Shown: positions 1 through 36,364 of the stretch, in pieces | How positions within the stretch are numbered: position 1 is the stretch's first letter | Layout: each line of letters begins with the position of its first letter | IMG/VR virus record: IMGVR_UViG_2711768060_000011 | Length of the DNA: 36,364 nucleotides | Strand: one strand, 5' to 3' | Origin: a virus | Taxonomy: Duplodnaviria > Heunggongvirae > Uroviricota > Caudoviricetes | Position numbers and translations under genes: made by a program | Notes under the pieces: model-generated | Seen by the model: only the letters and a program-made list of their open reading frames with translations | What the model was told of the DNA's origin: nothing | Database searches by the model: none

Positions 1-432
1 ATGGAAAAGACATATTATTTTAATCCCTCTGATTCGGGATTTTATATTTCACCAGATAGCCAAACCATTCCTGAGAACGCTACGAAAATAAACTTTACTA
101 TTTATTCTGAGTTCGCAGGAGTTGCATGGCCTGATGGTAAAATACTTGGTTCAGATAAAAATGGTTTTCCAGCATGGCAGGATGCGCCACCACTTACCAG
201 CGAAGAATTAATCTCAATCGCTGAATCAAATAAACAGCGATTAGTTAATCAGGCCAACGAATACATGAACAGCAAACAATGGCCTGGTAAAGCGGCGATT
301 GGTCGTCTGAAAGGTGAGGAACTGGCGCAATATAATTTGTGGCTGGATTACCTGGACGCACTGGAAATGGTCGATACTTCCAGTGCGCCAGATATTGAAT
401 GGCCTACGCCTCCGGCAGTACAGGCCAGATGA
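1..432 (+). CDS. tail fibre assembly protein (Tfa), second copy convergent with the neighbouring tfa
   Basis: ORF begins with ATG at window base 1; C-terminal ...DTSSAPDIEWPTPP matches the conserved Tfa C-terminal motif (lambda Tfa ...DTSTAPDIEWP); 3' end overlaps the minus-strand tfa by 29 nt. Confidence 0.7.
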   Translation: MEKTYYFNPSDSGFYISPDSQTIPENATKINFTIYSEFAGVAWPDGKILGSDKNGFPAWQDAPPLTSEELISIAESNKQRLVNQANEYMNSKQWPGKAAIGRLKGEELAQYNLWLDYLDALEMVDTSSAPDIEWPTPPAVQAR

Positions 433-1006
433 CATCCGGCGCGGTGCTGATATCTGTTGCCGTCACCGCGTCAATGTAATCCAGCACAGTGTTAAGTCGG
501 GTGGTCTCTGCCTGCATCAGCTTCCGCCCGGCCTGCAATTTCAGTTGAATCAGACTAATGGAAGCCATTGCAGTATCAATCAGTGACTGACGTTGTGCTT
601 CTGCCGCGTCTACTGCGGCGCTATGCTGTGTCTCAGTATCCGTCACCCATTTCTCACCATCCCATTTATCGTATGGCGTTAACGGGGCGATAGTGGTTGT
701 TTTTTCGGGGTAATCACCCGGAGTTGTGATTTCTTTGGCGTCTCCCGTTTCGGTGTTATAGACGATTTCACCGCGATGGTCTGGTACATATTCCCATGAG
801 TTAAAATCTGCAGAGCGGCAGATTGCATAACCAGCTTTGTAGGTGCCTGGAGCATCTAAACAGGAATATGCCGGAATGCCGACACCAACAGCAAGATATT
901 CAGTTGAAGCTGAAATATACTCCCGACTCATGACGTCAAAGTTATAAACAGTAATTTCTCCTGCCATAGTGGCAATTAATTCACTGTTTAATTCTGCGTT
1001 ATTCAT
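404..1006 (-). CDS. tail fibre assembly protein (Tfa)
   Basis: 200-aa ORF ending ...TATDISTAPDVIWPVLPEA (Tfa C-terminal motif); lies immediately downstream of the tail fibre gene. Confidence 0.75.
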   Translation of the reverse strand: MNNAELNSELIATMAGEITVYNFDVMSREYISASTEYLAVGVGIPAYSCLDAPGTYKAGYAICRSADFNSWEYVPDHRGEIVYNTETGDAKEITTPGDYPEKTTTIAPLTPYDKWDGEKWVTDTETQHSAAVDAAEAQRQSLIDTAMASISLIQLKLQAGRKLMQAETTRLNTVLDYIDAVTATDISTAPDVIWPVLPEA

Positions 1007-1551
1007 TATGCAGCCCTCACAATATAGTTAAAAGCGACATTTCGTGGGCGTGTTTCATTCGCACCTGCAGGTTTAGTCGTTGCCGCAACAACACCACCCT
1101 CTGTAATAGCCGGGTTGGGAATTGGGTAATTATCGAAGTCAATGGCTGGAGACAGGGGCGTGATTTGTTTTAAAATCGTGGTGCCTGTAAAACTTCCCAG
1201 AGTCTGGTCGTTAGTTCGTGAAGTCCAGATTCCCCAATAGTGGTTATGACTGACAATCGCACCGTCCTGAAGCGTTAATAATCCCCTTCCGTTATCCACT
1301 CCACGTCCGTCATCCCAGCCACGAATAAACTCACCGCGTAAATCAGGTAATTTATTTGTCGGATAAGCCTTTGCCAGTTCCGGGTATTCTTCAGCAGAAA
1401 AAGCTGCTCCGTTGCATTTCAGCCAGCCTGTTGGCGGAGTGGCTGAAGGCCACGGAACAGGCACACCAACGGGTAATGCTGAGCCTTCTCCCAAACCAAT
1501 ACCCGCGCCGAACTTATCCTTCTGCGCGGTTTTCGTGTCTATACGATGCAT
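1006..1551 (-). CDS. short tail fibre protein (collar/receptor-binding type)
   Basis: 181-aa ORF between a Mu gp48-like gene and tfa; Gly/Pro-rich, resembles short side-tail-fibre proteins of e14-type prophages; start ATG overlaps upstream stop. Confidence 0.55.
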   Translation of the reverse strand: MHRIDTKTAQKDKFGAGIGLGEGSALPVGVPVPWPSATPPTGWLKCNGAAFSAEEYPELAKAYPTNKLPDLRGEFIRGWDDGRGVDNGRGLLTLQDGAIVSHNHYWGIWTSRTNDQTLGSFTGTTILKQITPLSPAIDFDNYPIPNPAITEGGVVAATTKPAGANETRPRNVAFNYIVRAA

Positions 1552-1554
1552 GGA

Positions 1555-2139
1555 TTACTCCGGATATTTAAAAATCACATAGGTATGCGACGGGCAGAGT
1601 TTGTTAAGCACACACTCGACAACGGTGTCGCCCCATATACGCAGCGCGGAATCACAGGGATCGCCACATGTCATCCAGGTGGTGTTGGTGGCGGCTGGCA
1701 TGTTGACCTGCCAGTAATACCGCCATTCAGGCGCATTCACCGCGTCAGTACAGGCCGATGAGCAGGTGAATGTGCTTTTGTCGTATCGCGTGATGTTGGC
1801 ATCCGGTCTGCCCAGGGCAGCAAGCTGTGCAAGATAAAAATTCTCGTTGATGCCGCCCGCCAGGTTAACCTTCGCATCCAGCCGTTGCTGACGCTGGCGA
1901 AGGGTCTGTGTCCCTGTAGGAATACATTCATCCGGCAGGCCGCACAGACGCTCCCAGCGATTTATCAGTTCAGTGGTGGTGCGCGGATCCAGCTCCCGCA
2001 TCAGGGCATCCGCACGCTGATGAACGCGGGTTAATGACGGTGCCGCACCGGCAATCGCCGGATCGCTGGCTGACCACGCCGGACCGGGCGGCAACAGTGC
2101 TGACAACAGACGGATGTAATCATCGTTTGTCACGTCCAT
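1555..2139 (-). CDS. Mu gp48-like / YmfQ-like tail protein (DUF2313 type)
   Basis: 194-aa ORF directly downstream of the baseplate J-like gene, the position Mu gp48 and e14 YmfQ occupy. Confidence 0.55.
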
Positions 2140-3188
2140 GAAATCGCCCCCAGAACCGCCAGTTCATTTTTCGCAATGGTGATATTGTCCGCCGGTGCAA
2201 GCAACTGATGGCTGTATTCCCCGTTCGCACCGGAAATCGCTTCACTAATACGTGACACCTTCAGTTCTCCCTGCGGATAACCATCACGCAGCAGGAACGA
2301 ACGCAACTCCGCGGTGATGGCAGCCCGTATTTCCGGTGTGTCCGGCGTCACACGGATATGAAAATCCACCGTATGTGCCACCGGCCTGAACACATACAAA
2401 TCAGAGCCTGCCACCGGGGCCAGTGGCCCGATATGTTGTCTTGCCGCCGTTTCCGTTGATTCTTCCGGAATGGGATTAATCAGGTCACTGCTGGCAATCA
2501 TCACACCGACAGTCCCCGTTCCCATCCAGTGTCGGTATGTCCATGCGCGGGTAATGCCAGGCACTTCTTTAGCCCAGACGACATAGTCCCCGTCAGCCCC
2601 GCCCTGCGGCGTCCAGTAATACCGCTCAATGACGCGGGCGCGCCACGTTTCCAGCTCTTCAGTATCAAATCCGCCTGTCAGGGTGTCAGCCACACCGGAA
2701 GACGGCAGACCATTCACCGGCGTGACCAGGATTAATGCCGTACCGTCGTCAGCGTTACCGACCGCACCTGCACTTGAGCAGGCGATCGGCACGCGCAGGA
2801 CACCACCGGAGCTGATTGCATCGTCAGTTGTCGTGTACTGCACCAGGTCATCGCGCTGAATAACACTCCCGGCAGTCACCTTCAGGCCATCGCTGACACC
2901 TTCCCAGCGCATATACCCGCTGGCAACCGTGGCTCCCTTGCGCGGACACCGTTTCATCGCAGCATGTCGCGCCAGCCAGGACTCATCGCACAGGTCAGGC
3001 AGCATATTCATTGCCAGATAATCGATGTAACCGTAGACCGTATGCAGCGCCGCCGCATACACCTTTGCCCGCACGTCTTCATCCATGCGCCGGAGCGTGT
3101 CGCTGACGTCCAGCCTGGCGAATAAATCGTTACGGAGCATACTGATATTTTCTGCCAGCGTCGGGCGCTGAAATTCACTGTCCGCCAT
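2130..3188 (-). CDS. baseplate J-like protein (Mu gp47 family)
   Basis: 352-aa ORF in the conserved Mu order P-gp45-gp46-gp47(J)-gp48; size matches Mu gp47. Confidence 0.7.
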
Positions 3189-3603
3189 GCGTTATCGCAC
3201 TCCACAGATCATCAAAAGAAATCATTACCGGTCCGTCACGACGCCAGAGAGTGATACTGTTACCCAGTTCATTAATCCCGGTGCGACGGATATCCAGATC
3301 AATACGGGACACCACGCCGTCATCAATCATCCATTGCAGGCATTCGCGGATATAACCCCTTACCGTCTGCACCAGCTGATTGGTCAGTTTGCTGCGCTGA
3401 AGCAGCCACAGTCGGGAGCCGTAACGGTCATTCTGTACCGCAGGCCAGGTATCCCCCCACCATCCCATCGGGACGTCGGCGTTGTCATCAGGCTCCGCCC
3501 GCCGCCAGGTAAACAGGGAAATCACCACGGCGCGGGTCAGCGGATCCAGCGGTGCGCTGGCGCAGGTGCGTTTACCGTTCACCGTCAGCCACAGTTCCAT
3601 CAT
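3175..3603 (-). CDS. baseplate protein, Mu gp46-like
   Basis: 142-aa ORF between the gp45-like spike and J-like genes; overlapping stops and starts indicate coupling. Confidence 0.55.
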   Translation of the reverse strand: MMELWLTVNGKRTCASAPLDPLTRAVVISLFTWRRAEPDDNADVPMGWWGDTWPAVQNDRYGSRLWLLQRSKLTNQLVQTVRGYIRECLQWMIDDGVVSRIDLDIRRTGINELGNSITLWRRDGPVMISFDDLWSAITHGGQ

Positions 3604-4148
3604 GCCTCCATCGCTTTATCAGGTTTGTCGGTGTTACTGCCCTGACCGTTCTCTCTGTGACGATGCCCGTTATAGGCAAGCCGCATCGCTGACATGGTGG
3701 TGCCGCCGGAGTCGCACAGGTCTTTCACCTGTCCTGTCACTTCCAGGTCCATTTCAAAACGTGCTTCAGGTGCATTGCGAAACGTGATCGTTTTACCTGC
3801 ACCATCCACCACGATCCCCTCCCGGGTCAGCGTCACGGACTGCCCCTGATCGTCATAGACCGCCACCTCACCCGTCTGCAGCCCTTTCAGGCGGTAGCGC
3901 CGGTCCGACACCGTAACAACTACCGCATGAGAACGGTCACCATCCGGAAACAACACCACCGCTTCCGCACCGCTGTTTGCCCTTGCGGTAAAACCGTAGG
4001 GTTCAAGATGTTCAACCCCGGCTTTGGGTTCACCGGCAATCAGGGACACATCCACGGTCTGACATTTCGTGGCGGCACTGATGCTTTTCACCACGGCCCG
4101 CCCAATCAGGCCGAGGAGTTGTCGCTGCATGGCTTCAATCGTCCTCAT
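3600..4148 (-). CDS. baseplate assembly protein V / spike (Mu gp45-like)
   Basis: 182-aa ORF downstream of the hub gene with a 1-nt start/stop overlap; gene V-like size and position. Confidence 0.6.
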   Translation of the reverse strand: MRTIEAMQRQLLGLIGRAVVKSISAATKCQTVDVSLIAGEPKAGVEHLEPYGFTARANSGAEAVVLFPDGDRSHAVVVTVSDRRYRLKGLQTGEVAVYDDQGQSVTLTREGIVVDGAGKTITFRNAPEARFEMDLEVTGQVKDLCDSGGTTMSAMRLAYNGHRHRENGQGSNTDKPDKAMEA

Positions 4149-5227
4149 CAGAACGGGTCCTCCTGTACTCTGGCTTTTTTCTTTTTCCGCGCGCCGGGGG
4201 CTTCGGGTTCAGGCAGATAAGCATCAGGTGGGCCGACACGGATTTCCGTCAGGGTGCCGTTCTGGTCCTGAGTAAACGTGACTTCCGAGACAAGCAGTTC
4301 GGTATTGTCGAAACCACAGACCGGATCAAAGACAATCACCCGCTGGTTGGGCTGCCACAGCGTACCGTTACCCTGTCGCCAGCCCTGCACCACATAGGTG
4401 GTTTCATCCGTCCGCGCCGCCCGTTGTCGGGCTTCAAAGTCAGCACGGGCAATACAGCCTGCCCCCGTGGCCTGCCCTGTCTGCCTGATATACATCGGAC
4501 GGTAACGGGAAATAAATGCGTCCTCTGTGCGGGCCCGCAGCGCGGTGGTGGTGGCCTCACCGAAATCATCGTCGTTTCCGGCACGCTGCCCCGCCACCTG
4601 GTAAACAGAAAACCGCTCCCGGATACTCTTCTCCGTATCGCAGGAAAGGATGTTTTCCCCAAGTACCAGCGCAGTATGTGCCCGCGTTGAGCCAATACCG
4701 CCAATCACCAGCCTGCCGTGCGGGTCGTCGTAAGCCAGTGCCTGCTGCTGACCGAGTATTTTGTTGATTACCTCAATCACCGTTTCACCGTGATCAGGCT
4801 GGACGTCAGGAATAACACCCGACGGCGCACCGTTGTTCACCACCTCAATGCCGAAAGGCGCAGCAAGCGCCTGCGCAATCTGTACCAGCGATCGTCCGTT
4901 AAACTGTGTCGGTTTGGCTGCACAGTCAATCAGGTCAGCGGTCAGACTGCGTCCGGCAATACCGGTGCTGACCGAACGGGCATCGTAACGAACGGGCGTC
5001 GCCTCCACCCAGCCGGTGATCACCAGCTCATCACCAATCAGCACCTCCACTTTTGAACCGTTTTTAATGCGCGGCTGAAGCGTGGTGATACCCTCATCTC
5101 CCGGCCACTGGCGGGTGATCTCCACACTGAAATCCCGCGCCAGCCGTTCAATACCGGCACCGATGCGCACCGATGTCCAGCCATTCCACTCCCGGCCATT
5201 TACCCGTAGCGTGACATTGTCGTTCAT
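4148..5227 (-). CDS. baseplate hub protein (phage late control D / Mu P family)
   Basis: 359-aa ORF after the DNA circulation gene, as in Mu N-P; length typical of gpD/Mu P. Confidence 0.65.
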   Translation of the reverse strand: MNDNVTLRVNGREWNGWTSVRIGAGIERLARDFSVEITRQWPGDEGITTLQPRIKNGSKVEVLIGDELVITGWVEATPVRYDARSVSTGIAGRSLTADLIDCAAKPTQFNGRSLVQIAQALAAPFGIEVVNNGAPSGVIPDVQPDHGETVIEVINKILGQQQALAYDDPHGRLVIGGIGSTRAHTALVLGENILSCDTEKSIRERFSVYQVAGQRAGNDDDFGEATTTALRARTEDAFISRYRPMYIRQTGQATGAGCIARADFEARQRAARTDETTYVVQGWRQGNGTLWQPNQRVIVFDPVCGFDNTELLVSEVTFTQDQNGTLTEIRVGPPDAYLPEPEAPGARKKKKARVQEDPF

Positions 5228-6552
5228 TGCACTGGCACCTTCAGAGGGATCACCGGCACAAATCCGGGATGCGTAATGGCATTACGCCGGATAATGTCCG
5301 CGTCACGCGCCGCGTTATCAAACCAGGTCGCCGCCAGCACCAGCGCGGGTAAAACCTCATCCGGTGTGCGCTGAATAATCCGTGCAGACTGTTCAAGGCG
5401 CGTGTTGATATCCGCATTCAGATCCGCTTTCACCCGGCGCAGCGCCAGAAACAGCGCATCACTGGTTGTTCGGGACAACTCCTTATCAATTGCCGTATTC
5501 AGTGTGTCGCGAATGTCAGTCAGTTCTTCCCACGTCGGCAGGTCAACCGTGTTTTTCACCGCCGGTGCATTGTTCAGTGCCGGATGCGTGACGGAAGGCC
5601 AGCCAGTGCTCTGCGCAGGTGTTGTTGCCTGCCCCACTGTGGCATTCTGCATCACCGCGGAAGTTGTTGGCGCAGGCAATCGGGTGACGGCATACGCCGC
5701 TTCGCTGATTGCGGTCGTACGAAGGGTGCTGGCAACCACGTTACGCTGCTGCGTCGCCGTAGCGGTGGTTTTACTGTCCGTTTTCCAGACGCCGCGCGGT
5801 TGCAGATCGCTGCCGAGGCTGACACCGGAAAGCGTTTTGATCATGGTGACCAGGTCGCTGGCGTTACCATAAAGGCGTTTCCCGGTACGCCACATTTTCT
5901 GCACCTGCTCAACGAAATTTTTGCCTGACGATGGCGGCGGCAGAAGTACCGAGATATCCCCCTGCAACAGCCTGGCGGCATCCGATACGGCAGAATCCAC
6001 CACTTTCATCGCATCAGAAACATACCCAAGCATTGTGCTGGCATTACCGACGACGTCGTTCTGCACAAAATCTGCCACGCCATCGATACTGAAACCACTG
6101 AAGCTGTCACTGATGCAGTCATCCAGTGCAGAACAGGATGACATCAGCGTCTGCGCCGTCGCCGCACCTGAAGTGGGGTAAGAGAGTTCTCCCGCTTCGA
6201 CAAACTTCAGGTCAAAGCGGACAATACGCCCTTCACTCTTCGATGTGCTGACCCGAACTTCCCCATCAACACAGACTTTCAGCTCACCGTAAGTCGGATG
6301 GACAAGCGTGCCGGGACCGGGTTTATTCAGCGCGTCAATCAGGCGATCGCGCTGGTCAAAGCAGTCATCTCCCACCACATAAGCTGTGATGGACGGGCGG
6401 AAAGTGATTTTCCCCAGGTCTTCGGTATAGGGTTTGTCGCGGTTCGGGTATTCGTGCGTTTCCACACGACGACCGGTTCCCGCACTTTCTTCTTCAACCT
6501 TAAACGGCACACCGCGAAATGACGCGTCCTGAAGTCTGTCTTTCCACGTCAT
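5224..6552 (-). CDS. DNA circulation protein (Mu N-like); alternative upstream start at 6594
   Basis: ORF 5224..6594; the Met at 6552 has a GGAG Shine-Dalgarno 5 nt upstream, whereas the first ATG has none and would place a hairpin plus T-run inside the coding sequence. Confidence 0.6.
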   Translation of the reverse strand: MTWKDRLQDASFRGVPFKVEEESAGTGRRVETHEYPNRDKPYTEDLGKITFRPSITAYVVGDDCFDQRDRLIDALNKPGPGTLVHPTYGELKVCVDGEVRVSTSKSEGRIVRFDLKFVEAGELSYPTSGAATAQTLMSSCSALDDCISDSFSGFSIDGVADFVQNDVVGNASTMLGYVSDAMKVVDSAVSDAARLLQGDISVLLPPPSSGKNFVEQVQKMWRTGKRLYGNASDLVTMIKTLSGVSLGSDLQPRGVWKTDSKTTATATQQRNVVASTLRTTAISEAAYAVTRLPAPTTSAVMQNATVGQATTPAQSTGWPSVTHPALNNAPAVKNTVDLPTWEELTDIRDTLNTAIDKELSRTTSDALFLALRRVKADLNADINTRLEQSARIIQRTPDEVLPALVLAATWFDNAARDADIIRRNAITHPGFVPVIPLKVPVQ

Positions 6553-6566
6553 ATAAACTCCGTACA

Positions 6567-6589
6567 TAAAAAATCCCACCGGAGTGGGA
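6567..6589 (-). terminator. terminator-like hairpin plus U-run between the tape measure and DNA circulation genes (possible attenuator)
   Basis: 6-bp stem TCCCAC/GTGGGA followed on the minus strand by TTTTTTAT. Confidence 0.35.
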
Positions 6590-6612
6590 CTCATTAACAG
6601 ATTAATTTTTCA

Positions 6613-8448
6613 TTACCTGCCAAAGCGCGTATAGCCAACATCATGGCTGACATCAAAACCGCTGGATCGCGTTTCCATAACCCGCATACCCGGAGGCGAA
6701 TTCACAAAAGAGACCTTGATCTCACCATCAACTTTTGGCGCAGAAGCTTTGTTAATCATGAAGGGATTCGGGCCTGTGGCACCGGAGGCGTTGTTTGACT
6801 GAGCCGGATCCACCACCGGATAAGGTGTGTATCCCCGCGCCGGTATTCCCGTCCCATAAGCATCATAAGCACCCGCGCCCCACTGCGCAGAGTTAATGGC
6901 ATCGACCGTGTCACCGGAACTGTCGGTAAACCACTCAATAATTGGCTTCAGCTTGTCCCACATATCCTGAAACCACTTAACAACCGGTCCCCAGTTATTG
7001 ATTACCATCCCCAGCGGCGACCAGGCAAAAACCTTCTTCAGAAGTTCCCGGCCAGCCTCAAAATAAGGACCAATGGTTTCCCAGAGCTTCTTGAAATAAG
7101 GTCCTACAACATCCCAGTTAGTGATAATTAATCCCGCAGCCAGGGCTATCGCCGTCGCAATCATTCCAATCGGCGTCATCGACATGATCCTGCTGACAAT
7201 ACTGATGGCACCGCCAACGCCCATCAATCCCAGTTTCAGAATCGCAAGACCGGCAGCAAGCCCGACGACGCCGCGAATAACCCGGGGATTTTCATCCGCA
7301 AACTTCGTGAATTTTTCCCCCAACTCCCCCAGCCATTGCGTGATATTTTTGGCGTCACCAGAAAATGCGCCGCCAATAGCCGCAAGGCCGTTAGTTGCGG
7401 TCCCCGTCATTGCCTCCCACAGGTTGGACAGCGTACCAAGCTGGGCCTGAACACGTTTATTCAGGCTGGCCTGTTTATTCATCTTCTGCTGGATCTGATC
7501 GTAGCCATCCTTTCCTTTATCGATCAGTGCATTGACCACCTGAAGGGTTTCGGCATCATCACCAAATATTGCCTTAAGTACACCTGTTCGCTTAACGTCG
7601 GTCAGTTTTCGCAGCTTTGCCAGTTGCCTGAACATGTTATCAAGACCGCCAAAACTTCCTTTGCCGTCAGTAAAATCGAGCTGTACCCCGAGTTTCTGGC
7701 GGGCCATGACTTTATTGACGTCCCTGATTTTCTTAACGCTTAATCCGGACTGGATAACTTTTCGCAGGGCATTACCTGCCGACTCCCCGTTCATCCCCAT
7801 CTGATCCATCATGACACTGATGGGGGCAAGACTCTGTGCAGCCTGAAGACCGTCCTTGTTCACCATCTTCAGAACAGAGCTGGTTTTAGTGAAGAATGAC
7901 AGCATGTTGGTGTCGTCAACGCCCAGATAAAACGCCTTCTGAATTGTGTCGAACAGCCCCATCATGTCTTCTGAGACCGTTCCGGTAGCATCCTGCATCT
8001 TTGCGGCAAACTCGGCAGCCGCTTCCGGTGTTTTTTTCAGTTGTACCGCAAGATAAGCTGTCGCTTTACCCACACCGCCAAGAATGTTTTCTGCCGGGAT
8101 CCCCTGACGCACCAGCATCTGCATCATGTTCTGAAAATCAGCTGTTGTACCGGGTAGCTGGTTACCCAGGCCAATAGCCAGTTTATTGATGTCCTGAAAG
8201 CGCTTTCCAACCTCGCCGTTCGCATCCATCATGGCGACTTTCAGCCCGGTGGCGGCGTTTTCCTGATCGGCATAAGATTTCAGGGAAAGCGTCAGACCCG
8301 CTGCCAGTCCGCCACCAAGCGCCAGCCCACCCTGTGACGCTTCTTCCGCCTGGCGTTTAAATCCCCGGATTTTCTTTTGCATTTTCGACAGCGCGGGAGA
8401 AAGCCTGTCGACACCGGTGATCAACGCCTTAAGCTCAAATTCAGCCAT
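6613..8448 (-). CDS. tail tape measure protein
   Basis: 611-aa ORF with long Ala/Gly/Leu-rich helical stretches and a hydrophobic segment, downstream of tube and chaperone genes. Confidence 0.85.
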   Translation of the reverse strand: MAEFELKALITGVDRLSPALSKMQKKIRGFKRQAEEASQGGLALGGGLAAGLTLSLKSYADQENAATGLKVAMMDANGEVGKRFQDINKLAIGLGNQLPGTTADFQNMMQMLVRQGIPAENILGGVGKATAYLAVQLKKTPEAAAEFAAKMQDATGTVSEDMMGLFDTIQKAFYLGVDDTNMLSFFTKTSSVLKMVNKDGLQAAQSLAPISVMMDQMGMNGESAGNALRKVIQSGLSVKKIRDVNKVMARQKLGVQLDFTDGKGSFGGLDNMFRQLAKLRKLTDVKRTGVLKAIFGDDAETLQVVNALIDKGKDGYDQIQQKMNKQASLNKRVQAQLGTLSNLWEAMTGTATNGLAAIGGAFSGDAKNITQWLGELGEKFTKFADENPRVIRGVVGLAAGLAILKLGLMGVGGAISIVSRIMSMTPIGMIATAIALAAGLIITNWDVVGPYFKKLWETIGPYFEAGRELLKKVFAWSPLGMVINNWGPVVKWFQDMWDKLKPIIEWFTDSSGDTVDAINSAQWGAGAYDAYGTGIPARGYTPYPVVDPAQSNNASGATGPNPFMINKASAPKVDGEIKVSFVNSPPGMRVMETRSSGFDVSHDVGYTRFGR

Positions 8449-8582
8449 GTGTGCGTTTCTCCTGCTCTATCCTGTTTGCCTGACTGACCAGCAAGGGAAT
8501 TTCACTGATCGGCATATTCAGCAATTCGAAGGGATTAATGCGCCAGTAGCTGGCGCAGTCAAAGAAGCGATCAGTGAGGTAT

Positions 8583-8858
8583 TCAGCCGTCAGGCTTGGA
8601 GGGAAAACCAGCCACAAGCCACGCCGCTGCATTCAGGTCTGCCGGAGACATCTGGTCGACAGAGTTTTGCGGCACTTTCGCCAGCCGCACAATGTATTTC
8701 GATACCACATGCGCCAGAAGTCTGACGGACTCATCCTGATTCATCTGGTAGGGATACCCCAGCTCGCGGACATCTTTCCCGGTGGGCTCATCAAACTCCA
8801 GTACGGAGAGTGTCTCGCCATGAGCGGTAATCGGTTTCTTTAACTCAAGCTCTTTCAT
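8583..8858 (-). CDS. tail assembly chaperone (G-like); possible frameshift extension into 8441..8632
   Basis: 91-aa ORF between tube and tape measure genes; an overlapping 63-aa ORF in another frame runs to the tape measure start. Confidence 0.5.
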   Translation of the reverse strand: MKELELKKPITAHGETLSVLEFDEPTGKDVRELGYPYQMNQDESVRLLAHVVSKYIVRLAKVPQNSVDQMSPADLNAAAWLVAGFPSKPDG

Positions 8859-9214
8859 TACTGGTAATCCCCTTCTTCACCGTGGAACTCAAGATCAACC
8901 GTCCCTTCTTCGGCATTATGGTTCGCTTCGCCGTGCAGCCAGGCAGACGACAGTACATAGACCTGACCGTTCGCCAGCTCGGCAGTGATGGTCATCTCAT
9001 CAGACGAGGTGATTTTGCTCACCGGAAAATTCTTCGGCACCTTGAAGGTCCCTTTAACATAAGGCGCACGGTGAGTTTCCTTGCGGTCCACTGAACCGTC
9101 CAGGCCGATGATGTCATCATTGACCGTCCTGTTCATGGGCACCTCAATGCCGCCGGTCAGCGATAGCTGCTGACCGTCAATTTTGAAATAACAGGTTCCC
9201 CCGATACGGGCCAT
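8858..9214 (-). CDS. contractile tail tube protein
   Basis: 118-aa ORF immediately downstream of the sheath gene (1-nt overlap), Mu L-M like order. Confidence 0.65.
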   Translation of the reverse strand: MARIGGTCYFKIDGQQLSLTGGIEVPMNRTVNDDIIGLDGSVDRKETHRAPYVKGTFKVPKNFPVSKITSSDEMTITAELANGQVYVLSSAWLHGEANHNAEEGTVDLEFHGEEGDYQ

Positions 9215-10710
9215 TATGCGGACTCCTCTGAATACTGAAGACGGAACTGGTTAACCACGGCAAAGACACGCAACTGGTTAACATAGTCAGGCGGGAACAG
9301 CGTGTTCAGGCGGTTCGGATCGCTGGCATCACGCTCCACAACCAGGTACTGCTTAAAAAGTTCGTAGTTTTCCACGATCCCCGCACGCTCAAGCTGACGG
9401 TAGGTTGCCAGCAGTTCCCCTTTGATCACCGCCGGGGTGACAATCGCCTGACCGGGACCAAAGCGGGTACCGTCGCTGGCAAGCTTGTGACGCCCGTACT
9501 TACTGGTAATGACGGATTTCAGTTTGCGCAGTACATACGCACTGGTATGCAGCGTCTCGCTGTCGAGGTAGCTGTTATCCGCAACCCCGTAAGCGTTTTT
9601 CCTGTACGTGGTGACATCACGCTGAATGCGCAGTACCCCGCTTTCGACATACGCCGTTGCCACGCCATGAGACAGCAAGGTCTGTTGTTCGGTCATCGTG
9701 AACCGTTTCCCCTTCGGCGCAGGCTGCATACCCACCAGCTCACCGGTCTGCGTGGGACGTGCCGGATCGTTGCGGATAAACACCGCTGCGCGGGCGGTAC
9801 GGCTTGCCGCCAGCTCGTCGGCAGGCGTCTGGGTGTCTTTTTCGTACCCCGCCAGGGTAATGTGCTGCTGGTTAAACTGGTCACCTGCGGTCACCAGTTC
9901 TGACAGCGTGCCGATCTTTGCCGTATACACATGACCATACAGCTGACGCGCATAGCTCCAGCGACCGCTGGTATCGTTCATCTCGGTCACCAGCGTGTTA
10001 ACGGAGGCCGTGTCGTTGAACGGCAGGCCGATATAATCAAACGGCTCATCCGCCATTGCAGCCACCGCGCCGGTGAGAACCGGAGCACCCGTTCCGGCGG
10101 TACCCGTCGCCACGGCAATCTGTACGCCCGCTGGCAGCACTTCGCCCCCACCAAAGCCGTAGTAATTGAGGCTGACAGGAATTTCATTCCCGCAAAGCCC
10201 CTTATGACGCGCGGTCAGTGTGACCACGCCTGCCGAAGATGAAGCCGTAAACGGCAGGGTCGGAACGGCATTGATGGCATCCTGGATACTGCTGGCAATC
10301 ATCGTGACGTTATCGCCGTTAGTCACCGGTGCCTGCACGCGGGTACGTCCCACATACACATTCACCGTGCCGGTTTCGGTTGCCGCCCCGGTCACCGTCA
10401 GCGTAACCGTTGCCGCCGCGCCTGTGGATTCAGGAACGGCAATCACATACAGCTCGCCAAACGGGTCAGTCTGGCGATAAGCCTCGACCATACGCGCCAG
10501 CTGACTTCCCGCACCACAAATCTGGCGTGCATAGTCTGCCGACGGCATCAGTACCAGACTGTTGGCAACAATCTCTGCACCGTTATTGGCATGACCAATC
10601 AGCAGCGATGCTCCGCTGTCCTGTGCAGTATTCGCCGCCTGGTTATCCATTTCCGCATAAAACAACGGAACCAGCGTATTCGACGGAATGGTGTTAAAGC
10701 TTATCGTCAT
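9214..10710 (-). CDS. contractile tail sheath protein
   Basis: 498-aa ORF, size and position match Mu L sheath; followed by tube gene. Confidence 0.8.
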   Translation of the reverse strand: MTISFNTIPSNTLVPLFYAEMDNQAANTAQDSGASLLIGHANNGAEIVANSLVLMPSADYARQICGAGSQLARMVEAYRQTDPFGELYVIAVPESTGAAATVTLTVTGAATETGTVNVYVGRTRVQAPVTNGDNVTMIASSIQDAINAVPTLPFTASSSAGVVTLTARHKGLCGNEIPVSLNYYGFGGGEVLPAGVQIAVATGTAGTGAPVLTGAVAAMADEPFDYIGLPFNDTASVNTLVTEMNDTSGRWSYARQLYGHVYTAKIGTLSELVTAGDQFNQQHITLAGYEKDTQTPADELAASRTARAAVFIRNDPARPTQTGELVGMQPAPKGKRFTMTEQQTLLSHGVATAYVESGVLRIQRDVTTYRKNAYGVADNSYLDSETLHTSAYVLRKLKSVITSKYGRHKLASDGTRFGPGQAIVTPAVIKGELLATYRQLERAGIVENYELFKQYLVVERDASDPNRLNTLFPPDYVNQLRVFAVVNQFRLQYSEESA

Positions 10711-10864
10711 CGGTATTCACCTTTTTATTCACGCGCCGGATATCACCCGCTGCTTCACGGCGCAGCCAGTAGTTGTTCTCGTCAACATTTCGCCCTTCGG
10801 CGGGCAAAAGGTCGCCGCGGGCAGGATCAGGAACTGACCGCCCTTTAACAGGTTTGACAAACAT
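10694..10864 (-). CDS. small hypothetical protein (56 aa), below the ORF-track size cutoff
   Basis: ATG at 10864 preceded by GAGGA (spacer 5 nt) that overlaps the stop of the upstream gene; TAA stop overlaps the sheath start; fills an otherwise empty 160-bp gap. Confidence 0.4.
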   Translation of the reverse strand: MFVKPVKGRSVPDPARGDLLPAEGRNVDENNYWLRREAAGDIRRVNKKVNTDDDKL

Positions 10865-10872
10865 GAGGATCC

Positions 10873-11433
10873 TCAGGAAGGAAGGGTTATTTCGGTGTGA
10901 TGTTCGATATCGCCGTCAGGCCCGTTACCGGGCTCGAGATAATCAACATCAATCGCCAGCGTTTGCAGTTCATCCAGACTGTTCAGATCATCCTGCTGGC
11001 GGGTATCGTCTTCAGTCAGCTCGCTGATGACCGAAAAATCGAACTGATAAATCAGCTCATGACGATTCAGATCCAGCAGCGTGCCGCCGTCATAGGTAAT
11101 CGGGTTACCGCACGCCTCCGGGTTCCAGCCCAGCAGAGCCTTAAAGAGCATCTGCCGGACATCGTCCACCACATCATACGAGGCAAACTGACCGCGCTCA
11201 TCACGCCCGTTACTCAGTATGACAACCACGGAGAAGCCCTCTTTCAGCTCCTGCCAGTAGTCGGTCTGGCTTTTGTTTTCTCCCGGAGAGTCATCACCCG
11301 GTACCACATACGCCGCCGGGAGTCTCAGCTTTCCGACCTCCGGCAGATTTTTGAACTGGGCCGCGCCTGCCACCCGGTTTTCAAAATACGGACAGCGGGC
11401 ACGCAGTGCAGCAATAACAGGCGTCAGTTTCAT
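10873..11433 (-). CDS. tail-associated protein (putative tail terminator/completion, Mu-type)
   Basis: 186-aa acidic ORF between the head-tail joining genes and the sheath; position-based call. Confidence 0.4.
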   Translation of the reverse strand: MKLTPVIAALRARCPYFENRVAGAAQFKNLPEVGKLRLPAAYVVPGDDSPGENKSQTDYWQELKEGFSVVVILSNGRDERGQFASYDVVDDVRQMLFKALLGWNPEACGNPITYDGGTLLDLNRHELIYQFDFSVISELTEDDTRQQDDLNSLDELQTLAIDVDYLEPGNGPDGDIEHHTEITLPS

Positions 11434-11936
11434 CTGTGTCGTCGCTCCGGCTTCAGTGATTTACGCAATTCCCGCGCCAGAAAATAGCGTGTCCAACTGC
11501 GGTTCTTTTCAAGCGTTTCCACCATGAAGTTATTACGTGGAGCCAGTCGCCAGCCGCTGCCACCGGATGCACCACGATGATGGCTGCGACGACGCTTTGC
11601 CCCTCGCCTCACGCCATAGAACAAAAAAGCCGGATAAAAATCACCGGTGATACGGCGGTTTCCCTCTCCATTACGCTGGTTAGGGGCTATACGTGCCATA
11701 AAACCAGGGCGATGTTTACTGGCTCTGGGTACCATGTAACCAATCGAACGAGCCAGGCGTCCGGTCTGATAACCGGGGTTTTCACCCGGTGCCGACCGCG
11801 CACGGCGCATCACCAGCCGACGGGCATCACGCATATGACGCTGACCAATCGTGACAAACGCCCGCCGGACACGGGCGCGGTTAAAGCGCATCTCCGCGGG
11901 CTGCTGAAAATCAACGTGCAAAAAGGAAGTCGTCAT
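11430..11936 (-). CDS. head-tail joining protein (HK97 gp10-like, putative)
   Basis: 168-aa Arg-rich ORF downstream of the head closure gene with a 4-nt overlap. Confidence 0.4.
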   Translation of the reverse strand: MTTSFLHVDFQQPAEMRFNRARVRRAFVTIGQRHMRDARRLVMRRARSAPGENPGYQTGRLARSIGYMVPRASKHRPGFMARIAPNQRNGEGNRRITGDFYPAFLFYGVRRGAKRRRSHHRGASGGSGWRLAPRNNFMVETLEKNRSWTRYFLARELRKSLKPERRHR

Positions 11937-12321
11937 TGTTGCCTCCGTGACTCTGCCTACATTCGCCCAGCTCCGTACACTCCAGCAGCAGAAAGCGCCG
12001 CGCCCCGTTCAGATCGCGCTGACGTTTCACCCGGTACACACTGTCACCGCAGACCACCTCATAATCAGCGGTGATCCCCCGGCGGTAACGAATGGTGATG
12101 TAATGGGTGATGGCGTCCCCGGTCTGCGCGGTTTCCTGCCAGGTGGTGGCACTGGTCTGGATAACCTTCGCCCATGTCCGGAACGTAACCGGGTATTGAG
12201 GCTCCACGCCAAAGTTATCCGCGGGCATATCCACCCGCAGGCGGATCAGGACGCGTTTATTCAGTTCACCGGGGTCCGGCAGAATGTAGGTTGCGCTGGT
12301 CTGCGCCTGACGAATTTTCAT
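11911..12321 (-). CDS. head closure / head-tail adaptor protein
   Basis: 136-aa ORF following the gp6-like connector gene, canonical HK97-type order. Confidence 0.5.
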   Translation of the reverse strand: MKIRQAQTSATYILPDPGELNKRVLIRLRVDMPADNFGVEPQYPVTFRTWAKVIQTSATTWQETAQTGDAITHYITIRYRRGITADYEVVCGDSVYRVKRQRDLNGARRFLLLECTELGECRQSHGGNNDDFLFAR

Positions 12322-12641
12322 TGCGGAAAGTACCTGTACGGGCTGACAAGCCAGCCAAAACTCTGCGGCATGTCGAGTTTCTCCACTTCCGTAACCGACG
12401 AGCGGTTTTCGTAAAAATGGCTGATAAGCATCAGCATCCCCAGACGAATATCATCCGGCAGGTGCAGCCCGTCCGGATCGCTGTCCGGAATGGTTTCATC
12501 TGGTGCATAGAGCTTCCGGTTCAGATACGTTTCCGTCCGCTTTTGTGCCGCACATGCCAGCAGTTGCAGATGGCGGTCATCAGTATCGAAATCCTCATCC
12601 AGCCGGAGTTGGGCTTTAATCTCTTCCATTGTCAGAAGCAT
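12318..12641 (-). CDS. head-tail connector protein (gp6-like)
   Basis: 107-aa ORF starting MLLTMEEIKAQLRLDEDFD..., typical gp6-like N-terminus; located after the capsid gene. Confidence 0.6.
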   Translation of the reverse strand: MLLTMEEIKAQLRLDEDFDTDDRHLQLLACAAQKRTETYLNRKLYAPDETIPDSDPDGLHLPDDIRLGMLMLISHFYENRSSVTEVEKLDMPQSFGWLVSPYRYFPQ

Positions 12642-12643
12642 AC

Positions 12644-12844
12644 TCAGCCCTCTTTACTGGTCGTGGCTTTTTTCTCTTTTGCCGCTTTACTGCTTTTTGC
12701 ACTGATTCCGCGCTCTGCTAACCCGGCCTGAAGTGCAATCTCCTGCACCCGGGCAGGAAGCGCCCCGTCGTCATACTCACCGGCCTGAATGACCTCAACA
12801 CGCATACCGTCCGGTGACCATTTCAGATCTTGTTTCAGGATCAT
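12644..12844 (-). CDS. small hypothetical head-module protein
   Basis: 66-aa ORF between capsid and connector genes, Lys-rich C-terminus. Confidence 0.4.
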   Translation of the reverse strand: MILKQDLKWSPDGMRVEVIQAGEYDDGALPARVQEIALQAGLAERGISAKSSKAAKEKKATTSKEG

Positions 12845-12863
12845 GATTCTTCACTCGTCAGAA

Positions 12864-12887
12864 CAGGGGCGCGGTTCCGCGCCCCTG
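12864..12887 (-). terminator. strong GC hairpin just downstream of the major capsid gene (partial terminator or mRNA-stabilising element)
   Basis: 10-bp perfect stem CAGGGGCGCG/CGCGCCCCTG with 4-nt loop; weak U-tract. Confidence 0.3.
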
Positions 12888-12892
12888 AGTGA

Positions 12893-14098
12893 TTACGCCG
12901 CTGCAATCTTCAGCAGTTTGATGGCCTGCGAATCGACCAGCATCCCGCCGGTGCGCTTGGTGGTATAAAAACCGACAAACGGTTTATTGGTGTACGGGTC
13001 ACGCAGAATGCGGGTGCCGATACGGTCAACGATGGTGTAACCCCGTTTGAAGTTACCAAATGCAATGGCTTTCGCATCAGCGGCGATATCCGGCATCTGT
13101 TCGTTTTCAGCGATACCGTAACCCGCCAGAGAGGACGGCTGCCCCAGTTCCAGCCCCGGACGCCACAGATAGTTACCCTCGGTGTCTTTCAGCAGACGGA
13201 TGGCAAACAGGCTGTTGTTGTTCATCATGAACTTCGCGCCAGTGCGGTGTGCCTTACGCAGCGTGTAAATCAGTTTGATAATGGCGTCTGCGGTCACCGC
13301 GGTCGCTTCGCCGGATACAATATGCTGAAGTTTGCCGAACGCCCGGACCTTGTCGGTTTCATCAGTGGATTCATACGCCAGGAACCCTTTCGGCTTCTTG
13401 GTGCCATCGCCTGAGGTAAAGGCAATTTCTTCCTGTTCGGCAAATTCGGTTGCCAGCTCGCTGTTGATCCAGGCCTCCACGTTGAAGAAGGCATCGTCCA
13501 GCATTTTCTGGGTAGCCTGCGGGTTGCCGTAGATTTCCCCCATGAGAGGTTCAATCAGCTCCAGTCTGGAGGTGGCAGTCTGGGATCGCGTATCCGTTTC
13601 CCCCACCCATCCGGAAGCCGTACCGCCCAGATTCACCAGTTTTTTGTAGTCGGAACCGCCAACGGTGATCACCGTGGCTTCCTGACGCATCACCACTTCA
13701 TCTTTCAGCAGGTTAAGAATGTTGCGATCCAGTTCTTCCGGCACGGCGTAGCCACCGTCTTCATCGGTACCCACCTGCAATGCCTTACGCTCCAGATCGC
13801 GCAGACCGTCTTCACGGCCTTTACGCAGGAAGCCCACAAACGCCTCTTTATGCTCGGTGGCCAGTTTATTTTGCGCTCCACCTGCCGGACGTTTCAGCTC
13901 AAGCAGCTCTTTTTCAAGGTCGCTTTTGAGATTTTCCAGCTCGCTGAGTTTCCCGTTCAGGGTTTCCACCTGCCCGGCAAGCTTGCCTTTTTCCTGCTCA
14001 ATCGCATCCACGCGCTTGTCGTTCTTTGCTTTGAAGTCGTCAAACTTCTGCTGCAGCTCCTGCGCGACCTGTTCGACATCTTTAATATCAACCGCCAT
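12893..14098 (-). CDS. major capsid protein, HK97 family, with N-terminal coiled-coil scaffolding (delta) domain
   Basis: 401-aa ORF; the first ~100 aa are heptad-like (KLSELENLKSDLEKELLELK), followed by a capsid-fold region; directly downstream of the prohead protease. Confidence 0.9.
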   Translation of the reverse strand: MAVDIKDVEQVAQELQQKFDDFKAKNDKRVDAIEQEKGKLAGQVETLNGKLSELENLKSDLEKELLELKRPAGGAQNKLATEHKEAFVGFLRKGREDGLRDLERKALQVGTDEDGGYAVPEELDRNILNLLKDEVVMRQEATVITVGGSDYKKLVNLGGTASGWVGETDTRSQTATSRLELIEPLMGEIYGNPQATQKMLDDAFFNVEAWINSELATEFAEQEEIAFTSGDGTKKPKGFLAYESTDETDKVRAFGKLQHIVSGEATAVTADAIIKLIYTLRKAHRTGAKFMMNNNSLFAIRLLKDTEGNYLWRPGLELGQPSSLAGYGIAENEQMPDIAADAKAIAFGNFKRGYTIVDRIGTRILRDPYTNKPFVGFYTTKRTGGMLVDSQAIKLLKIAAA

Positions 14099-14112
14099 CG
14101 TATTTCTCCTGA

Positions 14113-14799
14113 TTAGAAGTTCAGATTTTTCAGTGCATTCAGTGCAGAGCCCACATCCTCAGCGTCGCGCAGGGACAGTGCGCCATAGCCCCCGGCCATG
14201 AATGCTTTGGCCTGGGTACGGGAGAGTCCGACATCACGCAGGACTCTTTCGATTTTTTTCTGTTCGGGGATTTCCCCGCGGGCCAGTGCGTTCTTGACGT
14301 CGCTGATCCGCGCCTCGTCGTTAGACGGGAACGTCACCAGGCTGACTTCCCAGAGGTCGATTTCTTTCAGCAGAAAGGCTTCTTTGCTCCGGTCGTATTC
14401 CCAGTCTTTCAGGACGTACCCAATAGAAAGGCCGGTTAACGAACCGGCCTTCATGTGTGCATGTGCGCGTTTTGCGAGGGGATCATCATCAATAAGCAAC
14501 CGTCCCCTGACGTAAAGCCCGACATCGTCTTCCTTCATTTCGGTGTAAACACCGATGGGTTCATCCATGCGGTGCTGCCAGAGCAGCGCAGGTAACGCTT
14601 TTCTGTCACTCCACGCCCGCAGGGAAGCAGCAAATGCCCCGGACATCACCACATCATCGTGGCTGTCCTTTACACCAAAGACGGAGCCATACCCTTCAAA
14701 CTCACCGGAGTCACTGACAGATTTCAGACTCAGCGGTACATCAAGACGTTGTTTCGTCTGCATTGGCGTTATCCTTCTGCTTACCGGCCTTACTGCCAT
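14113..14799 (-). CDS. prohead maturation protease (HK97 / S78 family)
   Basis: 228-aa ORF between portal and capsid genes; the true start may be the internal Met at 14763. Confidence 0.8.
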   Translation of the reverse strand: MAVRPVSRRITPMQTKQRLDVPLSLKSVSDSGEFEGYGSVFGVKDSHDDVVMSGAFAASLRAWSDRKALPALLWQHRMDEPIGVYTEMKEDDVGLYVRGRLLIDDDPLAKRAHAHMKAGSLTGLSIGYVLKDWEYDRSKEAFLLKEIDLWEVSLVTFPSNDEARISDVKNALARGEIPEQKKIERVLRDVGLSRTQAKAFMAGGYGALSLRDAEDVGSALNALKNLNF

Positions 14800-15982
14800 C
14801 GGAGGGTTTCGTGGTCATGTTCATCGGTGTGAGATAGACATCACCACCGGGACGCGGATTCATATCTTCCAGGTCGCGGCAGTCATTGGGAGAGTAAATT
14901 CCCCAGTTGATCCCGGTGGCGTAGGCTTCAAAACGGGACTTCATATCCCCGCGCAGTAACGCCCCGGCGTTAAATTTGGCGTAATAAACGCCCTGCTTAC
15001 TTTTTCGTACCAGTCCGGTGTTGATCCGCTGTTCGATGCGGGTCAGATACGGCACCAGTGAATAGTTGATAAATCCCAGCCCCAGCTCTTCAATATTGTT
15101 GAAGGTGGCGCGATCGGTGTTCTGCACCATGTGCAACGGCACCCGGAACAGACGACAGATTTCTTCAAGCTGAAACTTGCGGGTTTCCAGGAACTGGCTG
15201 TCCTCGGCGTTCAGCGCCATCGACTTCCAGTCCAGCCCCATCTCAAGGATCATCGGGCGGTGAGCATTACCAAGCCCGGTGTGACGCTCCTCAAAATCTT
15301 TCTTCAGGCGCTCATAAGCCTGATCTGACAGCGTCTGCTCTGTACGCAACACACCCGACGTCACCGCGCCATTGCTGAACAGTCTGGCCCCGTGCTCTTC
15401 GGTCGCAGCTGCCAGCGATATTGCCTCGCGGGCATAGGCGATGGGATTCAGCCCCACCAGTCCGTCCAGCGTCAGCGTGCGCACATGCCAGATATCCTCC
15501 TGGCTCAGTACATCCGTGGAGCCATCCGGGAATGTGACCTGATAGATCGGCTCCCAGCTACTGTTAAGCTTCGGTACCACACAGCCGGGATCGACGGGCA
15601 GCAGTTCAGCCACTTCGCCAAATGCTTTCACTTTGTAGGCGTAAAAGTTTCCCCGCAGGCACAGACAGGTGACCACCAGCTCCCAGAACTCCTGCGGCGT
15701 CATATAGCCATTGGGATGCGTGGAGATCAGCTTATGCAGACGTTCGCCAGTGGCTCTCAGCTTCAGGCTGCCGTTCAGGTGATACAGGTTGCAGGGCAAC
15801 ATCCCGACCGACTCCGCCAGCACCCTGACACAGGAAAAAACCGCCGTCAGTCGCATGGCCCGCTGGCTGCTGATCTGCTTTCCGGTATAGGTGTCGTAGG
15901 ACAACCCGATAGCATCCGCCAGCTCTGCTGGCGTGGTCATCGGTGCGTCACTTTTTCGTTGAAATAATCCCGAAAAGAACAC
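14741..15982 (-). CDS. portal protein (HK97 family)
   Basis: 413-aa ORF downstream of the large terminase, upstream of the protease. Confidence 0.85.
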   Translation of the reverse strand: MFFSGLFQRKSDAPMTTPAELADAIGLSYDTYTGKQISSQRAMRLTAVFSCVRVLAESVGMLPCNLYHLNGSLKLRATGERLHKLISTHPNGYMTPQEFWELVVTCLCLRGNFYAYKVKAFGEVAELLPVDPGCVVPKLNSSWEPIYQVTFPDGSTDVLSQEDIWHVRTLTLDGLVGLNPIAYAREAISLAAATEEHGARLFSNGAVTSGVLRTEQTLSDQAYERLKKDFEERHTGLGNAHRPMILEMGLDWKSMALNAEDSQFLETRKFQLEEICRLFRVPLHMVQNTDRATFNNIEELGLGFINYSLVPYLTRIEQRINTGLVRKSKQGVYYAKFNAGALLRGDMKSRFEAYATGINWGIYSPNDCRDLEDMNPRPGGDVYLTPMNMTTKPSDGSKAGKQKDNANADETTS

Positions 15983-16164
15983 TATTTACCTCCGCCGACA
16001 GACGACTGTGTACGGTCAAGATATCGCGCCACCAGCCACGACCAGAACAGGCACAACGCCCCGGCAACAACAAACCCCGCCGGGGGATAAATCAGCCAGG
16101 CACCATACGCCAGCAAAAGCGCCCCCAGCACGCCCACCAGAGGCGCGAGAATCAGCATGTTCAT
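15982..16164 (-). CDS. small membrane protein (hypothetical)
   Basis: 60-aa ORF with two hydrophobic helices between the large terminase and portal genes. Confidence 0.35.
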
Positions 16165-16175
16165 AATTACCTCAG

Positions 16176-17909
16176 TTAAAGCGAGCGGATCCCGTAGGAC
16201 TCAATGTGGTCAGACAACGTGTCTTCTTTCTCGTACAGCATGGCTCTGCCAACCGCCATAATCAGCGCAACTGCACCATCGATTTTGTTTTCCGCCTGCT
16301 CTTTGACGGGCTTCACCACATCATCGTTACCCGGAATGGTTTTGCCGACCACGTTGCCGATACACCAGGTCATGATGGGATTGCCATCATGATGAAAGCG
16401 CCCCGATTCAATTGCCGCTTCCAGCTCTTTCATCGGGTCGGACATGTTGGTGTAGTTCTGAATGATAGTGATGGGGTTCAGGTCTTCATCAGCAAGGTCA
16501 TGTGAGAGCCCGGTCGCCCCGAAGGGGTCGATGGGTGACTCGCTGACCGGGCTGATTTTGTTCGCCGCTTTGGCCTCCTCGAGGATGTAGCGATAATCCA
16601 CCTCCGCACCAGCGGTAACGGTCAGAACGCCCATTTCCACCCATTTCTGAAAGCGTTCGGCTGTCCGGCGATCTTCATTTTTCTCGACGCTGTACACCGT
16701 GTCATACGGTACCCAGAAGCGCGGAGCCACACTGTAGTAATGCGTTTTACCATCAATCTCGCGGGTATAAAGTCGCGCCATACTGTTCATATCCAGCTTA
16801 CGCGCCAGGTCAAAGGCCAGAATGCACGGCTGCCCCTCGAACTGCTCAAGGGTCAGTGATTTATCCTCGCAGCTCTGCCAGCTCACCAGGTTGAAATACG
16901 CCGAACGCGCCGACACCCAGATATTGAGGTGTTTTGTTTTAAAGACGTTTGCCAGACGGGCGTTATTTTTCGCACGCTGCTGCTGACTTAACAAAAATTC
17001 GCGATAAACCGACACGCCAATATTCGGGTTGGCTTTTTCCAGCACCTGCGGGTCGGTCCAGTCATCGCCTTCGTCAACGGTATAGATGATCCCGAACAGT
17101 TCATCGTTGGGTACCGACCCGTTGAGCATCTCGATAACTTCCCGTCGCTTGTCGTAGCACGGCCCCTCAATGTTGTACCCTGCAGTAGTAATGGCCCACA
17201 TCAGTGGCTGACGTCGCGCCCCCATCCCGGTAAGCATCGTGGTGTAAAGCGCATCGGTGGCGTGCTCGTGATATTCATCCACCACCGCACAGTGGGGTGA
17301 TGAACCATCACCGGGGTTACCGATCAGCGGTTCAAACCGCGCGCCATCCTCCGGACGGTTCATGTTTGAGGCGTTAACCTCAATCCCGAACGCTTCCGTC
17401 AGCATGGGTGTGCGTTTACACATCAGTCGCGCCGGGCGAAAGACTTCCCACGCCTGTTTCTCTGTCGTGGCACCGGAATACACTTCCGCGCCAAACTCGT
17501 TATCACAGGCAAAACAATACAGGGCGACACCGGCAGAGATTGCCGATTTGCCGTTCTTACGGGGGATTTCGGTATACACCTCCCGGAAGCGGCGCAGCCG
17601 GGTACCTTTATTGACCCAGCCAAACGCACAGCAGATCACAAAGAGCTGCCACGGCTCCAGCGTGATGGGCATCCTCTTGAATGCCCACTCCCCCTTGGTG
17701 TGTGGCAACAGCTGAATAAATTTGGCGGCCCGTTCAGCCAGGTCCTTGTCGAAGCGGTAACGAAACGACTTACTTTTTTCCGCCATCAGGTCATCAAGAT
17801 GGCGCTGGCAGGCCTGAATCACAAACTGGCAGGCCACAATATTTCCGCGCACGACATCACGGGCATACTGATTGGCAGCATTTACGTTGGGGTAAGATTT
17901 CCGGCTCAT
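16176..17909 (-). CDS. terminase large subunit
   Basis: 577-aa ORF with a Walker A-like GKS motif ([13 protein letters not shown]) and acidic nuclease-type C-terminal half; 4-nt overlap with the small subunit gene. Confidence 0.9.
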
Positions 17910-18409
17910 GATTCGATGATTTTCAGAAACGGGTTAGTGGCTTTCTTCTGCCCCGCCAGGCCAATCAGACGCTGGCGGCTGCTGGGGTCGAGTCCGAGCA
18001 TTGCCCCCGTACTGCTCATCTCGGACTCCTGTTCTTTTTTGGCGGTCAGCTCCGGATTTTTGACCATACCGCCCATTGCACCGGTGATGGTGTTGCCCTG
18101 TCTGGCAATATTTTTCACGGCACGTCGCCAGAACTCGTAGGCCACGCACCACCGCTCAAGCACCGCGAGGTCAGTCACGCACAGCAGGCCCTGACCGCAG
18201 AGTTCTTTAGTTGTCAGTTGCCACATGATCGTAGCGAGAGGGAGATCTTCTTCAGCGAACCACTCCGGTGGCTCAACACCTTTGATGGGCGTAAAAACAG
18301 GTTCATCTTTATTCAGGGCTCGCTTGCCGGGGTTTCCGGCCAGCGCCTTGCGCGCCGTTGGCTTGGGGCGACGCCCGGAACGCCCCGCCGTTCCAGCCAT
18401 ATGCGGCAC
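17906..18409 (-). CDS. terminase small subunit (P27 family)
   Basis: 167-aa ORF with basic N-terminus, immediately upstream of and coupled to the large terminase gene. Confidence 0.7.
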
Positions 18410-18525
18410 TCCTGGTTAAATTTCATTTTTCGCGGGTATAAAAAAACGATGGGGCGGGCAGTCCGGAAGACGTCAGGTCACAGGGATTTGACCCGCCCCT
18501 CCCCTGTGGCAGTGGGAGCTGGTTC

Positions 18526-18876
18526 TTACTTCAACCGTTCACGGGCCGTCTTCGCCTTATGACACGGCCAGCACAGGCTCTGCAGATTGCTGTCGGCATC
18601 AGTGCCGCCATGCGCTTTAGGGATGATGTGGTCAACGGTTTTCGCCTCACGTACCACACCACCACGCAGACATAACTGACACAGTCCTTTGTCACGCTTG
18701 AGCACACGTTCACGGATAACATCCCATTTCGAACCATAACCGCGCTGGTGTCTGGACTGGCCCGGCTTGTATTGCTTCCAGCCTTCACTTTTGTGGCTTT
18801 CGCAATAGCCTGACGGGTCAGTTGTGGTATGGCGGCAGCCGCGAACACGGCAGGCTTTTGGGGTTCGTGGTGGCAT
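18526..18876 (-). CDS. HNH endonuclease (terminase-associated)
   Basis: 116-aa ORF with Cys-rich zinc-binding pairs (CRVRGC, CESH, CQLC, CWPCH) and VDHIIPKAHGG HNH core. Confidence 0.8.
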   Translation of the reverse strand: MPPRTPKACRVRGCRHTTTDPSGYCESHKSEGWKQYKPGQSRHQRGYGSKWDVIRERVLKRDKGLCQLCLRGGVVREAKTVDHIIPKAHGGTDADSNLQSLCWPCHKAKTARERLK

Positions 18877-18906
18877 TAATCGACTCTCTTTACGCTTATC
18901 AATGCA

Positions 18907-18932
18907 TAAAAAAGCCTCGCATCAGCGAGGCT
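18907..18932 (-). terminator. Rho-independent terminator (minus strand) upstream of the HNH gene
   Basis: 8-bp stem AGCCTCGC/GCGAGGCT with ATCA loop, followed on the minus strand by a U-run. Confidence 0.55.
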
Positions 18933-18986
18933 CAGTCTATCCCATGAAGGGAAATATAGAGGCGATTCCGTCCATTGGACAAGCAA

Positions 18987-19012
18987 TAAAAAACCGCCCG
19001 AAGGCGGTTTTT
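18987..19012. terminator. bidirectional Rho-independent terminator after the 192-aa cargo gene
   Basis: Stem ACCGCC/GGCGGT with CGAA loop, flanked by an A-run upstream and T-run downstream. Confidence 0.65.
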
Positions 19013-19015
19013 ACA

Positions 19016-19594
19016 TCATGCATATGCATAATTTTCTTCTGCAACAAGCTTTGCAACCTGTCTATCAGGAAGAAGTAAAACAGCCTGCTCTAGGCTTTGT
19101 TTTTCAGTGAGTAACTCTAAAAATTGGTTGGCTGTTTGCAGAACTTTTGCCACAGACCAAATTGTTAACATAATTGGAAGAGAATATATAATCAACATTA
19201 AACTATTGAAAAGCAAAACCTTATCCAAGATTTTAGCTGATTCTCGTATCGTTGCTATTAACTTCCCGTTATCACATTTCTGAAAAAGTTCAACCTCACG
19301 TTTGATCCTTGCCTGTATCTCTGGATTAGCACTGAGCCGCCTTTGAGCCCTCACTCTGTTGGGCAAAGTCATAAGGTGCAAACGATTGATTGCGTTGTTT
19401 AAGGCCTCATGTACAAGCTCAGCCGCTTGTACATCATCTTTACTTTTATTCGAAATTATTTGATTTCTAACTATATCTCTCAGTTCAAAAAGCTTATTGC
19501 GGTAATGCAAACGAACAGATGGAAGTAGTATCCTTTCGTAAATAAAATGCACTGCTGCCATACATAACAGCACATAAAAAAGCACTGTCAGCAT
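19016..19594 (-). CDS. membrane protein of unknown function (cargo gene)
   Basis: 192-aa ORF with AGGAG Shine-Dalgarno; hydrophobic N-terminal helix and a second hydrophobic segment near residue 130; low GC; followed directly by a bidirectional terminator. Confidence 0.5.
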   Translation of the reverse strand: MLTVLFYVLLCMAAVHFIYERILLPSVRLHYRNKLFELRDIVRNQIISNKSKDDVQAAELVHEALNNAINRLHLMTLPNRVRAQRRLSANPEIQARIKREVELFQKCDNGKLIATIRESAKILDKVLLFNSLMLIIYSLPIMLTIWSVAKVLQTANQFLELLTEKQSLEQAVLLLPDRQVAKLVAEENYAYA

Positions 19595-19799
19595 AGTTTC
19601 TCCTTAGGGATTAATTGTCGCTTGATCCCAGTGGCACTTGTGTTCTCGCCTGTTGATGCAGAGTTTTTTCTGCTCCAATACGACGAGCTTCCACGCTAAA
19701 ACATCTGCGCATCATACTTGCATGCCAAGACCACGCTAGGATAACAATGACACAAAGTCCATACCCAATTAGAGAGTGATCTGCTAAGCCGTCAATAAT

Positions 19800-19997
19800 T
19801 CAATGCGCTAGTATTCCTAATTCCTCTGATGGCATGCGCCAAGCTGCAATCATCAGTACAATACTTATAGTTATAGGCACTAGTTGACCGGTTGTCATGG
19901 CTTTGAGCATCACATCTCGCCATGCCTGAGCAAAACTTACTGAATGTTGCCCTTTACCTGATTTTCCACCTTTGCCCTTTGACTTACCCATTATCAT
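19800..19997 (-). CDS. small membrane protein (hypothetical)
   Basis: 65-aa ORF with Lys/Gly-rich N-terminus and one hydrophobic helix; low-GC island; coding status uncertain. Confidence 0.3.
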   Translation of the reverse strand: MIMGKSKGKGGKSGKGQHSVSFAQAWRDVMLKAMTTGQLVPITISIVLMIAAWRMPSEELGILAH

Positions 19998-20529
19998 CCA
20001 GCCGCGGTTATGATTTTAGGTAAATTCTACAGCTATAAATAACAAAATAAAACATCCACTTACTACATCTCTTCTTCCATTAGCCATATTTCTCACTTGC
20101 AAATCAAGCTTTTTTTGCACAACAAGGCATTATTCTCCTCAACTTTCTATATGTTGTGTCCCAACAGCTAACAAACAACTATCACCCACATCACATATGT
20201 AGGATGCTTAACTTTTTTAAAAGTTCATTATCACTTAACTAAGAACCATATTTTCAGACAATTATCTACAGCTGCCATCCATACTTTGCTGTATGCCTGT
20301 ATATTTTTCTTTGACTACTTATCGAGCTCATCCAAGTAATCAACAGCCGCACAGATAGGTCTCACCCGGTCCCGCCCTGTGTCAATTAACTCAACCTTGC
20401 ATGTCCTACTTGTGCGCAGTTCGTGATCAACGCCACTATCAGACATATGATTAACAGTTTGCTATACCTTGTTGGTATCTTTCGTTGCTTATATCCAGCG
20501 CTCTGCTATAGCCTAGATGTTGAGTCCTC

Positions 20530-20658
20530 CTATTCGTAACGCTTCTGATCAGCGTTCATTTGTACTTCGCTAGTACCGTATGAATATCCTAGACCGAATA
20601 CCCTAGCGGTAGCAGTGCTAAACGCAGCAGCTAGCAAGATAATCATTTCGATACCCAT
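20530..20658 (-). CDS. candidate small hydrophobic peptide (42 aa)
   Basis: ATG at 20658 preceded by GGGAG (spacer 4 nt); translation MGIEMIILLAAAFSTATARVFGLGYSYGTSEVQMNADQKRYE; in an otherwise ORF-poor low-GC stretch. Confidence 0.25.
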   Translation of the reverse strand: MGIEMIILLAAAFSTATARVFGLGYSYGTSEVQMNADQKRYE

Positions 20659-20749
20659 TGTGCTCCCACATCAGAGTAGATCTCAGCAGATTGAACAGAA
20701 TGTGCTAGGAATAACAATTCGAAAAAAGCTATCGTTCAATCCGCCCCTG

Positions 20750-21187
20750 TTAATCCAGGCATTGAGTTCTGATGTATTCCTGTAGGTAATTAACCTGTGC
20801 AGTTATCTTGTCGATTCCACTTCGGAGGCGGTAATAATTGAGTTCAGCATCTGCTGTAAGTCTTGGGCTTTCTCCATCGCCCATGCTGCTGGCTCCGGTC
20901 GTTGACTTTGCACAGGTGGCGGCGACTTGCAGCCGCTTACGCCCAGCAGAAACATCATCACGGAGACTTTCGATAGTCGCGTTAGCATCAGCAAGCTCCT
21001 TTGTATATCTGGCATCGAGTTCTGCTACATCATGTTGACGCTTCTGCATGTCAGCGATTGTGGATGTGGCCTTATCGCGCTGCTCTTTGTAGGTAATGGC
21101 GTTATCACGGTAATGATTAACCGCCCATGACAGGCAGACGATGATGCAGATAACCAGAGCGGAGATAATCGCGGTTACTCTGCTCAT
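20750..21187 (-). CDS. Rz: i-spanin Rz
   Basis: 145-aa ORF starting [34 protein letters not shown], near-identical to the lambda Rz N-terminus as recalled; 4-nt overlap with R. Confidence 0.9.
20803..20958 (-). CDS. Rz1: o-spanin Rz1 (lipoprotein embedded in the +1 frame of Rz)
   Basis: Embedded ORF starting [10 protein letters not shown] with a lipobox before Cys, followed by a Pro-rich tract ([16 protein letters not shown]) as in lambda Rz1. Confidence 0.75.
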
Positions 21188-21660
21188 ACCTCAATCTCTC
21201 TGACCATTCCGCCAGCTTCTTTGAATTTTGCAATCAGGTTGTCAGCCTTATGCTCGAACTGACCATAACCAGCCCCCGGCAGTGAAGCCCAGATATTGCT
21301 GCAACGGTCGATTGCCTGACGGATATCACCGCGATCAATCATCGGTAAAGCGCCACGTTCTTTAATCTGCTGCAATGCCACTGCGTCCTGGCTTTTGGGG
21401 GAGAAGTCTTTCAGGCCAAGCTGCTTACGGTAAGCATCCCACCAGCGTGAAAGAAGCTGATAACGTCCGGCTGCTGTTGATTTGAGTTTGGGGTTTAGCG
21501 TGACAAGCTTGCGAGGGTGATCGGAGTAATCAGTGAAGAGTTCTCCACCGACAATAACATCATAACCGTGGTTACGTGTCGGTTGTCGCCCGTTATCCGT
21601 TCCTTCTGACCATGCCACCATATCGAGGAAAGCTTTACGCTGAGGATTAAGATTTTGCAT
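21184..21660 (-). CDS. R: endolysin, lytic transglycosylase (lambda R)
   Basis: 158-aa ORF ...[45 protein letters not shown]..., near-identical to lambda R as recalled. Confidence 0.95.
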
Positions 21661-21964
21661 TTTTCACCCCTGTCAGTCGTTCCCAGAAGTACGTCAGTGC
21701 AACCGACCCCATCGCACCGCTAATCCCCGCTGTCGCGAGAATCATGTAAATACTGAATCCACTTTCGATGCTAATCAGGCCACCAATAACACCGGTGAAT
21801 CCTGATACCACTATTTGAGCCAGAGCATTTATCCAACTCCACGTTGCTTTACTCTGCTTCACATCTATCAGGTAGCGGACCAGACCGCCCCAACCTGCAA
21901 TGATCAGCAAAACGAGCCAGAACGCTCCGGCAAGGCTCTCTTTTTCGTGCATATGAATAGCCAA
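21647..21964 (-). CDS. holin (three predicted transmembrane helices)
   Basis: 105-aa ORF immediately upstream of and overlapping R; three hydrophobic helices; N-terminus MAIHMHEK has two Met codons (possible dual start). Confidence 0.7.
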   Translation of the reverse strand: MAIHMHEKESLAGAFWLVLLIIAGWGGLVRYLIDVKQSKATWSWINALAQIVVSGFTGVIGGLISIESGFSIYMILATAGISGAMGSVALTYFWERLTGVKNAKS

Positions 21965-22175
21965 TGTTTCGCCGCCGACAAAAGGCCGGGACGTTAAATG
22001 TCAGAATGCAGGCTCACGGGTTAATTTAACGACAAAGCACGGAGTTGATGCTCCCCGCAAGCCTTGAATAAAAAAGCCAGCATATGGCTGACAACAGAGG
22101 GTTAAGCAATGTCAATTCATCAGGCGAAGGCAACAAAAAGCCCCAGCAAATACCAGGGCTAGACAGATATGAATA

Positions 22176-22355
22176 CTACTGTTCTTCTATTTTTTTACTG
22201 GAAATCAATCCACTGGTCATTTCATAACCGTTTGTGTGGCCACAGTAAGGGCAAATAATTGGCTCTTTATCCTTTCCTCCTGGATAGCCTCCACTGTGCT
22301 CCCAATAAATAAACTCTTTATTGCAACTTTCATTACTACATCTTGTATTGCTCAT
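22176..22355 (-). CDS. small zinc-ribbon protein (59 aa), below the ORF-track size cutoff
   Basis: ATG at 22355 preceded by GGGAG; translation MSNTRCSNESCNKEFIYWEHSGGYPGGKDKEPIICPYCGHTNGYEMTSGLISSKKIEEQ contains CxxxxC...CxxC; between the Q terminator and the holin. Confidence 0.4.
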   Translation of the reverse strand: MSNTRCSNESCNKEFIYWEHSGGYPGGKDKEPIICPYCGHTNGYEMTSGLISSKKIEEQ

Positions 22356-22425
22356 TGCATCACTCCCTCAGTAAGTAAGGAAATAAATACATAGCATAAC
22401 CAAATCATTATTCGAAATTTGAGCA

Positions 22426-22451
22426 CAAAAAAAACCCGCTCGATGGCGGGT
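22426..22451 (-). terminator. tR'-like Rho-independent terminator downstream of Q
   Basis: On the minus strand, a 6-bp GC-rich stem (ACCCGC/GCGGGT) followed by a 9-nt U-run, about 110 nt downstream of the Q stop. Confidence 0.6.
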
Positions 22452-22490
22452 TCAAGAAGATTATCAACGGTAGACACACAAAGCCCATCG

Positions 22491-22505
22491 TTAGGATAAT
22501 CCTAA
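22491..22505. promoter_or_regulatory. perfect palindrome TTAGGATAATCCTAA in the candidate late promoter/qut region
   Basis: 15-bp palindrome between the Q stop and the tR'-like terminator; overlaps a possible -35 TTGCAT / -10 TAGGAT pair on the minus strand. Confidence 0.3.
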
Positions 22506-22558
22506 CCATATTTTTTGAAAAATGCAAGAATCATGTCGCCATCTTCGGCGAAAATCAT

Positions 22559-23311
22559 TTATCTTGTCACTCTCCTCAATTGTGTCTCAGCATATGCTTC
22601 TTCCTGCCAGCACTTTGTAACCAGTTTATCAATGACATCTGCATATCCTTTGTACCACTGATAATCCGTCAGGTCTGGTACCAGCTTCTGGACATGATGC
22701 CGCGCCAGTGTGGTTGGTAAACGGCTAAACCGGTTTCCATTGCAACGCCCACAAATCTTATAAACAGGCGTGCCATGAAGCCGGGTCCTTTTTTCATCCA
22801 GGACAATACCTTTACCCTTACACCCTCTGCACGCTGTGCTGACTTCTCCCTTACCATGACAATGCTGACATAGTTCCTTTACCCACTCTTCCTTGATAAC
22901 AGATTCCCCGCTTCTGGATTGTTTCACCACCTCGCGCAATACATTATGAAATCCAGTACCAGCACAATGCTCACAGCGAGCCTTACTTGCCGCAGACCTG
23001 GAATAATCAGCAAAGGCAAAATTCACAAGGTAAGGGATGATCTGTAACCGGATTTCTTCACTCAATTTGTTCAATGTCGGGTTATCCAGTGCCATCGCGT
23101 AATTGAGCAGACCTTCAATCGCAAACTGAGGATCCTGAACGCCAACTTTTGCCAGGAATAAGGTAAACCCAAGCGGTGCTTTCGACTGCACCATCCCCTG
23201 TGCAGCCATCACATCCGTAATCGTTAAACCACCTGAGCCTGTCGCCGGTGCGTCATCACTCAATTTTGGAGATTTTGGGGAGTAATATTTTGGTAAGGCT
23301 TCAAGGTTCAT
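22559..23311 (-). CDS. Q: late-gene antiterminator Q (lambda Q family)
   Basis: 250-aa ORF with YSPKSPKLSD...TDVMAAQGM N-terminus, ADYSRSAA...RCEHCAGTG and CGRCNG zinc motifs, and ...VTR C-terminus resembling lambda Q; followed by a terminator. Confidence 0.8.
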   Translation of the reverse strand: MNLEALPKYYSPKSPKLSDDAPATGSGGLTITDVMAAQGMVQSKAPLGFTLFLAKVGVQDPQFAIEGLLNYAMALDNPTLNKLSEEIRLQIIPYLVNFAFADYSRSAASKARCEHCAGTGFHNVLREVVKQSRSGESVIKEEWVKELCQHCHGKGEVSTACRGCKGKGIVLDEKRTRLHGTPVYKICGRCNGNRFSRLPTTLARHHVQKLVPDLTDYQWYKGYADVIDKLVTKCWQEEAYAETQLRRVTR

Positions 23312-23324
23312 GCTCGTTCTCCAC

Positions 23325-24320
23325 TTACGCCAGTACGCCTATTGCCAGCGCACGATCGATAAAACGAAATATCAGCTCCAACTGGGAGCCATACATCTCT
23401 TCAAATGCCACGGTATCCGCATGCAGCTCGTCGTGATGCTTTCTGCACAAAGGCAACACAAAGAGGTCATGCGCTTTTGTACCCATTCCCCCCTGACCGT
23501 GGCCTATCAGGTGGTGGGGATCATCAGCAAGCTTTCCACAACATGCACACGGCTGTGTCTTAACCCAGCGCGTGTACTTTTCATTAACCCAGCGGCGACG
23601 TTTTGGGCGTAACATAAAAGACTCCGGCGACTCCGGATCCACTTTCAGCGCCAGCACCTTTTTCGCTTTATCCTGGATAATGCTGGTGGCAGGAACCGAA
23701 GGCACAAGGTCACTTTCCCGGGTGACAGACGGCACAACAGGCTTCGGTAATCTCAGTGCCTTACGGGCTGCACTTTCCGGTAAGGCATCCGCCAGGTCAT
23801 TACGAATCAGCCACCAGCACAGTTCCGGCATTGTCACAACGTGACTATCATCAAAACCGAGATCCCGACGCACAACAGACAACACCCAACGGGCACAGTT
23901 ATCCGTTGCCATTGATTCCAGCCGTTCCGTGAACTGATCGCGCAGCTGGTTATCGCAGTGCCAGCAGAGACGGATTGCGCCCGGAGCGTGCCGCATTGTG
24001 GTCATGTTCTCGCTGTGCCAGTCGGAATGAGGCCACTGGCAGCCTTTTTCACGAAGTAACCAGCTTTCAAGACATTCCACCCCACCAGCACGACGGATCA
24101 CTGCCTCATTGCGGAACACGGCCCGAACGGCAGGATCATCCGCCAGCGGTTGTGATGCCGCGGGAACGGCACCACTGGCGAAAGATGAATAACGTTCCGG
24201 CTCAGGCTCCAGCAGGACACGCCCCTGCATAAACAGGGGCATCAGCTCTGAACCGGGCCTGAACAATACGATCCCCATACGCGGGGCAATTTCAGGGGTC
24301 AGTAGTGCTCTCACAGTCAC
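23325..24320 (-). CDS. DUF968-type protein with C-terminal HNH-like zinc motif
   Basis: 331-aa ORF; C-terminal CACCGK...HHLIGHGQGG...CRKHHDELH motif; position upstream of Q as in Qin/Rac-type prophages. Confidence 0.55.
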   Translation of the reverse strand: MTVRALLTPEIAPRMGIVLFRPGSELMPLFMQGRVLLEPEPERYSSFASGAVPAASQPLADDPAVRAVFRNEAVIRRAGGVECLESWLLREKGCQWPHSDWHSENMTTMRHAPGAIRLCWHCDNQLRDQFTERLESMATDNCARWVLSVVRRDLGFDDSHVVTMPELCWWLIRNDLADALPESAARKALRLPKPVVPSVTRESDLVPSVPATSIIQDKAKKVLALKVDPESPESFMLRPKRRRWVNEKYTRWVKTQPCACCGKLADDPHHLIGHGQGGMGTKAHDLFVLPLCRKHHDELHADTVAFEEMYGSQLELIFRFIDRALAIGVLA

Positions 24321-24321
24321 C

Positions 24322-25164
24322 TCAATGAACGGTATCGAGCAACTTTAACAGCTCGGGGAATCGGGATTCGAAGAAATGCGGCTGCGTCTCGCGCGGATTT
24401 GCGGGACTGGTGATGTTCTTGCCGAACATGCAGCCTTTCGCCGTCAGCGACCAGAATTTTTTGATGTTGTTAATCGCGGTACGGCTGTATCGTTCGCGTT
24501 GTTCAACGATCCCCAGCTTCACCATCTGGTGATATGCCTGATTAGCCGTCAGGCGGATACCATACTGTTTCAGCAGTGCACTCAGCGACAGCGTGGGGCG
24601 ACTTGAGCCATCAGGCGCGTCAGCAGGAGCATCAATGGCATAGCGCGGTGCCAGATTCGGTAAGCCAACAGCCTCCTGGAGTTTCTGACAGGCACCAAGC
24701 ACTGATGAGTTAGACAGGTTTAATTCCCGGCGCATAAAGTCCAGCAGGATCACACCAGCCTGCATCTTGTCAGCAGCCTGCCCAGATAATTTTTCCGGTG
24801 CGCTGGTTACCATATCGAAAGTACGGATCACCTTCAGATGGAATGACGAGCTGATCCACATTGCATAGGCATACACCAGTTCTTTGCAGACATACGTCCC
24901 CTGGTTATTTCCGCCATTAATGACGCTAACTGGTTGATTTTGTTCCATAGGCGGAATTCCACCCTCGGTGAAAAGTTGTTCAATCAATTCACAGGTTTGC
25001 TTATTGGAGAGCCAGTATTTCGGGCGGTTTTTTTGTTCTCCCCCGGCTGCCCTGTGCAGATCGTTCAGGCTGTAACGCCCATAAGCATCACGACGAACTT
25101 CAATACCATCAATGACCATCAGATTATTCATACTTCGTTTCTCCTCTTGATCAGGCGGCTGCAC
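24322..25164 (-). CDS. KilA-N domain protein
   Basis: 280-aa ORF; N-terminal ...IDGIEVRRDAYGRYSLNDLHRAAGGEQKNRPKYWL... resembles KilA-N/Bro-N domains. Confidence 0.55.
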   Translation of the reverse strand: MQPPDQEEKRSMNNLMVIDGIEVRRDAYGRYSLNDLHRAAGGEQKNRPKYWLSNKQTCELIEQLFTEGGIPPMEQNQPVSVINGGNNQGTYVCKELVYAYAMWISSSFHLKVIRTFDMVTSAPEKLSGQAADKMQAGVILLDFMRRELNLSNSSVLGACQKLQEAVGLPNLAPRYAIDAPADAPDGSSRPTLSLSALLKQYGIRLTANQAYHQMVKLGIVEQRERYSRTAINNIKKFWSLTAKGCMFGKNITSPANPRETQPHFFESRFPELLKLLDTVH

Positions 25165-25540
25165 CCGCCGTTTTCTCGTACTTACTGATAGTGATCTCGA
25201 CCTTCCCTTCCGGGATAACCGGTCCCCACTCCACCAGCATTCTTTTCACCTGACTGTCGTCTTCCCACACACCCGCGTGGGTCAGGGCGTCAAACAGCGC
25301 CTTGTTATAGTTGTCCAGATCGCGGATCCGGTTATCCGGAGGAAACAACACGATCTCCACTGAAGCAGGTGCCGACGTTGGTTTCGGAAGACGACGTAAC
25401 TGCTCAACTATTGCTGCGCACGCCGCGCTCTGGAATTTGCGCCCCGCCGCGCTTATCAGGCTTTTACCAGCAAACGCCCCTTTGTTAGGGTGTCGCCAGT
25501 ACGTATTCACGCTGGGCGGGAAAGGCAGGATCAGTTTCAT
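25151..25540 (-). CDS. rusA: Holliday junction resolvase RusA
   Basis: 129-aa ORF with PPSVNTYWRH and RDLDNYNKALFDALTHAGVWEDDSQV motifs characteristic of RusA. Confidence 0.85.
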   Translation of the reverse strand: MKLILPFPPSVNTYWRHPNKGAFAGKSLISAAGRKFQSAACAAIVEQLRRLPKPTSAPASVEIVLFPPDNRIRDLDNYNKALFDALTHAGVWEDDSQVKRMLVEWGPVIPEGKVEITISKYEKTAGAAA

Positions 25541-25863
25541 ACTTTCAGGCCTCTCTCATGTAACCAGTGGGTTGCACGCAGCCTGGCGTTTTCCTCACCG
25601 GCAAGCAGTGAGCGGATAATCCAGACAGCCTCGCTGTCGTCGTCCTTCACCGCGGTATGAAGCGTTATCCCCCGGGCCACGCCACGCTTTATCGTGATGA
25701 CGCCTTTTTTCTCCAGTGCGCGAAGATGCTCCACCGCTGCATTCACTGAACGGTATCCCAGCATGGTTGCCACCTCCTGATTGGTTGGCGGGAAGCCTCG
25801 TTCTTTCTGGTAAGAAATCAGCATATCCAGCACCTGCTGCTGGCATTGAGTTAATGTCGTCAT
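25537..25863 (-). CDS. LexA N-terminal DNA-binding-domain protein (no peptidase domain)
   Basis: 108-aa ORF MTTLTQCQQQVLDMLISYQKERGFPPTNQEVATMLGYRSVNAAVEHLRALEKKGVITIKRGVARGITL aligns along the LexA N-terminal winged helix (LTARQQEVFDLI...[46 protein letters not shown]). Confidence 0.7.
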   Translation of the reverse strand: MTTLTQCQQQVLDMLISYQKERGFPPTNQEVATMLGYRSVNAAVEHLRALEKKGVITIKRGVARGITLHTAVKDDDSEAVWIIRSLLAGEENARLRATHWLHERGLKV

Positions 25864-26513
25864 GCCACCATCTCCCTGACCAGTTTTTCCGCCTGCTGGC
25901 GAACCTGCGCCAGAAAGGCCTCACCACATGCCTCAAGTTCATCGCGCCCGATGTAGCTGATTGCCGGTCCCTTCCAGGTCTTGTCAAAAACAGCAATAGC
26001 ACCAGAGAAAAAAGCTCCTGTCGGTATCTGCTTCTCGTCTTTCGGGATAAACCAGACAGGCAGTTCAAAACCAATACGCCCGCGAATAAAAGCAATATGA
26101 TCTGCATCTTCCGGCCACCACACTTCGCTGGTGGCAGCTTTGATCAGGAAAACATAGCGCCCGCCCTTATCACGCATGGCACTGGCATGTTTCATGATGT
26201 AACGCATGCCGGTGATGTATTGCCCCTCATGCTGACTGGCGCGGCTGTATGGAGGATTACCAAAGGCAGCACCTTTAAGCTCCGCAAGGCGTTCTGACCA
26301 GTCATGCGCCAGCGCGTTGTCTTCCGCCGTGTAATACGCGGCACATTTGGCGTTATCACCGTCAGTGAACAGATCCAGAACAAACGGGCCAAACAGGGTG
26401 TTAATTCCCCAGAAAATGTTGTCCGGCGTGCGCCACTGATCACCCACTTCCTTCAGTTCATGGGCTGGTTTGTTCCGCAGTTCCACCAGCTCCTGGCAAT
26501 ATTTATTACTCAT
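25860..26513 (-). CDS. DNA N6-adenine methyltransferase (phage Dam-like orphan methylase)
   Basis: NPPY catalytic motif (AAFGNPPYSRA); start chosen at the ATG that overlaps the upstream TAA stop by 1 nt (TAATG); the ORF track extends 11 codons further. Confidence 0.75.
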   Translation of the reverse strand: MSNKYCQELVELRNKPAHELKEVGDQWRTPDNIFWGINTLFGPFVLDLFTDGDNAKCAAYYTAEDNALAHDWSERLAELKGAAFGNPPYSRASQHEGQYITGMRYIMKHASAMRDKGGRYVFLIKAATSEVWWPEDADHIAFIRGRIGFELPVWFIPKDEKQIPTGAFFSGAIAVFDKTWKGPAISYIGRDELEACGEAFLAQVRQQAEKLVREMVA

Positions 26514-27007
26514 TAAGCCCCCACGTAATTCCCTGACAGATACCACTCATCACCCGATACAGCGCGCTTGCTGCTTTTCCGTAAACACTGCTCACGACGC
26601 GCCAGAAAATTGTTTCGTTCTGGCTGGGAGTGGCTTTCACGGAATGCCGCCATCCACACCGTTGCAGCACGACGGTATAAGCCCCTGGACTCCAGTTCTT
26701 CCGCCTGGCGGGTCAGGCACAAAATCACCCGGGGATCGTTAGTGCCGACATAGAAATTGCGCACAGGTCTGGTTTCACGAACTGGTTGTGGTTCCGACTC
26801 CTGCGCTCTCTCAGTCAGGCGCGGGAAATGTCTGCGTGTATCTCCTTCACAACGGTGAGCCACACGCCCACTCTGACGTAACTTGCTTGCTGACTGCAGA
26901 ACGCGCTGCCGTGAGTAACCTGCAAAAGCATCCGCAATGTCTCCGGAAGTACACCCCGGATGGGCTTCAATGAATTTCTGAACATCATTCAAAAGACTCA
27001 TAATCAC
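26513..27007 (-). CDS. hypothetical protein coupled to the replication initiator (possibly PerC-like regulator)
   Basis: 164-aa ORF overlapping the O-like gene stop by 4 nt; contains ...AEELESRGLYRRAATVW...; family assignment uncertain. Confidence 0.35.
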   Translation of the reverse strand: MIMSLLNDVQKFIEAHPGCTSGDIADAFAGYSRQRVLQSASKLRQSGRVAHRCEGDTRRHFPRLTERAQESEPQPVRETRPVRNFYVGTNDPRVILCLTRQAEELESRGLYRRAATVWMAAFRESHSQPERNNFLARREQCLRKSSKRAVSGDEWYLSGNYVGA

Positions 27008-27945
27008 CCCCTGAATCCTGCTGGGATCTGGCTGTAGTCCACGTTGTCGTAACTGGCTTTGAAGTACGGGTCTTCGCGTTTTTCGGTGTACGTGCTGACG
27101 GACGGCGATAAGCGCAGGGAAAGCTCATCCCATTTTTCCCGCAGCTTCGACGGGCTGAGCACGTTACGGCACCAGAACGGATCGCGACTGACGCGGCTGT
27201 ACATCTCGCAGATTTGTTTATGAGTACGACCATCCTGCACACACATCAGGCGAATTTCGTTTGCCCAGGCTGTCCAGTTCGGTTCTTTGGGACGAACCAC
27301 CTCGCCGTCACATTCGGCGGCATGCTCGTACAGGGCGATGATTTTTTTCCAGAGCCACTGTGCGCAGGTCAAATCATCCTGCGTCCCCCACTGGCGCTTT
27401 TTAGGGCTGAATACAACCGCATCAGGATGGCGAGTTAAAAAATCCTGTTCATCCGTCTGCGTGTCCGGTTGCGAAGCGTCCGGACGAGAAGGTTTTTTAT
27501 CTGACGGATCATGTTTTGATTTTACTGACGGATCCCCGCCAGATTCTGACGGGTGAAAACCCGCTTTTTTGCCAGATTTCGACGCATCAAATTTTGACGG
27601 GTCAGATTTTGATGCGTCAGATTTTGACGGGTCAGAATCTGACAGTTGAGAAAATGCCGCTGCCTGAAGCTTCGCAACGTTAAGCTGATAAACATTCGAC
27701 GCATTGCGGTTACCCTGGCGACGCGCCTTACGCGTTAACCAGCCTTCTGCTTCCAGCCGTGCGATAGCCGTTCTGACGGTACTCATCCCCGCGCCAATCT
27801 GACGGGCAATGGTTTCAATTGATGGCCAGCACACACCTTCGTCATTACTGAAATCAGCCAGGCGGGCCATAATTGCCACGCTGGATAACTTCATGCCTGA
27901 TGCAGCGCAACCATCCCATACATAGCCGGTTAATTTAGTGCTCAT
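27004..27945 (-). CDS. replication initiation protein (O-like) with internal origin iterons
   Basis: 313-aa ORF; N-terminal HTH (...WPSIETIARQIGAGMSTVRTAIARLEAEGWL); central SK(S/F)D(A/P)SKSD peptide repeats encoded by 15-bp DNA iterons; first gene after the CII-like module. Confidence 0.7.
   Translation of the reverse strand: MSTKLTGYVWDGCAASGMKLSSVAIMARLADFSNDEGVCWPSIETIARQIGAGMSTVRTAIARLEAEGWLTRKARRQGNRNASNVYQLNVAKLQAAAFSQLSDSDPSKSDASKSDPSKFDASKSGKKAGFHPSESGGDPSVKSKHDPSDKKPSRPDASQPDTQTDEQDFLTRHPDAVVFSPKKRQWGTQDDLTCAQWLWKKIIALYEHAAECDGEVVRPKEPNWTAWANEIRLMCVQDGRTHKQICEMYSRVSRDPFWCRNVLSPSKLREKWDELSLRLSPSVSTYTEKREDPYFKASYDNVDYSQIPAGFRG
27498..27645. repeat. iteron array (candidate replication origin) inside the O-like gene
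   Basis: About eight imperfect direct repeats of a ~15-bp unit (consensus near TCAGATTTTGACGGG), four in perfect tandem register at 27589-27645. Confidence 0.6.
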
Positions 27946-27954
27946 GACCGACCT

Positions 27955-28293
27955 CTATTTCCCTGAATTTACGACGAAACTGTTCGAGCGGACTGAAGCA
28001 TTCATGCTCATAACCTTCGCGGAGGTAGATAACCCGTTGTGTTTCCGGCTCCCAACGAATGACTCTGACGAGCACTCCGTAGTGATCTTTGAACCAGCGG
28101 TTAACTTGTCGCAAAGGACTGTCTCCTTCTGCCGGTTGAAATCACCCACAGCCCACTCTGCAAAGCTGTGGGTTACAATTTCCCTGTCACCTGGTACATT
28201 CACTGCATAGCAATATTCCACCTTCGCTTTTCCACCCGGTACAGGAAGCGCAATCAGTTGCGAGCGACGGTAGTGTGTTGTTAAACTGTTCAT
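27955..28293 (-). CDS. hypothetical early protein
   Basis: 112-aa ORF between the CII/YdaT-like and O-like genes. Confidence 0.4.
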
Positions 28294-28880
28294 GCGTTAG
28301 TTTCTCCACAACCAGAAGCAATCGACGCCACGACGCCCGGAGCTGCACACTCGCGGGCGTCATTACTTTCTGAAATGCAAAAAATTTTGTAGACAAGTGC
28401 TGCATGCTCCTGCAGCTTCGAAATTGAGAGATACAGCTCGTCGTTAATTGCTGTCTTCTCATGCGGTTCCACTACGCCGTCTTCGATTGCTGAACGAATC
28501 TGTTTTGAATAACTGCCGATCTGTTCAATGACTTCCAGCAGACGCTGGTTAATATCGGCGTTGTCCACATCCTCGACGTCAGGAAGAGACACAAAGACGC
28601 CATTTGCAGACTGCGCCACAGCATCAGCAATGAAGTGAGTGCCACCAGCACGCTGTAAAACCATTGCCCATCCCAGCGGGAAAATCTGATCGCCATCTGC
28701 ACGAAGGCGGTTGAATAAAGCGTTCTCTGTTACATCCAGCCAGTCAGCGGCTTCAGCGTAACCCCCCGGCAACGCCGCGATAGTTTTTCTGACAGCTTTC
28801 ACGTACCACTCAGGCTGTTTTTCTATTTTCCAGTGATGCTTACCCACGGCTATCTCCTTAAAACTGTGGTTACTTTTCAT
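28290..28880 (-). CDS. CII/YdaT-like phage regulatory protein (putative)
   Basis: ORF 28290..28952; start placed at the internal Met (28880) to limit overlap with cro; immediately downstream of the cro-like gene. Confidence 0.45.
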
Positions 28881-29118
28881 CTGATGAATCTTTAATCTTT
28901 TGAAAAATATCTGGACGTAATTTTTCTTTTGATATGCCAGTGGTCTTTTCAATGAATATCGAGAGCTTTGCAGGGGGACGCTTTTCTCTGTTCAACCAGT
29001 TCCAGACATGTTGTTGCTTTACTAAATGACCGCTGCTGGCTGTGAGCTTCCGAGCCAATTCTGATTGACCACCAGCCAGAGCGATTGCCTCCGATAAGGC
29101 TAATTGCTCAGGTGTCAT
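28870..29118 (-). CDS. Cro/YdaS-like HTH regulator
   Basis: 82-aa ORF divergent from the cI-like repressor; HTH-like segment SELARKLTASSGHLVKQQHVWNWL. Confidence 0.7.
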   Translation of the reverse strand: MTPEQLALSEAIALAGGQSELARKLTASSGHLVKQQHVWNWLNREKRPPAKLSIFIEKTTGISKEKLRPDIFQKIKDSSDEK

Positions 29119-29138
29119 AGCTTTCTCCTTTTTTGGTA

Positions 29139-29230
29139 GTTAAGTTGTTACGAGCTGCAAGAATACAACATTAACAACTTTCACCACAACTTTTAGGTGT
29201 TGGAAAGCTAAAACATAAAGTTGTAACCTC
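29139..29230. promoter_or_regulatory. right operator/promoter region between the divergent cro-like and cI-like genes
   Basis: Three copies of AAGTTGT(T)A in both orientations (TAAGTTGTTA 29141-29150, TTAACAACTT 29171-29180, AAAGTTGTAACC 29217-29228) within the 135-bp divergent intergenic region. Confidence 0.6.
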
Positions 29231-29253
29231 ATCAAAAAAGAGAGGGATATGTT

Positions 29254-29940
29254 GTGAAAACACTGGCAGAACGATTAAAGATAGGTAGAGAGAAAGCTGG
29301 CATGAGCCAAGCTCAACTAGCTGAAAAAATTGGACTTTCACAACAATCTGTAGCCAAAATAGAGAATGGCGAAACTCTACAACCGCGCAAAATTAAAGAA
29401 ATTGCAAAAGTTTTAGGTGTATCACAAAAGTGGTTACAACTTGGTATTGAAGACAACGCATCCATACCTGATCTTGTTGTAAAAGAAGCAGAAAGCACCG
29501 CATTAGACCCCGATATTTTCGTAAACATTCCTGTTTTAGATGTCGAGTTATCGGCAGGTAACGGATGTCTGGCTGAAATAGTTGAATCAGCTATTGACTG
29601 GTTTCCGTTAAGAAGAGCAGATTTGAGAAAATCTGGCGTATGTGCATCTAATGCCAAGATCGTACAAATATGGGGGAACAGTTTATTACCGGTTCTCAAT
29701 AATGGAGATCTTGTTGCCGTTGATATTTCTCAAACCGTTCCTATTCGTGATGGCGATCTTTATGCCGTACGAGATGGTGTATTGCTAAGGGTTAAAATAC
29801 TTATCAACTTACCTGACGGTGGCTTGATTCTTAGAAGCTTCAACAAAGATGAGTACCCAGATGAAATACTCACCTTTGAAGATAGACGAGCCAGAATTCA
29901 TGTTATAGGTAGGGTATTCTGGTCATCGCGAACTTGGTAA
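29254..29940 (+). CDS. cI-like prophage repressor (HTH_XRE plus S24 LexA-type autopeptidase); GTG start
   Basis: N-terminal HTH (MSQAQLAEKIGLSQQSVAKIENGE), Ala-Gly cleavage site (LSAGNG), C-terminal S24-like Ser (GNSLLP) and Lys (LLRVKIL); AGAGGG Shine-Dalgarno before GTG at 29254. Confidence 0.9.
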   Translation: MKTLAERLKIGREKAGMSQAQLAEKIGLSQQSVAKIENGETLQPRKIKEIAKVLGVSQKWLQLGIEDNASIPDLVVKEAESTALDPDIFVNIPVLDVELSAGNGCLAEIVESAIDWFPLRRADLRKSGVCASNAKIVQIWGNSLLPVLNNGDLVAVDISQTVPIRDGDLYAVRDGVLLRVKILINLPDGGLILRSFNKDEYPDEILTFEDRRARIHVIGRVFWSSRTW

Positions 29941-30942
29941 TGCATCGAAAAGCATTTCTTCAGAAATAATTTTAAGTTTTGCACCATTATCATCCCTATA
30001 AGATATAGCCTTTTCGATCTTCCTTCCGTGACTAGAGAATTTCCAATCACGGGAGGAAAGCGTCCCAATTACTAAAAAATCCAACTTTTGAGTAATTCCA
30101 CTACTGATGTTCCCACCAGCATTTTTAATCAAATTTTCAACTACGGCTCTCTTTCCTGCAACAAAAGTGCCTGTAAGACAATAGGTTTTACCCTCTAACT
30201 CTATCGAAGCCCCTACATCAATAGGCAGCCTGGTCGCCAAACCATCCACCACCCCACTTTCCAAGTCACATCCTGTGAAGTCTACTAATGCCTTATGTAG
30301 AGTTAAACTCTCATCTTCAGTAATAACACCATCTTTAAGAATTTCCTTTACAAGTGCATAAAGTTTTTTTCCTGGGTAGTTGTTCTTCAAAGCTCCATTT
30401 TGCTCAAGCCACCAATTAAGATATCTTATTTCTTCTTGAGTTAAGTTCCGATCAGCAATTAATCCTTTACATAGTCCATTAAGTAAATGGACATCTACAT
30501 CCTTGGAGTAAAAATCAATTTCAGGGATATCAAGAATTTCCCTCTGTATTTGGAGAAGGCTATTTTTAAGGTCATCACGTTCTTCTGATGTGATTATTCC
30601 ATCCGCAAGAATATCCGACACCCGAGCAGATAGACTTTTTATAACTCCATTATTGATAATCTGCTTTGCTTCAAGTAACCATGTATCTAAGTAAAGAACC
30701 TCCTCTTCACGGACAACTCCATCTGCAATGATTCCATCAATGATGCTAATCAAGTTAGCAAATAACTTGTCCCGGTTTCGTGTAATTAAAAGCGTAAAGC
30801 GCGTCTTCCATACAACCTCCTTTTTTTGATAATCCTTGCGCTCCTTGGCTACTCGTTCAAACCACATAAAGTTGTTGGCAACATTCAAAACCACAACTAA
30901 ATTACAACTTAAAGGTGTTAAGACAACGAACAGGCAGGACAC
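29923..30942 (-). CDS. repeat-containing protein with C-terminal BRCT domain; likely true start at ATG 30867
   Basis: C-terminal ~90 aa (KTYCLTGTFVAGKRAVVENLIKNAGGNISSGITQKLDFLVIGT...) resembles the LigA-type BRCT domain; four ~45-aa repeats sharing ...L.DG.IT.EE...L...L; the first codon at 30942 is GTG and the N-terminal extension overlaps operator-like motifs. Confidence 0.6.
   Translation of the reverse strand: MSCLFVVLTPLSCNLVVVLNVANNFMWFERVAKERKDYQKKEVVWKTRFTLLITRNRDKLFANLISIIDGIIADGVVREEEVLYLDTWLLEAKQIINNGVIKSLSARVSDILADGIITSEERDDLKNSLLQIQREILDIPEIDFYSKDVDVHLLNGLCKGLIADRNLTQEEIRYLNWWLEQNGALKNNYPGKKLYALVKEILKDGVITEDESLTLHKALVDFTGCDLESGVVDGLATRLPIDVGASIELEGKTYCLTGTFVAGKRAVVENLIKNAGGNISSGITQKLDFLVIGTLSSRDWKFSSHGRKIEKAISYRDDNGAKLKIISEEMLFDALPSSR
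30866..30930. promoter_or_regulatory. OL-like operator cluster upstream of the plus-strand early operon
   Basis: Same motif as the right operator region: AAAGTTGTTGG (30868-30878), CCACAACTAA and ATTACAACTT (30891-30910). Confidence 0.5.
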
Positions 30943-31016
30943 CCACGAAGTAGCCCGCCCGGTACGTACGAAGACCGGGATGATTCGTTAGCGGATGATT
31001 TCAGTGGAGAGAATAG

Positions 31017-31325
31017 ATGAATGAGCAGGATTTGAAGCATGTGATCGCATTGTTGCTGGAAGACGCTAAACGTTTGCAGCAGATAGAGCCAAATGCAGGC
31101 ACTGAGGCCCGTATTTTGTTAGCAAAACAGGCATTAAAGACTTGCGGGGCGCAAGATCCTGATCGAACCAAGTTCATGAATTTCATGGCTAACACGATCA
31201 CCCCCCTGCCATGCAATGGAGAGAGGGTGAGCCGTGTTTATCACGACACAATGGTTAAGGCATTAAGAATCGAGCTTGATGGGCTTAGGCGTAAGATCGT
31301 GATGAACAAAATCGTTGCCAACTAA
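31017..31325 (+). CDS. hypothetical early protein (first gene of the plus-strand early operon)
   Basis: 102-aa ORF with GGAGAG Shine-Dalgarno, starting ~90 bp after the OL-like operator cluster. Confidence 0.4.
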   Translation: MNEQDLKHVIALLLEDAKRLQQIEPNAGTEARILLAKQALKTCGAQDPDRTKFMNFMANTITPLPCNGERVSRVYHDTMVKALRIELDGLRRKIVMNKIVAN

Positions 31326-31604
31326 GGAAGCAGACGGAAGTAAGCATGCGCTTTGTTCAAATTTGCAGACAAATATATTTGCGTCAACACCAGCACTGTT
31401 AGCAATGGAAAAAGTTTGATCAAGGATTTGTTGGCAGTTCATTGTGCTTTTGAGGATATATCCCTCTGGAATCAGTCTGCAGCAGCTATCGTCAGACTCT
31501 TTGATTGTTTTCTGGTACAGAAAGTTAAGCATTAATTCTTCAAATTTTTTGGTCTGTTCGGCTGTTGCTTCAAACAGACGAACGTGAACATAAAACTGGT
31601 TCAT
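31263..31604 (-). CDS. hypothetical protein (antisense to the early operon; coding status uncertain)
   Basis: ORF 31263..31640 with internal ATG at 31604 preceded by AGGAA; AT-rich; 3' end overlaps the plus-strand 102-aa ORF by 63 nt. Confidence 0.25.
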   Translation of the reverse strand: MNQFYVHVRLFEATAEQTKKFEELMLNFLYQKTIKESDDSCCRLIPEGYILKSTMNCQQILDQTFSIANSAGVDANIFVCKFEQSACLLPSASLVGNDFVHHDLTPKPIKLDS

Positions 31605-31883
31605 TAGGTTTCCTTGCTGGCTGTGTGAGAACTCCAGCATACCACCGAGCCTGAAGTGGTGAAAAGACAGGCAATAGTTTCATTGCTGTGTGTAGTCTTG
31701 GCGGTACCAGCTTGTACCCTTGCTTCCGGCTGGTACCGTCCTTTTTACAAAACAGAGAAGAGCATCACCGGACGACGGGCTCATAACCCAATCCATCCGG
31801 GCGGCGGCCACCACAGGTGTTCTTCTCTGTTTTGTGGAGAAACTAATAGGCCTTGCAGGGTCGATATGATGAGGAGCAGCAAA

Positions 31884-32246
31884 ATGGCTAGCGAACGCAG
31901 TACTGATGTACAGGCATTTATCGGGGAGCTGGACGGCGGCGTATTTGAAACCAAAATCGGCGCAGTTCTCAGTGAAGTCGCTTCCGGTGTGATGAACACG
32001 AAAACCAAAGGTAAGGTCTCGCTCAACCTGGAAATTGAACCATTTGATGAGAACCGTGTGAAAATCAAACACAAACTCTCATATGTTCGCCCAACTAACC
32101 GCGGGAAAATTTCCGAAGAAGACACTACCGAAACGCCGATGTATGTCAATCGCGGTGGTCGCCTGACTATTCTGCAGGAAGACCAGGGACAATTACTGAC
32201 TCTTGCCGGTGAACCTGACGGAAAACTCCGCGCAGCAGGTCGTTAA
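31884..32246 (+). CDS. YfdP-like early protein
   Basis: 120-aa product from ATG 31884 with GAGGAG Shine-Dalgarno (ORF track starts earlier at a poorer start); size and neighbourhood match CPS-53 yfdP-yfdQ-yfdR as recalled. Confidence 0.55.
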   Translation: MASERSTDVQAFIGELDGGVFETKIGAVLSEVASGVMNTKTKGKVSLNLEIEPFDENRVKIKHKLSYVRPTNRGKISEEDTTETPMYVNRGGRLTILQEDQGQLLTLAGEPDGKLRAAGR

Positions 32247-32311
32247 TATCGTTCTTAATAAACTGATTATTTATCTCATCACTGAATATCTTTGTATAGT
32301 GAGGACTTATT

Positions 32312-33136
32312 ATGTCTCAGAACTTAGACGCAACCGCAATTAATCAAATCCATGCCCTTATTTCTGCTCAGGGTGTTAATGAAATTATCAGTAAGATTGG
32401 TGCCGACGCAGTGGCATTACCTGAAAATTTCCGCATTCATGATCTGGAAAAATTTAATTTAAATCGCTTCCGTTTCCGTGGTGCGCTTTCCACTGCCAGC
32501 ATCGATGACTTTACCCGTTATTCTAAAGATCTTGCAGATGAAGGCACCCGCTGCTTTATCGATGCTGATAATATGCGTGCCGTCAGTGTGCTTAACCTGG
32601 GTACTATTGATGAACCAGGTCACGCAGATAACACCGCCACTCTCAAACTGAAAAAGGCAGCGCCGTTCTCTGCTCTGTTGTCTGTTAATGGCGAGCGTAA
32701 CTCCCAGAAGTCACTGGCAGAATGGATTGAAGACTGGGCCGACTACCTTGTGGGCTTTGATGCTAATGGTGACGCTATTCAGGCAACAAAAGCGGCTGCG
32801 GCTGTCCGTAAAATCACGATTGAAGCAAACCAGACCGCTGATTTTGAAGATAATGACTTCAGCGGCAAACGCTCCCTGATGGAGTCTGTCGAAGCGAAGA
32901 CCAAAGATATTATGCCAGTGGCATTTGAATTTAAATGCGTTCCGTTTGAAGGTCTGAAAGAACGTCCGTTTAAATTACGCCTCAGCATTATCACTGGCGA
33001 TCGTCCTGTACTGGTTCTGCGCATTATTCAGCTGGAAGCAGTGCAGGAAGAAATGGCTAACGAATTTCGTGATCTGCTTGTTGAGAAATTCAAAGACAGC
33101 AAAGTAGAAACCTTTATTGGTACTTTCACCGCCTGA
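32312..33136 (+). CDS. YfdQ-like protein (DUF2303 type)
   Basis: 274-aa ORF with Shine-Dalgarno, between the YfdP-like and HD-domain genes. Confidence 0.6.
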
Positions 33137-33148
33137 TTTCATTACTGC

Positions 33149-33170
33149 AAATGCCCCTGCGGGGGCATTT
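33149..33170 (+). terminator. hairpin between the YfdQ-like and HD-domain genes (possible attenuator)
   Basis: 9-bp perfect stem AAATGCCCC/GGGGCATTT with TGCG loop, 13 nt after the YfdQ-like stop; weak T-tract. Confidence 0.35.
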
Positions 33171-33263
33171 ATGGAAACGTAATTAACTCAATAATCGCCG
33201 GATGGTGAGGGCTTCCTTTTACCAGAATTCAGCGCGGTGCAGTGCATATACGTGGAGAACAAA

Positions 33264-33800
33264 ATGTCATTTATTAAAACTTTTTCCGGGAAGCATTTTT
33301 ATTATGGCAGGATAAATAAAGACGACATCGATATTAACGATATCGCGGTTTCCCTTTCAAATATCTGTCGCTTTGCCGGTCATCTTTCGCACTTCTACAG
33401 CGTCGCCCAACATGCGGTTCTTTGCAGCCAGCTGGTGCCGCAGGAATTTGCTTTTGAAGCGTTAATGCATGATGCAACAGAAGCGTATTGCCAGGACATT
33501 CCCGCACCACTGAAACGCCTTCTTCCTGACTATAAACGGATGGAAGAAAAAATAGACGCCGTAATCCGTGAGAAATACGGGTTACCTCAGGCTATGAGCA
33601 CGCCCGTGAAATATGCCGATCTCATCATGCTGGCAACCGAACGCCGCGATCTCGGGCTTGATGATGGCTCTTTCTGGCCAGTATTGGAAGGTATCCCAGC
33701 AACAGAGATGTTCGAAATTATTCCTCTGGCTCCTGGCCATGCCTACGAGATATTTATGGAACGTTTTAAAGAGCTGCATAAGATACATAAGCAATCCTGA
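33264..33800 (+). CDS. HD-domain phosphohydrolase (YfdR-like)
   Basis: 178-aa product from ATG 33264 (GGAGA Shine-Dalgarno); HD motif (EALMHDATEAY) plus upstream His residues (AGHLSHFYSVAQHAV). Confidence 0.7.
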   Translation: MSFIKTFSGKHFYYGRINKDDIDINDIAVSLSNICRFAGHLSHFYSVAQHAVLCSQLVPQEFAFEALMHDATEAYCQDIPAPLKRLLPDYKRMEEKIDAVIREKYGLPQAMSTPVKYADLIMLATERRDLGLDDGSFWPVLEGIPATEMFEIIPLAPGHAYEIFMERFKELHKIHKQS

Positions 33801-33840
33801 CAGCGAAATTAACTAGTGAAATAGTTTTGTAGCAAAAGAA

Positions 33841-34101
33841 ATGAGGTTATCAAAAATGCTTCAAATGCTGACACTTGAGGAATGGGCTGCGGAAAAATTT
33901 AGGAGTAATCCTCCAAGTGTGTCCACATTGCGTCGTTATGCTAAGCAGAATTTATTTTGTCCACCGGCAATGAAACAAGGTCGACTATGGCGAGTACGTG
34001 AGGACGCAGAGTTAGTTGGGGAATTAGTTACTCCTGTCATCAAGAAAAGTGATTCTATTATTCTACAAAGGATTTTAAGTAATGGCAGCCAGACCACGTA
34101 A
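33841..34101 (+). CDS. excisionase (Xis-like DNA-binding protein)
   Basis: 86-aa ORF immediately upstream of and overlapping the integrase start by 20 nt. Confidence 0.5.
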   Translation: MRLSKMLQMLTLEEWAAEKFRSNPPSVSTLRRYAKQNLFCPPAMKQGRLWRVREDAELVGELVTPVIKKSDSIILQRILSNGSQTT

Positions 34102-35212
34102 AAATAATGTTTCAGTCCCGAACTTGTATCCACTTTATAGTAGAAAAGTAAATAAAGTCTATTGGCGATATAAACATCCAGTGACCGGGAAGTTTCATTC
34201 TTTAGGCACAAACGAAGCTGAAGCCATTGCTATTGCCACTGAGGCAAATTCACGCCTGGCTGAGCAAAGAACCCGGCAGATTCTGGCTATCAGTGACAGG
34301 ATCGCAACCAGCAAAGGAAAAGCAATCACAACGTCAACCTGGTTAGATCGCTATCAAGCAATCCAGGATGACAGACTGGAAAGTGGCGATATAAAGCTCA
34401 ACACCTATAAACAGAAAGCCAAACCAGTATCCTTGCTCAGGGAACGAGCAGGAATGAAATTAATTTCATCAGTTGATGTAAGGGATATAGCGCAATTGCT
34501 TGACGAGTATATCACTGCCGGGCAACCGAGGATGGCGCAAGTAGTCCGCTCCGTTCTAATTGATGTATTCAAGGAGGCACAACACTATGGGGAAGTCCCT
34601 CCGGGCTATAATCCAGCACAGGCAACCAAACAACCCAGAAGAAAAATTACCCGACAACGGTTAAGTCTTGAAGAATGGCAAAAAATCTTTGATATCGCAG
34701 ATGCCAGTCATCGTTATATGGGGAATGCCATGCTGTTAGCACTGGTTACCGGCCAGAGGTTAGGTGATATCTCGCGTATGAAATTTAGCGATATTTGGGA
34801 TGATCATCTCCATGTCATCCAGGAAAAAACCGGGAGCAAAATCGCCATCCCGCTTTCTCTTCGTCTCAACGCGATTAACTGGAGTTTACGCGATGTAGTC
34901 GCCCGCTGCCGTGACTATGCAGTCAGCCCATACCTTGTGCATTTTTTTCGTACCACTTCACAGGCTGAACGTGGCGCGCAGGTTAAATCCAATACATTGA
35001 CGACGAATTTTAGTAGAGCGAGAGATTTGGCAGAAATTGACTGGGGTAATGGCTCACCAGCAACATTCCATGAACAAAGGTCTTTATCTGAACGTCTGTA
35101 CAAAGAACAGGGGGTAGACACACAAAAACTACTTGGCCATAAAACGCAACAACAAACCGATCGTTATCATGATGATCGGGGAAAAGATTGGATGTATATC
35201 CACCAGTTTTAA
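34082..35212 (+). CDS. int: site-specific tyrosine integrase (lambda Int family)
   Basis: 376-aa ORF; C-terminal LLGHKTQQQTDRYHDDRGKDW resembles the lambda Int C-terminus (GHKSDTMASQYRDDRG) with the catalytic Tyr. Confidence 0.9.
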   Translation: MAARPRKNNVSVPNLYPLYSRKVNKVYWRYKHPVTGKFHSLGTNEAEAIAIATEANSRLAEQRTRQILAISDRIATSKGKAITTSTWLDRYQAIQDDRLESGDIKLNTYKQKAKPVSLLRERAGMKLISSVDVRDIAQLLDEYITAGQPRMAQVVRSVLIDVFKEAQHYGEVPPGYNPAQATKQPRRKITRQRLSLEEWQKIFDIADASHRYMGNAMLLALVTGQRLGDISRMKFSDIWDDHLHVIQEKTGSKIAIPLSLRLNAINWSLRDVVARCRDYAVSPYLVHFFRTTSQAERGAQVKSNTLTTNFSRARDLAEIDWGNGSPATFHEQRSLSERLYKEQGVDTQKLLGHKTQQQTDRYHDDRGKDWMYIHQF

Positions 35213-35250
35213 CTATGAACCTCTTCAAAAGACTCCCTATAAACTATGAA
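35211..35250 (+). repeat. direct 9-bp repeat AACTATGAA (two copies) immediately downstream of int
   Basis: Copies at 35211-35219 and 35242-35250 in the AT-rich int/DUF262 intergenic region. Confidence 0.25.
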
Positions 35251-35311
35251 TATTGAACAATTTTATTATTGATGTAAAATAACCCTCCTTTTCATAGTCA
35301 GGAGAATAGTC

Positions 35312-36364
35312 ATGAATACAAATGTAGGGCAGATCACATTAATTGATCTAATTTCAATGCTTGAGAGAAAAGAACTAATAATTAACAAGGATTATCAGCG
35401 CGGAAATGGAATATGGCCACCATTTGCAAAGAGTTATTTCATAGACACTATTCTAGAAAATTATCCTTTCCCCAAAATATATTTATATCAAGCATTTGAC
35501 AGGACAAACGAAAGGCCAATTAAAGAAATTGTTGATGGCCAGCAACGAGTAACAACTCTCGTTGATTTTTATAAAAACAAATTTGCACTTACTTCGGCAT
35601 CGAAGAAGTATTCTGGCATGTATTTTAATGATTTGCCCGATGATGCAAAAAGATGTTTTATTAGTTATCAAGTTGAAACATCCACAGTTTATTCAGCAAG
35701 CAGGGCTGAATTACTCGAAATGTTTAGACGAATGAATGCTTATACATCTCCACTAACATCAGCAGAAAAACGGCATGCTACTTTTCAAGGTGCATTTAAG
35801 TGGTATATCGTTGAAAAAGCAGATACCCACGCTGAGCTTTTAGAGATTTATAATATATTGTCACCCAAAATATTAGCCAGAATGGGTGATGCAGAATTTA
35901 TCTCAGATATGGCAATACTCATTGATAGAGGGCTTTGTTCAAAGTCGGCACCTGCAACCGAAGCTATTTATAAAAAATACGATGATGATTTTCCTTTAGA
36001 GAATATCTATAACGAGAGAATTGATTATTTCTTCAATTTATTGGCGGAAGATTTTTCCGAATTACGTAATTCATTTATGATGAAATCGTATGTTGTTCAC
36101 TCATTATTTTGTGCTATTACCGCATTAAAATTTGGTTTCCCCGGAAGTGATGAACTTGAAAATGAACTCGGTTTCACGGCTAACCCAAACTTTGATGTAA
36201 ATCCTTCCCGTGTAATTCCGATTCTCTTAGAGATGGCTGATGCCCATGAAATTCAGGACGAAGATGGCCCTTATGCAGCCTATGTAACAAGTTGTTTATC
36301 ATCAACAACCAAGCTACCACAACGAACCACGCGCACAAAAGAACTGATTAAAGCATTCTTATGA
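35312..36364 (+). CDS. DUF262 (GmrSD N-terminal / ParB-like) domain protein, stand-alone
   Basis: 350-aa AT-rich ORF with AGGAGA Shine-Dalgarno; N-terminal DYQRGNGIW and DGQQR motifs diagnostic of DUF262; no HNH/DUF1524 motif seen in the C-terminal half; stop is the last codon of the window. Confidence 0.75.
   Translation: MNTNVGQITLIDLISMLERKELIINKDYQRGNGIWPPFAKSYFIDTILENYPFPKIYLYQAFDRTNERPIKEIVDGQQRVTTLVDFYKNKFALTSASKKYSGMYFNDLPDDAKRCFISYQVETSTVYSASRAELLEMFRRMNAYTSPLTSAEKRHATFQGAFKWYIVEKADTHAELLEIYNILSPKILARMGDAEFISDMAILIDRGLCSKSAPATEAIYKKYDDDFPLENIYNERIDYFFNLLAEDFSELRNSFMMKSYVVHSLFCAITALKFGFPGSDELENELGFTANPNFDVNPSRVIPILLEMADAHEIQDEDGPYAAYVTSCLSSTTKLPQRTTRTKELIKAFL

Follow-up and report, generated by a model that had tools for sequence, protein, structure and literature searches.

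A probable Pin-invertible tail-fibre switch at the edge of an e14-like icd prophage, with a 237-bp gap at one crossover site

Where a short tail-fibre gene and its assembly gene run into a second assembly gene on the opposite strand, one may ask whether the locus is a switch that exchanges fibre tips, and whether the copy at hand could still turn. This question is raised by the first 1,551 nucleotides of a prophage record in IMG/VR (IMGVR_UViG_2711768060_000011; 36,364 nucleotides, the whole stretch being called the window below). A preliminary description had placed a short fibre gene with its tfa on the minus strand and a second complete tfa, starting exactly at the window edge, on the plus strand, and this layout was borne out by open reading frames and Pfam domains. 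The plus-strand gene, tfaB (1–432), encodes a 143-aa tail-fibre assembly chaperone (Caudo_TAP, E = 4.7e-30), annotated as WP_000416464.1 in relatives; its ORF is complete, its first base is window base 1, and it converges on tfaA (404–1006, minus strand), whose product is a 200-aa chaperone and TfaE orthologue (Caudo_TAP, E = 3.6e-29). The tail-fibre ORF as recorded (1006–1551, minus strand) encodes 181 aa with a Collar domain (E = 1e-15). Directly upstream of it lies ymfQ (1555–2139, minus strand), the product of which is a Mu gp48-like baseplate protein (Pfam Phage_Mu_Gp48) with 97% identity to K-12 YmfQ, and next beyond ymfQ comes the baseplate J gene (2130–3188, minus strand). The 29-bp overlap of the convergent tfa genes is flanked by an 18-nt inverted repeat, GCTGGATTACCTGGACGC and GCGTCAATGTAATCCAGC (342–359 and 468–485); it reflects the conserved C-terminal motif LDYLDA/LDYIDA encoded on opposite strands and is not a recombination site.

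The window begins with an ATG codon and ends with a stop codon, thus it was cut at gene boundaries. Its source, contig CXYG01000012.1 of the draft assembly GCA_001269325.1, extends 361 bp further to the left of window base 1, and these 361 bp encode, on the plus strand, a Gp53-like_C fibre tip, i.e., an alternative C-terminus. The contig then terminates with TTGGTTTGGGAGAAG, exactly at the central TT of a second crossover site. Judged from its sequence, the prophage is a full-length e14 relative inserted in icd, with SfV-type tail genes. At the other end of the window, intE (34082–35212) is followed by a gene for a 350-aa DUF262-domain protein that ends at the last base, and in strain RM7190 one further hypothetical gene stands between the DUF262 gene and icd, so that the right end of the prophage reads xisE, intE, the DUF262 gene, one more gene and icd. 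Together with mcrA at the opposite end, the DUF262 gene could represent defence cargo carried at both prophage ends.

What lies to the left of the segment can be read in near-identical genomes. Apart from one gap, positions 1–3200 are 100% identical to E. coli JNEC-KY176, the left flank of which contains, reading leftwards, the Gp53-like fibre tip, pinE, mcrA and an icd remnant. The pinE product of the relatives is a serine invertase (Pfam Resolvase, E = 1.5e-51; HTH_7, E = 1.4e-13) with 98% identity to K-12 PinE, this being also the value for JNEC-KY176 Pin, and its gene is positioned 26 bp beyond the segment-side ORF. At the DNA level the JNEC-KY176 pin gene is 96% identical to the active K-12 pinE, with zero differences over nucleotides 25–110. 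In switches of the Din family (Gin, Cin, Pin, Hin) a Fis-dependent recombination enhancer would be expected within the 5' part of this gene. In the aligned locus L001 two inverted 20-nt arms, AAACGTTGGTTTGGGAGAAG and CTTCTCCCAAACCAAGGTTT, are found 1,830 nt apart. The complete sites in relatives comprise 26 bp each: the fibre-gene pix site reads TTCTCCCAAACC-AA-GGTTTTCGAGAG and the pin-side pix site TTCTCCCAAACC-AA-CGTTTATGAAAA, and both are identical to the K-12 ones. Measured from central dinucleotide to central dinucleotide (L001 7640–7641 to 9498–9499), the segment is 1,860 bp long. The preliminary description had expected the partner fibre segment and an invertase just to the left of the window. 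The alternative C-terminus is indeed encoded by the source contig itself, and the invertase was found solely in the prophage copies that are 99.9–100% identical; it is unseen for the source strain because the contig ends at the pin-side site. Leftward extension through the near-identical genomes thus yielded all the elements sought there, namely the alternative C-terminus, pinE and the matching inverted sites.

Window positions 1–1499 correspond to the right-hand 1,499 bp of this 1,860-bp P-type invertible segment (L001 8001–9499). Two alternative C-termini with their own tfa genes are arranged tail to tail, the Collar tip with the 200-aa chaperone on the minus strand and the 143-aa chaperone with the Gp53-like_C tip on the plus strand. 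The variable, receptor-binding part of the recorded fibre (1006–1499, minus strand; 58% identity to K-12 StfE) falls inside the segment, and a remnant of the constant part (1500–1551, minus strand; the first 17 codons and one base) lies outside it. The inner inverted repeat CCTTCTCCCAAACCAA is located at 1484–1499 and comprises the inner pix half-site (1486–1497) and the crossover dinucleotide AA (1498–1499); its sequence agrees fully with an arm present in L001 and with the e14 repeat in the literature (PMC12529663). In this record the two sites are incomplete: the fibre-gene site consists of the inner half and AA (1486–1499), the outer half GGTTTTCGAGAG being absent, and the contig end truncates the second site at its centre. 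The constant N-terminal part of the fibre is reduced to 17 of the 96 codons that relatives possess in full, and it is still in frame. The remnant of the true crossover site is CCTTCTCCCAAACCAA at 1484–1499 and not the stretch 1521–1546, which had been thought to resemble hix/gix-type sites in part and which agrees with the true site at 7 of 26 bases in that register. The best register nearby, 1514–1539, agrees at 15 of 26 and was rejected as a crossover site, since this is chance level: on the two strands of 1,551 nt about one match of this quality would turn up at random, and the window holds 23 sites that equal or exceed the score of register 1514–1539.

Does such a segment invert? Over positions 11400–36364 the window is 100% identical to the prophages of RM7190 and FHI_NMBU_10 and 99.9% identical to that of JNEC-KY176; the segment stands in the opposite orientation in the first two and in the same orientation as the window in the third. 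Among complete genomes, a clean junction of the constant part with the Gp53-like tip was found in 9 and a junction of the constant part with a Collar-type tip in 514, and one derivative of K-12 MG1655 is flipped with respect to the reference. In at least 17 draft assemblies the segment forms a lone contig of 1,818–1,823 bp bounded by the repeats, and since these repeats are far shorter than assembly k-mers, the breaks point to cultures of mixed orientation. The P segment of K-12 e14 is 1,797 bp long and flanked by the same repeats, TTGGTTTGGGAGAAGG and CCTTCTCCCAAACCAA (PMC12529663); its inversion by PinE and PinQ was shown experimentally, and it was reported as inverted in 33% of 562 genomes, with both forms present in clonal cultures (PMC12529663, PMC4272514). 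Both orientations, which the preliminary description had suggested seeking in long-read data, are thus represented among the near-identical prophages and among K-12 derivatives.

Two further features of the relatives deserve mention. The JNEC-KY176 and FHI_NMBU_10 prophages carry an IS3 insertion, which the window and RM7190 are without. In RM7190 (E. coli O91, NZ_CP015244.1; L002 6975–7083) a duplicate of the first ~110 nt from the Collar-type cassette lies beside the fibre-gene pix site and replaces the start of the Gp53-like cassette, which results in a frameshifted stfP pseudogene. The duplication probably arose as a long-read consensus artefact, the culture having been of mixed orientation; it could also be a real rearrangement.

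The presence of pinE, the inverted sites and both orientations in relatives, together with the published inversion in K-12, supports the proposal of an e14/Mu-type invertible fibre switch, and positions 1–1551 are very probably part of a Pin-invertible fibre switch (P segment) in an intact e14-like, SfV-type icd prophage. In the mechanism proposed, the fixed start of the fibre gene, after ymfQ, would read across the 26-bp crossover site into the 1.86-kb segment, which holds the two fibre C-termini, Collar/StfE-like and Gp53-like_C, each with its own tfa, tail to tail. PinE, encoded just past the far end, would flip the segment between the two inverted sites and so exchange the tip and the chaperone that are joined to the constant part. 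The state in the window is that with the StfE-type cassette in the expressed position, opposite to the MG1655 reference. The gene ymfQ marks the fixed, expressed side of the switch; tfaA is the chaperone of the cassette now joined to the fibre gene, and tfaB is that of the currently silent cassette, cognate to the Gp53-like_C tip left of the window. By analogy with Mu and P1, the switch may alter the phage's host range; for the K-12 orthologue, a block to adsorption of phage T2 is the sole function that has been shown (PMC12529663). As the outer half-site is lost from the fibre-gene site, the copy in the window should not invert, if the record is correct.

Why, then, is the fibre gene of this record short? 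The reason is that 237 bp present in every relative are missing between positions 1499 and 1500. In the pairwise alignment the gap covers L001 9500–9736 and starts right after the central AA, so that it removes the outer pix half-site and codons 18–96 of the constant part, in frame (79 codons); in relatives the fibre comprises 260 aa and its gene 783 bp. The recorded 181-aa protein is composed of 17 constant StfP-type codons, the junction codon ATT and the StfE-type variable C-terminus. Its residues 1–17 are identical to those of the 260-aa JNEC-KY176 fibre and residues 18–181 show 99.4% identity to residues 97–260 of it, while the remnant at 1500–1551 is identical to the start of both K-12 stfP and the JNEC-KY176 fibre gene. 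At the junction CCCAAACCAA is joined to TACCCGCG. In each of the best 25 matches among the 5,426 complete E. coli genomes the alignment is interrupted by 237 bp; the junction 29-mer was absent from IMG/VR, GTDB species representatives and JGI metagenomes, and the exact 181-aa protein (WP_053289346.1) comes from a single contig among ~15 billion proteins. Exact protein look-up found none of the reciprocal, opposite-orientation or sister products, and a literature search for assembly GCA_001269325.1 gave no match.

The right end of the gap was inspected for sequences that might account for it. A quasi pix site matches there at about 3 of 24 half-site positions in register, and a GGTTTT half-site motif near the end is 3 bp out of register and predicts another junction; neither was retained. 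Slippage between direct repeats was rejected too, as there is no microhomology, and the nearest GGTTT repeats would give a 231-bp loss and a different sequence. In intact relatives the right end is flanked by a 7-nt inverted repeat, CGGGTAA...TTACCCG, whose loop is 8 nt long (L001 9720–9741); the gap ends one base inside its right arm, and the window keeps only this arm (1500–1505). The yfdL remnant of CPS-53 (L006 2501–2742, K-12 type) is a paralogue of the constant fibre region in which a complete pix-type site is preserved. Its similarity breaks off 10 nt short of the right end of the gap, and the paralogue's own junction occurs in 360 of 5,426 complete genomes. The distance of 10 nt equals the default edge trim of GapFiller, a program that needs an overlap of at least 10 nt to close a gap. 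A collapsed CPS-53 repeat was nevertheless rejected and the agreement treated as coincidence, because the paralogue's junction is found in only 360 of the 5,426 genomes and because GapFiller needs overlap.

Whether the 237 bp were really deleted or were lost in assembly is close to an even call. There is about an even chance that the gap is an assembly error and that the strain possesses a normal fibre gene, for 260 aa, together with a working switch; both crossover sites would then be present in this copy as well. Mixed orientation would have made both pix centres branch points of the assembly graph, and the segment would have been misjoined to the ymfQ side. Such a course is favoured by the contig terminus, which coincides exactly with the central TT of the other pix site. 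For a de Bruijn unitig to stop at a pix centre, the reads must have two different continuations, and this implies that two sites were working in the culture; a clone that lacks one site could not invert, so that a break at the other site argues for an artefact. In at least 17 further draft assemblies the segment likewise stands apart as a contig of its own. Neither the junction nor the 181-aa protein was found outside the one draft contig, and a probable consensus artefact at this site is also seen in the RM7190 record. Against an assembly error stands the join itself, which is clean: it contains no Ns, and the joined ends have neither a k-mer nor an overlap in common, a product that graph assemblers and GapFiller do not normally yield. 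Moreover, no known repeat boundary falls at the right end of the gap, the paralogue in CPS-53 being 10 nt short and its junction confined to the 360 genomes mentioned, nor was any phage homology found to end there; a mechanism that would generate the artefact was not found.

A real deletion, for which the chances fall somewhat short of even, would have arisen by Pin cleavage at the crossover dinucleotide followed by illegitimate joining. The outer half-site and codons 18–96 would thereby have been removed, leaving the StfE-type cassette locked and the fibre without most of its constant part. The left end of the gap coincides exactly with the top-strand cleavage position of serine invertases, behind the central AA, and the chance of that position for a random endpoint in the 783-bp gene is below 1%; in addition the loss is in frame, and a contig without Ns implies that the junction k-mers were present in the reads, which was counted in favour of a deletion. 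The right end is less accommodating, since it has neither a pix-like sequence nor microhomology. A clonal locked mutant should also have been assembled through the pin-side site, yet the contig breaks exactly there, and the event would be a singleton, with no other record and no predicted sister products found. It is unlikely that the loss is both real and made by Pin, with cleavage at the crossover dinucleotide resolved to a deletion and with either a still-recombining hybrid half-site or a locked mini-fibre as the outcome. If it were so, a hybrid half-site that still recombines with the pin-side site would explain the contig break; alternatively, the product would be a locked in-frame mini-fibre of 17 aa and the receptor-binding tip, which could act as a free receptor-blocking protein, like K-12 StfE2.

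It is very improbable that the 237 bp were moved and not lost, Pin having used, besides the pin-side site, a secondary site that lies 237 bp into the constant region, and having inverted the DNA between the two. From an RM7190-like starting orientation, this event would have placed the 237 bp left of the segment, beyond the contig end. In reconstruction it gives the same junction, with both new fusions in frame; RM7190, the closest relative over the rest of the prophage, has the required orientation and, like the window, lacks IS3, and Cin and Gin are known from older literature to use secondary sites. The putative secondary site is, however, unlike pix and has the central dinucleotide CT, not AA; ten predicted partial products of the reciprocal junction were absent from the protein collection, and the contig, which should run through the intact site into the moved 237 bp, stops at its centre instead. 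Least credible of all is that the convergent tfa genes are a fixed relic without inversion, as in P2-like phages with a leftover second tfa, for although pro483 and other P2-like phages share window positions 221–1499 at 87–94% identity, including part of the second tfa and with no invertase annotated under the match, the flanks here are of e14/SfV type and not of P2 type, near-identical prophages have pinE, both sites and both orientations, and the source contig breaks at the second site.

The reading of the locus as a Pin-invertible switch has consequences that differ with the nature of the gap. Should the gap be an artefact, the switch is a normal one of e14 type. A real deletion would mean that one site has been destroyed and that the switch is locked with the StfE-type tip, the fibre being left with little of the constant part that probably attaches it to the baseplate; the case would then be a natural one in which a serine invertase damaged its own site and froze a phase-variable locus. 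In either case the switch system is already known, and as it stands the gap is not support for a new mechanism. Descriptions of the e14 P segment with Pin date back to the 1980s, and the biological importance of the locus is therefore small. In 2025 the segment was tied to anti-T2 defence (PMC12529663). Two practical points follow for sequence records: a provirus boundary set at gene edges, like that of the window, can cut through an invertible switch and leave the invertase out, and draft assemblies, even long-read ones, are unreliable at invertible sites, so that odd fibre alleles need read support.

Among the systems that are known, the P segment and PinE of K-12 e14 come closest, with the same icd insertion site, gene order and 26-bp sites. 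The order in K-12 is ymfQ-stfP-tfaP-tfaE(-)-stfE(-)-pinE-mcrA-icdC. Besides the matches to YmfQ, StfE and PinE given above, the 200-aa chaperone shows 85% identity to K-12 TfaE over 200 aa, the C-terminal half of the 143-aa chaperone 67% identity to TfaP, and the constant 105 aa of the JNEC-KY176 fibre 97% identity to StfP, and the pin-mcrA DNA of a relative is 97.4% identical to that of K-12. There are also differences. The prophage described here is full length (~40 kb, SfV-like), whereas e14 is a 15-kb remnant; the segment comprises 1,860 bp as compared with 1,797 bp; in the second cassette the identity between the Gp53-like tip and the StfP tip is only about 33%, and the tfa is TfaP-like in its C-terminal half alone; and 237 bp at the fibre-gene site are missing in this record. 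From sequence comparison, unrelated phages appear to exchange fibre-tip cassettes, the pix site forming the boundary. The similarity to pro483, to a P2 phage from O157:H43 T22 and to a set of Klebsiella phages, which covers 221–1499 at 87–94%, ends exactly at the crossover point, and SfV, SfI, SfII and SfIV share positions 1500–3200.

In the G segment of Mu, served by Gin, and the C segment of P1, served by Cin, a serine invertase is likewise encoded beside two fibre C-termini with cognate chaperones, the constant fibre part lies outside the segment, and the crossover sites fall within the fibre reading frame. These switches, with segments of 3 kb (G) and 4.2 kb (C), were shown to change the host range. 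The invertase-adjacent layout of two cassettes is like that found here, but the fibre and chaperone sequences differ. The Hin system of Salmonella employs a recombinase of the same family, the same 26-bp site design and the central AA/TT crossover dinucleotide; the H segment, however, flips a promoter for flagellin genes, whereas the switch described here flips coding cassettes. The PinQ/StfE2 anti-T2 defence of K-12 (Kirigo et al. 2025, PMC12529663) has both segment and repeats in common with the switch described here. The orientation in the window corresponds to the 'inverted' state of that study, in which the pin-side chimeric ORF would here end in the Gp53-like tip; compared with the StfE2 system, this tip is a different allele, and the pin-side ORF lies outside the window.

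Follow-up and report, generated by a model that had tools for sequence, protein, structure and literature searches.

A recent mutation at the tail-chaperone frameshift site of an e14/SfV-family prophage in one Escherichia coli clone

Frameshifting in tail assembly chaperone genes is an ordinary and well-understood phage feature, and the locus described here presents it with a recent mutation. The G/GT-type tail assembly chaperone frameshift cassette is a class reportedly credited to Xu, Hendrix and Duda (2004). In phage lambda, the ratio between gpG and gpGT (about 1:30) is set by the efficiency of slippage on the slip site G_GGA_AAG (PMC5009743). Phage P2 makes gpE (91 aa) and gpE+E' (142 aa) through a -1 frameshift at TTTTTTG (PMC3091744), and Mu gp41 involves a -2 frameshift (PMC5009743; PMC2628397). 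The tail chaperones of different phages use -1, -2 or +1 shifts (PMC5009743), and many phage chaperone slip sites function without stimulators (PMC3091744). Sites that shift +1 have also been described: UUU_Ynn is +1-prone in bacteria, as in argI and YopN-TyeA, and the capsid gene cps of Listeria phage PSA has the +1 site ACA_CCC_UCC_GAA (PMC5009743), while +1 shifting at CCC-N amounts to about 1% in E. coli (PMC4519876).

The tail cassette of the window

We analyzed a viral DNA stretch of 36,364 nucleotides (IMG/VR record IMGVR_UViG_2711768060_000011), the whole of which is referred to here as the window. The window region is 98-99% identical to the Shigella/E. coli phages SfI, SfV, SfII and vB_EcoM-689R6, and in complete E. 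coli genomes the element adjoins pinE and mcrA, beside an icd remnant (icd site). The element is a full-length e14/SfV-family prophage related to the e14 element of K-12; its head is of the HK97 type and its contractile tail is Mu/P2-like.

The ORF listing and three-frame translation placed all genes of the tail cassette on the minus strand in the order sheath, tube, tail assembly chaperone (TAC), T and tape measure (TMP), the two overlapping ORFs being flanked by the genes for the tube and the tape measure (Table 1). The SfV homologue of the sheath gene is annotated as similar to Mu gpL, and the tube protein of SfV and SfI is 100% identical to that of the window. The 91-aa chaperone scored 57.6 bits against PF10109 (Phage_TAC_7), for which the cut-off is 25 and whose description reads "E, or 41 or 14".

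The chaperone ORF reads from 8858 to 8583 and stops at a TGA at 8585-8583, its 3' end being GCT GGT TTT CCC TCC AAG CCT GAC GGC TGA. The first-pass annotation had described a 63-aa ORF that overlaps this 3' end and reaches the start of the tape-measure gene, and its coordinates were confirmed. This second ORF (ORF2) begins with an ATG at 8632, directly after an in-frame TGA (8635-8633), and ends with a TGA at 8443-8441; it shares 50 nt with the chaperone gene (8583-8632) and ends 7 nt inside the tape-measure gene (overlap ATGGCTGA), the ATG of which lies at 8448-8446. The +1/-2 offset that had been reported across GCT GGT TTT CCC TCC was likewise borne out by three-frame translation: this string occupies 8612-8598 on the minus strand, and chaperone codons start at positions 2 mod 3 and those of ORF2 at positions 1 mod 3, placing ORF2 in the +1 (= -2) frame.

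Table 1. Features of the window, in the coordinates of the whole stretch
Feature	Position	Strand	Evidence or remark
Tail sheath, 498 aa	9214..10710	(-)	Pfam Phage_sheath_1/1C/domII + phrog_165
Tail tube, 118 aa	8858..9214	(-)	PF10618 Tail_tube E=2e-33 + phrog_185
Tail assembly chaperone, zero frame, 91 aa	8583..8858	(-)	PF10109 Phage_TAC_7 E=1.4e-15 + phrog_166
T-domain ORF, 63 aa, +1/-2 frame	8441..8632	(-)	phrog_32181 E=2e-48; -1-frame homologous extensions in relatives
Tape measure protein, 611 aa	6613..8448	(-)	PF10145 PhageMin_Tail + phrog_28 + phrog_17727
Mutated slip site UUU_CCC_U (GGT TTT CCC TCC)	8600..8606	(-)	Ancestral GGT TTT TTC CTC, heptamer T_TTT_TTC
A in CCAAGCC	8596..8596	(-)	G in 123/123 canonical loci sampled
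Strong local hairpin GCGCCAG-CUA-CUGGCGC	8539..8557	(-)	Predicted in both alleles
Integrase	34082-35212		Inside window

The ancestral -1 site and its mutation

The chaperone was aligned with its counterparts in SfV, SfI and 689R6 as well as in SfIV, YeP1, ST64B and phiP27. SfV, SfI and 689R6 read GCT GGT TTT TTC CTC CAG GCC TGA, and the 1-nt length difference between these phages and the window falls exactly at the GGT TTT CCC site of the window. Since the three phages carry an in-phase T_TTT_TTC heptamer with the T ORF downstream in the -1 frame, the ancestral arrangement is a textbook -1 site, and the ancestral chaperone is an 89-aa protein ending in ...AGFFLQA. In SfIV, YeP1, ST64B and phiP27, (G/R/N)FF is coded by a T run, and the -1-frame extension ends on the tape-measure start.

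A scan for relatives with one genome per species recovered 30 loci in Enterobacterales, Derxia, a Rhodocyclaceae MAG and a Methylococcales MAG, their chaperones ranging in identity between 99% and 33%. All 30 have an in-phase heptamer at codon 81-87 (TTTTTTC at 19 loci and TTTTTTT at 11), and the synonymous positions flanking it vary freely among them. The second-frame T domain was conserved at the protein level across orders in 30/30 genome loci and in 7 phages, and in these relatives its end overlaps the TMP start. They have in common the motif (Y/F)W(R/K)(I/L)NP.E...QANRI, and their T domain has no conserved start codon of its own. In a fusion made from the window, about 53 aa (PPSLTAEY...RTHG) would be appended to the chaperone. 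Searches of Pfam and NCBIfam found no family for the T domain, and the sole PHROGs match was phrog_32181, a family of unknown function.

ORF2 is therefore the conserved "T" extension and not a chance ORF, and together with the chaperone ORF it forms a true chaperone/chaperone+T cassette of the G/GT type (P2 E/E+E'-type), an already known kind. The first-pass annotation had read the overlap as a G/GT-type frameshift cassette, which stands with respect to position, TAC identity and the conserved second frame, although the window itself lacks an in-phase X_XXY_YYZ heptamer. Comparison with homologous loci, which it had proposed as a check on the second frame, found the T domain kept in relatives, though in the -1 frame. 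Its suggestion that the +1/-2 offset is a feature of programmed frameshifting was not supported for a conserved feature, since the relatives examined all have a -1 heptamer, T_TTT_TTY, at the same codon; the alternative of a coincidental overlap did not hold either, as the ORF2 protein is conserved across genera. The +1 geometry of the window is almost certainly derived from a canonical -1 site.

In the e14/SfV family, ordinary translation of the gene would yield the PF10109 chaperone, as for P2 gpE, and the few ribosomes that slip -1 at T_TTT_TTY, close to the 3' end of the gene, would read on to the start of the tape-measure gene and give a chaperone+T fusion. If lambda gpG/gpGT and P2 E/E+E' are a guide, the two products would act as chaperones of the tape measure and bring in tube subunits.

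The prophage of E. coli B088 and the window have 4 differences in 17,124 aligned nt, and the heptamer holds two of the four, namely the loss of one T and a T to C change (window position 8603). The window allele equals the B088 type plus TTTTTTCC to TTTTCCC (net -1 nt), which gives the chaperone a new tail of 6 residues, PSKPDG, such that the protein ends in ...AGFPSKPDG; the T to C change leaves the T-frame amino acid unaltered. Under uniform mutation rates, the probability of finding 2 of 4 differences within 7 nt is about 1e-6. This clustering could reflect a single complex event, a hypermutable run that was hit twice, or selection of the second change.

The nearby A at 8596 is silent in the zero frame of the ancestral gene and changes Gly to Ser in the T frame. 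Exact-sequence look-ups also found this A together with the canonical T6 in three contigs, one of which is B088. Because it is present on the T6 background in B088 and two other contigs, the A is older than the slip-site change, and we rejected a cluster of three changes that includes the G to A substitution. Plain T6 to T5 deletions at the same run were present in 128 + 97 contigs on other backgrounds, some of them in clean assemblies. The recurrence of T5 alleles in other lineages thus marks the T run as a deletion hot spot. Look-ups among 15 billion proteins found neither a substitution-only allele nor T4CCC with G or T5 with A; given the absence of the substitution-only intermediate, the T to C change is not at an obvious hot spot. 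A templated patch or gene conversion was also considered and rejected, since the new allele shares no 10-mer or longer stretch with any other part of the window. A 24-mer of the new allele was absent from 185,579 species-representative genomes.

Distribution of the allele and its host clone

The exact window allele was present in 3 of the 901 complete E. coli genomes that have the region, namely RM7190, FHI_NMBU_10 and JNEC-KY176. The other full-length matches in a spread sample of 60 from the complete genomes were all one base longer and hence canonical, and IMG/VR contained 1 contig with the window allele versus at least 120 canonical ones. In a 15-billion-protein collection, exact copies of the 91-aa protein and of the 63-aa protein each occurred on at least 1000 contigs, in 2321 index blocks. 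Independent assemblies from the USA, Norway and Japan have the identical allele, which was also present in several drafts. Literature searches found no report on it.

Pairwise comparison of the carrier prophages and the window gave 0-4 SNPs per about 17 kb. Over 50 kb of adjacent chromosome, the three complete-genome carriers differ mutually by 4-6 SNPs, whereas the non-carrier RM10466, which has a 98.4%-identical prophage at the same site, lies about 240 SNPs from them; the three carriers thus belong to one host clone. A host flank of 8.8 kb was tried as a clonality test but was not discriminating, a non-carrier being only 3 SNPs away, and it was replaced by the 50-kb comparison. Judged by these SNP counts, prophage and chromosome have diverged in step in the carriers, and comparison of the carrier prophages with the 50-kb chromosomal segments yielded no evidence that the mutant phage was transferred between hosts.

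Some carrier copies have further lesions. An IS3 element interrupts the HNH endonuclease gene in FHI_NMBU_10, JNEC-KY176 and a further copy (L129), and an IS21 element interrupts the tape-measure gene in another (L131); the IS insertions in the carriers are independent. An apparent TerL truncation in one copy (L130) reflected a different gene call and was discarded as a lesion. In the window prophage, the other structural genes are all intact.

Routes to a fusion and comparison with known systems

Conversion of TTTTTTCC to TTTTCCC destroyed the heptamer and put the T domain in the +1 frame, and it most likely abolishes the programmed -1 event, so that the fusion would now form only through spontaneous +1 slippage, either of tRNA-Phe on UUU_C or of tRNA-Pro on CCC_U. 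A +1 shift must fall between the +1-frame stop at 8635-8633 and the zero-frame stop at 8585-8583, an interval of 47 nt. Within it, P-site re-pairing in the +1 frame is possible only at UUU_C (8606-8603; UUU to UUC) and at CCC_U (8603-8600; CCC to CCU), and the two routes give an identical product, ...AGF-PPSLTAEY..., which is one Phe shorter than the ancestral ...AGFF-PPSL.... The peptides predicted for a +1 fusion would be ...LVAGFPPSLTAEYLTDR and VPQNSVDQMSPADLNAAAWLVAGFPPSLTAEYLTDR.

No +1 stimulator was recognized at the window site in the form of a stop or very rare codon in the A site (the codons being CCC and UCC) or of an SD-like element. RNA folding of both alleles predicted a weak 4-bp hairpin near the site, with the slip site in a loop and fold z-scores of -1.2 to -1.9; this hairpin was not significant relative to shuffled sequences and is unconvincing as a stimulator. 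The strong hairpin listed in Table 1 lies about 43 nt downstream of the slip site and is probably too distant for frameshift stimulation. Since no stimulator is recognizable, the level of fusion is probably about 1% or less.

On balance, we favor the interpretation that the window allele is a recent, largely non-functional lesion of the canonical -1 site that is hitchhiking in one clone. It is possible, and we would entertain it only tentatively, that the site is instead a working replacement, in which a 1-nt deletion followed by the T to C change produced a bona fide +1 site, UUU_CCC_UCC, that yields chaperone+T at a useful ratio and thus represents a recent switch from -1 to +1. The convergence of UUU_C and CCC_U on the same product fits this possibility, as do the clustering of the two mutations within the heptamer, the absence of mutational intermediates from the databases searched and the intactness of the rest of the window prophage. 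UUU_Ynn and CCC_UCC are, moreover, known +1 sites, CCC-N is shift-prone in E. coli, and -1, -2 and +1 shifts are all in use among tail chaperones of different phages. However, conservation of the +1 site is limited to one prophage lineage in one host clone, the nearest ancestor of which, B088, has the -1 heptamer, and the 30/30 diverged relatives keep that heptamer as well. Selection for phage function would require horizontal transmission, of which there is no sign, and sibling copies carry IS insertions. No stimulator was recognized at the site, and its A-site codons CCC and UCC are neither stops nor very rare.

Translation of a free 63-aa T-domain protein from the ATG at 8632 is unlikely. 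The deletion did put this ATG in frame with the T domain, and PGAP calls a gene there in 2/3 genomes, but no Shine-Dalgarno sequence lies upstream of it (ccggcagacctgaATG) and the T domain of the relatives has no conserved start of its own. In lambda gpGT, the T domain must be tethered to the chaperone, and by analogy tethering would be needed here too. It is less probable still that the ribosome slips back two bases into the same frame, as on Mu gp41. The T-like ORF of Mu is likewise displaced by +1/-2, and -2 shifting in Mu is reported in the literature; in the window, however, the move would be from UUU to GUU or from CCC to UUC, both of which are mismatched, while the Mu site CGG_GGG_CGA permits tRNA-Gly to re-pair two bases back and the window has no such repeat. 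BLASTP also found no similarity between the window chaperone and Mu gp41 (PF23746). The chance that the allele is a sequencing or assembly error in the homopolymer, or that the ORFs overlap by coincidence, is negligible. The elppa4 genome, which has T5 in an assembly full of frameshifted genes, speaks for such an error, but the window allele has a substitution as well as a deletion and is identical in independent assemblies and on at least 1000 contigs, and the T frame is protein-conserved across orders.

The mutation arose recently in the prophage of one E. coli clone and, if it is a lesion of the -1 site, as we favor, would have spread to thousands of assemblies by hitchhiking. Tail assembly in the mutant prophage is then expected to be impaired, and its tail may be defective. 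The main consequence is for annotation, in which the 63-aa "hypothetical protein" should be named as the T domain and the 91-aa chaperone as a changed version of a protein of 89 aa. Should the mutated site still frameshift, B088, RM7190 and the recurrent T5 alleles would make a ready allelic series for asking how much of the chaperone fusion is needed by a phage with a contractile tail and whether one or two mutational steps suffice to turn a -1 site into a +1 site. Should the +1 site truly rescue the fusion, B088-type and RM7190-type prophages would be natural, near-isogenic counterparts, 4 differences apart over 17 kb, that capture a switch in the direction of shifting, and would show how the use of -1, -2 or +1 arose among related tail-chaperone genes.

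Like lambda, the window has a chaperone and a frameshift-extended chaperone upstream of the tape measure; lambda differs in its non-contractile tail and its other slippery motif, and sequence similarity to the window is not expected. With Mu, the window shares the +1/-2 offset and the neighborhood of sheath (L), tube (M), gp41 and tape measure, whereas Mu gp41 belongs to PF23746 and has the slip site CGG_GGG_CGA, and the window TAC has no PF23746 match; tblastn with the window tube protein did not reach Mu. The window resembles established +1 sites in that UUU_C is followed directly by CCC_UCC, comparable to bacterial UUU_Ynn and to PSA cps. Those in argI, YopN-TyeA and PSA, however, are conserved and/or experimentally shown, and that of PSA is read in another host, whereas the putative motif of the window is only a few mutations old.

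[quoted passage not shown] Unlike in P2, the heptamer of the window is destroyed and the extension lies in +1, and the last base of the heptamer is C or T in the e14/SfV family and G in P2. SfV, SfI, SfII and e14-family prophages have 98-99% DNA identity to the window and the same gene order; their pair consists of orf13 and a downstream ORF that is unannotated. The window differs from SfV, SfI and SfII at the slip site itself, where these phages read GGT TTT TTC CTC CAG, with the extension in -1, and the window reads GGT TTT CCC TCC AAG, with the extension in +1.

Deletions at the chaperone slip run

Plain T6-to-T5 deletions of the slippery run, located at the equivalent of window positions 8600-8609, were repeated in several other E. 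coli prophage backgrounds (compared records L168-L174 and L183-L187), with proteins exactly matching T5 alleles encoded on 128 and 97 contigs. Some of these T5 alleles came from clean short-read assemblies in which the prophages were otherwise intact, and one contig pair (L171) carried a G deletion slightly downstream of the run in place of the T deletion. It seems that the chaperone slip site is a frequent point of prophage inactivation or, alternatively, that T5 (UUU_U) is tolerated.

A perfect GC-rich hairpin common to both the window (TTTTCCC) and ancestral (T_TTT_TTC) alleles lies ~43 nt 3' of the slip site, a distance that may be too great for frameshift stimulation. In the RefSeq annotations made with PGAP (L004-L006 and L178), the chaperone is a stand-alone "phage tail assembly protein," while the T ORF is either left out or named a hypothetical protein. 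None of the inspected records, whether of phages or of genomes, annotates the programmed -1 frameshift of the chaperone family.

Features of the window outside the slip site
Feature	Position	Strand	Remarks
Hairpin GCGCCAG-CUA-CUGGCGC, 7-8 bp	8539-8557	-	inside T-domain coding region
S24/LexA-like repressor gene	29254-29940		divergent neighbour of BRCT protein gene
339-aa protein gene	29923-30942	-	C-terminal BRCT domain, repetitive helical N-terminal part
Integrase gene	34082-35212		adjoins GmrSD_N gene
GmrSD_N (DUF262) domain protein gene	35312-36364	+	continues past window end

Inversion and IS insertions in the prophage lineage

Other copies of the same prophage lineage carry IS elements: IS3 lies inside the HNH endonuclease gene adjoining the terminase gene in FHI_NMBU_10 and JNEC-KY176 (8524-10135 of L005/L006), and IS21 lies inside the tape-measure gene in GCA_026134825.1 (about 10300-12800 of L131).

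A Pin-type invertible segment forms the prophage's tail-fibre end (window 1-1551). Positions 1-1499 are in the opposite orientation to RM7190 and FHI_NMBU_10, and the fibre ORF across the inversion boundary encodes 181 aa in the window compared to 215 or 260 aa in the sibling prophages. Because JNEC-KY176 has an additional 237 nt at the fibre junction, the data suggest that the segment has several crossover sites.

Putative defence genes

The 339-aa BRCT protein encoded beside the repressor may be an exclusion or defence moron. The GmrSD_N gene is probably type IV restriction-like defence cargo sited at the prophage's attachment-site end; related prophages (L183-L185) carry a full GmrSD at the end opposite to that of the window's gene.

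Follow-up and report, generated by a model that had tools for sequence, protein, structure and literature searches.

The low-GC island that separates the Rz gene from the HNH endonuclease and terminase genes of an intact e14-family prophage is, in our reading, a moron with a self-contained membrane module of two genes that has a probable antiphage role and is probably inactive in this copy; we give this reading a probability of about 0.6. Judging from their sequences, its two genes (2TM and 1TM) are homologues of those for the two membrane proteins in the “2TM+1TM+TIR” system, described from phage P2_AC1 (hereafter AC1). The window, i.e., the whole stretch of DNA analysed, is 36,364 nucleotides long (IMG/VR record IMGVR_UViG_2711768060_000011), and the features of the island and of its flanks are collected in Table 1.

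Table 1. Features of the island and its flanks, with positions in the window.
Feature	Positions	Strand	Evidence or remark
Rz i-spanin	20750..21187	-	PF03245 Phage_lysis, E 3.7e-37; upstream boundary of the cargo slot
Rz1, embedded in Rz	20803..21015		ORF list
Decayed second spanin pair, mEp390 gp51/gp52 type	20252..20658	-	blastn, tblastn, phrog_1026
42-aa ORF	20530..20658	-	N-terminal part of the dead i-spanin, including its transmembrane helix; RBS of the i-spanin gene retained
Conserved cassette leader	19998..20157	-	84% nt identity to Klebsiella aerogenes prophages, starting at 20157
2TM gene, interrupted in this window	19611..19997	-	PADLOC PDLC02978 “2TM-TIR”, E 5.8e-57; phrog_33772
Premature TGA in 2TM (CGA Arg in relatives)	19800..19802	-	Comparison with other copies
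1TM gene, 192 aa	19016..19594	-	PADLOC PDLC02977 “1TM-TIR”, E 7e-79; phrog_24550, E 4e-65
Intrinsic terminator of the cassette	18989..19012	-	10-bp stem, then T-run
Second intrinsic terminator, upstream of HNH	18912..18933	-	9-bp stem (6 GC pairs), then T-run
HNH endonuclease	18526..18876	-	PF01844, E 2.2e-16; opens the packaging module and bounds the slot downstream

The first-pass annotation, made from the sequence alone, had described about 1.7 kb of AT-rich DNA between Rz and the HNH/terminase genes, and this description is borne out both by the base composition and by flanks identified with Pfam, among which TerS (PF05119) on the packaging side. The GC content of 19016..20750 is 0.403, about 2 SD under the mean of windows of the same size, with lower values elsewhere in the window; the whole window has 0.507, the lysis genes 0.498 and HNH-TerS-TerL 0.555. 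As had also been proposed, the slot corresponds to the position of lambda bor and holds variable cargo: prophages that share these lysis and packaging flanks have in it a gene for an 83-aa hypothetical protein, a DUF2441 gene, iss or a GrlR-family gene, and the E. coli type strain has two further hypotheticals there. Among 5,426 complete E. coli genomes, 353 have the backbone and 6 have the island itself, rather than the region being conserved in all related phages, an outcome named at the outset as evidence against cargo. Deviant GC content, presence/absence polymorphism and a terminator of its own are all features of a moron. The bor and iss morons likewise share the slot, the AT-richness, the own terminator and the variable presence, but the island has no sequence relationship to them, and a Bor/Iss homologue was rejected as its content; moreover, it encodes two co-oriented inner-membrane proteins, whereas Bor and Iss (a Bor homologue, found in this slot of a related E. 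coli prophage) are each one outer-membrane lipoprotein encoded on the opposite strand. When searched against the phage collection, the island has no megablast match, and with distant blastn the spanin relic discussed below is the sole match.

The mobile part of the island is a 1.18-kb cassette (20157..18983), in which a leader with a possible promoter is followed by 2TM, 1TM and a terminator, its homology to Klebsiella prophages covering exactly this interval. The leader may act as the cassette's own promoter: it contains a candidate sigma-70 site, TTGATT (20107..20102) and GCTAAT (20084..20079) with a 17-nt spacer, which matches the consensus at 8 of 12 positions and of which both hexamers are invariant between E. 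coli and Klebsiella while the spacer varies, and a second candidate with the -10-like TAGAAT (20029..20024; TAAAAT in Klebsiella). A generic promoter scan called neither candidate. The two terminators reported earlier at the end of the island are indeed there, as strong intrinsic hairpins, and the one nearer to 1TM is conserved along with the cassette in Klebsiella and P2-like copies, an equivalent hairpin being found in AC1. The island as a whole has two layers, this cassette and a dead spanin pair.

Both proteins strongly match PADLOC and PHROG models (Table 1), so the earlier verdict that the content of the island is unrecognised no longer stands. The 192-aa ORF with two hydrophobic helices that had been noticed is 1TM, with hydrophobic segments at residues ~1–20 and 128–152 (hydropathy). 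The PDLC02977 match spans its residues 1–187, it is 53% identical to AC1 gp03, and the protein begins with a transmembrane helix, continues as a basic, helical cytoplasmic domain of ~105 aa and ends in a second hydrophobic helix with a short tail, in agreement with an AF2 model that is all helical (pLDDT 83). It follows 2TM directly on the same strand, after a 16-nt gap in the window, and has its own AAGGAG ribosome-binding site 16 nt past the 2TM stop. The 2TM protein (126 aa when started at the ATG at 19991, 128 aa when started at 19997) is 62% identical to AC1 gp04 and has a Lys-rich N-terminus, a conserved basic C-terminal tail and a hairpin with predicted N-in/C-in topology (from hydropathy and charge distribution). 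Pfam and NCBIfam searches gave nothing significant for 2TM, 1TM or distant relatives, profile searches of PDB sequences found no relative of either, and fold matches were to generic helix bundles only, without any fold or sequence tie to characterised effectors.

In the window, the 2TM ORF ends at codon 66, and the full-length match to PDLC02978 (Table 1) was obtained with the premature TGA read as Arg. The T at position 19802 is the single difference between the window and NZ_CP046539 in 1,901 bases; the seven other copies compared (six complete E. coli genomes and one IMG/VR contig) have a C, the TGA thus being unique to this window among the copies compared. Strains RM7190 and FHI_NMBU_10 have the C allele. 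Two hypothetical proteins are annotated under the match in 6/6 of the E. coli genomes, and in three of them an intact 2TM (126 or 128 aa) is shown. The 65-aa Lys/Gly-rich protein (19800..19997) of the first-pass annotation is therefore not a gene in its own right, a possibility that we rejected, but the first half of 2TM, the reading frame running on past the CGA>TGA change to 19611. Since the stop lies past the first transmembrane helix, with loss of the second helix and of the conserved tail, the module is most likely inactive in this window, although the nonsense codon could be a sequencing error.

The AC1 three-gene clone (listed as “2TM + 1TM + TIR” on pFD240 in the supplement) protects against lambda, LF82_P8 and P2, and its TIR protein was proposed to make a nucleotide messenger that activates the membrane proteins (Rousset 2022, PMC9122126). 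One survey was barely able to detect the 2TM-1TM-TIR system (bioRxiv 10.1101/2024.10.26.620412), and our literature search turned up no later studies that take up the AC1 system or the present accessions. The window locus resembles that of AC1 in its full-length homologous membrane proteins, in gene order, strand, tight spacing and the terminator after 1TM, and in being low-GC prophage cargo (GC 0.39 in AC1). It differs by the lack of a TIR gene, by the stop in 2TM and by its slot, between Rz and HNH-terminase of an e14-family prophage instead of between gpA and the portal gene of a P2-like phage.

In our preferred reading, 2TM and 1TM would be expressed in the lysogen from a promoter within the cassette and would assemble into a complex in the inner membrane, and late transcription, once modified by Q, would pass through the cassette terminators. 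The cytoplasmic helical domain of 1TM may serve as sensor or regulator, while the small, holin-sized 2TM hairpin may be the membrane-acting partner, and the two would jointly block or abort infection by other phages. Among the possibilities raised from the sequence was a membrane-acting exclusion module: the homology of both proteins to an experimentally protective cassette upholds that suggestion in part, but defence without TIR would be a further step, as the sole known phenotype belongs to the three AC1 genes together and might reside wholly in TIR. RexAB of lambda, SieA of P22 and Imm and Sp of T4 offer an analogy, being small (pro)phage membrane proteins that act against other phages. They have, however, no detectable homology to the pair, in which both partners are membrane proteins and for which an antiphage mechanism can be drawn from them by analogy only.

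The genomic positions of the pair bear on an alternative that we consider unlikely, namely that it serves the phage's own lytic cycle, as a holin/antiholin-like device for lysis timing or inhibition or as an exclusion function of lytic growth. In lambdoid phages, the pair does adjoin lysis genes, either directly after Q and before the holins (loci L020–L025) or directly after the spanins (the window, L012 and L026–28). Furthermore, in size and predicted topology 2TM is like a class II holin, with a charged C-terminus, and no terminator separates Rz from the cassette, so that late transcripts include it. Yet the junctions between Q and S and between Rz and terminase are classic moron slots in any case, the cassette has its own terminator and conserved leader, and most phages with identical lysis cassettes lack the pair. 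In P2-like phages, the pair is found far from the lysis genes, sometimes beside int/cI, and in six TIR-less ones between gpA and the portal gene, less than 500 bp from the latter. This gpA-portal interval is a defence hotspot of P2-like phages (Rousset 2022).

It is quite unlikely, too, that the pair is the effector arm of a TIR-based or other signalling system, which without a TIR gene in cis would be a non-functional remnant or would depend on a host sensor. The messenger proposal points in that direction, as does the nonsense mutation in the window copy, of the kind expected in a decaying remnant, even though 2TM is intact in the other copies examined. In addition, both DefenseFinder (Rst_2TM_1TM_TIR) and PADLOC define the system by three genes. 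On the island, PADLOC returned the 2TM-TIR and 1TM-TIR models only, and what follows 1TM is the terminators and then HNH. The AC1 TIR protein (TIR_2, E 7.5e-10) has no tblastn match anywhere in the window, which also led us to reject the idea of a TIR gene, hidden or decayed, within the 750 bp upstream of 2TM; in NZ_CP046539, the equivalent prophage has no annotated TIR, and AC1-type TIR DNA is absent from the six island-bearing E. coli genomes, none of which is among the 14 E. coli genomes with an AC1-type locus (at least 99.8% identity).

The same picture emerged from a survey of 49 loci in 33 lineages. There, 2TM stands directly upstream of 1TM in 47/49 loci (the other two being a contig end and a degraded copy), and in several distant members the start and stop codons of the two genes overlap. 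The recurrent neighbours across the 33 lineages are phage core genes only, with no recurrent third gene beside the pair, and TIR was found in the near-clonal AC1 locus only, where the terminator and 240 bp lie between it and the pair. Against an effector arm deprived of its partner, purifying selection on both genes is strong in loci without TIR, with dN/dS values of 0.08–0.09 between TIR-less E. coli and Klebsiella copies and of 0.04–0.07 between AC1 and one TIR-less P2-like copy, and the unit that moves comprises the leader, the two genes and the terminator. This suggests that TIR is peculiar to AC1 and lies outside the conserved unit. A profile search (E<=1e-3) further yielded 966 clusters at 50% identity, and 10/10 clusters sampled from these match the same PADLOC model. 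We advance, tentatively and at somewhat less than even odds, a broader proposal: the pair may be a complete and widespread membrane-only antiphage module, with ~1,000 clusters mostly in prophage hotspots of Gammaproteobacteria, that current tools overlook because they demand a TIR gene, the AC1 TIR being either an independent neighbouring system or a lineage-specific add-on.

A few distant members lie in ordinary, non-mobile chromosomal contexts, e.g., beside rpmB/rpmG or glyQS, an unusual location for defence genes, and the pair has no defence-type domains. Both observations would fit a lysogenic-conversion or housekeeping membrane module (for envelope stress or transport) that has nothing to do with phages and is merely carried by mobile elements. 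However, most located copies are in prophages, at defence or moron hotspots, and presence is patchy and rare, not only among the E. coli genomes (6/5,426) but also among the GTDB representative genomes, where a single locus turned up across all 185,579 species; such a module thus appears very improbable.

Upstream of the cassette, the island holds the remains of a second spanin pair. The 750 bp of 19998..20750 do lack any ORF of at least 60 aa on either strand, as first stated, but this stretch is not featureless, being occupied by the spanin relic and the cassette leader. The relic shows 68–78% nt identity (blastn) to the Rz-like spanin genes of mEp390, SaltyDalty and HK639, is matched by the spanin pair in tblastn (E 3.6e-15 and 3.2e-8) and matches phrog_1026, Rz-like spanin (E 5.7e-5). 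It aligns to both genes of these separate-type spanins, with order kept and 39–61% aa identity, but it is, unlike them, a pseudogene with a frameshift, three in-frame stops and no lipobox Cys. In detail, the i-spanin part retains aa 1–42 (20658..20533) and, after a frame shift, aa 50–82 (20512..20414) with two in-frame stops, while the o-spanin part (20389..20252) has one stop and an Arg in place of the lipobox Cys. A functional two-component spanin at 20252..20658 is thus discarded; spanin function here falls to the lambda-type Rz/Rz1 upstream of the relic, and the dead pair is probably a recombination scar. The 42-aa ORF exists as reported, but instead of a toxin-like peptide it represents the surviving codons 1–42 at the start of the inactivated i-spanin gene (50% identical to residues 1–42 of mEp390 gp51). 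That the ORF-poor stretch encodes a small toxic peptide or an sRNA is accordingly most improbable, despite the ribosome-binding site and hydrophobic helix of that ORF, since the rest of its gene is frameshifted and interrupted by stops, the remainder of the 750 bp is leader, and an Rfam scan of 18500..22600 gave no match within 19.1–20.75 kb, only sub-threshold ones on the terminators.

At the level of annotation, what had been “hypothetical proteins, possible toxin or sRNA” becomes a polymorphic slot for cargo, filled here by a defined cassette and a pseudogene relic. The TGA allele of the window, standing beside near-identical intact alleles in sequenced strains, is a natural knockout and, as such, a ready-made control. 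Should the pair work by itself, the definition of the “2TM-1TM-TIR” system in the catalogues would be wrong, three-gene detection rules would miss nearly all of a family of ~1,000 clusters, and a construct of 1.2 kb would suffice to study what would be a new immunity mechanism based on membrane proteins alone.

The prophage is a full-length element of the e14 family, and a near-identical copy at icd in E. coli FHI_NMBU_10 carries intE/xisE, ymfL, ymfR, ymfQ, pinE and mcrA. From Q through holin, lysozyme, Rz, the island, HNH and TerS to TerL, the minus strand is used throughout, and GC content amounts to 0.403 in the island (19016..20750), 0.498 in the lysis genes, 0.555 in the packaging genes and 0.507 over the whole window. 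Our ORF list and terminator scan returned the ORFs and both terminators where the first-pass annotation had placed them, with no ORF of 60 aa or more within 19998..20750.

Features discussed in the text, in window coordinates
Feature	Position	Strand	Matches and remarks
BRCT-domain gene beside cI-like XRE repressor	29923..30813 and 29254..29940	- and +	Low-GC stretch; weak PADLOC PDC-S48 match, E 2.4e-7
Antiterminator Q	22559..23311	-	First in reading order, then holin, lysozyme
Second low-GC cargo slot (Q to holin)	21965..22558	-	GC 0.41
59-aa Cys-rich ORF (CxxC...CxxC)	22176..22355		Flanked by terminator-like hairpins 22453..22432 and 22160..22139
Rz with embedded Rz1	20750..21187	-	After lysozyme, before island
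Leader hexamers TTGATT and GCTAAT	20107..20102 and 20084..20079	-	17 nt apart
Leader box TAGAAT/TAAAAT	20029..20024	-
2TM (read-through, 128 aa)	19611..19997	-	PADLOC PDLC02978 “2TM-TIR”, E 5.8e-57; phrog_33772 (function unknown); 62% to P2_AC1 gp04 (126 aa)
1TM (192 aa)	19016..19594	-	PADLOC PDLC02977 “1TM-TIR”, E 7e-79; phrog_24550 (function unknown); 53% to P2_AC1 gp03 (185 aa)
HNH	18526..18876	-	After island, then TerS, TerL
DUF262-type ORF adjoining integrase	35312..36364 (window end)	+	PADLOC NsnA (E 8.5e-32), PD-T4-2_A (E 9.5e-14)

The same annotation regarded the island's content as unrecognised, which does not hold, as both proteins match PADLOC and PHROG models. The PADLOC models derive from the “2TM + 1TM + TIR” locus of Escherichia phage P2_AC1 (AC1), whose three genes, cloned together, confer protection from lambda, LF82_P8 and P2 on E. 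coli C, and whose TIR protein has been suggested to signal to the membrane proteins (Rousset et al. 2022; PMC9122126). The content is not categorically new, its proteins being already in defence databases. Nor is the 65-aa protein a gene of its own, RefSeq annotating the 126-aa WP_000520336 at the same place. That the window's copy of the pair (2TM and 1TM) is broken is well supported: over 1,901 bases, the sole difference from NZ_CP046539, an E. coli genome with an equivalent annotated prophage, is at 19802, where coding-strand T replaces C and turns CGA (Arg) into TGA, with the 62 codons 3′ of it still in frame. Located in the short loop behind helix 1 of 2TM, the stop removes helix 2 and the most conserved part, the tail RRCFSxEARRIGxEKTxxQQ...LGTSD.

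A tblastn search of the window with the AC1 TIR protein gave no match, and the TIR gene is absent from the equivalent annotated prophage. AC1 itself is ordered gpA, gp04 (2TM), gp03 (1TM), terminator, 240 bp, gp02 (315 aa; TIR_2, E 7.5e-10), gp01; since an intrinsic terminator stands directly 3′ of 1TM and 240 bp follow before the TIR gene (AC1 locus L005, 3559..3797), the latter is probably a separate transcription unit. Beyond it, gp01 (305 aa, no Pfam match) lies outside the published clone. The three-gene locus occurs in 14 E. coli genomes, none of them among the six that carry the island, and, each being at least 99.8% identical to AC1, they represent one lineage. Our survey of the pair covered 49 loci in 33 lineages (<90% identity) from IMG/VR, metagenomes, GTDB and assemblies. 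2TM is directly 5′ of 1TM in 47 of them (of the other two, one is at a contig end and one is degraded), and the pair's start and stop codons overlap in several distant members. The AC1-type TIR gene was present only in AC1 and two near-identical IMG/VR copies. Neighbour families shared by at least three lineages are phage core genes only (gpA, gpP, portal gene, HNH, TerS, TerL), and sampled non-core neighbours are mixed (DUF3800, SNase, DinB, S24 repressor, serine recombinase). Between TIR-less E. coli and Klebsiella copies, dN/dS is 0.09 for 2TM and 0.08 for 1TM; the corresponding values for AC1 against a P2-like copy lacking TIR are 0.044 and 0.068. The pair, not the trio, is well supported as the evolutionarily conserved unit.

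Homology to Klebsiella prophages (84% at the nucleotide level) runs exactly from 20157 to 18983, and to a P2-like copy from 20020 to 18985, which defines the mobile unit as a cassette of leader (the 160 bp that precede 2TM), 2TM, 1TM and terminator. Six different TIR-less P2-like phages carry the pair between gpA and the portal gene, less than 500 bp from the latter, and in three of them it supplies the sole ORFs of at least 80 aa in this P2 hotspot. It lies between Q and the holins in one lambdoid group, between the lysis and HNH-terminase genes in the window, Klebsiella aerogenes prophages and a third prophage contig (L012), and between int and BRCT-cI in a Shewanella P2-like prophage. In the latter (Shewanella algae, L053/L054), the BRCT gene adjoins both cI and the pair; a BRCT gene is also found beside cI in the window. 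Some distant pairs, next to rpmB/rpmG or near glyQS (metagenome contigs L057, 4639..5525, and L034, 4603..5501), have apparently non-mobile chromosomal contexts, at odds with a pure prophage-cargo picture. A word-indexed search returned only 44 close clusters, nearly all from Enterobacterales where the source was named, and a full HMMER profile search 966 at E<=1e-3 (726 at E<=1e-10), the PADLOC 1TM model being matched by 10/10 clusters sampled; named members include Avibacterium and Shewanella.

The exact island is rare (6 of 5,426 complete E. coli genomes, 99.6–99.9% identity; absent from the GenBank phage records searched), and 353 genomes cover at least 80% of the window's first 25 kb. Conservation in related phages, named at first pass as speaking against cargo, was checked: the region is not conserved, since prophages whose flanking lysis and packaging genes are the same hold a gene for an 83-aa hypothetical or a DUF2441 protein, a GrlR-family gene or, on the opposite strand, the bor homologue iss, and type strain ATCC 11775 has two unrelated hypotheticals there. 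FHI_NMBU_10 and JNEC-KY176, two of the six genomes with the island, have HNH split by an IS3 element just 3′ of the cassette, at the site equivalent to the window's HNH (L001, 8149..9311, and L002, 6155..7317, respectively); HNH is intact in the window and strain RM7190. The slot between Q and holin, where other lambdoid phages (L020–L025) have the pair, contains a Cys-rich ORF without Pfam or PADLOC match in the window and a different gene (111 aa) in the type-strain prophage. At the attachment-site end, the DUF262-type ORF, followed by a further hypothetical gene in NZ_CP046539, would be a second candidate for a defence locus.

The first-pass suggestions of a toxin-like 42-aa peptide or an sRNA in the “ORF-free” 750 bp are both unsupported. 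The 42-aa ORF matches PHROG 1026 (Rz-like spanin), and 20284..20658 aligns by distant blastn to spanin genes of mEp390, SaltyDalty and HK639. With mEp390 gp51/gp52, tblastn recovers residues 1–42 in one frame (the 42-aa ORF), residues 50–82 in another with two stops, and o-spanin residues 2–44 with one stop and the lipobox Cys changed to Arg; 20252..20658 is thus a second, defunct pair of spanin genes rather than a toxin gene. An Rfam scan of these 750 bp gave no match. At 18906..19100 (minus strand), sub-threshold matches (Betaproteobacteria toxic sRNA, rsmX, OmrA-B, SorY), all far under gathering score, coincide with the two terminator hairpins and are best read as generic hairpin-plus-U-tract. 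That the island is a moron, with the AC1 membrane pair minus its TIR gene and the remains of spanin genes as its content, is well supported.

Regarding expression, the two leader hexamers are invariant with a variable spacer, AC1 has TTGACT-N18-TACTAT at the equivalent place, and we infer their use as a promoter. Between Rz and the cassette there is no terminator. Lysogen transcripts would be stopped by the two hairpins 3′ of 1TM, and Q-modified late transcription would be expected to pass both, as is established for terminators in lambda.

The Lys-rich N-terminus of 2TM (+7/-1), its helices (~38–57 and ~73–92, with an acidic loop between) and its conserved basic tail predict an N-in/C-in hairpin. 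Both hydrophobic helices announced for 1TM are seen, at 1–20, ending in invariant H16-x-x-Y19-E20, and at ~128–152, with N130 and P140 invariant; its basic region (+21/-13) is a helical bundle in the model (AF2 pLDDT 83). No fold or sequence relatives of known function were found for either protein. We put at about even odds that the pair alone is an anti-phage or exclusion module, with similar odds for 1TM as cytoplasm-facing sensor or regulator and holin-sized 2TM as its membrane-acting partner. Alternatively, the pair might be the effector only, needing a sensor in trans, might take part in lysis by the phage itself, or might have a membrane function that has nothing to do with phages. That TIR is dispensable for conservation, and that the family is large, re-frames a system already catalogued and can be put to a direct test.

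Follow-up and report, generated by a model that had tools for sequence, protein, structure and literature searches.

A putative zinc-ribbon gene carried as a cassette between the Q antiterminator and holin genes of lambda-like phages

Organization of the locus

The DNA analyzed here (IMG/VR record IMGVR_UViG_2711768060_000011; 36,364 nt, the whole stretch being called the window below) is an e14/SfV-like lambdoid prophage with intE/xisE, Q, lysis genes, a P27-type terminase, an HK97-type head and a Mu-like contractile tail. Its phage genes lie on the minus strand. A first-pass annotation had pointed to a 59-aa ORF with a GGGAG Shine-Dalgarno located past the Q gene and its tR'-like terminator, and all of these features were recovered at the positions given in Table 1. 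The ORF starts with ATG and lies on the minus strand, which the annotation had not stated. The cysteine arrangement described for its product was also confirmed, the two pairs being C6-x4-C11 and C35-x2-C38. The gene upstream is a PF03589 Q and the terminator between the two is strong, with a T-tract. On the same strand, the ORF is followed by the holin gene and then by the endolysin and Rz/Rz1 genes.

Table 1. Features around the 59-aa ORF of the window, followed by the gene contexts of its distant homologues
Feature	Locus	Position	Strand	Remarks
Q antiterminator gene, 250 aa	window	22559..23311	minus	PF03589, E=3.4e-53; RefSeq 'antitermination protein'
pR'-like late promoter	window	22527..22484	minus	-35 TTGCAT 22527-22522, 17-nt spacer, -10 TAGGAT 22504-22499
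AACGATGGG after the pR'-like -10	window	22492-22484	minus	six bases past TAGGAT
tR'-like intrinsic terminator	window	22453..22424	minus	8-bp stem 22453-22432 with 5 G-C pairs, then T8
Two upstream blocks, TTCGAA-17 nt-(TGc)TATGTA	window	22388..22416	minus	second block 38 nt before ATG; weakly promoter-like
Shine-Dalgarno GGGAG	window	22367-22363	minus	7 nt before ATG of the 59-aa ORF
59-aa zinc-ribbon ORF, MSNTRCSNESCNKEFIYWEHSGGYPGGKDKEPIICPYCGHTNGYEMTSGLISSKKIEEQ	window	22355..22176	minus	ATG start, TAG stop; RefSeq WP_023154804.1
Intrinsic terminator of the cassette	window	22160..22134	minus	9-bp stem and T-run; 15 nt past the ORF stop codon
Second terminator-like hairpin with T6	window	22092..22070	minus	between cassette and holin gene
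LydA-type holin gene, first lysis gene	window	21647..21964	minus	PF16083; RefSeq start is an internal ATG at 21952
Zinc-ribbon gene past type I hsdR	L035/L036	1863-5147 in L035		13-nt gap
Zinc-ribbon gene past type I hsdR (EcoR124-type)	L054	822-4180		overlapping, 3989 against 3992
HTH, zinc ribbon and Fic genes in a row	L069-L090			about 10 Firmicute viral contigs; zinc-ribbon stop codon overlaps Fic start
Zinc-ribbon gene before Abi_alpha	L039			Lactococcus plasmid
Zinc-ribbon gene before SIR2_2 gene	L048			
Zinc-ribbon gene before AAA_15/AAA_21 ATPase gene	L109			
Zinc-ribbon gene in integrase island with AAA_21 and RloB genes	L040			
Zinc-ribbon gene first in a four-gene operon divergent from an HTH gene	L005			Firmicute chromosomes
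Zinc-ribbon gene between TerL and portal genes	L060			Firmicute phage
Zinc-ribbon gene just before holin and amidase genes	L055			Firmicute phage
Zinc-ribbon gene past DUF1492-like gene	L112			sub-threshold match

The Q of the window and lambda Q are members of one Pfam family, the former being longer (250 aa instead of 207 aa). In the 800-bp stretch around the ORF, a terminator scan detected 8 terminator-like sites versus 0.7 expected. The spacer of about 210 nt between cassette and holin gene (21965-22175, minus strand) holds up to three terminator-like hairpins (22160-22139, 22092-22076 and 22059-22038), and this series forms unusually dense barriers ahead of the lysis genes.

Some further observations concern the surroundings of the locus. 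Past Rz/Rz1, a stretch of about 730 nt in the window (~20020-20750) contains only ORFs shorter than 60 aa; it is unannotated in the matching RefSeq record as well, where annotation is interrupted from the 'lysis protein' gene to the CDS that follows. No tRNAs were found in the window, and no Rfam hit exceeded the gathering score. A segment of 721 bp around the ORF was 100% identical to E. coli O91 RM7190 (NZ_CP015244.1). An ungapped base-for-base comparison of the full window with 1287066-1323429 of that record, however, gave 5,325 mismatches. Either the window stems from another, related copy of the prophage, or it contains indels.

Occurrence and annotation status

The ORF had been described as unannotated and as one that default gene callers would miss. 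Neither description holds, since NCBI PGAP calls it in 15 of 15 complete E. coli genomes that carry it, always under the label 'hypothetical protein', and the product is WP_023154804.1 in both records examined. The ORF is a known hypothetical protein in the databases. A literature search returned no paper on this protein or on its accession.

The 15 carriers were detected among 5,426 complete E. coli genomes, and in all 15 the cassette was at least 99% identical and never more diverged. Two scans of the 185,579 GTDB species-representative genomes detected zero copies of the gene, and a metagenome scan added just four loci. One cultured phage, Klebsiella phage Kp4864-1, whose record (OK490416.1) has no annotation, contains a copy with 78% protein identity. 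The rarity of the gene in E. coli and its absence from the GTDB representatives indicate that it is dispensable for the phage.

Conservation of the reading frame

Eleven copies from different phages, with 75-85% protein identity, all kept the 59-codon frame. Between the window and the diverged copies, 29-39 differences fell on third codon positions versus 3-12 on positions 1 and 2; dN was 0.07-0.17 with synonymous sites saturated, and dN/dS was 0.06-0.07 in the less diverged pairs. Poor conservation of the frame in related phages had been named beforehand as a reason to doubt the gene, and the opposite was observed. A word-indexed search detected seven close homologue clusters, while an HMMER profile run exhaustively against 1.84 billion cluster representatives yielded 149 clusters at E<=1e-3, nearly all of them encoding proteins of 50-90 aa. 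The frame and all four cysteines were kept down to about 30% identity, across phyla. The pattern of substitutions thus makes it almost certain that the 59-aa ORF is a real gene, on which purifying selection acts strongly. One might suspect a chance ORF, or a functionless remnant in decay, in an ORF that is short, rare and without a named family, but the purifying selection on the frame, its persistence with the four cysteines across phyla, and the conserved Shine-Dalgarno site and terminator all argue against it, and given the cysteine conservation and the codon-position bias this explanation is effectively refuted.

An antisense ORF of about 50 aa (22236..22394, plus strand) was uninterrupted in every diverged copy. 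Its first codon positions coincide with the third, variable positions of the minus-strand frame, which argues that it is not the conserved one of the two, and it probably arises only incidentally from the sense frame.

Predicted fold and family of the product

In a family alignment of 101 sequences, C6 and C35 were 100% conserved, C11, C38 and P36 99%, and E31 94%, followed by P25, G26, K28, T47 and G49 with 71-85%. The first knuckle is CxxC in most homologues, and 14 of the 101 sequences have a two-residue insert in it. The family core reads C-x2(4)-C-x-K-x-F ... P-G-G-K-[DE]-x-E-x-I-x-C-P-Y-C-G ... M-T-S-G ... K, in which a conserved PGGK-x-x-E loop lies between the knuckles and a T-S-G motif past the second one. 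The AF2 model obtained with the family alignment as input (pLDDT 88.1) was all-beta with five strands (residues 2-5, 14-20, 29-34, 41-47 and 50-55), and both knuckles were placed at hairpin turns between strands; the PGGK loop was the least confident part. The calculated pI was 5.5 for the 59-aa protein, and the family median of 6.0 is likewise slightly acidic. The product is therefore predicted to be a soluble, slightly acidic, all-beta C4 zinc ribbon. This agrees with the zinc-ribbon reading of the first-pass annotation, to which the model adds a five-strand beta ribbon and the alignment four invariant or nearly invariant cysteines.

Profile searches for small zinc-ribbon families, which the first-pass annotation had proposed, gave only matches to generic zinc-ribbon models below threshold, and no curated cut-off of a named family in Pfam or NCBIfam was reached by the 59-aa protein. 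In a Pfam scan of the family members, Zn_ribbon_3 was matched by 34 of the 101, the PaaD ribbon by 24 and Zn_ribbon_8 by 20. These models and DUF7559 have the two-knuckle C4 ribbon in common with the family of the window, and members match them at E values down to about 4e-6. However, the protein of the window stays below the curated cut-off of each of them, and none describes the conserved core. PADLOC-DB 2.0 gave zero matches for the protein at E<=0.01. A sequence-profile search of the PDB returned look-alikes in the cysteine pairs only (C2H2 arrays, rubredoxin, L37Ae and L33), which were rejected, and a fold search of the PDB gave nothing specific for the predicted ribbon. We conclude that proteins with the core C-x2/4-C ... 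PGGK-x-x-E ... CPYC ... MTSG are an uncharacterized small-protein family without a Pfam model.

Position behind Q in different phages

The order of Q, late promoter region, tR', ORF and holin gene is common to about 30 enterobacterial phage loci. The ORF was located 175-210 nt from the Q stop codon in each of the 24 enterobacterial viral contigs, Kp4864-1 and at least three of the four metagenome loci; the one exception in spacing, L033, has a 257-aa protein of uncertain identity about 900 nt upstream. The Q genes upstream belong to three families without mutual similarity, namely PF03589 (the window, L045 and L049), PF06323 (L011, L027, L034, L052 and L111) and DUF1133/PF06530 (L022-L025). 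The holin genes downstream were assigned to PF16083, PF05106, PF04971 and others. The copies of L045, L049 and L111 were just 40-51% identical, yet they were still located past Q. The comparison shows a zinc-ribbon cassette that evidently moves between lambda-like phages as a unit, landing in every case between Q and the holin gene.

A mobile cassette at the tR' T-tract

The GC content of the cassette was 37.5%, versus 50.7% for the window and 47-50% for the Q, holin and endolysin genes, and the same AT-rich contrast with the surroundings was detected in eight other loci. In relatives whose Q and tR' were 93-99% identical to those of the window, homology ended at 22424-22426, inside the T-tract of tR'. 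These relatives carried unrelated genes in the slot, both without a Pfam hit: an 80-aa gene in L003 (2791-3033, WP_001306866.1) and a 261-aa gene in L004 (2705-3490, WP_047658045.1). Lambda has no gene of this kind in the slot. The slot past tR' is, on this comparison, a swap site.

The diverged copies delimit the same unit. The homology of L022 and L025 to the DNA of the window was restricted to 22439 to 22135, and other diverged copies matched inside the ORF only; DNA homology thus covers the ORF and, in some copies, extends about 85 nt beyond its start and about 40 nt beyond its end. A terminator past the ORF was present in nine of nine diverse loci compared, with two pairs kept via compensatory changes. 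In L027, the T-tract of the cassette joins 38 nt matching lambda 44770-44807, which is the sequence past tR' in lambda, and this junction suggests exchange at terminator T-tracts. Very probably, then, the ORF belongs to a moron cassette of about 300 bp (roughly 22431-22134) consisting of leader, Shine-Dalgarno, zinc-ribbon gene and intrinsic terminator. The first-pass annotation had already read the place as a moron site, and the variable slot, the AT-rich cassette and its own terminator agree with that; no link of the 59-aa gene to toxin-like cargo was found.

In Stx phages, stx is the cargo of the slot between Q and S, that is, from pR'/tR' to the holin gene. The term moron was reportedly defined for HK97 and HK022 (by Juhala and Hendrix, in 2000). 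With the moron cargo of these phages the gene of the window has in common a placement that follows Q, pR' and tR' and precedes the holin gene, its insertion relative to relatives with other or no cargo there, a deviant base composition and a terminator of its own. Unlike classical morons, the cassette lacks a convincing promoter of its own, it encodes a predicted 59-aa cytoplasmic zinc ribbon instead of a toxin or surface product, and this one small cassette is encountered behind Q genes of three unrelated families. In L011, L027 and L034, all with a PF06323-type Q, tRNA-like T-arm motifs (ggttcgagtcc...) were observed past the cassette terminator, which suggests that tRNA genes may share the slot between Q and holin gene there, as in Stx phages.

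Expression of the cassette

The late promoter region of lambda is arranged as TTGACT-17-TAAATT-tgactc-AACGATGGG. The layout in the window is the same, and the last element is identical, corresponding to the start of the lambda pR' transcript. The AACGAT in this region we take to be the sigma70-dependent pause element where lambda Q engages the polymerase. A consensus promoter scan of the window did not call this promoter. The lambda-like pR' region fits the lambda-type (PF03589) Q of the window. Since a strong terminator follows pR', a short leader RNA from this promoter would end about 70 nt before the ORF.

Terminators flanked the ORF on both sides in every locus examined. Between tR' and the ORF, the diverged copies that share this upstream region could be aligned, and they displayed two conserved leader blocks, TTCGAA/TTCGAC/TTCGCT and, 17 nt further, TGcTATGTA/TGtTATGTG/TGgTATGAA/TGaTATGAA, the second of which keeps a distance of 37-38 nt from the ATG across five diverged lineages. 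A conserved RNA structure was looked for in the aligned 5'-UTR leaders and not found; a leader hairpin masking the Shine-Dalgarno, possible in the window alone (z = -2.0), was not conserved and was rejected.

The leader blocks raise the question of whether the gene is expressed by itself, as classical morons are. According to this explanation, a weak promoter TTCGAA-17-TGcTATGTA would be active in the lysogen, the product would benefit the host, for example by superinfection exclusion or abortion, and the cassette terminator would shield the lysis genes. The two blocks with their 17-nt spacing, TG-n motif and constant distance from the ATG in five lineages are consistent with it, as is L049, which at the same position scores as a promoter (TTTAAA-17-TATATT). 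A conserved cassette terminator is needed only against polymerase without Q modification, and some homologues lie in defence islands beside Abi or SIR2-type genes. However, the key final T is missing from the -10-like hexamers (TATGTA, TATGTG, TATGAA and TATTAA), the -35 blocks match at no more than two or three of six positions, and the protein has no PADLOC match. L049 was also the only one of the four loci scanned to score; in the window, L011 and L045 the consensus scan stayed below threshold and gave no promoter. We consider a self-expressed moron rather unlikely, although the leader blocks and the cassette terminator together could mean a weak own promoter and expression in the lysogen, which would favor host benefit or exclusion over counter-defence.

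Two flanking terminators without a consistent promoter suggest that transcription would be mainly by Q-modified polymerase. Read-through of tR' by such polymerase from pR' would be the only expression route common to all copies, and Q-gated late expression is thus likely. It had been proposed earlier that the position of the ORF puts it under Q-antiterminated late transcription, and the lambda-like pR', the tR' before the ORF and the lack of a consistent own promoter are in agreement with this placement. In the Q-gated route, a terminator-resistant, Q-modified RNA polymerase starting at pR' would transcribe the zinc-ribbon gene, and its product would be the first late protein made. Lysogens would show at most a trickle of expression via read-through of tR'. 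The cassette terminator would stop unmodified polymerase, whether leaking through tR' or starting weakly inside the cassette, ahead of the lysis genes.

Gene contexts of distant homologues

Distant homologues were located in various contexts (Table 1). Two unrelated settings place the gene at the end of a type I hsdR. In one of them (L035), a gene for a protein of 638 aa that includes a CapP-like peptidase segment comes next. About ten Firmicute viral contigs carry HTH, zinc-ribbon and Fic genes in a row; in L069 (3744-4926), this Firmicute mobile-element operon encodes an HTH protein of 71 aa, a zinc ribbon of 65 aa and a Fic protein of about 250 aa. A single protein, P0146, fuses the HTH and zinc-ribbon parts. 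The operon looks like a toxin-regulator module. No partner gene was constant across the contexts among the loci compared. What the contexts have in common is an accessory place in a mobile element, frequently next to conflict enzymes.

Discussion

In mobile elements, distant homologues lie beside HsdR, Fic, Abi_alpha, SIR2-like and AAA_21 genes or are translationally coupled to them, and this led us to choose a counter-defence or conflict-modulating role for the gene. Its product has no enzymatic features and so would most likely act by binding another macromolecule. The zinc-ribbon protein may bind its partner via the conserved PGGK-x-x-E loop, and would neutralize a host or prophage immunity effector when late proteins appear. 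A counter-defence function, or one in conflict of phages with their hosts or with other phages, at the onset of late expression ranks first among the roles considered, and it is put forward tentatively. As no partner gene is common across contexts, the functional inference by guilt of association is weak. Most known anti-restriction genes are early genes, which would make a late-expressed counter-defence factor unusual. Taken as a whole, the reading of a selected zinc-ribbon gene in a moron cassette at the tR' T-tract, Q-gated and with a role in counter-defence, lies just on the probable side of even.

A broader version of the counter-defence reading can be proposed, in which the family would be a stand-alone, cross-phylum, antitoxin-like module that binds immunity effectors of the HsdR, Fic, Abi_alpha and SIR2 types and turns them off. 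In mobile elements, the ribbon would be co-translated with effectors targeting nucleic acids or nucleotides and act as their brake, and an orphan copy, taken up by lambdoid phages, would have been put first among all Q-dependent late genes. There it would disarm abortive-infection systems triggered by the appearance of late proteins. We regard this version as speculative and on balance improbable.

Behind counter-defence, the alternatives rank in the order of a lysogen-expressed exclusion moron, discussed above, a Ral/Lar-like alleviation factor and a late regulator. By analogy with lambda Ral and Rac Lar, the protein might bind or modulate type I restriction-modification (HsdR) complexes, so that progeny or resident DNA would escape restriction or be modified more efficiently. 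Like Lar/RalR and Ral, it is a prophage-encoded C4 zinc ribbon of about 60 aa with weak PHROG similarity, the match to PHROG 6422 ('Lar-like restriction alleviation protein') having E=0.002, with 32 of the 101 members matching and a best value of 4.4e-6. In addition, some homologues adjoin hsdR, the gene lying directly past, or overlapping the end of, a bona fide type I hsdR in two unrelated elements. However, other generic zinc-ribbon PHROGs scored equally well, and most homologue contexts had no restriction-modification genes. Homology to Lar/RalR (PF14354) was rejected: an hhalign comparison with Rac RalR/Lar gave 14% probability with non-corresponding knuckles paired, and PF14354, which RalR matches at 2.9e-14, was neither among the Pfam families that the protein matched at E<=1 nor one of the 25 listed for the 101 alignment members. 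The gene of the window also differs in lying in the late operon and not in the early region, and its family has a PGGK-x-x-E loop and an MTSG motif of its own. Restriction alleviation is accordingly a doubtful function for it, with a low probability.

A zinc-finger late regulator that tunes late transcription or lysis timing, either by contacting RNA polymerase like Ogr of P2 and Delta of P4 or by activating translation like Com of Mu, is very unlikely. Ogr and Delta are small phage C4 zinc proteins too, and an Ogr/Delta-like zinc-finger protein was the top neighbor in a Foldseek search of viral structures (TMq 0.59, probability 0.72). The gene is first in the late transcript, it adjoins lysis genes in lambdoid phages and in the Firmicute phage L055, and a few members match PHROGs for Com and 'translational regulator'. 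However, the fold match is not significant (E=0.46) and Pfam gave no Ogr_Delta or Com hit, and membership in Ogr/Delta was rejected. An acidic-to-neutral protein is also ill-suited to nucleic-acid binding. Near-identical Q and lysis modules work without the gene, which is thus not a core regulator. Unlike Ogr and Delta, the gene is accessory and rare, not essential, and late transcription in phages of this type is controlled by Q.

Counter-defence stays as the favored, tentative role of what is an accessory gene of an ordinary kind, already in the databases, whose cassette structure is unusually clear and whose family is unnamed. If the family does not modulate immunity effectors, the gene is one more hypothetical phage accessory gene. 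The locus is a clean example of a single-gene cassette moving among unrelated late-control modules, with three non-homologous Q families and junctions at terminator T-tracts. From Firmicutes to Enterobacteriaceae, the unnamed family to which it belongs is found repeatedly beside restriction, Fic and Abi genes. If its members do modulate immunity effectors, a compact and easily testable counter-defence or regulatory module would be added.

What the first reader, a model, noticed from the sequence alone, without database searches (positions are those of the whole stretch)
25537..25863. Phage-encoded LexA DNA-binding domain without the autopeptidase domain
The 108-aa protein aligns along the LexA N-terminal winged helix but lacks the Ala-Gly site and S24 domain, so it would bind LexA-type operators without being cleavable by activated RecA. 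Embedded in the early operon and coupled to the methylase and RusA, it could hold selected SOS boxes repressed during induction or regulate phage genes. No canonical CTGT-N8-ACAG box was spotted by eye in the window.
Basis: partly seen in the sequence, partly recalled or inferred. Interest (0 to 1): 0.55.

Follow-up and report, generated by a model that had tools for sequence, protein, structure and literature searches.

The report
Prophage-encoded uncleavable LexA DNA-binding protein
A common E. coli prophage gene encodes just the DNA-binding half of the SOS repressor LexA plus a short helical tail; it most likely re-occupies SOS operators when the host's own LexA has been destroyed, but its function has never been tested.

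Summary
Window 25537-25863 (-) encodes a 108-aa protein whose residues 1-68 are a LexA winged helix: Pfam PF01726 E=3e-19, ungapped 50% identity to E. coli LexA, AlphaFold model 1.0 A from LexA in 3JSO. There is no S24 peptidase domain. One detail is wrong. An Ala-Gly (88-89) does align with LexA Ala84-Gly85, but it is not conserved in relatives and lies in a predicted helix.

The gene is already annotated as "LexA family transcriptional regulator" in roughly a third of complete E. coli genomes, in SfV, SfII and mEp460, and in Stx2a/Stx2c phages. I found no functional study. It is under strong purifying selection (pN/pS 0.06).

It keeps four of LexA's five DNA-contact residues (S39, N41, A42, E45; E44 is Val). 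The prophage itself has no SOS box.

New comparative evidence: in a 40-45%-identical branch with the same C-terminal tail, 27 of 29 loci have a canonical SOS-box promoter (17-30 bits) upstream of the gene, usually with dinI or recA between them, and some with a further box and a umuD'-like ORF upstream.

Best reading (about 0.5): a RecA-insensitive LexA surrogate that represses SOS boxes. The closest known relative is GIL01 gp6, a truncated LexA that activates a late promoter.

The parts
25537..25863 (-). Gene for the 108-aa LexA-like protein (identical to WP_000210174.1, 'LexA family transcriptional regulator'); stop codon at 25537-25539
   Evidence: ORF list; Pfam, NCBIfam and PHROG hits; identical annotated gene in E. 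coli O91 RM7190; pN/pS 0.064 among 52 alleles
25660..25863 (-). Residues 1-68: LexA-type winged helix-turn-helix DNA-binding domain
   Evidence: PF01726 E=3e-19; ungapped alignment to E. coli LexA 2-69; model rmsd 1.0 A to 3jso_B; pN/pS 0.017 for residues 1-70
25708..25749 (-). Residues 39-52: recognition helix SVNAAVEHLRALEK (LexA: [14 protein letters not shown]). S39, N41, A42 and E45 are retained; E44 is Val
   Evidence: Alignment; helix H40-52 in the model; list of DNA-contact residues from PMC3091678
25660..25698 (-). Residues 56-68: beta-hairpin wing ITIKRGVARGITL, with G61, R64, G65 and I66 identical to LexA
   Evidence: Strands E56-58 and E66-68; ungapped alignment to LexA; R64, G65 and I66 invariant and G61 nearly invariant within the family; role of the wing in fixing operator spacing from PMC8565304
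25540..25644 (-). Residues 74-108: family-specific C-terminal helical hairpin (H74-87, H93-103) with a conserved hydrophobic stripe (I82, I83, L86, L87, A93, A97, W100, L101). Dimerisation or partner binding is inferred, not shown
   Evidence: Model; conservation across 40-88% identical homologues; no Pfam domain; pN/pS 0.21
25597..25602 (-). Ala88-Gly89 (GCC GGT), aligned to LexA Ala84-Gly85 but not conserved in the family. Probably a relic of the LexA cleavage region
   Evidence: HMMER alignment; homologue sequences; sequence read
25860..25863 (-). ATGA overlap: methylase stop codon and LexA-like start codon
   Evidence: Sequence; ORF coordinates
25537..25540 (-). ATGA overlap: LexA-like stop codon and rusA start codon
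   Evidence: Sequence; ORF coordinates
25860..26513 (-). Upstream neighbour: phage N-6-adenine methyltransferase. This is context only and is not a constant partner
   Evidence: PGAP annotation of the identical locus; absent upstream of the gene in about 20 close relatives
25151..25540 (-). Downstream neighbour: RusA Holliday-junction resolvase, followed by KilA-N (24322-25164), DUF968/HNH (23325-24320) and antiterminator Q (22559-23311). Together they form the early-right (nin-like) operon
   Evidence: Annotation; Pfam DUF968 hit; conserved gene order LexA-like ... DUF968 - Q in nearly all related loci; no sigma-70-like promoter on the minus strand and no strong terminator between the cro-like gene and Q

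Best explanation
The gene encodes a RecA-insensitive stand-in for LexA. Its winged helix keeps LexA's DNA-reading residues. A 35-residue helical hairpin replaces the S24 dimerisation and autocleavage domain.

In this e14/SfV-like prophage the gene lies in the early-right operon, in the order cro-like, replication, PerC, dam, lexA-like, rusA, kilA-N, DUF968, Q. It is therefore made only after the CI-type repressor has been inactivated, or after infection (inferred from gene order and the lack of a promoter of its own).

At that time the host LexA has been cleaved. The phage protein would bind CTGT-N8-ACAG operators, and RecA* cannot remove it. It would re-repress LexA-controlled promoters. These include host SOS genes and the SOS-box-controlled accessory genes that related or co-resident prophages carry: dinI, recA, a umuD'-like gene, a kilA-N variant and a DNA methylase.

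Shown here: the fold, the absence of a peptidase, conservation of the DNA-contact residues, purifying selection, operon position, and the physical association of family members with SOS boxes. Inferred: DNA specificity, repression, dimerisation through the tail, and the benefit to the phage.
For: 1. The domain is a LexA DNA-binding domain by sequence and by predicted structure.

2. LexA contact residues S39, N41, A42 and E45 and wing residues G61, R64, G65 and I66 are retained (PMC3091678). S39, R64, G65 and I66 are invariant in the family and N41, H46, G54 and G61 nearly so. The wing is credited with fixing LexA's rigid operator spacing (PMC8565304).

3. pN/pS is 0.017 for residues 1-70, so the binding surface is maintained.

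4. The LexA N-terminal domain alone retains SOS-box binding and repression and has to be removed by ClpXP (PMC10584840). This protein does not end in the VAA degron that cleavage creates.

5. In the 40-45%-identical branch with the same C-terminal motif, 27 of 29 loci carry a 17-30-bit canonical SOS box 524-1537 nt upstream of the gene, on the same strand. Shuffled sequence gave 12 boxes of 15 bits or more in 2.44 Mb. In L096 the layout is an intrinsic terminator, then a TTGACC -35 element, then the box TACTGTTTATTTATACAGTA overlapping the -10 element, then dinI (Pfam E=8e-22), orf101 and lexA-like, with no strong terminator in between. Other loci have recA (E=3e-130) in place of dinI, or a further box in front of a UmuD'-like ORF.

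6. 42 of 80 close relatives carry strong SOS boxes elsewhere in the early or late regulatory region, including one in the rusA-kilA-N intergenic region 440 bp downstream of the gene.

7. This prophage has no SOS box, which fits a target outside the phage.
Against: No binding or expression data exist.

Glu44 is replaced by Val, or by A, T, F or L, throughout the family. One branch also changes Glu45 to Ser. Specificity may therefore have shifted, as it did in GIL01 gp6.

An isolated LexA N-terminal domain binds weakly, and dimerisation through the tail is only a guess from a monomer model (pTM 0.57).

The SOS boxes next to dinI and recA are expected for host LexA control. The lexA-like gene could lie downstream of them by mosaic accident, and the 29 loci are related phages rather than independent events.

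The window's own branch and the intermediate branch have no box upstream of the gene.

No control set of lambdoid phages lacking the gene was scanned, apart from 13.5 kb of lambda, which gave one marginal 15-bit hit.
Confidence: 0.5

Rival explanations
1. It is a phage-specific transcription factor whose specificity has drifted away from the SOS box. Like GIL01 gp6, it would act on a phage promoter, as activator or repressor, to time early or late gene expression.
For: Precedent: gp6 is a truncated LexA homologue (44% identical to its host's LexA DNA-binding domain). It binds GaCACAnnTGTGaC and activates the late promoter P3 (PMC6182141). Stand-alone LexA DNA-binding-domain proteins are common in phages (BFVD hits). 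Glu44 is lost across the family and Glu45 is Ser in one branch. The gene always lies a few genes upstream of DUF968 and Q. A 23-bp palindrome overlaps the putative late promoter just downstream of Q (22487-22509).
Against: No gp6-type site is present beyond chance. CTGT/ACAG dyads or direct repeats are not convincingly over-represented at any spacing from 0 to 20 (a few spacings reach 3-4 copies, no more than 84 tests would give), and none lies in a regulatory region. No intergenic space or promoter lies next to the gene. The palindrome at the late promoter contains no CTGT. The recognition helix is much closer to LexA than gp6 is: S39, N41, A42, A43, E45, H46 and L47 are all identical.
Confidence: 0.2
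2. It works mainly through protein contacts rather than as an independent repressor. It might dock beside host LexA on operators through wing contacts. Alternatively its tail might bind LexA, RecA or a neighbouring phage protein, modulating LexA cleavage or occupancy as GIL01 gp7 does.
For: The conserved C-terminal hairpin has no assigned function. A relic 'LLAGE' aligns with the LexA cleavage loop. The distant branch is always flanked by two conserved unknown ORFs, orf101 and orf67, and often by DinI, a RecA modulator. gp7 shows that phages do modulate LexA by binding it (PMC6182141).
Against: The Ala-Gly is not conserved and is predicted helical. The strongest constraint is on the DNA-binding domain, not the tail (pN/pS 0.017 against 0.21). 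There is no evidence for any interaction, and orf101 and orf67 are absent from the window's phage.
Confidence: 0.15
3. It is a decaying fragment of a captured lexA gene with no function, carried along in the nin-like region.
For: It looks like a lexA gene truncated just after the cleavage site. Frameshifted copies exist in databases (P0021, P0036, P0055, P0067, P0117).
Against: The median pN/pS is 0.064 among 52 alleles. The length is constant at 106-108 aa across Escherichia, Salmonella, Citrobacter and Hafnia. The tail is conserved down to 40% identity. The gene is present in roughly 1,700-2,300 of 5,426 complete E. coli genomes.
Confidence: 0.03

Closest known systems
E. coli LexA repressor (N-terminal domain, residues 1-84; PDB 1LEA, 3JSO)
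   Same: It has the same winged-helix fold (rmsd 1.0 A) and about 50% identity over residues 2-69 without gaps. The contact residues S39, N41, A42 and E45 and the wing residues G61, R64, G65 and I66 are the same. An acidic linker and an 'AGE' relic follow the domain.
   Different: It has no S24 peptidase and dimerisation domain and so no self-cleavage. Glu44 is Val. A 35-residue helical hairpin replaces the C-terminal domain. It scores below the TIGR00498 cutoff. It is encoded in a prophage early operon rather than an autoregulated chromosomal gene.
GIL01 (Bacillus thuringiensis tectivirus) gp6
   Same: It is also a phage-encoded truncated LexA homologue consisting essentially of the DNA-binding domain, made from an early promoter after SOS induction (PMC6182141).
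   Different: gp6 has a changed specificity (GaCACAnnTGTGaC, dependent on Lys38) and activates the late promoter. It has only a short C-terminal extension that forms the wing. The protein here keeps LexA's recognition residues and carries an extra helical hairpin. It sits in a lambdoid phage that uses Q antitermination for late genes, and no gp6-type site is present.
Post-cleavage LexA N-terminal fragment (LexA 1-84)
   Same: It is a free LexA DNA-binding domain, which still binds SOS boxes and represses targets (PMC10584840).
   Different: The cellular fragment is cleared by ClpXP after cleavage (PMC10584840). That its new C-terminus (…VAA) serves as the ClpX tag is from my own knowledge (Neher et al. 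2003, not held). The phage protein ends …ERGLKV and has a structured tail, so it would be expected to persist (inference).
PHROG 362 / NCBI 'LexA family transcriptional regulator' (SfV Orf42, SfII, mEp460, cdtI and Stx2c-phage homologues)
   Same: It is this same family. It matches PHROG 362 over its full length (E=6e-59), and the phage proteins are 94-99% identical.
   Different: Nothing differs structurally. The window allele has Trp81 where most relatives have Gly. These entries are annotations only, and I found no experimental study.

Membership tests
LexA repressor proper (TIGR00498 equivalog) | N-terminal LexA winged-helix DNA-binding domain (PF01726) | tested here: met
   PF01726 E=3e-19, 69 bits against a 23.7 cutoff, full model length; rmsd 1.0 A to 3jso
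LexA repressor proper (TIGR00498 equivalog) | C-terminal S24 peptidase and dimerisation domain with the catalytic Ser119/Lys156 | tested here: not met
   The protein ends at residue 108. There is no PF00717 hit, only TIGR00498 positions 1-91 of 203 are matched, and the next gene is rusA, overlapping by 4 nt
LexA repressor proper (TIGR00498 equivalog) | Conserved Ala-Gly scissile bond in an exposed cleavage loop | tested here: not met
   A literal Ala88-Gly89 aligns with Ala84-Gly85, but it is VG, AN, ER, TR, DD, SG and others in homologues and is predicted helical
LexA repressor proper (TIGR00498 equivalog) | Whole-protein score above the curated cutoff | tested here: not met
   69.6 bits against a cutoff of 110.95
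LexA repressor proper (TIGR00498 equivalog) | Binds CTGT-N8-ACAG SOS boxes and represses transcription | not testable with these tools
   Support is indirect only: contact residues retained and family members located downstream of SOS-box promoters
PHROG 362 / lambdoid 'LexA DNA-binding-domain protein' family (SfV Orf42-like) | Full-length match, including the C-terminal hairpin, to the family profile | tested here: met
   PHROG 362 E=6e-59 over residues 1-108 against profile positions 1-106 of 106; 94-99% identical to SfV, SfII, mEp460, cdtI and Stx2c phage proteins
PHROG 362 / lambdoid 'LexA DNA-binding-domain protein' family (SfV Orf42-like) | Position in the early-right (nin-like) operon upstream of DUF968 and Q | tested here: met
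   Window gene order; the same order in mEp390, the Klebsiella phage and nearly all IMG/VR loci
GIL01 gp6-type truncated-LexA late activators | [quoted passage not shown] | tested here: met
   Here there is an additional 35-residue helical tail
GIL01 gp6-type truncated-LexA late activators | Cognate palindrome GaCACAnnTGTGaC overlapping the -35 element of the late promoter | tested here: not met
   One 2-mismatch match was found, inside the DUF968 coding sequence, against 1.44 expected by chance
GIL01 gp6-type truncated-LexA late activators | Activates transcription of late genes | not testable with these tools
   The phage has a Q antiterminator and a terminator downstream of Q for late control

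The most novel reading that the evidence does not exclude
The family is a prophage-borne device that terminates or overrides the SOS response. In one branch it is itself SOS-induced, together with DinI or RecA, from a very strong SOS box. It then re-closes all SOS operators, including its own, regardless of RecA*, giving a self-limiting pulse. In the e14/SfV/Stx-phage branch it is expressed from the early-right operon. There it silences host SOS functions and the LexA-controlled antirepressor-like or accessory genes of co-resident prophages. The effect would be inter-prophage competition and possibly modulation of SOS-dependent Shiga-toxin phage induction.
Probability: 0.25. Interest if true: 0.75.

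Novelty: new variant of a known kind. Interest (0 to 1): 0.5.

Why it matters
The SOS response controls mutagenesis, persistence, prophage induction and Shiga-toxin release. A RecA-proof LexA surrogate would be an unrecognised layer of SOS control acting in trans on the whole regulon. The gene is present in about a third of sequenced E. coli and in Stx2a/Stx2c phages, so its reach would be wide. It would also be a second, mechanistically opposite, example of phages re-using the LexA DNA-binding domain, with GIL01 gp6 as the activator. The hypothesis can be tested directly with gel shifts and SOS reporters.

Tried and rejected
1. I scanned the window and the rest of the prophage with a canonical SOS-box PWM. 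Nothing rose above chance. The single exact CTGT-N8-ACAG at 31562-31577 lies inside ymfI, scores poorly on the PWM, and about 0.4-0.55 such matches are expected by chance.

2. I tested CTGT/ACAG half-sites at spacings 0-20, in inverted and direct arrangements. No convincing enrichment remained after allowing for 84 tests, and none of the sites was in a regulatory region.

3. The top PWM hit, at 22196, lies inside a small zinc-ribbon-like ORF and was rejected.

4. No GIL01 gp6-type operator was found.

5. DNA upstream of the gene in the distant branch looked conserved. It turned out to be the end of orf101 plus a Shine-Dalgarno sequence, not an operator.

6. The idea that Ala88-Gly89 is a functional trans-cleavage site was rejected because it is not conserved and is predicted helical.

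7. The single genome-contig scan was swamped by genuine lexA genes of Halomonas and other taxa. It gave no taxonomic information on the family, so I used it only as a positive control for the PWM.

8. The afdb50 fold library was unavailable.

9. Zhang et al. 2010 (the LexA-DNA structure) and Neher et al. 2003 (ClpXP degradation) are not in the held library, so secondary citations were used.

10. Literature searches for a functional study of this protein found none.

11. I did not run a proper control set of lambdoid phages that lack the gene. Only 13.5 kb of lambda was scanned.

Full report
**What is there.** Window 25537-25863 (minus strand) is an ATG-initiated ORF of 108 codons. Its start overlaps the stop of the upstream N-6-adenine methyltransferase gene by ATGA. 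Its stop overlaps the start of rusA in the same way.

- Pfam places residues 1-65 on the full LexA_DNA_bind model (PF01726, E=3e-19) and finds no Peptidase_S24 domain.
- The NCBI lexA equivalog TIGR00498 matches only positions 1-91 of 203 and scores 69.6 bits against a cutoff of 110.95.
- PHROG 362 ('transcriptional repressor') matches end to end (E=6e-59).
- phmmer against PDB aligns residues 2-69 without a gap to E. coli LexA 2-69 (1lea, 3jso; E about 1e-15).
- An AlphaFold2 model (mean pLDDT 82.6) has three helices and a two-stranded wing, then a low-confidence linker (residues 71-75) and two further helices, 74-87 and 93-103.
- Foldseek puts the first 68 residues 1.0 A from LexA in the LexA-operator crystal structure, at 50% identity.

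**One correction.** The protein has Ala88-Gly89, and HMMER aligns 'DDDSEAVWIIRSLLAGE' with LexA 'EEEEGLPLVGRVAAGE', that is with Ala84-Gly85. This reads as the relic of a lexA gene truncated just after its cleavage loop. The pair is VG, AN, ER, TR, DD, SG, AC or AE in homologues and lies in a predicted helix, so it is not a maintained cleavage site. Without the Ser/Lys domain the protein cannot cleave itself in any case.

**Where it sits.** The window is an intact e14/SfV-like lambdoid prophage integrated at icd. A stretch around the gene is 100% identical to E. coli O91 RM7190, where the gene is WP_000210174.1, 'LexA family transcriptional regulator'. The minus-strand gene order is:

- cro-like, ymfL, DUF4222, a replication-type HTH protein, PerC/YfdN, dam;
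- lexA-like;
- rusA, kilA-N, DUF968/HNH, antiterminator Q, then the lysis genes.

I found no sigma-70-like promoter on that strand and no strong terminator between the immunity region and Q. The gene is therefore presumably a delayed-early gene transcribed from the early-right promoter (inference).

**How common, and is it known?** A 601-bp probe across the gene hits 2,288 of 5,426 complete E. coli genomes, 1,682 of them at 80% coverage or more. Proteins 94-99% identical occur in SfV (Orf42), SfII, SfIV, mEp460, cdtI, fifteen Stx2c phages, Stx2a_WGPS2/1447 and an Stx2k phage. They are annotated variously as LexA-like, LexA DNA-binding-domain protein, or even 'LexA repressor and protease'. Five literature searches found no functional study.

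The nearest studied case is GIL01 gp6. It is a truncated LexA homologue that has acquired a new operator (GaCACAnnTGTGaC) and activates the late promoter (PMC6182141). BFVD shows many other stand-alone LexA DNA-binding-domain proteins in phages. The existence of the gene is thus not new, but its function is open.

**Is it functional?** Among 52 distinct alleles, the median pN/pS is 0.064. It is 0.017 for residues 1-70 and 0.21 for the tail. The length of 106-108 aa and the tail motif (hydrophobic at 82, 83, 86, 87; A93, A97, W/F100, L101) persist down to 40% identity. It is not a decaying fragment.

**What would it bind?** The residues reported to contact DNA in E. coli LexA are Ser39, Asn41, Ala42, Glu44 and Glu45 (PMC3091678). 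The phage protein has S39, N41, A42, V44 and E45.

- The wing residues G61, R64, G65 and I66 are identical to LexA.
- Within the family S39, R64, G65 and I66 are invariant, and N41, H46, G54 and G61 nearly so.
- LexA's rigid operator spacing is attributed to contacts made by the wing (PMC8565304).
- The free LexA N-terminal domain still binds SOS boxes and represses unless ClpXP removes it (PMC10584840).

These facts make SOS-box binding the default expectation. The family-wide loss of Glu44 is a caveat. It could tune affinity or specificity.

**Targets in this phage.** There are none. I built a 20-mer PWM from 27 E. coli SOS boxes listed from memory; those boxes score 13-27 bits on it.

- The window maximum is 10.7 bits, below the mean shuffle maximum of 11.6, and the hit lies inside a small ORF.
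- The last 3 kb of the prophage also has none.
- Other half-site spacings and a gp6-type site give nothing above chance.

If the protein reads SOS boxes, its targets here lie on the host chromosome or on other prophages.

**New comparative evidence.** Scanning the 128 related loci fetched from IMG/VR and GenBank (1.38 Mb) gave 123 hits of 12 bits or more, most of them canonical boxes scoring 20-30 bits. Shuffled sequence gave 12 hits of 15 bits or more in 2.44 Mb. As a positive control, the PWM finds a box within 300 nt upstream of 36 of 80 genuine lexA genes, and only 9 boxes elsewhere in 474 kb.

*Distant branch.* One branch of the family is 40-45% identical, has the same C-terminal motif, and comes from Klebsiella-type lambdoid prophages such as ST846-OXA48phi9.1. 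In 27 of its 29 loci a box lies 524-1537 nt upstream of the gene on the same strand.

- In L096 the layout is a strong intrinsic terminator, then a TTGACC -35 element, then the box TACTGTTTATTTATACAGTA overlapping the -10 element. After that come dinI (Pfam E=8e-22), orf101, lexA-like, orf67, DUF968 and Q, with no strong terminator in between.
- Other loci have recA (E=3e-130) with two boxes in place of dinI.
- Some have a further box in front of a 109-aa ORF that begins like UmuD' (GFPSPAxDY) but lacks the catalytic serine motif.
- In this branch the gene is therefore very probably SOS-inducible itself, and it sits among SOS genes.

*Close branch.* In the window's own branch, 42 of 80 loci carry strong boxes at three recurrent places:

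- inside the linker-coding part of one CI-type repressor allele;
- in the rusA/kilA-N intergenic region of a kilA-N variant, 440 bp downstream of the gene;
- over the start codon of an N6/N4 methylase between Q and the holin.

The window's phage has different alleles at all three places.

**Interpretation.** The most economical reading is a RecA-proof LexA surrogate. In the distant branch it would close a negative-feedback loop on an SOS-induced operon that also encodes the RecA inhibitor DinI. In the window's branch it would be produced during lytic development and re-repress LexA-controlled promoters in trans.

I put this at about 0.5. Specificity, dimerisation and repression are all inferred. 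The SOS boxes would be expected next to dinI and recA anyway. The 29 loci are related phages, not independent events. No phylogenetically controlled comparison with phages lacking the gene was made.

The rivals are:

- a gp6-like phage-specific regulator with drifted specificity (0.2);
- a modulator acting through protein contacts via its tail (0.15);
- a functionless relic (0.03, contradicted by the selection analysis).

**Verdict.** The gene is a widespread, already annotated member of the phage 'LexA DNA-binding domain only' kind. It differs from the one studied example, gp6, in three ways:

- it retains LexA's recognition residues;
- it has a conserved helical tail;
- in one branch it is wired into SOS-box operons.

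It is of moderate interest and can be tested directly.

Noticed in passing
L003:1546-1565 (and about 25 other close-relative loci, e.g. L002, L013, L044, L065, L115): A very strong canonical SOS box (TACTGTTTTTACATACAGTA, 23-27 bits) lies inside the coding sequence of a CI-type XRE+S24 repressor. It sits at the linker between the HTH and the peptidase domain (codons about 70-76). It could mark a LexA-controlled internal promoter or a roadblock. The window's own cI allele (29254-29940) lacks it.
   Followed up: partly
L003:11000-11019; L109:7943; L120:9259 (about 25 loci): An SOS box (22-24 bits) overlaps the first codons (MKNTVK...) of a 350-aa N6/N4 DNA methyltransferase inserted between Q and the holin. 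The CTGT...CAG pattern is kept even though the protein sequence varies. In the window a small zinc-ribbon-like ORF (22176-22355, minus strand) occupies this position.
   Followed up: partly
L038:6765-6784 (also L020, L051, L055, L059): An SOS box (TACTGTATTTATGAACAGTG, 22 bits) lies in the rusA/kilA-N intergenic region, about 100 nt upstream of a variant KilA-N gene. This suggests a LexA-controlled antirepressor-like gene directly downstream of the lexA-like/rusA pair. In the window kilA-N overlaps rusA and there is no box.
   Followed up: partly
L106:3877-4206 (also L097, L100, L103, L104, L107, L110, L117): A 109-aa ORF preceded by a 27-30-bit SOS box starts with the UmuD' N-terminus (GFPSPAKDYAEQ; BLASTP E=1e-7 against UmuD residues 25-63). 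It has no Pfam S24 hit and lacks the GDSM serine motif, so it appears to be a degenerate, pre-'cleaved' UmuD'-like protein.
   Followed up: partly
L120-L127 (match at about 5001-5477): A third branch has the same LexA DNA-binding domain (60% identical over residues 1-68, with Glu45 changed to Ser). It is fused to an unrelated C-terminal region of about 90 aa with no Pfam hit, in the same genomic slot just before rusA. The domain appears to be combined with interchangeable C-terminal modules.
   Followed up: no
Proteins P0131, P0132, P0148, P0151, P0152, P0154, P0159 and others: The representative search returned proteins of 140-350 aa with two matched stretches, that is tandem LexA DNA-binding domains in one chain. 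These may be single-chain pseudo-dimers.
   Followed up: no
window 22487-22509: A near-perfect 23-bp palindrome (ATGGTTAGGATTATCCTAACGAT on the minus strand) overlaps the -10 element of a putative late promoter (TTGCAT-17-TAGGAT). It lies 50 nt downstream of Q and upstream of a strong terminator (22432-22453). It is probably part of the Q-utilisation site and has no CTGT half-sites.
   Followed up: no
window 31554-31577: CTGT-N4-CTGT-N8-ACAG, the only exact CTGT-N8-ACAG in the window, lies inside the 5' end of ymfI (minus strand). Its PWM score is poor and the count matches chance expectation.
   Followed up: yes
window 25621-25623 (codon 81): The window allele has Trp81 at the start of the first tail helix, where nearly all close relatives have Gly (EAVGIIR).
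   Followed up: no
window 29923-30942 (minus) and 35312-36364 (plus): Accessory cargo is present. A BRCT-domain protein gene converges on the cI-like gene, and a DUF262 gene (a family often linked to defence nucleases) lies just beyond int at the icd attachment site. mcrA and pinE lie at the other prophage end (L129:1085-2579).
   Followed up: no
L129:17728-17747 (E. coli O91 RM7190 chromosome, between minC and ycgJ): A 22.4-bit SOS-box-like site (ACCTGTTTAAATATCCAGTA) lies in host DNA outside the prophage. I noted it only as an incidental sign that the PWM picks up chromosomal sites.
   Followed up: no
L096:4589-4894 and L084:5405-5608: Two conserved ORFs of unknown function (orf101 and orf67, no Pfam hits) always bracket the lexA-like gene in the distant branch. 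They are absent from the window's phage.
   Followed up: no

Follow-up and report, generated by a model that had tools for sequence, protein, structure and literature searches.

The window, the whole 36,364-nt stretch of viral DNA that was analysed, carries on its minus strand (27004-27945) an open reading frame for a 313-aa replication initiator of the SfII/SfIV/CPS-53 type. The gene follows cro and cII in the early rightward operon, and the genes next to it encode PerC-like, Dam, LexA-like and RusA proteins. It displays 98.6-99.2% nucleotide identity to the replication gene of the Shigella phages SfII and SfIV and of several Escherichia phages, and the product matches the HTH_36 profile (E = 4.2e-11) and PHROG 391, 'replication initiation O-like' (4e-135). 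The N-terminal winged-helix domain (aa 1-97; 27655-27945, minus strand), identified by HTH_36 and in an AlphaFold model, is the presumed iteron binder; it is modelled with helices at residues 43-50 and 54-66 and wing strands at 70-73 and 85-88 (pLDDT 72-89). Foldseek searches with this domain retrieved MarR-type winged-helix folds, the best at E = 4e-3 and none at E ≤1e-3, and comparison of the initiator with solved structures and NCBIfam gave generic winged-helix matches only. Pfam likewise returned HTH_36 and generic winged-helix families and not the N-domain of the lambda O family, and a DnaD_N match was below threshold (E = 0.0016).

The C-terminal helical domain (aa ~166-280; 27106-27450, minus strand) is a homologue of the C-domain of lambda O, as recognised by tblastn, BLASTP and AlphaFold. 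Identity to lambda-type O proteins is 39% over aa 166-277 in tblastn, and BLASTP aligns aa 174-277 with residues 177-270 of lambda O (6e-26), with little similarity outside the C-terminal domain; the domain is modelled with pLDDT of about 86-93. The linker encoded by the repeats described below is predicted to be disordered (aa 103-164, pLDDT below 50). A C-terminal tail, EDPYFKASYDNVDYSQIPAGFRG (27007-27075, minus strand), is common to initiators with otherwise different C-domains, and the DNA at 27004-27079 is 96-97% identical in phages with otherwise different replication genes. The HTH_36, PHROG 391 and lambda O matches agree with the original prediction, made from the sequence, that the repeats lie in the middle of an O-like initiator and link an N-terminal HTH domain to a C-terminal domain. 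A scan of early-region ORFs for helicase, loader (P-like or DnaC-like) and primase domains found none.

Positions 27498-27645 hold six 15-bp units read on the coding (minus) strand, five of them head to tail and the sixth after a 33-bp step. The tandem part (27571-27645) consists of U1, CTGTCAGATTCTGAC (27631-27645), U2, CCGTCAAAATCTGAC (27616-27630), U3, GCATCAAAATCTGAC (27601-27615), U4, CCGTCAAAATTTGAT (27586-27600), and U5, GCGTCGAAATCTGGC (27571-27585), each with a conserved core TCA(A/G)AATCTGA(C) and a variable 3-nt spacer. An 18-bp spacer, AAAAAAGCGGGTTTTCAC (27553-27570), the 3' part of which (GTTTTsAC) is conserved, makes the 33-bp step to U6, CCGTCAGAATCTGGC (27538-27552), which is the best conserved site. 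Beyond U6 there are two copies of a half-unit, GATCCGTCAG (27525-27534 and 27501-27510), within a conserved AT-richer block. Units and half-units together span nt 301-445 of the gene, and the array proper nt 301-408. The 'about eight' imperfect direct repeats of ~15 bp that had been predicted are accordingly six units plus two half-units; the predicted tandem arrangement is present, with five units head to tail in place of four, and is perfect in its spacing only. The encoded peptide, LSDSD-PSKSD-ASKSD-PSKFD-ASKSG...PSESG, is the SK(S/F)D(A/P)SKSD repeat as originally described.

The period was upheld by Tandem Repeats Finder, which reported 27573-27636 with a period of 15, 4.3 copies, 81% matches and a score of 86, and no other array in the 36-kb window above a score of 39. 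The program reported the array again with a period of 30 (88% matches, score 100), and a gapless repeat finder gave copy spacings of 48, 15, 15 and 15, with 30-nt repeat copies spanning tandem units being 73-87% identical. A 30-bp super-period was rejected as a feature of the family, because it reflects an alternation of CCG and GCA spacers that is local to this gene and not conserved in relatives. With ≤2 mismatches allowed, the core TCARAATCTGAC has 16 matches in the window, 12 of them inside 27538-27643; 100 shuffles averaged 5.6 matches and never exceeded 11, placing the array above chance. Relatives carry about 1-13 units, the step before the last unit is 33 bp in 30 cases and 48 bp in 42 cases across the family, and the length of the linker varies in 5-aa steps among close relatives.

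Each unit has internal dyad symmetry, the conserved 12-nt core being an imperfect palindrome, TCAGA-A-TCTGA; inverted-repeat pairs were found in the array and the motif scores on both strands. A position matrix built from 429 units in 76 genes showed that nt 1-3 of the unit vary while the other 12 are held. U6 sits in a longer near-palindrome, CCGyCAGAATCTGGsGG, and in a distant subfamily, of which L084 is the representative, the palindrome becomes perfect over 17 bp, CCTCCAGAATCTGGAGG. This extended palindrome favours a pairing of half-sites as TCAGA-A-TCTGA over the alternative TCTGAC-NN-GTCAGA, as far as can be read from the sequences. A role of the region as RNA, for instance as a folded part of the early mRNA, was considered since a 161-nt transcript folds at -53.2 kcal/mol (z = -6.1 versus shuffles), yet such pairing is a consequence of the alternation of palindromic half-sites. 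Covariation among 22 relatives was 0.051 versus a shuffled mean of 0.054, with 365 of 500 shuffles doing at least as well, and variable positions mostly break pairs. Pairing partners cannot be fixed when copy number ranges so widely, and the region has no match in Rfam; we regard an RNA function as hardly credible.

Constraint on the array was seen at synonymous sites. Across 76 non-identical relatives, comprising genes from many Enterobacterales, synonymous change is 0.08-0.15 at codons 101-150 versus 0.53-0.73 at codons 11-100, and the valley covers exactly 27496-27645, coinciding with the coordinates originally given for the repeats (27498-27645). In comparisons with relatives from Klebsiella, Citrobacter, Yersinia and phiP27 the synonymous fraction, which is 0.51-0.63 over the N-domain, drops to 0.07-0.23 over the repeats (Fisher p = 2e-7 to 3e-4), while amino-acid changes show no fall there and are as frequent as in the flanks or more so. 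Codon choice was analysed in 148 units defined by peptide only (xS[KE]SD). The first serine is encoded by TCA in 145 units (background 16%), the second by TCT in 127 (background 9%), and the lysine or glutamate codon ends in A in every one of the 148 (background 59%). The first codon of each unit varies freely (P, A, T, L or G), which argues against simple homogenisation of whole units, and phiP27 and a Citrobacter prophage (locus L077) preserve a unit that is read in another frame. Judged by these substitution patterns, selection acts on the DNA of the array and not on the peptide.

The repeats could in principle be a by-product of slippage that lengthens and shortens a repetitive, flexible peptide linker, SK[S/F]D[A/P], the DNA having no role. 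The in-frame period, the 5-aa length steps and the low complexity and predicted disorder of the peptide are what such a process would leave. However, conservation at synonymous positions is much stronger than in the flanks, while amino acids in the array change at an equal or higher rate; the choice of codons hardly varies, and one unit is conserved in another frame. Moreover, a sister module has a 23-bp period that is unable to encode a peptide repeat, and a host protein is reported to footprint the array DNA sequence-specifically (PMC9181523). This explanation is strongly disfavoured and we consider it very improbable.

The sister module illustrates how the repeats are distributed among phages. 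phiNP shares with the present gene only 27467-27944, that is the N-domain plus the array, and mEp460_4F5 shares only 27004-27503, the C-domain. mEp460_4F5 has the same operon position, C-domain and tail, and SfV (orf39) the same operon position and C-terminal tail; in both, repeats occupy the corresponding part of the gene, but the N-terminal domains and the repeats themselves are different. In mEp460_4F5 there are five 23-bp repeats at the equivalent place, the period not being a multiple of three, and in SfV a third repeat type is found, with three copies of a longer repeat spaced 24 and 42 bp. Diverged subfamilies of the N-domain carry diverged units. From these alignments, the repeats travel with the N-domain in mosaic exchange, and a different N-domain is accompanied by unrelated repeats. 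The N-domain presumably binds the repeats.

Beside the array lies a block of about 45 bp (27493-27537, minus strand) that is roughly 70% A+T, contains the two half-units and two GATC sites, and is conserved as DNA across genera. The least stable 40-mer in the gene body (27487-27526, GC 0.30) ranks in the 94th percentile for the window; it borders the array at its promoter-distal end, an arrangement shared with lambda. The GATC sites at 27531-27534 and 27507-27510 are present in 76 and 68 of the 76 relatives, respectively, with a spacing of 24 bp in 74. The block is a candidate unwinding region, although a modest one that is weaker than a classical unwinding element. There is no DnaA box near the array; the closest site with one mismatch is 650 bp off, and counts are at chance level. 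Three terminator-like hairpins are found on the antisense strand. A promoter or terminator role was rejected, given the antisense orientation of the hairpins and the lack of a promoter-like site on either strand in 27300-28000.

Iteron arrays have control functions in plasmids, and the initiator might bind the array for autoregulation or copy control, through titration or handcuffing, with unwinding and initiation taking place elsewhere in the prophage. The modest AT-rich block and the lack of a DnaA box would fit such a function. We nevertheless find it quite unlikely, since no second motif cluster exists in the 36-kb window, where the four matches outside the array (2 mismatches each) are at chance level, and since the array matches ori-lambda in position and adjoins a block conserved as DNA across genera.

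One of the closest known systems is ori-lambda, inside gene O of lambda and its relatives 434, 21 and 933W. In both cases the repeats lie mid-gene between a DNA-binding N-domain and a homologous C-domain, and the four lambda iterons at O nt 349-435, just upstream of the C-domain, are at a place equivalent to that of the array, as the original comparison with lambda had implied. The repeats of both have internal dyad symmetry, the AT-richer block is promoter-distal in both, and both genes follow cro and cII. There are also clear differences. The N-domain is of the HTH_36 type and has no match to the lambda O N-domain family. The unit of 15 bp at exact 15-bp spacing is, as predicted, shorter than that of lambda, which is about 19 bp at 20-24 bp spacing; being in frame, the 15-bp unit gives rise to a repeated peptide. 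Copy number varies in the present family and is fixed at four in lambda; there is no P gene or other loader; the AT-rich block is weaker and the GATC pair is conserved.

We estimate a probability of roughly 0.7 that the array is a lambda-style iteron replication origin of an SfII/SfIV/CPS-53 (KplE1)-type lambdoid prophage, situated inside the gene of its own initiator. This reading is based on the DNA-level selection, the N-domain-specific repeats and the lambda iterons at the equivalent position in O. The interpretation as an iteron origin given in the original prediction is thus supported by sequence data, from which we infer origin firing and initiator binding. In the proposed mechanism, dimers of the N-terminal winged-helix domain would bind the cores and form a multi-protein complex like the lambda 'O-some', and stress induced by the complex would open the adjoining AT-richer block. 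The lambda-O-like C-domain, tethered by the disordered linker that the array encodes, would then bring in the replicative helicase. With neither a P-like nor a DnaC-like gene in the prophage, the helicase would have to be derived from the host DnaB/DnaC system or arrive via an unrecognised partner. Slippage by one unit, which is exactly five codons, would alter both the number of sites and the length of the linker with the frame intact, explaining the wide natural range of copy number. The family would represent a natural case of a lambda-O-like initiator without a dedicated helicase loader, and the coupled change of site number and linker length, like the absence of the loader, offers a handle for studies of host-helicase recruitment.

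Some observations speak against an origin, among them the modest AT-rich block, the lack of a DnaA box and the binding of a host regulator, SrsR, to these units. The 15-bp spacing corresponds to about 1.4 helical turns and places neighbouring sites on different faces of the helix, whereas about two turns separate classical iterons. In lambda this C-domain binds P, yet the prophage lacks a loader gene. Variants with one or two units only also exist (P0016, P0035 with 128 contigs, and P0068); either a small number of sites is enough or such prophages have lost the ability to replicate. The searched literature yielded no replication or initiator-binding experiment for this initiator family, and nothing in it on SfII, SfIV, SfV, phiP27, Rac oriJ or yfdO describes the array as an origin. 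The array as an origin seems not yet described for this phage group, while the kind of origin is itself ordinary. The SfIV record, when examined, has no origin feature at the array, and the E. coli K-12 record has a partial gene only.

Initiators acting on repeats are known from several systems. In iteron plasmids (F RepE, R6K pi, pPS10 RepA and RK2 TrfA) a winged-helix initiator acts on direct repeats beside a melting region, and Bacillus phage SPP1 has origin sites for G38P inside the initiator gene 38. Plasmid iterons are usually 17-22 bp long, about two turns apart and located outside the rep gene, with DnaA boxes. A plasmid-type (Rep_3-like) iteron origin was rejected for the present array, because the initiator has no Pfam match to Rep_3, the spacing is 15 bp, the sites are inside the gene and no DnaA box is nearby. 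Parallels exist among lambdoid phages, whose origin-binding proteins, even when only remotely related, have specific repeats within the very gene that encodes them and bind these (PMC8022706). The gene 18 iterons of P22 and phage L, which in phage L are six imprecise 11-bp repeats forming a predicted, not demonstrated, origin, similarly are initiator-specific and within the initiator coding region (PMC8022706). The protein families and repeat sequences are different, and P22 and L encode their own helicase (gene 12), unlike the present prophage.

A host protein has been reported to bind a copy of the array. The array of the K-12 cryptic prophage CPS-53 (KplE1) has 2 differences in 273 nt from the present one, and the initiator copy there is truncated, having lost codons 1-78 and hence the DNA-binding domain. 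The strongest SrsR genomic SELEX peak in E. coli K-12, with an intensity of 1206, is in the 'yfdO/yfdP spacer', other loci being at 158-288 among the values seen in Table 1 (PMC9181523). The same source reports a 66-bp DNase I footprint with the boxes TCAaATTTTGa, TCAGATTTTGa, TCAGATTTTGa and TCAGAgTcTGa, several complexes in gel shifts on this site, and yfdO and yfdK mRNA levels that are down in an srsR mutant and up on overexpression. PMC9181523 frames the site as a promoter-proximal activator site of a host LysR regulator and mentions neither iterons nor an origin. Alignment identified the four K-12 boxes, in the order of the paper, as U4, U3, U2 and U1, and the 11-bp SrsR box is the conserved core (unit positions 4-14).

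Published in vitro binding to exactly these units (PMC9181523) raises the question whether the repeats are SrsR (YgfI) boxes that control transcription of downstream prophage genes, and not replication. We consider this unlikely. Intact phages have the array 300 nt into a coding sequence and not in a promoter, the K-12 'spacer' existing because the initiator gene lost its first 78 codons, and 27300-28000 contains no promoter-like site. It would also leave unexplained that, within one host species, initiators that differ in their N-domain differ in the repeats at this place as well. Relatives of SrsR form 56 clusters, named from Escherichia, Citrobacter, Kosakonia, Yersinia, Hafnia and Sodalis-like hosts. 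No cluster is named from, or large enough for, Salmonella or Klebsiella pneumoniae, where initiator and array are abundant (P0020, 867 members; P0053, 1615 members), an observation that is suggestive only. SrsR binding is real, but it is probably a secondary or adventitious property and less likely the function that is conserved.

A tentative possibility, to which we attach limited probability, is a dual use of the array, with origin iterons, in a prophage family among the commonest of E. coli, whose core is also recognised by host SrsR, and an initiator whose lambda-O-type C-domain works without a P-like loader; the K-12 site would then be a fossil origin turned into an activator of yfdONMLK. 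If so, SrsR could compete or cooperate with the initiator in intact prophages, and prophage replication would be tied to stationary-phase or oxidative-stress physiology. The top SrsR site of K-12 reads as a remnant of a phage origin in a truncated initiator gene and not as an ordinary intergenic promoter region, which bears on the 'SrsR box' consensus, as it is dominated by these four repeats.

About 70 prophages share the architecture, their hosts ranging from Escherichia to Providencia, Rahnella and Rosenbergiella, and it is also kept in Salmonella. Members of the family include the Shigella serotype-converting phages SfII and SfIV as well as CPS-53, and the array or its prophage family occurs in 38% of complete E. 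coli genomes (2058 of 5426), for which the array provides a concrete candidate origin. As evidence for autonomous replication, matches in a plasmid collection were uninformative, since they proved to be chromosomes filed in error or phage-like DNA that had been circularised and had no replicon type.

Span 27498-27645, put forward in the original prediction as an iteron-type origin within an O-like gene, lies inside the minus-strand ORF 27004-27945, whose product is the 313-aa initiator. Tandem Repeats Finder recovered the periodicity (27573-27636, period 15 bp, 4.3 copies, 81% matches, score 86) together with a second period of 30 bp over the array (88%, score 100), and every other array in the whole 36-kb window scores 39 or less. 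On the coding (minus) strand, five head-to-tail units (U1-U5) run from 27645 down to 27571. Next come an 18-bp spacer, one further unit (U6, 27552-27538) and a pair of GATCCGTCAG half-units at 27534-27525 and 27510-27501. Four units in perfect tandem had been reported; the tandem arrangement held, but the units number five and, while regularly spaced, are not identical. The unit consensus CCGTCAAAATCTGAC translates to Pro-Ser-Lys-Ser-Asp, and the peptide repeat claimed earlier is therefore real. Each unit is internally symmetric (TCAGA-A-TCTGA). Allowing up to 2 mismatches, the core TCARAATCTGAC has 16 matches in the window, 12 of them in 27538-27643, compared to a mean of 5.6 and a maximum of 11 under 100 shuffles.

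The initiator gene was compared with those of four phages sharing the same N-domain (Klebsiella phage 1 LV-2017, Citrobacter phage phiNP, Yersinia phage YeP3, and phage phiP27), and with an added sample of 80 prophage loci, one genome per species, across Enterobacterales. Among codons for identical amino acids, the synonymous difference from the four phages was 0.51-0.63 in the N-domain and 0.07-0.23 in the repeat region (Fisher p 2e-7 to 3e-4), and amino-acid replacements were no rarer in the repeat region than in the N-domain. Across 76 non-identical genes, a synonymous valley covers codons 101-150 (0.08-0.15, compared to 0.53-0.73 for N-domain codons 11-100), within which the 10-codon bin holding the spacer (121-130) stands at 0.34; in window coordinates the valley spans 27496-27645, nearly coinciding with the predicted span. 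Units selected by their peptide only (xS[KE]SD, n=148) use TCA for the first Ser in 145 cases (background 16%), TCT for the second in 127 (background 9%), and a Lys or Glu codon ending in A in all 148 (background 59%); these counts are phylogenetically non-independent, though the effect is very large. Unit positions 1-3 vary freely, encoding P, A, T, L or G, and the remaining twelve are conserved, a pattern not expected if gene conversion homogenised entire units. In phiP27 and L077, a Citrobacter prophage, one unit is retained in another frame, TTGACCCTTCAGAATCTGGA being translated there as V-L-T-L-Q-N-L-D. The synonymous valley, the fixed codon choice and the out-of-frame unit contradict a purely peptide-level repeat, and together they identify DNA as the object under selection. 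We found no support for the array acting as an RNA element: its transcript has a strong fold (z = -6.1), but that is a consequence of the alternating half-sites, covariation among 22 relatives is nil (0.051, compared to 0.054 when shuffled), and Rfam gave no match.

The initiator aligns end to end with PHROG 391 'replication initiation O-like' (4e-135), and at 98.6-99.2% identity its gene matches the one for replication in several Escherichia phages and in Shigella phages SfII and SfIV. The early operon has a lambdoid order (cI, cro, cII-like, DUF4222 gene, initiator, PerC-like, Dam, LexA-like, RusA, KilA-N, DUF968, Q). An HTH_36 domain is found at aa 23-70 (E 4.2e-11), aa 166-277 share 39% identity with the C-terminal region of lambda-type O proteins, and a direct BLASTP comparison with one lambda O protein gave 6e-26. 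The AlphaFold model, for which 35 homologues were used, contains a winged helix (aa 1-98, pLDDT 72-89), a segment with pLDDT <50 (aa 103-164) and a helical domain (aa 185-280, pLDDT ~90); Foldseek with the N-domain returned nothing but MarR-type winged-helix folds. The repeats do link the N-terminal HTH to the C-terminal domain, as predicted, and this layout, with its low-pLDDT middle, indicates that they encode what is modelled as a flexible tether joining the DNA-binding domain to the lambda-O-like domain.

Comparisons of lambda, 434, phi80 and P22 gave the classical logic of an initiator matched to its own sites. The phiNP gene has only 27467-27944 in common with the window gene, i.e. the N-domain, the array and the adjoining block, and its C-domain differs. 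The part in common with mEp460_4F5 is only the C-domain (27004-27503); its N-domain differs, and at the equivalent gene position it carries five 23-bp repeats, a period incompatible with a peptide repeat. A third kind of repeat occupies that position in SfV, whose N-domain is of a third type. N-domain subfamilies that diverged have diverged units: the unit is GACCCGTCAAATATT in a Rac-like E. coli prophage, and CCAGAA(T/A)CTG(G/A)A in a second E. coli prophage and one from Klebsiella. In a distant group the units are 27 bp long and flanked on both sides by a perfect palindrome, CCTCCAGAATCTGGAGG. These groups also differ in their predicted recognition helix (STVRTAIA, STVKSAIA, STVIGLIN, STVYGALA). 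As judged from sequence comparison, this co-variation of N-domain and repeats is the pattern expected of an initiator and its own sites, which the phage L genome paper gives as the rule (PMC8022706).

The predicted lambda-like arrangement is borne out by position, the array occupying nt 301-408 of the initiator gene and the four iterons of lambda O nt 349-435, directly upstream of the domain homologous to the initiator C-domain. Likeness to lambda extends to internally symmetric units and to an AT-richer block on the promoter-distal side, here weaker than a classical unwinding element. The least stable 40-mer inside the initiator gene body is 27487-27526 (GC 0.30), and the adjoining block (27493-27537), GGGGATCCGTCAGTAAA(A/T)TCAAAACANGATCC(A/G)TCAG, shows almost no base changes between Escherichia and genera as far as Providencia and Rosenbergiella, and is also conserved in a Salmonella prophage. 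Of its two GATC sites (27507-27510, 27531-27534), one occurs in 76/76 relatives and the other in 68/76, and they are 24 bp apart in 74/76. The phage has its own Dam methylase gene (25860-26546) two genes downstream of the initiator, and 33 of 78 related loci have a Dam-like gene at most ~850 bp downstream; that the GATC pair and Dam point to an origin controlled by methylation or SeqA is speculation. The array would work like ori-lambda and has most of its structural features. It differs from lambda in that the N-domain is outside the lambda O family and a loader gene is absent from the early/immunity ORFs scanned. We consider it best filed as a putative iteron origin inside a lambdoid initiator gene, a textbook kind of element, of which the in-frame 15-bp unit, variable copy number, conserved GATC pair and absence of a loader are variant features. 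No open-access paper or record annotation was found that names the array as an origin.

Comparative evidence on site layout, DNA-level conservation, N-domain linkage and lambda-equivalent position supports the proposed iteron origin, and we put the probability that this is an initiator-binding origin array at roughly 70%. Dimers of the winged-helix domain would occupy the six cores, with neighbouring units at 15 bp lying ~150 degrees apart around the helix; the initiator complex would strain and then open the adjoining block, and the C-domain on its disordered tether would recruit the helicase. No helicase, helicase-loader or primase domains were detected in the early/immunity-region ORFs scanned (22559-36364), which would leave the host DnaB/DnaC system or an unrecognised partner to supply the helicase, the least supported step. 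A loader domain is lacking even though lambda O binds P through the domain to which the initiator C-domain is homologous; the gene in the lambda P position (26513-27007) encodes a 164-aa protein with a PerC-like C-terminus and is missing from some relatives. Array slippage would be tolerated because the unit is five codons long, and unit number in relatives ranges, in 5-aa steps, from one or two (P0016, P0035, P0068) to ten or more (P0047, L065). The three variants at the low end have suffered near-complete array loss through in-frame deletions between repeats, and one Salmonella variant with the array nearly lost is present on 128 contigs. Array-poor variants may belong to replication-dead prophages, or one or two sites may suffice. 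Less probably, the array would serve control only, with the true origin elsewhere, but a second motif cluster is absent from the window.

The 261 bp around the array were found in 2058 of 5426 complete E. coli genomes, including K-12, where the copy sits in the cryptic prophage CPS-53 (KplE1). This locus (in XL1-Blue, NZ_CP132550.1 2469959-2470666, corresponding to locus L093:2065-2772) is a 5'-truncated initiator pseudogene that has lost codons 1-78, most of the DNA-binding domain, and its remainder abuts yfdP; the array itself survives intact (2 differences over 273 nt). Kobayashi et al. 2022 studied SrsR (YgfI), a host LysR-type regulator, whose strongest genomic SELEX peak was the 'yfdO/yfdP spacer' (intensity 1206, compared to 158-288 for other loci among those of Table 1) and which raised yfdO and yfdK mRNA (PMC9181523). 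Its 66-bp DNase I footprint contains the boxes TCAaATTTTGa, TCAGATTTTGa, TCAGATTTTGa and TCAGAgTcTGa (PMC9181523), which in order are U4, U3, U2 and U1, the 11-bp box being the conserved unit core. Sequence-specific protein binding to the array DNA is therefore experimentally established, for a host protein (PMC9181523). That paper mentions neither iterons nor an origin. With the SELEX peak at the array and the footprint over U1-U4, SrsR binding could be taken as the function of the array. We regard it as secondary rather than the conserved function, because the K-12 'spacer' is an artefact of gene truncation, intact phages have no promoter-like site at the array, and other repeat types with other N-domains in the same host are left unexplained. 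It is also suggestive that none of 56 clusters of SrsR relatives was attributable to Salmonella or Klebsiella pneumoniae, in both of which the array is abundant and conserved. With the origin reading preferred, the K-12 SrsR site can be re-read as a fossil origin, and this re-reading, the abundance of the family and the question of helicase loading make the array of greater interest.

The initiator C-terminal tail (EDPYFKASYDNVDYSQIPAGFRG; DNA 27004-27079) recurs on initiators with three unrelated C-domains. At the DNA level the tail is 96-97% identical in Stx2c phages, cdtI, SfV and mEp460, despite replication genes that are otherwise different; it may represent a mosaic joint or a short docking motif, or serve as both. 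Next to the cI repressor gene, a minus-strand ORF (29923-30942, 339 aa) with a C-terminal BRCT domain matches the candidate defence family PDC-S48 weakly (2.5e-7) and is possibly a defence or accessory gene carried by the prophage. Past the integrase (34082-35212), a plus-strand ORF running to the window end (35312-36364) has a GmrSD_N domain and a PADLOC NsnA match (8.5e-32), and looks like a DNA-modification-dependent nuclease adjoining the prophage end. Among the related loci, a 16-kb circular E. coli 'plasmid' record (L089, NZ_CP148542.1) carries a lambdoid early-region gene set comprising cI-like and cro-like genes, an initiator 52% identical to that of the window, a DnaC-like ATPase, RusA and an antiterminator, and may represent either a natural lambda-dv-like replicon or an artefact of assembly.

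Follow-up and report, generated by a model that had tools for sequence, protein, structure and literature searches.

In a window of 36,364 bp, the whole stretch of DNA that was analysed, the AAGTTGT repeat picks out the control region of an E. coli prophage not characterised before. The 135-bp gap at 29119..29253, between a cro-like and a cI-like gene, is in our judgement quite likely the right operator region (OR) of a lambdoid, e14/CPS-53-like prophage with an undescribed immunity specificity, in which AAGTTGT would be one half-site of a 15-bp dyad, ACAAC-N5-GTTGT, read by the 434-type helix-turn-helix (HTH) of the cI-like protein. The switch in this region is thus likely to be of the ordinary lambda/434 type and to have a new DNA specificity. 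Our analysis is computational. It draws on the statistics of the motif, the structure and conservation of the dyads, homology of the proteins and the presence of promoter-like hexamers, and from these we infer the identity of the binder, the order of occupancy, activation and cooperativity.

The genes around the gap are those of a lambdoid immunity region. The original prediction placed 135 bp between divergent cro-like and cI-like genes, in agreement with the open reading frames at 28870..29118 (minus strand) and 29254..29940 (plus strand). The former encodes an 82-residue protein with a YdaS-type HTH (Pfam YdaS_toxin, E 7.8e-15; phrog_35, transcription regulation), which RefSeq (WP_000187185.1) labels 'transcriptional regulator' or 'YdaS family HTH'. 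The helix VKQQHVWNW, its putative recognition helix, has a Gln-Gln start and is conserved in relatives. Among solved structures it gave only a marginal match, to Xylella Cro (3bd1, E 0.08), so no DNA site can be deduced from that comparison. The latter encodes a 228-residue repressor (RefSeq WP_000853320.1) with a 434-type HTH and an S24 autopeptidase domain (Pfam HTH_3 and Peptidase_S24, E 1e-14), and falls in phrog_4, labelled 'transcriptional repressor'. Over the first 65 residues it gives an ungapped alignment with the DNA-binding domain of 434 repressor (E 4.2e-13), and its recognition helix, QQSVAK, keeps the Gln-Gln start (QQS) of the 434 helix, QQSIEQ. The protein also carries the Ala-Gly cleavage site and the Ser/Lys catalytic dyad of self-cleaving S24 repressors of the LexA/CI kind; in a 30-sequence alignment (A4), Ala101-Gly102 is nearly invariant and Ser143 and Lys181 are invariant. 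The gene adjoining cro encodes YmfL, a CII-like protein that matches phage CII families. With a CI-type repressor, a Cro-type HTH protein and a CII-like neighbour, the gap lies where OR is expected in a lambdoid immunity region.

The repeat itself is local. Three copies of AAGTTGT(T)A in both orientations had been proposed, and all three are present, at 29142-50 (plus), 29172-80 (minus) and 29218-26 (plus). The first two, both AAGTTGTTA (29142-29150, plus; 29172-29180, minus), form a perfect inverted pair with arms 21 nt apart, and the third is AAGTTGTAA (29218-29226, plus). The degenerate motif AAGTTGTWA matches five times in the window against 0.48 expected, a count that none of 100 shuffles reached, and all five matches fall within 29142-30910. 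The shorter 7-mer AAGTTGT matches ten times against 4.9 expected, with seven of the ten in the same 1.8 kb (29142-30910). The confinement of the AAGTTGTWA copies to this stretch indicates a local motif, and a scan of the whole window, the check named with the original prediction, accordingly found no similar density genome-wide. The count of three was incomplete, however, as the gap holds six GTTGT/ACAAC cores. The additional ones are a further AAGTTGT at 29186-29192 (minus), an ACAAC at 29165-29169 and a GTTGT at 29251-29255, which overlaps the GTG with which cI begins. The motif clusters a second time at 30861-30927.

The unit that is repeated is a 15-bp dyad, ACAAC-N5-GTTGT, of which the 9-mer AAGTTGT(TA) is a half-site. 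We scanned the whole window for ACAAC-Nx-GTTGT at spacings from N2 to N9, accepting at least nine of ten matching positions. At N5, six dyads were found against 1.22 expected. Four of these are intergenic, in OR and in a candidate left operator region (OL). The same scan gave no consistent set of dyads in OR or OL at spacings N2-N4 or N6-N9, though 29186-29203 also fits an N8 dyad at 9/10. Each of the four intergenic dyads matches at nine of ten positions and has an A/T-rich centre. In OR these are ACAACTTTTAGGTGT at 29186-29200, in the OR2 position, and AAAACATAAAGTTGT at 29210-29224, in the OR3 position, with 24 bp between their centres. In OL, ACCACATAAAGTTGT at 30861-30875 abuts the -35 hexamer of the predicted early-left promoter PL, and ACAACTTAAAGGTGT at 30904-30918, which begins 43 bp after the first, is located where PL is predicted to start.

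A position weight matrix built exclusively from sites in relatives, with none from the window, recovered precisely these four dyads as its first four hits in the window. OL dyad 2 ranked first (23.7 bits), followed by the dyad in the OR2 position (21.3 bits, rank 2), that in the OR3 position (21.2 bits, rank 3) and OL dyad 1 (20.3 bits); the fifth hit scored 11.4 bits. The symmetrised consensus of the dyads is ACAACTTAAAGTTGT. Each region of the window was found to have only two full dyads, against three in lambda and 434, which bears directly on the tripartite OR that had been proposed: the gap does lie in the OR position, but it contains two full dyads, and the 9-mer is only a half-site. The core of the third proposed site sits inside the full dyad 29210-29224, whereas the first two are single half-sites, with 15-mer scores of -8.6 and -14.2 bits where the dyads reach 20-24 bits. 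A tripartite OR made of these three sites is therefore not supported as proposed. Conversely, the dyad at 29186-29200 was absent from the original set, as was the whole of OL.

Several other candidate sites were considered and rejected. A 12-bp palindrome, ACA-N6-TGT (ACATAAAGTTGT), is common to OR and OL and was noticed by eye only; it was dropped because the 15-bp reading fits all four sites as well as the relatives. Possible operators inside cI, an exact AAGTTGTAA at 29434-29442 and a 15-mer of 11.4 bits at 29406-29420, differ at synonymous positions in relatives and are thus chance matches. An ACAAC at 30923-27, a conceivable third OL site, is not conserved in relatives.

Promoter-like hexamers lie around the dyads. 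The predicted rightward promoter PR has its -35 hexamer, TTGTGG, at 29184..29189 and its -10 hexamer, TATTCT, at 29160..29165 on the minus strand, with a start near 29153; relatives have TTGTGA or TTGTCA at -35 (alignment A5 and scans) and TATAAT or TATATT at -10. The predicted promoter of cI, PRM, has its -35 hexamer, TTGGAA, at 29200..29205 (invariant in 44 OR variants) and its -10 hexamer, TAACCT, at 29224..29229 on the plus strand (TAAAAT, TAGTCT or TAATGT in relatives), with a start near 29236. Both score 7/12 in the window, below the scan threshold, so they were placed by homology to relatives. At the homologous places, the scan found TTGTGA-18-TATAAT (10/12) for PR in locus L002 and TTGTCA-17-TATTCT in L008, and TGGATA-18-TAAAAT for PRM in L008. 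The predicted PL, TTGGCA-17-TAAATT at 30875-30903 on the plus strand with a predicted start near 30910, is a scan match in the window itself; its -35 hexamer is TTGACA in relatives, a conserved single ACAAC at 30893-97 lies immediately upstream of its -10, and it is predicted to drive the operon that begins at 31017 (plus). The PR and PL hexamers of the window (TTGTGG/TATTCT and TTGGCA) are farther from consensus than those of variants at 84% and 74% identity (TTGTGA/TATAAT and TTGACA), and the early promoters of this prophage may for that reason be weaker than those of the two variants.

These positions suggest how the switch could operate. A repressor dimer on 29186-29200 would cover the -35 of PR and turn the cro operon off. 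The same dyad is centred at about -43 from the predicted PRM start, a position suited to activation; lambda and 434 repressors activate their own promoter PRM from about 43 bp upstream. A second dimer on 29210-29224, centred at about -19, would fill the PRM spacer and lower cI transcription when repressor is abundant. The single half-sites at 29142-48, 29165-69 and 29174-78, in or just downstream of the PR core, would probably be occupied more weakly and cooperatively, or may serve Cro. The OL dyads at 30861-75 and 30904-18 would clamp the early-left promoter. Induction would proceed through RecA-stimulated self-cleavage at Ala101-Gly102.

Comparison with relatives also argues that the 15-mer is the functional unit. 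Related immunity regions were collected through alignment of repressor homologues, giving 24 loci from bacterial genomes (one genome per species) and 80 from viral contigs. Relatives at 57-93% protein identity, which come from Citrobacter, Serratia, Rosenbergiella, Providencia and Proteus, have the same four dyads in matching places. Down to 57% identity, every relative has two N5 dyads flanking a PL-like promoter and one N5 dyad in the OR2 position. OL dyad 1 is conserved in all of them and becomes a perfect palindrome, ACAACATAAAGTTGT, in Providencia and Proteus. OL dyad 2 is ACACCTTAAAGTTGT in L003, L006, L007 and L014, with its weak half on the opposite side from that in the window, ACAAC..GGTGT having changed to ACACC..GTTGT. 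A weak half that swaps sides is expected only if the 15-mer is a functional unit under selection.

Within OR, the orientation of five cores, '< > > > <', is essentially invariant among 55 distinct variants from 95 loci in several enterobacterial genera, and the spacing of the cores in the E. coli-type group is 21, 9, 12 and 34 bp. Dyads, single half-sites and promoter hexamers are all retained in these 55 variants. Across the 44 distinct variants that align without gaps, the invariant columns are the half-sites AAGTTGT, TACAAC, ACAACTTT and ACAAC, together with the weak half plus TTGGAA and the string AAAAC...AAGTTGTA..CT. The stretches 29149-29159 and 29170-29172 vary freely.

The spacing of the half-sites is more plastic than the half-sites themselves. 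The second OR dyad, in the OR3 position, is N5 in the E. coli-type group and either N7 (a 17-bp ACAAC-N7-GTTGT) or imperfect in Providencia. More distant loci (L016-L024), in which identity is under 50%, the helix reads SQQSINKIE and the divergent gene is another one, retain the CAAC/GTTGT half-site some 50-125 bp upstream of the repressor gene, mostly within 18-bp dyads, xCAAC-N8-GTTGT, which stand 24 bp apart in L021 and L024. Most of these loci also have one perfect ACAAC-N5-GTTGT, so that the half-site is constant while the spacing changes. Judged from these sequences, the N5 rule is not universal in the repressor family, given N7 in Providencia and N8 in the distant relatives.

The single half-sites are the sole unusual aspect of the switch, and although conserved they are left unexplained by the dyad model alone. 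The first, S1, is the AAGTTGT(TA) at 29142-50, at about +6..+20 of predicted PR, where the 15-mer 29134-48 (-8.6 bits by the weight matrix) has a degenerate left half. Its AAGTTGT is invariant in the 44 distinct OR variants, and its position is a 9/10 dyad in L011 and L012. Nearly all variants place S1 at 42-43 bp from the core at 29186 (S3), and L007 places it at 32 bp, in each case a whole number of helical turns, which suggests same-face cooperative interactions between S1 and the 29186 dyad. S1 may be a weak third operator with one degenerate half. The second, S2', is an ACAAC at 29165-29169 that abuts the -10 of PR (GTTG|TATTCT on the minus strand); as TACAAC it is invariant in alignment A5 and near-invariant across the 44 variants, and no dyad partner was found for it with the weight matrix (2.4 bits). 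The third, S2, is the orphan TAACAACTT at 29172-29180 (minus) in the predicted PR spacer, where ACAACTTT is invariant in the 44 variants and the 15-mer, at -14.2 bits, is no dyad. Neither the matrix nor a manual check found dyad partners for the single half-sites at a spacing of N5 or N8, and some of them are arranged as direct repeats 9-13 bp apart in promoter spacers. The GTTGT at 29251-29255 (plus; 15-mer -1.7 bits) is of a different kind. The GTG of cI is preceded by GTT in all GTG-start OR variants (GTTGTG, 29251-29256), and its distance from the 29210-24 dyad varies between 28 and 32 bp, which indicates that GTTGTG follows the start codon of cI and not the operators.

The layout first envisaged, in which the 9-bp AAGTTGT(T)A copies at 29142, 29172 and 29218 would be equivalent operators of a lambda-style tripartite OR and each take one repressor dimer, has in its favour that the three exact 9-mers exist, are enriched and have conserved cores, and that S1 keeps its helical-turn distance from the 29186 dyad and lies at a position that is a 9/10 dyad in two relatives. 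We nonetheless consider it improbable. A 9-mer is too short and too asymmetric for a dimeric repressor with a 434-type HTH, sites 1 and 2 are without a dyad partner, and the three sites lie at non-equivalent places relative to the promoters. The scheme also omits two half-sites that are equally conserved, 29186-92, which forms part of the second-best dyad of the window, and 29165-69. Far less credible still is that the repeats are not operators at all, but by-products of promoter sequence (the TTG of -35 and the T of -10 hexamers) or of shared ancestry in a slowly evolving intergenic region. GTTGT does share bases with the PR -35, and with the first T of the -10 hexamers of PR and PRM, and many of the loci are close relatives. 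However, the half-sites are invariant while the bases between them vary freely in 44 variants from several genera, and the dyad appears again at another promoter 1.6 kb away, where it is flipped in some relatives. Copies within the cI coding sequence are moreover not conserved at synonymous sites, which means that background conservation is low.

A dyad read by the repressor thus remains the preferred reading, and the question of who else uses the half-sites arises mainly for the orphans. It is conceivable, but in our view doubtful, that some half-sites (especially 29142-48, 29165-69, 29174-78 and 30893-97) are read mainly by the Cro-like protein, which would share the half-site with CI in different arrangements. 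The Cro-like helix VKQQHVWNW starts with Gln-Gln like that of the repressor, the single half-sites are as conserved as the dyads and are unexplained by the dyad model, and in lambda and 434 the Cro protein and the repressor share operators. Against this, the single half-sites lack a consistent spacing and orientation across genera that would suit a small Cro dimer, the gap between S1 and S2' being N16 in the E. coli type, N6 in L007 and N4-5 in Providencia. No single half-site overlaps PRM, the target of repression by Cro in lambda and 434. Distant relatives with a different divergent gene still have multiple direct GTTGT repeats, and this persistence ties the repeats to CI. Under the dyad reading, the conserved single half-sites may be auxiliary weak sites, possibly also used by the Cro-like protein. 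A stronger version, to which we give rather little credence, is that those in the PR and PL spacers are no degenerate remnants but a functional second layer, in which ACAAC is read in non-dyad arrangements (direct repeats 9-13 bp apart that keep whole helical turns from the dyads), either by CI monomers within higher-order oligomers or by the YdaS-type Cro. If that were true, the switch would have two full operators per region with half-site helpers and not the textbook design of three operators.

The closest parallel is phage 434, whose operators are 14-bp dyads, ACAA..TTGT, with five contacted outer bases on each side of an uncontacted centre (PMC1636474). The N-terminal domain of the window repressor has 434 repressor as its closest solved homologue, and the sites have the same outer ACAA/TTGT, the same 5+5 outer positions and an A/T-rich centre. 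PR and PRM diverge in both, with a second operator region at PL. It is this combination of ACAA..TTGT operators in 434 and a 434-like HTH in the window that predicts ACAAC/GTTGT as the half-site. The differences are nevertheless clear. The window operator is 15 bp long, with N5 between its 5-mers, whereas that of 434 is 14 bp (ACAA-N6-TTGT), and the corresponding N4 spacing between 5-mers gave no match in OR or OL. The fifth base is a fixed C in the window dyads, and the repressor has Lys at the position of Gln33 in 434. Each region has two full dyads and single half-sites in place of the three operators of 434, and the Cro protein is of the YdaS type and not a paralogue of the repressor N-terminal domain. 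The longer operator, the fixed C at position 5, Lys for Gln33 and a Cro from another family show that this is not 434 immunity.

With lambda, the window shares the gene order (cII-like gene, cro, OR, cI, accessory gene, OL/PL), a repressor with an S24 autocleavage domain, and adjacent dyads 24 bp apart from centre to centre, one over the -35 of PR at about -43 from PRM (OR2) and one inside PRM (OR3). It differs in the family of the DNA-binding domain, which is unrelated, and in the sequence and length of the operator (17 bp in lambda). There is no full dyad over the -10 of PR, the OR1 position, where the window has single half-sites, and the predicted cI mRNA has a leader with a Shine-Dalgarno sequence and starts translation at GTG. 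Similarity to the cryptic K-12 prophages e14 and CPS-53 (KpLE1) is seen in the names that RefSeq gives to neighbouring genes, with ymfL, ymfI, xisE and intE pointing to e14 and yfdN and yfdP/Q/R to CPS-53. The backbone is common to e14/CPS-53 and the window, while the specificity module, compared with deposited phage records, appears distinct.

Variable spacing of such half-sites has a precedent in the C repressor of Rhizobium phage 16-3, which has a 434-like HTH and operators of the forms ACAA-N4-TTGT and ACAA-N6-TTGT. The use of ACAA half-sites at more than one spacing resembles N5, N7 and N8 in the family of the window repressor, although host and phage are unrelated. The direct repeats among the half-sites of the window recall in turn the C repressor of phage P2, which has direct-repeat operators (PMC2995052). 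The window repressor differs in having HTH_3 and S24 domains and clear inverted-repeat sites, and these features rule out an operator system of the P2 C type.

A prophage of E. coli O91 RM7190 matches the window at 100% identity. The immunity module of the window occurs in 72 of 5,426 complete E. coli genomes, with 47 at an identity of at least 95%, 24 at about 84% and 2 at about 74%. Deposited phage records contain no close match to the repressor, the best protein identity being 44.5%, and a nucleotide search of deposited phages with the immunity region found none that was close and matched only 49 bp of ymfL. Our search of the literature on the e14 repressor and operator and on ACAAC/GTTGT found no study of the system in the window. 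For an immunity type absent from deposited phage records, there is now a likely operator word, ACAAC-N5-GTTGT, along with likely promoters and a likely OL/OR layout. The same type is also present in prophages of Citrobacter, Serratia, Providencia, Proteus and others. This should be of use for predicting homo-immunity and hetero-immunity among such prophages, for building reporters or orthogonal repressor/operator pairs related to 434, and for studying the shift of a 434-type domain to a site of 15 bp. This is a known kind of switch with a new immunity specificity, and it leaves the general picture of lambdoid switches unchanged.

Additional features of the region and its relatives deserve mention. 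One relative, L006 (JAWQUI010000002.1), is labelled Pseudomonas lundensis and yet carries an Enterobacterales-type immunity region with 71% repressor identity and the same operators, which suggests contamination or mislabelling, or else a recent transfer. Between cI and OL lies a gene for a BRCT-domain protein (29923-30813, minus; phrog_3989, unknown function), convergent with cI, whose last 18 bp it overlaps. The 84%-identity variant L002 lacks this gene, which is likely an accessory ('moron') gene expressed in the lysogen; lambda carries rexAB in the same place, between cI and OL. Downstream of PL, the leader at 30925-31010 (plus; GAACAGGCAGGACACCCACGAAGTAGCC...GGGATGATTCG) is kept in L002, L006 and L014 despite different flanks. 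No Rfam family matched in the window and the predicted fold of the leader is not significant (z = -1.45); the leader could be an antitermination element of the nut/put kind. A terminator-like hairpin on the minus strand, at 30934-30946, lies just inside this leader and is found at the same place in L002.

Follow-up and report, generated by a model that had tools for sequence, protein, structure and literature searches.

A repressor-adjacent gene encoding tandem TerB-like domains and a BRCT domain in an e14-like prophage, probably for a defence or exclusion factor

The window, i.e., the whole stretch of DNA that was analyzed, is 36,364 nucleotides long and belongs to a lambdoid, e14-like prophage (Caudoviricetes; IMG/VR record IMGVR_UViG_2711768060_000011). 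Its immunity region encodes a cI-like repressor and, on the opposite strand, a protein consisting of two tandem TerB-like four-helix domains and one BRCT domain, with no catalytic domain (Table 1). The convergence of the two genes and the 18-nt overlap of their 3' ends, which the initial annotation had reported, were confirmed; all 86 related loci tested were convergent with cI as well, with overlaps of 6–18 nt. The gene had also been described as low in GC. Its G+C content was indeed 0.38 versus 0.51 for the whole window, but this is not peculiar to the gene: cI (0.40) and cro (0.42) were equally low. Thus, the entire immunity module is AT-rich, not the BRCT gene alone.

Table 1. Features of the immunity region around the BRCT gene, in window coordinates.
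Feature	Position	Strand	Remarks
cI-like repressor gene, HTH_3 + Peptidase_S24	29254..29940	+	Convergent with the BRCT gene, 18-nt overlap
Gene for two TerB-like domains and BRCT, canonical extent	29923..30811	-	Frame and start set by relatives
314-codon ORF from an upstream ATG in a different frame	29923..30867	-	Gene model of the initial annotation
BRCT domain	29944..30198	-	Family residues 206–290; T214, G215, R222, and K265 conserved
TerB-like helical domain 2, units A2–B2	30259..30504	-	Family residues 104–185
TerB-like helical domain 1, units A1–B1	30523..30777	-	Family residues 13–97; D-x6-E motifs
Peptide now read from the canonical start	30755..30811	-	MEDALYAFNYTKPGQVIC, then stop; 18 residues; by translation
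Frameshift site	30777..30780	-	Relatives ...TAC ACA CAG AAC CGG..., window ...TAC ACG AAA CCG G...
Shine–Dalgarno sequence AAGGAGG	30816..30822	-	4 nt 5' of the canonical ATG 30811; kept in 12 diverged loci
Candidate promoter of the BRCT gene, TTGAAC, 17 nt, (T/C)GC-AAGGAT extended -10	30832..30860	-	Called from conservation alone
Operator cluster, probable OL	30864..30921		Half-site AAGTTGT/ACAACTT common to the cI/cro intergenic region
pL-like promoter TTGGCA-17-TAAATT	30875..30903	+	TTGACA in most relatives; toward orf102/yfdPQR/xis/int

The ORF claimed for this locus was present (339 codons, 29923..30942, minus strand), and it includes the ATG at 30867 that had been taken for the start of the gene. 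This start had to be abandoned: all relatives begin with MEDALYAFNYTQNRDK..., placing the true family start at the ATG in position 30811 behind a perfect Shine–Dalgarno sequence, whereas the ATG at 30867 has none. The canonical gene comprises 296 codons in relatives, and in Escherichia coli RM7190, PGAP places WP_000389078 at the same position. Residues F8, Y10, N13, and R14 are invariant at the N-terminus of the family.

In the window, the canonical gene was interrupted by a net 2-bp deletion, located by pairwise alignment of the window with one related locus (L001). Compared with 29 otherwise near-identical loci, ACACAGAAC was changed to ACGAAAC; the canonical string was found in all 29 of them and the frameshift string of the window in no other locus. 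The frameshift falls in codon 12 and is private to the window, which leaves this copy without an intact frame from the conserved N-terminus (M.D.LY.FNY..NRDK). Since the canonical frame ends after 18 codons, the ORF starting at 30867 probably arose only through the frameshift. The first 30 residues of this ORF are unrelated to the family, its frame is restored only by chance, and, among the matches listed, all 120 homologues cover just ~90% of it. If the sequence is accurate, the window copy is most likely inactive; the gene model is corrected here, and this copy is flagged as probably dead.

Residues 9–97 and 104–185 of the family protein were recognized by hhalign as related (probability 99.7%, E 5e-27). 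Each half contains two related helix–loop–helix units bearing acidic D-x6-E motifs (A versus B, E 1e-4 to 5e-7), so the four N-terminal repeats noticed earlier are real and follow the pattern (A–B)x2. Both TerB-like domains were assigned on the basis of the hhalign repeat test, the AlphaFold helices, and the Pfam TerB matches among family members. Pfam TerB matched 15 of the 66 diverse members (best E 9.5e-5), DUF533 matched 6, and EF-hand_5 matched 4; of the resemblance previously worded as "EF-hand or TerB-like", the TerB-like part was retained and the EF-hand-like part was dropped. Helix–loop–helix units with the acidic motif (A)DG-x5-E appear to be common to the family, TerB, the N-terminal part of DjlA, and DUF533; the hhalign match to DjlA of E. 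coli was too weak for an assignment to TerB. A short form of the family (~210 aa) consists of the second TerB-like half and the BRCT domain. The structural model built from a diverse alignment reached a pLDDT of 91.7 and a pTM of 0.86 and replaced an earlier, poor model from close homologues (pLDDT 69.6).

The BRCT domain proposed in the initial annotation scored above the Pfam cutoff (PF00533; 28.7 versus 21.3 bits, E 1.5e-6), and the same profile matched 64 of the 66 diverse relatives. In the model, the domain adopts an alpha/beta fold in which helices flank a parallel sheet, and it can be superposed on BRCT domains of known structure. It belongs to the RFC1/LigA class and keeps the T-G-R-K phosphate pocket, in which T/S-G follows strand 1, Arg lies in helix 1, and Lys lies in helix 2. 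Among the 66 members (26–45% identity), conservation of T214, G215, R222, and K265 was 90% or higher. The closest PDB sequence match was the BRCT domain of RFC1, the T-G, R, and K residues of which align with these four positions; in RFC1, they serve to bind the terminal 5'-phosphate of DNA (PDB 2k7f). Judging from the sequence, the BRCT domain of the family may likewise bind 5'-phosphorylated ends or nicks. Although the fold and the T-G...R...K residues are common to RFC1 (p140), LigA, and the window family, the latter has neither clamp-loader nor ligase domains. The identity of the protein as LigA, an NAD-dependent DNA ligase, was rejected, since the match was limited to the BRCT part: LigA models gave 20–28 bits versus cutoffs of 369–1051, and the adenylation, OB-fold, Zn-finger, and HhH domains of ligases were absent in a Pfam search of the window protein. 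The label "NAD-dependent DNA ligase" carried by some homologues is a misannotation.

The motif AAGTTGTWA occurred five times versus 0.48 expected, with three copies between cI and cro and one at 30902–30910; near-copies were found at 30869 and 30912. The operator blocks are invariant across loci with proteins 68–100% identical. They overlap with the conserved, divergent pL-like promoter, which points away from the BRCT gene. Due to this overlap, the motifs are OL/pL operators and no proof of repression of the BRCT gene; the operator-like motifs described earlier are thus real, but the suggested coupling of the gene to the repressor does not follow from them. The candidate promoter of the BRCT gene sits 3' of the ATG at 30867, and the conserved non-coding blocks behind it are GTGGTTTGA and TGnAAGGAT. 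At its thresholds, the promoter scan gave no minus-strand promoter for the BRCT gene, and the Rfam scan of the window gave no RNA family.

At 50% identity, the family fell into 2854 clusters. The domain architecture had not been recognized as a described one in the initial annotation; it is, however, already recorded as PHROG 3989 (E 2e-125, 290 of 296 positions), as "BRCT domain-containing protein" at NCBI, and as orf2 of Vibrio cholerae phage K139, yet the full-text literature search revealed no functional study of the TerB-BRCT family. In the 919TP paper, orf2 was never tested, and a match to a preprint on integron defence was false, "BRiCs" having been taken for "BRCT". Megablast with the gene as the query gave no match in 50,697 phage genomes, and relatives were found only by protein search. 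The family was present in only 17 records of the phage genome collection, in prophage-type phages with repressor or integrase genes.

The gene was found beside a repressor in independent phage lineages, with repressors of three classes. This was the case in 86 of 86 loci of e14-like lambdoid prophages. In K139, the gene belongs to the annotated lysogenic operon cI-orf2-glo-int; in the D3-like Pseudomonas phages phi1 and Marin, cI is directly followed by the BRCT gene on the same strand; and a homologue in PG1 is also repressor-adjacent. In P2-like prophages of Aeromonas and Oceanimonas, the order is S24 repressor, BRCT gene, and int. In prophages of Kosakonia/Enterobacter, the gene lies beside a short HTH repressor, and in a prophage of Pantoea, beside a 186-type CI. 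The idea that the gene occupies the "rexAB slot" was strengthened by this survey of homologue locations, particularly by K139, phi1, and Marin, where homologues lie directly downstream of cI in the same orientation.

Such constant adjacency could also mean that the gene is a part of the lysogeny/induction switch rather than of a defence: the protein at host nicks or gaps would alter the damage signal (e.g., RecA loading), or the convergent transcript would disturb cI expression. The 6–18 nt overlap with cI, leaving no space for terminators, and the side-by-side location of the operators and the conserved candidate promoter 5' of the gene are consistent with this explanation. So is the conservation of the family, with a mean column identity of 78% from E. 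coli to Plesiomonas, which suits contact with conserved host machinery; conservation this strong is unusual for an arms-race protein and counts against the defence reading. Against a switch function, the three repressor classes are unrelated and include the 186-type CI and the short HTH repressor without an S24 autocleavage domain, which makes a mechanism tied to RecA-mediated cleavage unlikely; functional coupling to S24 autocleavage was rejected, as the same position is kept beside these repressors. Nor does a switch function account for the nuclease fusions and the non-prophage defence-island contexts described below. In addition, a related cI/cro module persists without an intact BRCT gene: the gene was internally deleted in L095, the one example checked among 24 E. 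coli genomes carrying a diverged form of this cI. Overall, tuning of lysogeny or induction appears to be an unlikely function.

Deletion in L095 and the frameshift in the window indicate that the gene is accessory and dispensable. It was therefore rejected as an essential component of the cI/cro switch, and its homologues are not core replication or recombination proteins, a finding on which the initial annotation had let its reading depend. The identities of BRCT and cI co-varied across loci (r = 0.87); this was rejected as evidence of interaction because any gene between OL and OR is inherited together with the immunity type. The products of orf102 and ymfI were rejected as partners, since most related loci carry the BRCT gene without them.

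Outside the immunity regions, the module was associated with nucleases. Its fusions with a DEDDh exonuclease correspond to PADLOC PDC-S48. In a split case, a family member is preceded at 12 nt by a DEDDh gene and followed at 4 nt by an ion-channel gene. The module was also fused to a helicase carrying an MTES_1575 nuclease in a protein of 2042 aa, and in phage SNW-1, a thermonuclease gene adjoins a family member. Homologues were also found near genes of Septu PtuAB, AbiEi/ii, NsnA, and OLD-type ATPase-Toprim systems. The match of the window protein to PDC-S48 was restricted to the non-catalytic part (profile positions 238–377 of 411, E 1.3e-7 to 2.2e-7), comprising the helical linker and the C-terminal BRCT domain; the N-terminal DEDDh domain is lacking, with no RNase_T domain detected by Pfam in the window protein.

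The window protein resembles the targeting module of nuclease-bearing proteins minus the nuclease, as would a counter-defence or self-protection factor: either a Gam-like shield of phage DNA ends or a decoy versus nuclease-fused DEDDh-BRCT systems similar to PDC-S48. The conserved 5'-P pocket fits such a role, as does the transcription of the gene in the e14-like group, which runs with the lytic pR operon and against cI. However, the gene forms part of the repressor/integrase operon in K139, phi1, Marin, and the P2-like prophages, where its position is lysogenic rather than early lytic. The family was found in no virulent phage by tblastn against the 50,697 phage records, and chromosomal copies adjoin defence genes, not anti-defence ones. 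We consider a counter-defence or self-protection role unlikely.

Some family members were found at unremarkable chromosomal loci, where synteny is conserved and neither phage nor defence genes lie close by; a role in cellular DNA metabolism is therefore possible, which also counts against the defence reading. The protein would then be a repair cargo, an adaptor bringing ligase or exonucleases to nicks, with a benefit for repair or stress resistance of the lysogen unrelated to phages. Kinship with DnaQ-type DEDDh+BRCT proteins points in the same direction; these include a housekeeping proofreader, mycobacterial DnaQ, which counts against the defence reading. TerB-like domains are parts of stress-response proteins. 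Repeated, position-specific capture beside the repressors of unrelated phages would not be expected of a generic repair factor, though; the gene is easily lost from prophages, and many of its contexts are neighbourhoods of the defence type. A repair function unrelated to phages thus seems quite unlikely.

Relatives lie near defence genes and, in several temperate phages unrelated to one another, beside the repressor, so that the protein probably serves the prophage in defence or exclusion. The defence or exclusion role put forward in the initial annotation is borne out to the extent of association only, namely kinship with PDC-S48 and the Septu, AbiE, NsnA, and OLD-type neighbours; that PDC-S48 is itself a candidate system, matched outside its catalytic part, counts against this role. 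The more specific reading, to which we give slightly less than an even chance, is that of an accessory gene of the lysogeny/immunity module, the product of which acts as a sensor of or an adaptor to DNA ends or nicks in exclusion or defence. Through its BRCT domain, the protein would attach to 5'-phosphorylated termini, nicks, or gap junctions, which would be exposed by incoming or replicating foreign phage DNA and not by the integrated prophage. The bound protein would block end joining and circularization or recruit a nuclease supplied in trans; as a result, superinfecting phages would be excluded or defended against. Such a factor would presumably be expressed in the lysogen; in the e14-like group, this is less certain, as the gene is antiparallel to cI and the scan gave no minus-strand promoter.

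In eukaryotes, DNA-damage signalling depends centrally on BRCT domains; to our knowledge, no role of these domains in the antiviral immunity of bacteria has been established. The family was kept right beside the repressor by temperate phages of at least four lineages, and its module was repeatedly joined to nucleases. A bolder and rather doubtful proposal is that catalytically inert TerB-BRCT proteins found a new class of prophage immunity factors in lambdoid, P2-like, and D3-like phages, which would sense 5'-P ends or cos nicks of incoming phage DNA and block circularization or pass the ends to a host DEDDh exonuclease. If true, no earlier antiviral sensor of bacteria would have been based on a BRCT domain. 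An end-sensing exclusion factor would be a new type of sensor in prophage-encoded defence, and a function would be obtained for K139 orf2 and for hundreds of genes now labelled "BRCT domain-containing protein" or "NAD-dependent DNA ligase".

Lambda RexAB occupies a like position between cI and OL/pL, and the window gene is, as compared with it, likewise accessory and dispensable. Whereas RexAB has two components, one of them a multi-pass membrane channel (RexB), and is co-transcribed with cI, the window gene encodes a single protein, soluble according to the model, on the strand opposite to cI, with neither sequence nor domain similarity to RexAB; no RexAB homology was detected in the PADLOC search. 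BstA of Salmonella prophage BTP1 presumably also lies beside the prophage repressor, and we assume it to carry a KilA-N domain, of which there is none in the window protein.

A helical linker with a C-terminal BRCT domain is common to the window protein, PDC-S48, PRK06195-type proteins, and mycobacterial DnaQ. Unlike PDC-S48, which we take to be only a candidate defence system, the window protein has no exonuclease, and a second TerB-like domain stands in its place; DnaQ-type members with DEDDh and BRCT domains are housekeeping proteins. In Orf2 of K139 (NP_536630; kp3 in phage Kappa), to which we know of no function assigned, the identity was 33% over 95% of the length (E 7e-39). Exclusion by K139 has reportedly been attributed to Glo. 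The full-length (A–B)x2 + BRCT architecture and the adjacency to the repressor are common to K139 orf2 and the window gene, the former being co-directional with cI in a P2-like phage and the latter, in the lambdoid, e14-like prophage, running convergently with it.

The prophage in the window is lambdoid and e14/CPS-53-like; icd adjoins a near-identical copy of it in Escherichia coli O91 RM7190. Its immunity region carries a BRCT-domain gene of the K139 Orf2/PHROG 3989 family. The position proposed for this ORF in the initial annotation was confirmed: it lies between cI and the leftward early operon promoter and is convergent with cI. The low G+C content pointed out at that time was also real (0.38) but was not special to the gene: cI (0.40) and cro (0.42) were equally AT-rich, so it is a property of the whole module.

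Features of the prophage immunity region and its surroundings in the window
Feature	Position	Strand	Remarks
Replication-initiator-like HTH protein	27004-27945	-	low-complexity run SDSDPSKSDASKSDPSKFDASKSG
cII/YmfL-like	28290-28952	-	
cro-like	28870-29118	-	
cI-like repressor	29254-29940	+	HTH_3 and Peptidase_S24
BRCT ORF	29923-30942	-	
Overlap of cI and BRCT ORF	29923-29940		18 nt
Frameshift site	30777-30779		
Family start codon (ATG)	30811	-	perfect AAGGAGG ends 4 nt before
Candidate weak promoter	30860-30832	-	TTGA.., 17 nt, TG-n-AAGGAT
AAGTTGTWA cluster	30864-30921		
Start codon first proposed (ATG)	30867	-	no Shine-Dalgarno
Putative pL	30875-30903	+	TTGGCA in place of TTGACA
102-aa ORF (ymfJ-like, PHROG 12693)	31017-31325	+	
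ymfI	31263-31640	-	NCBIfam YmfI_phage, 4.8e-48
Overlap of 102-aa ORF (3' end) and ymfI	31263-31325		63 nt, convergent
yfdP, yfdQ, yfdR, xis, int	downstream	+	
GmrSD_N/DUF262 protein	35312-36364	+	extends past the window end

The 314-aa gene model beginning at ATG 30867 was wrong. Each of the 120 listed homologues covered only ~90% of it; apart from a handful of calls that were cut short or extended, they were 292–300 aa long. Relatives in E. coli, which were present in 47 of 5426 complete genomes, carry the annotation "BRCT domain-containing protein" at 296 aa. Homologues begin with M-E/D-D-x-L-Y-x-F-N-Y-x-x-N-R-D-K (F8, Y10, N13, and R14 invariant), encoded from the ATG that corresponds to 30811. 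The upstream ATG lies in the other frame and replaces this conserved N-terminus with 30 unrelated residues. Across ~1.4 kb the window differed from RM7190 only at the frameshift site, where relatives have ACACAGAAC and the window has ACGAAAC, a net loss of 2 bp; the canonical string was found in 29 fetched loci and the window's string in none of them. Reading from the canonical start, the window gives MEDALYAFNYTKPGQVIC and then a stop. The loss is not a homopolymer slip and therefore looks like a real mutation, the alternative being an assembly error; the window copy is probably non-functional. The ORF and its domain calls stood, whereas the gene model did not, and the copy is frameshifted.

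The BRCT call was supported by a Pfam PF00533 score above the cutoff. The NCBIfam LigA and epsilon-BRCT models matched the BRCT region only, far under their cutoffs, and the family profile found the BRCT domains of RFC1, Rad4, and LigA in PDB. In the RFC1 BRCT domain, T-G, R, and K residues bind the 5'-phosphate; these align with T214, G215, R222, and K265 of the family (296-aa numbering), at least 90% conserved in a diverse set of relatives. By these alignments, the domain appears to belong to the DNA-end-binding class with an intact phosphate pocket. The N-terminal repeats were also confirmed: residues 9–97 are homologous to residues 104–185 (hhalign 99.7%, E 5e-27), and each half is itself a pair of units whose relationship is more distant. 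A D-x6-E motif was present in every unit, with E38 and E128 invariant. Of 66 relatives, 15 matched Pfam TerB (best 9.5e-5) and 6 matched DUF533; the Pfam search gave no TerB match to the window protein itself, and the hhalign match with DjlA was marginal. Among the PDB and BFVD matches listed, nearly all were BRCT domains and none was a fold match to the helical domains. TerB-like is a reasonable, if provisional, description of the repeats. No catalytic domain was found in the window protein.

An exhaustive search recovered 2854 clusters at 50% identity (E<=1e-3). The family has three shapes: ~295 aa, (A-B)x2 + BRCT; a short form of ~210 aa, A-B + BRCT; and fusions to DEDDh exonucleases, to HhH+BRCT, or to a 2042-aa SF1 helicase with MTES_1575 endonuclease and DUF3320. 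Many members carry the label "NAD-dependent DNA ligase" or "DNA polymerase" (homologues P0012, P0042, and P0056, phage Kappa kp3, and phage phi1, among others), which, judging by the match to the BRCT domain alone, is propagated misannotation.

AAGTTGTWA occurred five times against 0.48 expected, mainly in the cI/cro intergenic region and upstream of the BRCT gene. An alignment of 12 loci, with proteins 68–100% identical to that of E. coli, contained invariant non-coding blocks in this upstream region. On the plus strand they read TTGACA-17-TAAATT, overlapped by operator half-sites—by its motifs, a classical OL/pL arrangement directed away from the BRCT gene. The operator-like motifs noticed initially are real, but they thus give no sign of repressor control of the gene. 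Two more conserved blocks could be read as a weak minus-strand promoter, which went undetected in a promoter scan. If real, it would place the mRNA start downstream of ATG 30867, a further reason to drop that start codon. Relative to this promoter, an operator half-site would fall at about −50 to −44, a geometry resembling that of lambda cI at OR2 activating PRM.

The BRCT gene was convergent with a homologous cI, and overlapped its 3' end by 6–18 nt, in all 86 related loci, most of which came from IMG/VR prophages (Escherichia, Citrobacter, Serratia, and Klebsiella were among the hosts); flanking cII, orf102, ymfI, and yfdQ were variable or missing. The second convergent overlapping pair of the window, ymfI and the 102-aa ORF, was missing from most related loci. 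The coding overlap with cI leaves no room for terminators, so the two transcripts must overlap, and antisense or transcriptional interference with cI is possible. That the gene is a tuner of induction or lysogeny seems unlikely to us. Co-variation of BRCT-protein and cI identity (r = 0.87) was set aside as a sign of interaction, since any gene held between OL and OR should show it.

This cI type was found in 72 E. coli genomes, in 24 of them at ~83% nucleotide identity. One of the 24, strain 20Ec-P-124 (4310–4470 of the fetched locus), has kept cI, cro, and OL/pL, while its BRCT gene has undergone a clean internal deletion of ~720 bp: ~240 codons are lost, leaving the Shine-Dalgarno and start codon at one end and the last 47 codons at the other. 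Together with the frameshift in the window, this deletion indicates that the gene is accessory, not core to the switch or to replication, and its homologues are not core replication or recombination genes.

Distant homologues in the same neighbourhood of unrelated phages are more telling than the e14-like loci. In Vibrio phage K139, orf2 lies within the annotated lysogenic operon PL > cI-orf2-glo-int. The short form follows cI in Pseudomonas D3-like phi1 and Marin (cro < | > cI > short form) and an S24 repressor and one ORF in Stutzerimonas phage PG1. In P2-like prophages, the orders were S24 repressor, 206-aa short form, 296-aa long form, and int (Aeromonas); S24 repressor, BRCT, NsnA-like GmrSD and HEPN genes, and int (Oceanimonas); and short HTH repressor, one ORF, BRCT, and int (Kosakonia/Enterobacter). 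A Pantoea prophage had 186-type CI, BRCT, and int. The Aeromonas caviae prophage (L098/L099, 3362–4891) carries the short and long paralogues in tandem. Since the repressor classes differ, what these loci share is the lysogeny operon rather than any one repressor chemistry. The family was present in only 17 of 50,697 phage genome records, all prophage-type with repressor or integrase genes.

Outside prophages, neighbours included Septu PtuA/PtuB, AbiEi/AbiEii, an OLD-type ATPase-Toprim, and an LmuB-like SMC ATPase with a DUF3375 fragment. In a metagenome scaffold (L110, 156–5088), genes for a 210-aa DEDDh exonuclease, a 293-aa TerB-BRCT protein, and a 233-aa Ion_trans channel form a tight operon. 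Ahead of it are genes for an LmuB-like ATPase and for a DUF4011 helicase/MTES_1575 nuclease of 1980 aa, and an integrase gene is close by. This operon is a split form of PDC-S48, the PADLOC candidate that comprises the DEDDh fusion, and may include a membrane effector. In Sulfurimonas phage SNW-1, the short form is followed by a thermonuclease gene. As counter-evidence, the surroundings in three cases were those of ordinary chromosomal genes, and in one case synteny held between different assemblies. A cellular repair adaptor that the prophage carries as cargo is a shade less probable than the tuner.

In the window, a GmrSD_N/DUF262 gene lies directly 3' of the lambda-type integrase gene, at the icd-proximal prophage end. 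Its product matches PADLOC NsnA (8.5e-32) and PD-T4-2_A (9.5e-14), and in RM7190 a 216-aa hypothetical gene follows it. This gene is probably defence cargo.

We give a roughly even chance to a lysogen-made sensor of DNA ends or nicks that occludes ends or recruits a nuclease. The observed basis is the end-class BRCT domain, two TerB-like acidic helical domains, dispensability, the repressor or lysogenic-operon position in multiple lineages, recurrent nuclease fusion or adjacency, and frequent defence-gene neighbours. The protein would be made in the lysogen and would recognise 5'-phosphorylated ends, nicks, or gap junctions, which would mark incoming or replicating foreign DNA and not the integrated prophage. 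It might then occlude these sites, e.g., to keep LigA from ligating cos, or recruit a nuclease provided in trans; the split operon shows that such a nuclease need not be part of the same polypeptide. End binding on the phage's behalf, as protection or decoy, is the least probable reading.

The family had already been catalogued, and a literature search, which did not cover the 1999 K139 control-region paper, found no published function for it; new here are the repressor linkage across phage lineages and the association with nucleases and defence genes. Ligase identity was rejected, as the window protein matches LigA in the BRCT domain only. It matches PDC-S48 only in the non-catalytic C-terminal two-fifths, and that identity was rejected because the exonuclease is absent. 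That this accessory gene of the prophage immunity region serves exclusion or defence is about as likely as not, and its likeness to RexAB is one of position alone.
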